12,777 nucleotides of DNA from Candidatus Brocadiia bacterium. Its GTDB lineage: Bacteria; Planctomycetota; Brocadiia; SM23-32. Both the position numbers and the translations under genes were made by a program. The stretch spans positions 1 through 12,777 of the forward strand of contig JBKHIT010000094.1 of the NCBI GenBank assembly GCA_046538485.1. Reading direction: 5' to 3'. Under the pieces are notes generated by a model that saw only the letters and a program-made list of their open reading frames with translations, ran no database searches and was not told where the DNA came from. Positions 1 to 12,777 of the stretch are shown here, in pieces. How positions within the stretch are numbered: position 1 is the stretch's first letter; the number at the start of each line of letters is the position of its first letter.

Positions 1-1
1 A

Positions 2-703
2 AGCATTGCTTACGCCAGATAACGGCAGGATATCCGTAAAGTTCAGGCTAGGAAACCCTTTCGGATTCTTCTTCGCGTAGCCGCCCAGAATATTCCCCAC
101 AAAAAGTCCTTTCTCATTGTAGAAAGTCCAGCCCCCCAGTATCCCTGTCCACCCCACAGACACAAACGCCAATCCATCCTTCTTCCGCGGATGCACGGCA
201 AAAACCCGCACGCATTTTTCGGTTGAATCGAGCCCCCAGTAGTCGAAATTGCGACCGATCTCCATTTTGCCCCCTTCGGTAGCCTCTCCAAAAGCCGCGT
301 AAACCGTGCACCCGGGAAGGCTTTTTACGTCGCCCTCGCACTGGGCATATAACAGGACATCTTCGTCCACCCCTGCGGCTTCGGCGCAGGCGCTGAGTTC
401 TTTCCGATACCAATCCGGCAGCTCTGGCTTAAAGGCCCGCACCCGAGCGATCAACTTCTGGCGCCGGGCCGGTTCCTCCAGATCGTCGCCGACATATTCT
501 CTGAGCATCAGCCGAATTTCATCCCGTAATTTTATCCCGTGCCGCCGCCCGATATCCTCCGGGGTCCCTTCGAGCCGGATAACTTCGGGCCGGTTCGCGG
601 TTTGCCCCGCAGCCGGCGCCGCCACCGCACAAACCCTTAAAAAAACGCAGACGGCGAGCACCACGGTCAGAAAACGACGTTTCCCCGGAAATTTCGCGGC
701 CAT
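2..703 (-). CDS. Peptidase C45 / acyl-CoA:6-aminopenicillanic acid acyltransferase (AAT)-family Ntn hydrolase with N-terminal signal peptide; partial, 3' end not in window
   Basis: Not in the ORF track (no stop in window). Hand translation from ATG at 703 (RBS GAGGTG just upstream) is open for 234 codons to the edge: MAAKFPGKRRFLTVVLAVCVFLRVCAVAAPAAG...LEGTPEDIGRRHG...ELSACAEAAGV...LPG-CTVYAAFGEAT...IGRNFDY...VGWTGILGGWTFYNEKGLFV. The G-C-T nucleophile (Cys132, nt 308-310), GRNxD and NEKGL motifs are typical of C45. Confidence 0.85.
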   Translation of the reverse strand, partial: MAAKFPGKRRFLTVVLAVCVFLRVCAVAAPAAGQTANRPEVIRLEGTPEDIGRRHGIKLRDEIRLMLREYVGDDLEEPARRQKLIARVRAFKPELPDWYRKELSACAEAAGVDEDVLLYAQCEGDVKSLPGCTVYAAFGEATEGGKMEIGRNFDYWGLDSTEKCVRVFAVHPRKKDGLAFVSVGWTGILGGWTFYNEKGLFVGNILGGYAKKNPKGFPSLNFTDILPLSGVSNA

Positions 704-769
704 ATTCACCTCACATTAACTGCCGGGTAACCGATGAAATACTATCCGCCAATTTGCTACGCCTCCTCT

Positions 770-1432
770 TCATTCCGACGCGAGTTTTTCCCGGGCTTTT
801 CTCGTAACTTCCGCCAGCCGTTCCTTCAACTCGTGGCAACCTTCCTCGACTTCTTGCGTACGCAAACGGCTGGGTTTTATGGGTTCACCAATCCAGATCA
901 CAACACGGGCTCCTGGTTTGGGGAAGACGAAGTTATCCCAGCTGGAAAAAACCCAGGCTTTATCAACTGCCACTCCCATCGGATAAACGGGTTGTCCGCT
1001 ACGTCGTCCCAGAAGAATAAATCCCGGTTGTACTGAGAACTTGGGCCCACGGGGGCCGTCCGGTGTGATGGCACAGTTCCAGCCGGCGTCAATAGCCGCG
1101 ATCAGTCGCCGCACCATCCTCAACGCTCCATGAGTTGAGGATCCCCTGACGGCGAGACAACCGCATCGTTCCATAACCTGCGCGACAAATTCTCCGTCCC
1201 GATGTTCGCTGACGGGAACGGCGATGGGATAACCCCGAAAATAACAGAGACACGAGAGAATATGGCGGTGCCAGAACGCCAGAATAACCTTTCCCGTCCG
1301 TTTCTTTAGCAGCGACTCCGCCCCCGCCGCATCAACCAGTTTTATCCTCCATATCAACCTCAAACCCGCGAGCAGGCACTGTCCGGCGACGCCGACGAGC
1401 CAAAAATGTAACCTTTTGCGCAGCAACGGCAT
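770..1432 (-). CDS. DUF374 / lysophospholipid acyltransferase-family protein (220 aa)
   Basis: Motifs ILAFWH, VSEHRDGE, VRGSSTHG, ITPDGPRGP, SWDNFVFPKP. Start moved from 1549 to ATG 1432 (MPLLRK), preceded by GAGGAG and 4 nt past the upstream gene's stop. Confidence 0.85.
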   Translation of the reverse strand: MPLLRKRLHFWLVGVAGQCLLAGLRLIWRIKLVDAAGAESLLKKRTGKVILAFWHRHILSCLCYFRGYPIAVPVSEHRDGEFVAQVMERCGCLAVRGSSTHGALRMVRRLIAAIDAGWNCAITPDGPRGPKFSVQPGFILLGRRSGQPVYPMGVAVDKAWVFSSWDNFVFPKPGARVVIWIGEPIKPSRLRTQEVEEGCHELKERLAEVTRKAREKLASE

Positions 1433-1436
1433 ACGT

Positions 1437-1943
1437 TCAGCTCTCCTCGTCGCTATCGTTGTCTTTCTCCACGAGTCCCCGGACGAGCGACATGACAATT
1501 TCTCTTTCTTCCTCGGTGAGGCCTGCGAAACAAAGGCGCGATTCTCCAAGGGAGAACTCCAGCACGCCGGCTTTCAGACTCAGCTCCAACTCCCCGGAGA
1601 GAGGAAGCTGCTGCAACTCACCAGTTGGACGGAGGATACCCACGCGCCGATCTGTGACAAAAAAAATGGAATCTCCTGAACGTGTATAGACGGGCAGACG
1701 TTTTACGGCCCAAGCCACCAGTGGCGCATTCGTCGTGACCACCAGAACAGTCCCCAAAAGAATCTTAAACACCATTCGCAGAGGCAAAAGGAACCAGGCG
1801 AACAATACCGACATTGTCGTCAGAAGCAGGTGGCCAAATATCTGAATCACCAAAAAAACCGCTCGCCAATGTCCTTTTCTGGGCAGGCGTAACCAGAGGG
1901 GTTTTTCGCCCTCTTCAAGTTTTTCGGTCAGAGCCTCTGTCAT
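1437..1943 (-). CDS. Hypothetical membrane protein with 2 TM helices and a possible bacterial PH-like C-terminal domain
   Basis: 168-aa ORF between xerD and the DUF374 gene, same strand. Two hydrophobic segments (AVFLVIQIFGHLLLTTMSVLFAWFLL; ILLGTVLVVTTNAPLVAWAV) followed by FFVTDRRVGI, resembling the 'xxvTdrRv' strand of bacterial PH domains. Confidence 0.65.
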   Translation of the reverse strand: MTEALTEKLEEGEKPLWLRLPRKGHWRAVFLVIQIFGHLLLTTMSVLFAWFLLPLRMVFKILLGTVLVVTTNAPLVAWAVKRLPVYTRSGDSIFFVTDRRVGILRPTGELQQLPLSGELELSLKAGVLEFSLGESRLCFAGLTEEEREIVMSLVRGLVEKDNDSDEES

Positions 1944-2035
1944 GGCACGCGCTTTTTTTCGGGGAAAATGCTTCGCAATAAAGCACTCGGGCGTTTCACA
2001 AAATATGGCTGAACGGCTCCTGGCACAAGTTTTTG

Positions 2036-2932
2036 CTATGACCTGGGATGGAATTGTTTATGGATACCCACCAACCGATCTTCGTCGACGTGGCTGTAAA
2101 TTTCGGTTGTGGACACGTCAGCGTGACCGAGCATCAGCTGGACAGCGCGGAGATCGGCTCCACCCGCCAACAGATGAGTAGCAAAACTGTGGCGTAGCAG
2201 GTGGGGGTGAATTTTCACACCCAAGCCGGCTTTTCGTCCGCTATCCCTGACGATACGCCAGAGCGCCTGCCGCGTGAGGCGTCGGCCTGTTCGCGAGACA
2301 AAGAGGGCCGTTTGCTGATCTGATTTAACAAGCTCCGGGCGTGCCTCGCCAAGGTAGTGTTCGAGCGCTTCGAGAGCCGATTCGCCGACAGGAACTATTC
2401 TTTCTTTCATACGTTTCCCGTAGCAACGAACAAACCCATATTCTTTGTTCACATGGCCCACATCGAGCGAGCAGACCTCGCTGGCTCGGGCGCCGGTGGC
2501 GTAGAGCAACTCCAAAATTGCCCGATCTCTCATCCCCAGCAAATCGTCTGGATTTGGAGCTGATAAAAGTTCTTCAACCTGCTTTTCGCTAAGGACTTCC
2601 GGGATTTTTTTCCACAGCCGCGGAGTCTGAAAGGCGTCCGTTATGTCATTTTCAACATATTCTTCAAGGCGCAAAAAATGGAAAAACATGCGAACCGCCA
2701 CAAGACGCCGCCAGATGGAATTGGCTGAGAGATTCTTATCACGGCAAATCTGGACGAATTCCACGAGCTCAGAGGATGTCAGCTTATCCAGTTCAGCTTC
2801 GTTTTTGTATCCGAGAGTCTCAATGAAATCGGCCACATCCGATTTATAAGCAGCTATCGTATTTTCACTCAATCCACACTCGATAGCACAGTAATCGAGG
2901 AAAAAACGCAATAATTCGGTGGATTCGATCAT
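2036..2932 (-). CDS. xerD: Site-specific tyrosine recombinase XerD
   Basis: 298 aa. N-terminal GLSENTIAAY..D; RDRAILELLYATGARASE (catalytic R); GKRMKER (K); HPHLLRHSFATHLL (HxxR); LGHADVSTTEIY (H, Y); C-terminal HKQFHPRS. RBS GGGAG upstream. Confidence 0.92.
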   Translation of the reverse strand: MIESTELLRFFLDYCAIECGLSENTIAAYKSDVADFIETLGYKNEAELDKLTSSELVEFVQICRDKNLSANSIWRRLVAVRMFFHFLRLEEYVENDITDAFQTPRLWKKIPEVLSEKQVEELLSAPNPDDLLGMRDRAILELLYATGARASEVCSLDVGHVNKEYGFVRCYGKRMKERIVPVGESALEALEHYLGEARPELVKSDQQTALFVSRTGRRLTRQALWRIVRDSGRKAGLGVKIHPHLLRHSFATHLLAGGADLRAVQLMLGHADVSTTEIYSHVDEDRLVGIHKQFHPRS

Positions 2933-2970
2933 TGGTTTTCTCCCAAATTAAGGCTCCGACATCATCCGGC

Positions 2971-3000
2971 ATGGTACTGAGCCGGAGAAGCGAAAGTCAA
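2971..3000 (-). promoter_or_regulatory. Putative sigma70-type promoter for the xerD transcript
   Basis: Minus strand reads TTGACT (3000-2995), 18-nt spacer, TACCAT (2976-2971), about 40 nt upstream of the xerD ATG. Confidence 0.45.
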
Positions 3001-3011
3001 ACGGCAATTTG

Positions 3012-3040
3012 TTGCTTCACGGGTCATTCTTCTGTATGAT
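3012..3040 (+). promoter_or_regulatory. Putative sigma70-type promoter for the kinase-like gene
   Basis: TTGCTT (3012-3017), 17-nt spacer, TATGAT (3035-3040). Implies a TSS near 3047, downstream of ATG 3043, favouring GTG 3103 as the start. Confidence 0.55.
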
Positions 3041-3102
3041 ATATGTTTCTTAGAGTGCTTCTCGTGCTCAGCCAAATACCCTCAGGGAGAGGCGATTCAG
3101 CA

Positions 3103-6100
3103 GTGGAAGAAAAGAAAACACAGTCAAAACCCAGTCGTTATCGCCTTGTAGAGCTTTTAAATGAAGGCATTTACGGAAAAGTTTACAAAGCTCACGATAC
3201 GGAAAAAGATCAGGAAGTACGCTTGAAGCTGATTTCTTCTTCCGTGAGCCGCGACCCCAGTTTCCGCCGATATATCCATGATCGATGGGCGGCTCGCCAG
3301 AAGCTCTTCGAGCACCCGAACCTTGTCGACCTGGTCGAGGTTGGTAAAACCGGCAACCGCTATTTTATGGCCGTTGAAGATCCGGGTGGAATCAGCCTTG
3401 CCGAAAGGCTCAAGGATGCTCCTCTGGAAACGTCAGAGGCTATCGATATTCTTCACCAAATCGCGGAAGGCCTCAGAGCGGTCCACCGCTGCGATATCGC
3501 CCACGGTCATCTCAAACCTTCCGATGTGTTCATCACCCGAGAAGGTGGATCAGCCCCCGTCGTAAAGATCACGGTCCTGGATATGGGGGCAACCGCGGAA
3601 GATAGCATTATTCCAATATTTGGCGAAGCACACGGCGCTCCCCAGTATATGGCTCCAGAAGTGATTCGAGGTAGATCTCCAGGTCCTCAGGCCGATATTT
3701 TCGCCCTCGGAATCATCGGATATCAGCTCTTGACCGGAAAAGATCCATTTAAATCTTCTCATCCGCTCGGATACCTTTTCGCCAACGTGGAAAGCGAACT
3801 GATTCCACCTCATAAGGTTAATGAGAACGTCCCTCATGAACTCTCGCTGGTAGTCAGCCGTTGCCTGGAACGCGATCCCAACCGCAGATATGGAACAACC
3901 CAACGCGTAATTGACGACCTCGATCGGTGTCTCGAAACAATTCACACGGGGCAGGCCCAGGTCATTCCGAAAGGAACCGATTCTGCTTTTGCGCGGGAAT
4001 ATGAATTACCTGGGCCTTCCGATGATTCGCAAACATCGAAGAGAAGAATCCCGGGGGTGAGCGTGGCAGCGCTGGTCCTGGCTTTTATTGCGTTAATAGT
4101 TTCAGTTGCGCTAAATTCCGGGTCTTTTGGGGGTGATGAAAGGGAACCAACGGATGGACCACAACAAGCTCTCGTGGACAATAATGTGACAGACACAACA
4201 GCCGGAACATCCAAGCAAGAAAAATCCCAAACCCCTGAGGCACAGAAACAAAAGGCGAAAGAACAAGCACGTCTTGAGGCGGCCAGGCACGAATTCAATT
4301 CGGCAGATCAGGATTACCGACAGAGATATAGCCTCAAGGGCAATTACGAAATTGCTATCGGTGCTTTCAAAAGCATTGCGAAACAATATCAAGACACACC
4401 GTACGCTTCGAAAGCACGAGATAAGATTGCCCAGGTTTATTGCGAATGGGCTCGCGCTCTGAGTAATGACGCAGATCATGCAGGCGCTCAGGAAAAATAC
4501 GAAGCCGCAATAAAAAACGCCCCCGAAGGCAGCCAGTATCTGAAAATCGCCAGGAGCAAACTCCCAATTGTGATGGCCAAGCGCGCACAATATTGCCAAA
4601 AACGAGGCATCTACGACCAAGCGCATGAACTCTATAAAACACTCGCGAAAGAATTCCCAGAGACCGATCAGGCTCAACTCCTGGCAAAGCACGAACCCCG
4701 CCAGTTGCTCGAATATAGTATGTTTTTGTGGGAGGAAGGGGATAAAACCGCAAGTGCTCTGGACAAAATGGAACTCCTTGTTGAAAAATATCCCGACAGC
4801 CCGGAAGCCGCGGAAGCCCAAAAAAGACTTCCAGAGCTGCGAGTCGAGATGGCTTCAAACGCTCATAAAAACGGAGAACTCACCACCGCCCTGGCAATCG
4901 TAAGGAAAATACAAAAAGACGATGGGCAAGAGCTGGGGCGGCAAGCCGCAAACCTTGAAGCAAACGTGCTCTTTGACCTCTACCAAGAAGCAAAGCAAAC
5001 GGGGAAAGATCAAAGAGCGCACAGTTACAGAAACCAACTCCTGGAAAAACACCCGGAAAGCACGGCTGGTCAGCAATTTCTCAGGGAAAAATTGGGTCTT
5101 ACACCGGGAGCAGAGGAAAATTATATTCCTGAAAAAACTGCACAAAATTACTACCGTGAAGTTGAACAGCTTGTTCAAGATTTCCGGTACAGCGCCGCGT
5201 TCGACAAAATGCAGAATATCGTGCGGTACTCAAAAGCGGATTCGGAATTGGCAAACAAAGTCCTGCGCCAGCTGCCGTGGTGCCTCTATCGGGCGGCACT
5301 TCAGGATTATGGGCTCGGCAACAAGGACAAATTCACCGAAAAAATACGGCGCCTGAGAACGGATTTTGAGGGCAGCAAATGGGCAACAAAAGCCGAAAAA
5401 ACCCAGGACTATGTCCGCAATGCTCCCGCCGGAATGATTTACATCCCGGAAGGGAATTTTTTCATTGGATCCACCAAAGATCAAATCACACAGTTCCTTG
5501 AGCCCTTTTACCCGCCCCGCATTTTGAATAGCGAAAATGAACTCGAACTTATCCTTACCCTCGTGGGGTACGGGTCGGAAATCCCCATGTATTCCGATAA
5601 TACTGAGGCGTATTATATTGATAAAACCGAAGTGACAAACGCGGAATACCAGAAGTTCATCGACGCCACGGACCATCCTGCTCCCCACGGGTGGGAGGAA
5701 AGGCATTTTCCAAAAGACCAGGCCAATCTCCCGGTCACTGGAGTTTCGCTTAAAGACGCTCGGGCCTATGCGAAATGGGCAGGCAAACGACTCCCAACGG
5801 AAGCTCAATGGGAAAAAGCCGCCCGAGGTCCCGACCAGAGGCCTTTCCCCTGGGGTGAGAGCTTTGATCCGAAAGCATGCAATCACATGAAGCCAAGCAA
5901 AGAAGGTCCGGTCGCGGTCGGGAGCTACCCTGCCGGTGCGAGTCCATATGGCGTCCTCGATATGATCGGAAACGTTTGGGAATGGACATCCAGTCCGTTC
6001 AAACGCTATCCCGGCAATGATCTGGAAGATCGAAGAGCATCATATGGGGAAAAACACCGCGTGGTGCGCGGTGGAGCATGGCCCCAGCATGACATCAAAC

Positions 6101-6192
6101 CAATTCCCGTGCGTGTTACCTATCGACTCCCCATCAAACCGGAGAACCGGGGAGCGGATCTCGGATTCCGCTGTGTCAAAGATATCGAATGA
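3103..6192 (+). CDS. Membrane-anchored Hanks-type Ser/Thr kinase-like protein (probable pseudokinase) with TM helix, TPR-like repeats and C-terminal FGE-sulfatase (SUMF1/CLec-fold) domain
   Basis: Kinase fold motifs EGIYGKVYKA, VRLK, HPNLV, HGHLKPSDV, LDMG, PQYMAPE, ADIFALG, CLERDPNRRY. TM segment GVSVAALVLAFIALIVSVAL (~4050-4113). Helical TPR-like region ~4270-5420. FGE domain MIYIPEGNF, IDKTEVTNAEY, RLPTEAQWEKAARG, DMIGNVWEWT, RVVRGGAW, LGFRCV. Start chosen as in-frame GTG 3103 with RBS AGGGAGAGG at 3084-3092 (ORF track starts at 3043). Confidence 0.88.
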   Translation: MEEKKTQSKPSRYRLVELLNEGIYGKVYKAHDTEKDQEVRLKLISSSVSRDPSFRRYIHDRWAARQKLFEHPNLVDLVEVGKTGNRYFMAVEDPGGISLAERLKDAPLETSEAIDILHQIAEGLRAVHRCDIAHGHLKPSDVFITREGGSAPVVKITVLDMGATAEDSIIPIFGEAHGAPQYMAPEVIRGRSPGPQADIFALGIIGYQLLTGKDPFKSSHPLGYLFANVESELIPPHKVNENVPHELSLVVSRCLERDPNRRYGTTQRVIDDLDRCLETIHTGQAQVIPKGTDSAFAREYELPGPSDDSQTSKRRIPGVSVAALVLAFIALIVSVALNSGSFGGDEREPTDGPQQALVDNNVTDTTAGTSKQEKSQTPEAQKQKAKEQARLEAARHEFNSADQDYRQRYSLKGNYEIAIGAFKSIAKQYQDTPYASKARDKIAQVYCEWARALSNDADHAGAQEKYEAAIKNAPEGSQYLKIARSKLPIVMAKRAQYCQKRGIYDQAHELYKTLAKEFPETDQAQLLAKHEPRQLLEYSMFLWEEGDKTASALDKMELLVEKYPDSPEAAEAQKRLPELRVEMASNAHKNGELTTALAIVRKIQKDDGQELGRQAANLEANVLFDLYQEAKQTGKDQRAHSYRNQLLEKHPESTAGQQFLREKLGLTPGAEENYIPEKTAQNYYREVEQLVQDFRYSAAFDKMQNIVRYSKADSELANKVLRQLPWCLYRAALQDYGLGNKDKFTEKIRRLRTDFEGSKWATKAEKTQDYVRNAPAGMIYIPEGNFFIGSTKDQITQFLEPFYPPRILNSENELELILTLVGYGSEIPMYSDNTEAYYIDKTEVTNAEYQKFIDATDHPAPHGWEERHFPKDQANLPVTGVSLKDARAYAKWAGKRLPTEAQWEKAARGPDQRPFPWGESFDPKACNHMKPSKEGPVAVGSYPAGASPYGVLDMIGNVWEWTSSPFKRYPGNDLEDRRASYGEKHRVVRGGAWPQHDIKPIPVRVTYRLPIKPENRGADLGFRCVKDIE

Positions 6193-6266
6193 GCCGCCTC
6201 CGTTGCTGTTCTCTTAAACGCTAAAACCGCCGGCTTTCCTCAGCTCTCCGGCGGGTGGGCCCCGGC

Positions 6267-7124
6267 ATGCAGACAAAAAACCCCACCAAAATCGGCTTTC
6301 AAAAACATCAGCAGGGCAAGGTAACGGTGTATTTTGACCCCGCCTTCGTTCCCGCATCCGCTGTCGAAAATCTATTGACTTTACCTGAAACCCTGCAAAC
6401 TATGGCGGGCCGCGATTCGCGTTCCGCAGGCCATAAAAGCGTTTGGACGTGGGAACCGGAATGGAGCGGAACCACCAAATTTGTTGTCCGAAAATACATG
6501 CACGGCGGCCTTTTGAGACACGTATGGCGCGATTGGTTCCTGCAGCGGGGCCCGATGTTCCGCGAACTCAACATTGCGCGACATCTCCAGAGAAATGGGG
6601 TGCCAACCCCCTCTCCTGTTGCGCTTCGCTTACAAAAGCTGCTTGGACCTGTTCACAGAGCACATTATATCAGCCAAAAAGTGCTGGATTCCGTCGACCT
6701 TTTGAGCCTCTGCCGGAAATTCCTGGAATCAACTGCCCCGCCGCCAGAAGTCCGTCAATCACTCGCTTCAGCTATTGCATCATTGCTTTTCCGTCTGCAC
6801 GAAGCAGGAATTTGCCATAAAGATTTGAACCTGAAAAACATTCTTTTAAGCCCGGAAACCAGTCCCACCAGAGCGTTCATTATCGATTTCAAAAAAGCCG
6901 TGTGGAAAGAAGAGATAACCCTGCGCGAGGGATTTGAGAATCTCGTCCGACTCGACCGGTCGATCGTGAAATGGGCCGCTTCCCGAAAATTTCTAACCCT
7001 TTCTGACCGGCTCCGCGTGCTCCGGAACTACATTCGTCTGCGGGGGGGACAAAATCGCGGCTGGAAAGATATCGCACGGGGAATCCTCACCCATCATCGC
7101 CTCCACTCCCTCACCAGAAAATGA
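6267..7124 (+). CDS. Kdo kinase (KdkA)-like / lipopolysaccharide kinase (Kdo/WaaP family)
   Basis: VVRKYMHGGLL (cf. KdkA-type VLRHYxRGG), GVPTP, LHEAGICHKDLNLKNILL (cf. HxDLNxxNIL), IIDFKK, NLVRLDRS (cf. NLxRLxRS). Immediately upstream of kdsD-kdsC. Start ATG 6267 or GTG 6255. Confidence 0.78.
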   Translation: MQTKNPTKIGFQKHQQGKVTVYFDPAFVPASAVENLLTLPETLQTMAGRDSRSAGHKSVWTWEPEWSGTTKFVVRKYMHGGLLRHVWRDWFLQRGPMFRELNIARHLQRNGVPTPSPVALRLQKLLGPVHRAHYISQKVLDSVDLLSLCRKFLESTAPPPEVRQSLASAIASLLFRLHEAGICHKDLNLKNILLSPETSPTRAFIIDFKKAVWKEEITLREGFENLVRLDRSIVKWAASRKFLTLSDRLRVLRNYIRLRGGQNRGWKDIARGILTHHRLHSLTRK

Positions 7125-7155
7125 CGGCACAACCGCCCTGCCAGAAGGCTGCGTC

Positions 7156-7184
7156 TTGAGCCTCCGTCAAGAGCCGGTTATAAT
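7156..7184 (+). promoter_or_regulatory. Putative sigma70 promoter for kdsD-kdsC, overlapped by an inverted repeat
   Basis: TTGAGC (7156-7161), 17-nt spacer, perfect TATAAT (7179-7184). TCTTGA-N7-TCAAGA (7154-7172) overlaps the -35 box. Confidence 0.6.
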
Positions 7185-7226
7185 CCTCGCCACAGCGGTG
7201 ATCTATTTTCTAATCTGGGATCTGCA

Positions 7227-8216
7227 ATGGATATCATCAAGCGTGGACGAAAAATCATTGAACTGGAAAGCCGCTCTCTCGAAACAGTGGCCCGAAATCT
7301 GGGTCCAGAGTTCGAAGATGCCGTGCAGGCCACTTATGACTGCAAGGGCCGCGTCGTTGTTACTGGGGTAGGAAAAGCCGGGTTGATCGGGAAAAAAATT
7401 TCGGCAACTCTTGCAAGCACTGGCACCCCATCATACTGGATGCATGCCGTCGAAGCCCGACATGGCGACCTGGGTCGTGTTCTCCCGGAAGATATCGCCC
7501 TTGTTTTCAGCAACAGTGGCGAAACCGAAGTTACAAAATTGCTGGTCCCCTTGAAAAAATTGCACACCCAGATCATCGCCGTGACAGGCAATCCGCATTC
7601 TACACTTGGGCAATACAGCGATATTACGTTGAGTATTGGCAAAATGGAAGAGGCATGCCCGCTGGGGCTCGCCCCCTCAGCCACGACAACGGCCATGCTG
7701 GCCGTCGGCGATGCTCTGGCGCTTACGGTTTTCGAAATGCGCGACATGACAAAAGAAGACTACGCATTCTTTCATCCCGGCGGTGAACTTGGCCGCAAAC
7801 TGATAAAAGTCGAAGAAACAATGAGAATCGGCGAACGCAATCCAGTGGTCTCACAGGACTGCACACTGGAAAAAGCGCTTGAAATCATGAGTATCGAAGG
7901 TTCCCCGGGCGCCGTCAGCCTCGTCGATAAAGACGGCAAGCTGGTGGGCTTTTTTACCGATGGCGACCTCCGGCGTCTTATCAAACAAAAAGGCCCCGAC
8001 ACCTTCCATCTGCCGATGAAAGACATTATGACCAAAGGCCCCAAAACCGTTCGCACCGACGACCTGGCCGCGGACGCTTATCGGATAATGCGAGATATGC
8101 GAATTGATAATTTACCCGTAGTGGATGAAGACGGCACTCCCGTAGGAATCATCGACGTCCAGGACTGGCTCGACGTCGAAAGAGGCGTTGAGAGCCCTGC
8201 CGGTGAAGAAACGTAA
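7227..8216 (+). CDS. kdsD: D-arabinose 5-phosphate isomerase (KpsF/GutQ family; SIS domain plus CBS pair)
   Basis: GRVVVTGVGKAGLIGKKISATLASTGTPS, EARHGDLG, SNSGET, EACPLGLAPSATTTAMLAVGDALA, FHPGGELG, GFFTDGDLRR and a C-terminal CBS pair; adjacent to kdsC. Confidence 0.93.
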   Translation: MDIIKRGRKIIELESRSLETVARNLGPEFEDAVQATYDCKGRVVVTGVGKAGLIGKKISATLASTGTPSYWMHAVEARHGDLGRVLPEDIALVFSNSGETEVTKLLVPLKKLHTQIIAVTGNPHSTLGQYSDITLSIGKMEEACPLGLAPSATTTAMLAVGDALALTVFEMRDMTKEDYAFFHPGGELGRKLIKVEETMRIGERNPVVSQDCTLEKALEIMSIEGSPGAVSLVDKDGKLVGFFTDGDLRRLIKQKGPDTFHLPMKDIMTKGPKTVRTDDLAADAYRIMRDMRIDNLPVVDEDGTPVGIIDVQDWLDVERGVESPAGEET

Positions 8217-8249
8217 GATCTTTCAACTCAATCTCAGTGAGCCTGGCTT

Positions 8250-8801
8250 ATGAGTTCGACATCACAATCCGATCCAGAGATCGACCAAAAATTAAACAAC
8301 ATTAAACTTATGGCCATGGATGTTGACGGTGTTCTGACTGATGGCCTGGCATTTTACGGCAGTGACGGATTCGAAGGCCTTTCTTTCGATGTCCAGGATG
8401 GCTCGGGGATCAAATACCTCCAGCGAAACGGGATTGAAATTGCCCTGATTACCGGGCGGTCGGTGCCGGCTGTGCGCGAACGCGCTGAGACTCTGGGCAT
8501 CGAATACCTCTACCAGGGCGCGAAAGTAAAACTGGACGCTTACAAAGACCTCAAAAACAGAACCGGTTTCACCGATCAACAAATCGGCTATGCGGGCGAT
8601 GACCTCCCTGATATACCGCTGCTGCGCACCGTCGGATTGGCCGTCGCTGTCGCCAATGCCCGCGAAGAGATTAAACAGCTCGCTGACATCGTTACTACGG
8701 CCCCGGGCGGGCACGGTGCCATTCGCGAAATCGCTGAAATAATATTGAAAAGCCGTGGGACGTGGGAAAGTGTGCTGAACCGTTATTTTGAGATGACATG
8801 A
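8250..8801 (+). CDS. kdsC: 3-deoxy-D-manno-octulosonate 8-phosphate phosphatase (HAD, YrbI family)
   Basis: MDVDGVLTDG, FDVQDGSGI, ITGR, YQG..K, GDDLPD, GGHGAIRE; directly follows kdsD. Confidence 0.92.
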   Translation: MSSTSQSDPEIDQKLNNIKLMAMDVDGVLTDGLAFYGSDGFEGLSFDVQDGSGIKYLQRNGIEIALITGRSVPAVRERAETLGIEYLYQGAKVKLDAYKDLKNRTGFTDQQIGYAGDDLPDIPLLRTVGLAVAVANAREEIKQLADIVTTAPGGHGAIREIAEIILKSRGTWESVLNRYFEMT

Positions 8802-8973
8802 ACCGTGATCAAAAGAACCAAAAAATCGATCTGTTTTTCTCAGATAACATTTTCCCTTACTGGTTTAACAGAATAGCAGCTGGGCTCTGATCTAAAGACA
8901 GAAACTGTTTCACACTTTGCCGGACCATTTACCATAAAATGTGCGTTTTCACTCTCAAAGAGAGGTCAGAACA

Positions 8974-9801
8974 ATGACGGATAATGAACTGCAGCTCGAC
9001 CTGACGGGGGAAAACATCGTGCTCACGGGCGGCGCAGGCGTTCTCTGCGGCGTGATGGCCGAGGCGCTCGCCGAACGAGGCGCCGCCGTTGCATTGCTCG
9101 ATATCGATGAAGAAATGGCGGAAAAAAAGGCCTGCGCAATCAGAGATGCCGGCGGAGACGCGGTCGCGGTCATCTGCAACGTCCTCGACCGGGAGGATCT
9201 GGAGCATGCCCGAACTCTCGTCAAAGAAGCCATCGGCACCCCGACAGTTCTGATAAACGGTGCCGGAGGTAACAAATCAGATGCCACCACCGGCCCGGAC
9301 AAGGAATTTTTCGACCTGCCGGCCGATGCCGTGGAATGGGTCTTTAACCTCAATTTCGTCGGCACCTTTCTGGCATCTCAGGTTTTCGGCGAAGAAATGG
9401 CACTGGGAGAGGGAGGAAATATAATTAACATCTCAAGTATGAATGCCTTCCGCCCTCTCACCAAAATTCCCGCATACAGCGGCGCCAAAGCGGCCGTAAG
9501 CAATTTTACCCAATGGCTCGCGGTCCATATGAGCCAGAACTACAAACCGGTCGTCCGGGTCAACGCCATCGCACCTGGATTCTTCCTGACAAATCAGAAC
9601 CGTTTTCTTTTGATGGACGAAGAAACAGAAGATCTAACGCCACGCGGTTCTACAATCATCGATCACACCCCGATGGGTCGTTTCGGCGACCCCGAAGAGC
9701 TTGTCGGCACCATCTTGTGGTTGCTCAGCGACTCATCCAAATTTGTTCATGGAATCGTCGTCCCGATCGATGGAGGTTTCAGCGCATTCAGCGGAGTTTA
9801 A
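8974..9801 (+). CDS. SDR-family oxidoreductase, D-mannonate oxidoreductase (fructuronate reductase, SDR-type UxuB)-like
   Basis: TGGAGVLC Rossmann motif, LINGAGGN, NISSMNAFRPLTKIPAYSGAK (YxxxK), FTQWLAVH, RVNAIAPGFFLTNQNR, TPMGRFG, IDGGFSAFSGV, matching the SDR-type mannonate oxidoreductase subfamily. Start ATG 8974 after GAGAGG. Confidence 0.85.
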   Translation: MTDNELQLDLTGENIVLTGGAGVLCGVMAEALAERGAAVALLDIDEEMAEKKACAIRDAGGDAVAVICNVLDREDLEHARTLVKEAIGTPTVLINGAGGNKSDATTGPDKEFFDLPADAVEWVFNLNFVGTFLASQVFGEEMALGEGGNIINISSMNAFRPLTKIPAYSGAKAAVSNFTQWLAVHMSQNYKPVVRVNAIAPGFFLTNQNRFLLMDEETEDLTPRGSTIIDHTPMGRFGDPEELVGTILWLLSDSSKFVHGIVVPIDGGFSAFSGV

Positions 9802-9840
9802 TCGGCTCATCATCATTGTTCAGACGGAGGCACATAAACA

Positions 9841-11130
9841 ATGGCCAATATTGGAAACGTTGTCGTTGCTCAATCCGGGGGCCCCTCCCCCGTCATCAAC
9901 AGTTCTCTGCTCGGTGTCATCCGCGCCTGCCAAAATTACCCGGATGAATTCGGGACTATCTACGGAGGCTGGCATGGAATCGAAGGGATCCTGCAGGAAG
10001 AACTCATAAATCTCTCCGAGCAACCGGAGGAAGAAATATCACTACTTCGCACCACTCCCGCAGCCGGTGCGATCGGGACCTGTCGCTACAAACTGAAAGA
10101 AGGTCAGGACGAAGATTTCGACCGAATCATCGAGATCTTCAAAGCCCACCACGTCGGATGCTTCTTCTATATCGGCGGTAACGATTCTATGGATACCGCC
10201 AATAAAGTGGCCGAGCTGGCAGCTGAACAGGGGCTCGATCTCATATCCGTAGGCGTGCCCAAAACGATCGATAACGACGTCGGCGACTCGGAGTTCGAGC
10301 TGATCGATCACACGCCCGGTTACGGAAGCGTGGCGCGTTACTGGAGTCATATTGTTCAGAACGCGAATGAGGAAAACCGGGGTTCCTGTCCTTCCGATCC
10401 AGTGCTGATCCTGCAGGCCATGGGACGACGCATAGGATTCATCCCCGCCGCCGCCCGGCTGGCTGACCCAAAACGGGAAATGCCGCTCCAGATTTACATG
10501 GCGGAGAGCGGTGTCGATCTCGAACAGCTTACCGATAATGTCAACGACTCCCTCAAAAAATACGGCCGTTGCGTCCTGGTGGTCAGTGAAGGTTTCGATG
10601 TCGGTGAACTCGGCGAGAGCCGGGATCATTTCGGCCACGTTCAATTCAGCTCAAGCGAGACAACCGTCTGCCAGACGCTCATCAACTATCTCAACAGCGT
10701 CGGTCTGCCCGTTCCCGGGTCCGCCCGTGGTCAGGTCTACGGGACCGACCAGCGCGACACAATGATCTATGCGTCCACCGTCGATCTCGACGAAGCGCAG
10801 AAAGTCGGCCAAAAAGCCGTCGAAATCGCCGTCAGCGAAGGGAGCGGTTATATGGCCACCATCCTGCGAAAATCCGGCGATATCTACGGGGTAGAATACG
10901 ACAAAGTGCCGCTCGATAAAGTCGCCAACAGCGAGCGGGAATTCCCACCCGACTGGATCAGTGAAGATCGCATCGACGTAACCGATGGCTTCCTCAACTA
11001 CGCACGCCCGCTTATCGGCGAAGATTGGGTGAGTGTCCCGATGGTCAACGGGCGACAGCGTTTCGCAAAACTCGAAGCTATCTTTGCCGAACAAAAATTG
11101 GATAAATACGTGCCGCAAGCAAAAAGATAA
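9841..11130 (+). CDS. PfkA-family, pyrophosphate-dependent-type phosphotransferase; sugar substrate uncertain
   Basis: AQSGGPSPVIN, IGTCRYKL, YIGGNDSMDT (Asp at the PPi-specificity position), VPKTIDND (Lys), QAMGR, VSEG, GTDQR. RBS GGAGG upstream. Confidence 0.88.
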   Translation: MANIGNVVVAQSGGPSPVINSSLLGVIRACQNYPDEFGTIYGGWHGIEGILQEELINLSEQPEEEISLLRTTPAAGAIGTCRYKLKEGQDEDFDRIIEIFKAHHVGCFFYIGGNDSMDTANKVAELAAEQGLDLISVGVPKTIDNDVGDSEFELIDHTPGYGSVARYWSHIVQNANEENRGSCPSDPVLILQAMGRRIGFIPAAARLADPKREMPLQIYMAESGVDLEQLTDNVNDSLKKYGRCVLVVSEGFDVGELGESRDHFGHVQFSSSETTVCQTLINYLNSVGLPVPGSARGQVYGTDQRDTMIYASTVDLDEAQKVGQKAVEIAVSEGSGYMATILRKSGDIYGVEYDKVPLDKVANSEREFPPDWISEDRIDVTDGFLNYARPLIGEDWVSVPMVNGRQRFAKLEAIFAEQKLDKYVPQAKR

Positions 11131-11185
11131 TCCCTGCGAAAATCTCGATACTTTGACCAAACTCATTTTCCGAAAGGAGTTCGTT

Positions 11186-12073
11186 GTGGCTGACCCGCAA
11201 GCACCTCTGAGAGATTTCGAACCCGCGCATGATTTTATCGTAGCAATCGACTCCGACGGTTGCGCGTTCAACACGATGGAAGTCAAACACAAGGCCTGTT
11301 TCTATCCCATGGTCGTCCGACACTGGGGGCTGGCCGGAATCGCCAAACAAACCCGTGACGTCTGGGATTTTGTCAATCTTTATTCCACCACCCGCGGATG
11401 CAACCGTTTCCACGCGCTGATCCACACACTGGATTTCGTGCGCGAGATGGAAAGTGTCAGGGAAAGTGAAGTCGAGGTGCCCCAGGCCGCCGGCGTGCGG
11501 GAATGGAAGGAACGGGAAACGAAACTCGGCAACCCGGCCCTGAAAGCCGAAGTGGGAAAAAATCCGGATCCTGATCTTAAACGGGCTCTCGGATGGTCCC
11601 TCGACATCAATAAACAGGTCGAGAAAACGGTCAAAAACGTCCCGCCCTTCCCTCTTGTGCGGGATTCTCTCGAAAAAATCACGCCCCGGGCGGACGCCAT
11701 CGTGGTTTCCGCAACCCCCAACGAGGCGCTGAAACGCGAATGGGAAGAACACGACATTGCACAATACGTCGAGGTTATCGCCGGACAGGAACGGGGTAGC
11801 AAAGCAGAACACCTCAGTCTCGCCGCCGAGCCCAACTACCCATCCGATCACATTCTGATGGTCGGCGATTCTCCGGGCGATATGAAATCAGCAAAATCCG
11901 TTGACGCCCTCTTTTTTCCGATCTTCCCCGGGGAAGAAGAACATTCCTGGGAAATCTTCTACAACGAGGCGCTCGACAAATTCTTCGCGGGCGAATACGC
12001 GGGGAGCTACGAGCAGGAGCTGATCGACGAATACAACCAGCACCTGCCGGAAACACCCCCGTGGAAGGAATAG
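11186..12073 (+). CDS. HAD-superfamily phosphatase (295 aa)
   Basis: Motif I IDSDGC (DxD), motif II VVSAT, motif III K (GSKAEH), motif IV MVGDSPGD. Start reassigned to in-frame GTG 11186 with AAGGAG at 11174-11179; the ORF-track start 11033 overlaps the upstream gene. Confidence 0.88.
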   Translation: MADPQAPLRDFEPAHDFIVAIDSDGCAFNTMEVKHKACFYPMVVRHWGLAGIAKQTRDVWDFVNLYSTTRGCNRFHALIHTLDFVREMESVRESEVEVPQAAGVREWKERETKLGNPALKAEVGKNPDPDLKRALGWSLDINKQVEKTVKNVPPFPLVRDSLEKITPRADAIVVSATPNEALKREWEEHDIAQYVEVIAGQERGSKAEHLSLAAEPNYPSDHILMVGDSPGDMKSAKSVDALFFPIFPGEEEHSWEIFYNEALDKFFAGEYAGSYEQELIDEYNQHLPETPPWKE

Positions 12074-12110
12074 CTCCTTAATTCCCGCACAAAACGCGTC
12101 AGGAAGGAGG

Positions 12111-12199
12111 CGGGGCCAGATACAGGTTCGCCAGCAGAGGCGATATCACAGCCCCCTGCGGGTGCCTCGCTCCGGTGTCCAGAGTTCCGCGCCTTCCAA
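12111..12199 (-). pseudogene. Frameshifted fragment of a group II intron-type reverse transcriptase (PQG motif region)
   Basis: Minus strand TTG GAA GGC GCG GAA CTC TGG ACA CCG GAG CGA GGC ACC = LEGAELWTPERGT, then after a 1-nt deletion (nt 12160-12162) CCG CAG GGG GCT GTG ATA TCG CCT CTG CTG GCG AAC CTG TAT CTG GCC CCG = PQGAVISPLLANLYLAP; stop at 12101-12099. GTPQGxxxSPLLANxYL is the hallmark of group II intron RTs. Confidence 0.88.
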
Positions 12200-12503
12200 G
12201 GAATTTGCGATGTAGGTCTTTTCACTGCCCGGGAGCCGGACATTCCCCGAAAATCCCGGCGGACGTCTGCTCTCGGTCGGGGCGCAAATTCCTGAATTTT
12301 CCTTCGGAACAGAATGCTGGATTCAGCCATCCCGGATCCCGTTCCCTGAGCTGGGATCACTGGATAGCCTCGTAGCCAAACCGTTGACAGGCAAGCGGAC
12401 TGGACTTCAGAACCGCTCTCGCGGGGCTGGAGTTCAGAACGCGGTCCATCACCCGGCCGATCTTCCCGCAAACCAGTGATGTTCACGGCACCGGCCCGCG
12501 CAA
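12111..12503 (-). mobile_element. Truncated, internally deleted group II intron remnant: putative 5' end and domain I-like RNA joined to the RT fragment
   Basis: Upstream of the RT fragment: candidate 5' boundary TTGCG (12503-12499, a variant of GUGYG), nested stems (GCGG..CTGAAGTCCAG..CCGC; CTATCC/GATCCC..GGGATC/GGATGG; CCCCGA..TCGGGG) and a perfect 11-bp inverted repeat (12199-12209 / 12283-12293). No domain V/VI or YADD motif seen. The RNA assignment is an inference. Confidence 0.5.
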
Positions 12504-12598
12504 CGTCCCGCGCGCCAACGGCGCGCTATGGACTGCGGTGTGTTAAAACGGGCCGAAGACGCGTACCTGTTTAGCGTATCAATTGCCGTTCCAAAAGA

Positions 12599-12752
12599 GG
12601 CCCGTAGGGCCGGATCAGACGTAGCGCCGGGCGAGCCCGGGCTATTGCGGGGAGCCCGGGGTTAGGGGTTTGAGGGACGTGCCGGCTGCTTCCCAATGCT
12701 AACCCGGGGCTCGTTCGGCCAAAACAGCGGCCTCATTTCGCCCCGGGCTACG
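12599..12752. repeat. Inverted pair of GTAG-type REP-like palindromes (REPIN-like) plus a small flanking hairpin
   Basis: Copy 1 (+, 12620-12665): CGTAGCGCCGGGCGA...GAGCCCGGGGTTAG. Copy 2 (-, 12752-12699): CGTAGCCCGGGGCGA...GAGCCCCGGGTTAG. Each is an internal palindrome starting with GTAG; spacer 33 nt. Hairpin GGCCC-GTA-GGGCC at 12599-12611. Confidence 0.65.
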
Positions 12753-12777
12753 GCGTGAATTGTCGTGATAGAGCACC

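What the first reader, a model, noticed from the sequence alone, without database searches (positions are those of the whole stretch)
8974..12073. SDR + PPi-type kinase + HAD phosphatase operon: candidate non-canonical hexuronate pathway via phosphorylated intermediates
Seen: three co-oriented genes with gaps of 39 and 55 nt, each with a good RBS. Known: the classical hexuronate isomerase route (UxaC, UxuB/UxaB, UxuA/UxaA, KdgK, KdgA) has no PfkA-type kinase or HAD phosphatase, and fructuronate and tagaturonate are ketoses with a free C1-OH like fructose 6-phosphate. Inference: the kinase phosphorylates a keto-uronate such as tagaturonate at C1 using PPi, an epimerase encoded elsewhere converts it, the HAD releases fructuronate, and the SDR reduces it to mannonate. 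This would bypass UxaB/UxaA or UxaE. The epimerase is not in this window, and related routes may already be described, so check the literature.
Basis: partly seen in the sequence, partly recalled or inferred. Interest (0 to 1): 0.7.

Follow-up and report, generated by a model that had tools for sequence, protein, structure and literature searches.

The report
Sugar-acid operon with substitute kinase pair
These three genes are half of a widely conserved gene set that most likely channels uronic and other sugar acids into the pentose phosphate pathway, with an untested phosphofructokinase-like enzyme and a partner phosphatase where an ordinary sugar-acid kinase would be expected.

Summary
Three co-oriented genes lie at 8974-9801 (SDR), 9841-11130 (PfkA-family, PPi-type) and 11186-12073 (HAD). 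The gaps are 39 and 55 nt, and each gene has a Shine-Dalgarno-like site.

The trio is not a chance neighbourhood. Around 80 relatives of the HAD from at least ten phyla I found Gnd in 54, the PFK-like gene in 37, a LarA-family hexonate epimerase in 36, and also the SDR, UxaE and UxaC. In this genome the other half of the set (LarA homologue, PdxB-like dehydrogenase, Gnd) lies on contig C87.

No gluconokinase, UxuA or UxaE was found in this genome.

My best reading (confidence 0.45) is fructuronate to mannonate (SDR), C2 epimerisation (LarA), phosphorylation by the PFK-like kinase, then 6-phosphogluconate to ribulose-5-P (Gnd). The HAD would be an editing phosphatase.

The main rival (0.3) is a housekeeping pentose-phosphate module in which the PFK phosphorylates sedoheptulose-7-P. 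This was proposed in print for a planctomycete.

Its specific tagaturonate-1-P bypass is not.

Earlier notes of this scan flagged the same cluster in four other genomes.

This is a new variant of a known pathway. The kinase and phosphatase roles are untested.

The parts
8960..8965 (+). Shine-Dalgarno-like GAGAGG, 8 nt before the SDR start
   Evidence: read
8974..9801 (+). SDR, 275 aa, D-mannonate oxidoreductase (fructuronate reductase) subfamily
   Evidence: NF006132 370.8 bits against cut-off 281. Pfam adh_short_C2. Best solved relative 4wuv, E 9e-79. Orthologues at 51-67% identity in HAD loci.
9826..9830 (+). Shine-Dalgarno-like GGAGG, 10 nt before the PFK start
   Evidence: read
9841..11130 (+). 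PfkA-family kinase, 429 aa, PPi-type signature, Thr at the position of E. coli His249 ('T-type')
   Evidence: PF00365 121 bits. NF010675 378.5 bits. PDB 3k2q and 3hno, E about 1e-69. Residue table.
11174..11179 (+). Shine-Dalgarno-like AAGGAG, 6 nt before the GTG start of the HAD gene
   Evidence: read
11186..12073 (+). HAD-superfamily hydrolase, 295 aa, subfamily-IA-like core with a large cap of about 130 residues, no named subfamily
   Evidence: HAD_2 30.6 bits. No NCBIfam hit. No PDB sequence hit. 7179 homologues at E <= 0.001. Invariant D22-S-D24, S175/T177, K206, D228/D232. AF2 model pLDDT 94.

Best explanation
The three genes form one unit and are one half of a conserved sugar-acid module that feeds the pentose phosphate pathway. 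The full set seen in other phyla is (UxaC, UxaE) - SDR - PfkA-like kinase - HAD - LarA-family nickel-pincer 2-epimerase - 6-phosphogluconate dehydrogenase. In this genome the LarA homologue, a PdxB-like 2-hydroxyacid dehydrogenase and Gnd sit on contig C87. The window breaks off in dispersed repeats right after the HAD gene.

Proposed flow:
1. Fructuronate (5-keto-hexonate) is reduced to D-mannonate by the SDR.
2. C2 is epimerised by the LarA homologue, either before phosphorylation (mannonate to gluconate) or after it (6-P-mannonate to 6-P-gluconate).
3. The PfkA-like enzyme supplies the phosphorylation, probably from PPi. It takes the place of gluconokinase, which these genomes lack.
4. Gnd converts 6-phosphogluconate to ribulose-5-P.
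5. The HAD is a phosphatase that travels with the kinase and with Gnd. It most likely hydrolyses a phospho-sugar-acid that is a dead end or inhibits Gnd, such as a wrongly phosphorylated epimer or 4-phosphoerythronate. In other words, it proofreads.

Shown here: gene order, family membership, conserved linkage, co-occurrence, and absence of the usual kinases.
Inferred: the substrates of the kinase, the HAD and the LarA homologue, and the order of steps.
For: Linkage over 80 HAD loci: Gnd 54, PFK homologue 37 (all 37 also have LarA or Gnd), LarA homologue 36, SDR at >=45% identity 18, UxaE 19, UxaC 7, PFK directly upstream of HAD 22. Full operons such as UxaC-UxaE-SDR-PFK-HAD-LarA-Gnd occur in L067 and L081. 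Family identities of the neighbours: gnd 778 bits, NPN_18_hexonate 646 bits against cut-off 500, UxaE 576, UxaC 680.

Own genome: C87 carries a LarA homologue (NF052594, 179.8 bits), a PdxB-like gene (396.6 bits) and Gnd (743 bits). The own LarA type is 52-65% identical to LarA genes inside PFK-HAD loci elsewhere. LarC for the nickel cofactor is present.

Missing kinase: no P-loop GntK and no FGGY GntK over cut-off in the own genome. Across 40 HAD genomes, GntK is over cut-off in 1 of 40 and FGGY GntK in 0 of 40.

PFK residues: the catalytic and PPi-signature positions are kept (all 37 linked PFKs; 36 of 36 at the R252 position, where one is cut). The His249-equivalent, a 6-phosphate ligand, is Thr in 35 of 36 (Val in 1). 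It is His in E. coli PfkA and both own paralogues, and Tyr in 3k2q, 3hno and an unlinked paralogue. The genome has two other PFKs for glycolysis.

Co-occurrence in 201 genomes of the phylum: HAD 31, T-type PFK 30, both 24, including complete genomes where the two genes are far apart.

Precedent: the T. maritima GntE/GntK/Gnd proposal and GntE activity (PMC7583248); the L. suebicus mannonate kinase and 6-P-mannonate epimerase (PMC6978723); 4-phosphoerythronate inhibits 6PGDH and is removed by HAD-type phosphatases (PMC6449344 abstract).
Against: No enzyme of the PfkA family is known to act on a non-phosphorylated sugar acid (my knowledge; searches found none). Two of the four 6-phosphate ligands (Arg243 and Arg252 equivalents) are retained, so a phosphorylated ketose remains possible.

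Six genomes with PFK-HAD(-Gnd) have no LarA homologue at E <= 1e-20.

This genome has no UxaE, only a weak UxaC-like gene in an unrelated context, and no transaldolase. The last point fits the rival.

In Thermogutta terrifontis the apparently equivalent genes were not induced on glucuronate-containing xanthan gum: THTE_2629 PFK fold change 0.87, THTE_2630 0.56, THTE_2631 Gnd 0.94, THTE_2632 SDR 0.95. Equivalence there is judged from gene names and order only.

A phosphatase beside a kinase has no required step in the pathway, so its editing role is conjecture. The HAD also occurs next to Gnd in genomes where no close PFK-type relative (no match above 38% identity) was found. The genome is 88% complete, so absences are weak evidence.
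Confidence: 0.45

Rival explanations
1. Housekeeping pentose-phosphate module. The PfkA-like enzyme is a reversible PPi-dependent kinase for sedoheptulose-7-P and/or fructose-6-P that replaces transaldolase through sedoheptulose-1,7-bisphosphate and aldolase. Gnd is the oxidative branch. The HAD either removes 4-phosphoerythronate (made from erythrose-4-P, a Gnd inhibitor) or acts as the missing FBP/SBP phosphatase. The SDR and LarA genes are neighbours because sugar acids also end in this pathway.
For: The family match is to PPi-PFK (NF010675), with the relatives 3k2q and 3hno. No transaldolase was found in the own genome. The same reading is published for the planctomycete T. terrifontis, which has no transaldolase and where THTE_2629 next to Gnd THTE_2631 is listed as 'S-7-P phosphorylating' and is expressed constitutively. 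PFK-HAD-Gnd trios occur without a LarA homologue in six genomes. The HAD-Gnd pair occurs without a close PFK-type relative (no match above 38% identity) in Poribacteria. A PdxB-like (4-phosphoerythronate dehydrogenase family) gene lies beside Gnd here and in 4 of 80 loci. 26 of 41 HAD genomes have no FBPase of classes I, II, III or V.
Against: 17 of 20 genomes with the close PFK type in the HAD locus do have a transaldolase-family gene. The linked PFKs differ from the S7P/F6P-type relatives at the His249/Tyr position (Thr in 35 of 36). Genomes carry separate Tyr-type PPi-PFKs as well. This reading leaves the LarA/SDR/UxaC/UxaE-Gnd clusters without any hexonate kinase. A kinase co-transcribed with its own reverse phosphatase would cycle futilely.
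Confidence: 0.3
2. The kinase phosphorylates tagaturonate at C1 with PPi, an unseen epimerase converts it, the HAD releases fructuronate, and the SDR makes mannonate. This would bypass UxaB/UxaA or UxaE.
For: A kinase and a phosphatase lie in one unit. UxaE was not found in this genome. A keto-uronate is a plausible mimic of fructose-6-P (inference).
Against: UxaE sits inside the same clusters in 16-19 of 80 loci, so nothing needs bypassing there. UxuA, which would use the mannonate, was not found. The conserved partners are LarA and Gnd. No aldolase-fold epimerase recurs among neighbour clusters.
Confidence: 0.03
3. The HAD, not the PFK, carries out the phosphorylation as a phosphotransferase. 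It would pass phosphate from a bisphosphate sugar made by the PFK, or from another donor, to the hexonate.
For: Clusters with UxaC/UxaE/SDR/HAD/LarA/Gnd but no PfkA-like gene exist (L023, L045, L046, L048, L068). HAD mutases use aspartyl-phosphate transfer from bisphosphate sugars (established knowledge). beta-Phosphoglucomutase is among the nearest folds.
Against: Two of those clusters have a KdgK-like PfkB kinase nearby (L045, L068). The published group-18 context lists a ribokinase-family kinase in 4 of 25. No HAD intermolecular sugar-acid kinase is known (my knowledge).
Confidence: 0.07

Closest known systems
Thermotoga maritima hexuronate branch UxaE - SDR fructuronate reductase - GntE (LarAH20) - GntK - Gnd (Rodionova et al. 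2012, as cited in PMC7583248 and PMC6978723; GntE2 activity shown in PMC7583248)
   Same: It has an SDR-type mannonate oxidoreductase, a LarA-family C2 epimerase and Gnd in one gene set. Sugar acids end as 6-phosphogluconate and ribulose-5-P rather than KDG.
   Different: There is no GntK of either type. A PfkA-family gene plus a HAD gene sit in its place. The LarA homologue here is a different group: nearest to group 18 but under its cut-off (179.8 against 500 bits). UxaE was not found in this genome.
Lactobacillus suebicus galacturonate route: mannonate kinase plus 6-phosphomannonate 2-epimerase (Valk et al. 2020, PMC6978723)
   Same: It gives a measured precedent for phosphorylated hexonate intermediates between mannonate and 6-phosphogluconate. 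The genes for both steps are unassigned there.
   Different: Those activities were ATP-dependent in cell extracts. No PfkA-like or HAD gene is named in the passages read (term 'phosphatase' has 0 occurrences). Nothing shows that the enzymes here are the same.
PPi-dependent phosphofructokinases of the Methylococcus capsulatus type (NCBIfam NF010675; PDB 3k2q, 3hno), proposed as S7P kinases in transaldolase-free planctomycetes (PMC5673643)
   Same: The fold and the catalytic residues are the same, as are Asp at the E. coli Gly104 position and Lys at the Gly124 position.
   Different: Thr replaces the Tyr/His that contacts the sugar 6-phosphate, and Pro or Thr replaces the Lys/Arg162-equivalent. 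It is only about 35-40% identical and is tightly linked to HAD, LarA and Gnd.
HAD-type metabolite-repair phosphatases (yeast Pho13, mammalian PGP) that destroy 4-phosphoerythronate, an inhibitor of 6PGDH; CpgA in B. subtilis (PMC6449344 abstract)
   Same: It is a HAD-fold phosphatase functionally tied to 6-phosphogluconate dehydrogenase. A gene of the 4-phosphoerythronate dehydrogenase family is nearby.
   Different: No detectable sequence relationship to a named subfamily. The cap is a different, enlarged C1-type. Nearest folds score only TM about 0.5 (MtlD phosphatase domain, beta-PGM, Gph). The substrate is unknown.

Membership tests
SDR D-mannonate oxidoreductase subfamily (NCBIfam NF006132) | Profile score over the curated cut-off | tested here: met
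   370.8 bits against cut-off 281
SDR D-mannonate oxidoreductase subfamily (NCBIfam NF006132) | Glycine-rich cofactor motif and the catalytic Ser ... Tyr-x-x-x-Lys (motif definitions recalled) | tested here: met
   TGGAGVLCG, SSMNA and YSGAK read in the translation
SDR D-mannonate oxidoreductase subfamily (NCBIfam NF006132) | Reduces D-fructuronate to D-mannonate | not testable with these tools
   Needs an enzyme assay
PfkA family / PPi-PFK (PF00365, NF010675) | Profile scores over the cut-offs | tested here: met
   121.3 bits against 30.9; 378.5 bits against 273
PfkA family / PPi-PFK (PF00365, NF010675) | Catalytic residues at the positions of E. coli Arg72, Asp127, Arg171, Glu222 and Arg252 | tested here: met
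   Conserved in the window protein and in all 37 linked homologues (36 of 36 for Arg252, one sequence cut)
PfkA family / PPi-PFK (PF00365, NF010675) | PPi signature: Asp at the E. coli Gly104 position and Lys at the Gly124 position (meaning recalled) | tested here: met
   D115 and K141; 37 of 37
PfkA family / PPi-PFK (PF00365, NF010675) | Full set of fructose-6-P 6-phosphate ligands (E. coli Arg162, Arg243, His249, Arg252; Tyr for His in PPi enzymes) | tested here: not met
   The window has Pro187, Arg296, Thr302 and Arg305. Thr occurs in 35 of 36 linked PFKs, against His or Tyr in the reference and unlinked enzymes.
HAD superfamily phosphatase | Motifs I-IV with the nucleophile Asp and Asp+2 | tested here: met
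   D22-S-D24, S175/T177, K206 and D228/D232 are invariant in 24 sequences. Rossmannoid core plus cap in the model, pLDDT 94. HAD folds are the top matches.
HAD superfamily phosphatase | Belongs to a named, characterised subfamily | tested here: not met
   0 NCBIfam families. 0 PDB sequences at E <= 1. The Atlas gives only generic HAD names.
Hexuronate to 6-phosphogluconate pathway (T. maritima type) | UxaC and UxaE present | tested here: inconclusive
   Own genome: UxaE not found; one divergent UxaC-like gene at 61 bits. Genome 88% complete. Both are present in related clusters.
Hexuronate to 6-phosphogluconate pathway (T. maritima type) | LarA-family gluconate/mannonate 2-epimerase and Gnd | tested here: met
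   C87: a LarA homologue (nearest group 18, 179.8 bits, under the cut-off) and Gnd at 743 bits. LarC is present. Epimerase activity was not tested.
Hexuronate to 6-phosphogluconate pathway (T. maritima type) | Gluconokinase GntK | tested here: not met
   No P-loop GntK and no FGGY GntK over the cut-off. Across HAD genomes: 1 of 40 and 0 of 40.
Classical isomerase pathway (UxuA/KdgK/KdgA) | Mannonate dehydratase UxuA | tested here: not met
   No match in the own genome. KdgK and KdgA were not searched.

The most novel reading that the evidence does not exclude
The Thr-type PfkA enzymes are PPi-driven kinases for keto-uronates. They would phosphorylate fructuronate at C1, so every later step runs on phosphorylated intermediates: 1-P-fructuronate to 6-P-mannonate (SDR), then to 6-P-gluconate (LarA homologue), then to ribulose-5-P (Gnd). 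The conserved HAD would be their obligate editing phosphatase. This would give genes to the unassigned mannonate-kinase and 6-P-mannonate-epimerase steps, and would be the first PfkA-family enzyme acting on a sugar acid.
Probability: 0.15. Interest if true: 0.75.

Novelty: new variant of a known kind. Interest (0 to 1): 0.55.

Why it matters
Uronic acids from pectin, xanthan, alginate-like and animal glycans are major carbon sources. The route from mannonate to 6-phosphogluconate is redox-neutral and of biotechnological interest, but its kinase and epimerase genes are not settled. The gene set described here recurs in at least ten phyla. The HAD family has more than 7000 homologues and no named function. 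If the PfkA-like enzyme is a PPi-dependent sugar-acid kinase, that would widen the chemistry of a textbook family and save one ATP per uronate. If instead the pair is a pentose-phosphate repair or bypass module, it would explain how many transaldolase- or FBPase-free bacteria run central metabolism. Either answer can be reached with simple enzyme assays.

Tried and rejected
1. PFK as a general transaldolase substitute. A transaldolase-family gene is present in 17 of 20 genomes that carry the close PFK type in the HAD locus, so this cannot be the general explanation. It is kept as a rival for this transaldolase-free genome.

2. PFK-HAD fusion as Rosetta-stone evidence. The one 'fusion' (P0126, 681 aa) is a frameshift-garbled reading of adjacent PFK and HAD genes. 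I rejected it. The real fusions (P0123-P0125) join a Cof-type HAD-IIB to this HAD and did not clarify function.

3. Complex prediction of PFK with HAD: no answer.

4. HAD as a replacement 6-phosphogluconolactonase. The only 'pgl' hit in the genome is NagB, so DevB-type Pgl was not found. But DxD HAD chemistry does not fit lactone hydrolysis, and I did not pursue it.

5. PfkB kinases next to the HAD (L068, L080, L045) as clean non-orthologous replacements of the PFK. They look like KDG kinases, so this is ambiguous.

6. Sequence and fold searches gave the HAD no specific name.

7. The promoter and terminator scan was not above chance.

8. Public runs: no RNA holder listed. No reads were laid.

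9. I tested whether C86 and C87 abut. Both contig ends are dispersed repeats shared with many contigs, so adjacency can be neither shown nor excluded.


Full report
**Observation.** The window carries, on the + strand, an SDR gene (ATG 8974 to stop 9801), a PfkA-family gene (9841-11130) and a HAD gene (GTG 11186 to 12073).
- The gaps are 39 and 55 nt.
- Shine-Dalgarno-like hexamers lie 8, 10 and 6 nt before the three starts (read).
- The GTG start of the HAD is fixed by alignment with 23 homologues.
- Upstream, after a 172-nt gap, lie a Kdo-kinase-like gene, KdsD and KdsC.
- Downstream, 12074-12777 holds no convincing gene. It is built of short dispersed repeats that recur on many contigs, often at their ends. 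This explains why the contig stops there.
- A consensus promoter and terminator scan was not above shuffled expectation.

**Family identity.**
- *SDR.* It passes the curated cut-off of the D-mannonate oxidoreductase subfamily (NF006132, 370.8 against 281 bits). Its best solved relative is 4wuv.
- *Kinase.* It passes PF00365 and the PPi-PFK subfamily NF010675 (378.5 against 273 bits). Its nearest structures are 3k2q and 3hno (E about 1e-69).
- *HAD.* It matches only the generic HAD_2 model (30.6 bits), no NCBIfam model and no solved sequence.
  - It has 7179 homologues at E <= 0.001 among 8000 scored candidates. The best 120 are 55-100% identical and nearly all 294-296 aa.
  - The four HAD motifs are invariant.
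  - An AlphaFold2 model (pLDDT 94) shows a HAD-IA-like core with a large helical cap.
  - Foldseek finds only distant relatives: the MtlD mannitol-1-P phosphatase domain, beta-phosphoglucomutase and phosphoglycolate phosphatases, at TM about 0.4-0.5.

**Conserved neighbourhood.** A scan of one genome per species with the HAD alignment gave 582 confirmed relatives. The best 80 loci were kept. They come from Planctomycetota, Spirochaetota, Poribacteria, Bacteroidota, Ignavibacteria/Melioribacteraceae, Verrucomicrobiota, Acidobacteriota, Firmicutes, Elusimicrobia, Calditrichota and others.

By tblastn over all 80 loci:

| Neighbour within 6 kb | Loci of 80 |
|---|---|
| Gnd | 54 |
| PFK homologue | 37 (27 at >=60% identity, 10 at about 40%) |
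| LarA-family homologue | 36 |
| SDR at >=45% identity | 18 |
| UxaE | 19 |
| UxaC | 7 |
| GhrB-like 2-hydroxyacid dehydrogenase | 14 |
| PdxB-like dehydrogenase | 4 |
| None of these | 10 |

- Independent clustering gave 46, 30, 29, 26, 16 and 11 loci for Gnd, PFK, LarA, SDR, UxaE and UxaC. That method undercounts where antisense ORFs were picked.
- The PFK gene is directly upstream of the HAD on the same strand in 22 loci.
- Representative neighbours are secure: gnd 778 bits, 'nickel-dependent putative hexonate epimerase' NF052594 646 bits (cut-off 500), UxaE 576 bits, UxaC 680 bits.
- Complete arrangements such as UxaC-UxaE-SDR-PFK-HAD-LarA-Gnd occur in L067 and L081.

**The rest of the set in this genome.** Contig C87 carries three relevant genes:
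- a LarA homologue, nearest to NF052594 but under its cut-off at 179.8 bits;
- a PdxB-like dehydrogenase (396.6 bits against cut-off 434);
- Gnd (743 bits).

The own LarA type is 52-65% identical to LarA genes that sit inside PFK-HAD loci in other genomes. LarC for the nickel-pincer cofactor is present, as is Zwf.

Not found in this 88%-complete genome:
- UxaE and UxuA;
- P-loop GntK and FGGY GntK over cut-off;
- transaldolase and DevB-type Pgl (the only hit is NagB);
- FBPase of classes I, II, III or V.

One divergent UxaC-like gene (61 bits) lies in an uninformative context. Two further PFK genes exist, on C48 and C78.

**The kinase.** I aligned it with E. coli PfkA (fetched), the two own paralogues and 37 linked homologues.
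- The catalytic positions (Arg72, Asp127, Arg171, Glu222, Arg252) and the PPi signature (Asp at Gly104, Lys at Gly124; meaning recalled) are all kept.
- The His249-equivalent is one of the ligands of the sugar 6-phosphate. It is Thr in 35 of 36 linked PFKs (Val in one).
- That position is His in E. coli PfkA and both own paralogues. It is Tyr in 3k2q, 3hno and unlinked paralogues.
- The Arg162-equivalent is Pro (26), Thr (9), Lys (1) or Ser (1).
- The Thr signature is shared by two subgroups that are only about 40% identical to each other. Both are linked to the HAD.

**Tests between readings.**
- *Missing kinase.* Recognised gluconokinases are nearly absent from HAD genomes: P-loop GntK over cut-off in 1 of 40 and FGGY GntK in 0 of 40. 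Yet 32 of 40 have a LarA homologue of this kind. So a hexonate kinase is missing, and the PFK-like gene is the best candidate.
- *Transaldolase.* A transaldolase-family gene is present in 29 of 40, and in 17 of the 20 with the close PFK type in the locus. The PFK is therefore not a general transaldolase substitute.
- *Co-occurrence.* In an even sample of 201 genomes of the window's phylum, the HAD is in 31, the T-type PFK (E <= 1e-100) in 30 and both in 24. Seven have the HAD alone and six the PFK alone. These genomes are related and partly incomplete, so this is a description and not a test. Still, it includes complete genomes where the two genes are far apart.
- *Points against the best reading.*
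  - Six genomes with PFK-HAD(-Gnd) have no LarA homologue.
  - Five genomes with HAD-Gnd have no close PFK-type relative: no match above 38% identity.
  - Three genomes with full uronate-LarA-Gnd clusters show no T-type PFK. Two of these have a KdgK-like PfkB kinase near the HAD.

**Literature.**
- Desguin et al. 2020 (PMC7583248; passages and supplement searched by terms) showed that LarAH19 and LarAH20 epimerise mannonate and gluconate. They hypothesised a hexonate for group 18.
- Their context table for the 25 group-18 members lists SDR 9, Gnd 8, ribokinase-family kinase 4 and UxaC 3. The terms phosphofructokinase, haloacid, COG0205, COG0546 and COG0637 do not occur in it.
- PMC11770544 (passages) adds further gluconate epimerases.
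- Valk et al. [quoted passage not shown]
- Elcheninov et al. 2017 (PMC5673643; passages and supplement) list THTE_2629 as a PPi-PFK presumed to phosphorylate sedoheptulose-7-P in a transaldolase-free planctomycete, THTE_2631 as Gnd and THTE_2632 as an SDR.
- Expression of these genes on xanthan gum against trehalose was unchanged or lower (fold changes 0.87, 0.56 for THTE_2630, 0.94, 0.95). I could not check that THTE_2630 is the HAD.
- 4-Phosphoerythronate inhibits 6PGDH and is removed by HAD-type phosphatases or by CpgA (PMC6449344, abstract in the listing).
- Searches for a PfkA-type enzyme on uronates or hexonates found nothing. Subscription journals are not covered.

**Earlier notes of this scan.** Four notes on other genomes describe the same cluster and reach a similar reading. 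I had reached mine before reading them, and I treat them as leads only.

**Verdict.** It is wrong in mechanism: no tagaturonate-1-P bypass, and the sink is 6-phosphogluconate and Gnd, not mannonate and UxuA.

| Reading | Confidence |
|---|---|
| Substitute kinase for a hexonate or keto-uronate, with the HAD as editing phosphatase | 0.45 |
| Pentose-phosphate module | 0.3 |

The roles of the kinase and the HAD are inferred, not shown.

Noticed in passing
window 12074-12777: The non-coding tail after the HAD gene is a mosaic of short dispersed repeats. One example is 12394-12444, which is 90-98% identical to dozens of places. The repeats occur on very many contigs of the genome, often at contig ends. 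This is probably why the assembly breaks here.
   Followed up: partly
window 3043-6192: A 1049-aa protein fuses a Ser/Thr kinase domain, TPR-like repeats and a C-terminal FGE-sulfatase (formylglycine-generating enzyme-like) domain.
   Followed up: no
window 6255-8801; L065 3825-4367; L070 6976-7479: A Kdo-kinase-like gene, KdsD (arabinose-5-P isomerase, which uses the Gnd product ribulose-5-P) and KdsC lie just upstream of the trio. A KdsC homologue (42-43% identity) also follows the HAD gene in two acidobacterial loci.
   Followed up: no
G000 contig C87 143-1477 (locus L090); L010, L014, L026, L041, L085 and others: Two LarA types sit in HAD loci. One is group 18 proper (over 500 bits). The other scores only about 180 bits to that model, and the own gene belongs to it. 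The second type may be an undescribed LarA group.
   Followed up: partly
L106, L107, L111 (loci): A third subtype of NF010675-like PFK paralogues has Glu/Ser/Met at the positions of E. coli Arg243, His249 and Arg252. It is unlikely to bind fructose-6-P in the usual way.
   Followed up: no
proteins P0123-P0125: These are natural fusions of a Cof-type HAD-IIB phosphatase domain with a member of this HAD family at 40-42% identity.
   Followed up: no
genomes G000-G040 (handles): 26 of 41 genomes carrying this HAD, including three Poribacteria chromosome-level assemblies, show no FBPase of classes I, II, III or V. The HAD could be considered as a candidate bisphosphatase.
   Followed up: partly
G008: L022 and L051: One Bacteroidota genome has two PFK-HAD pairs. 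One lies with UxaE-SDR-LarA and the other with Gnd.
   Followed up: no
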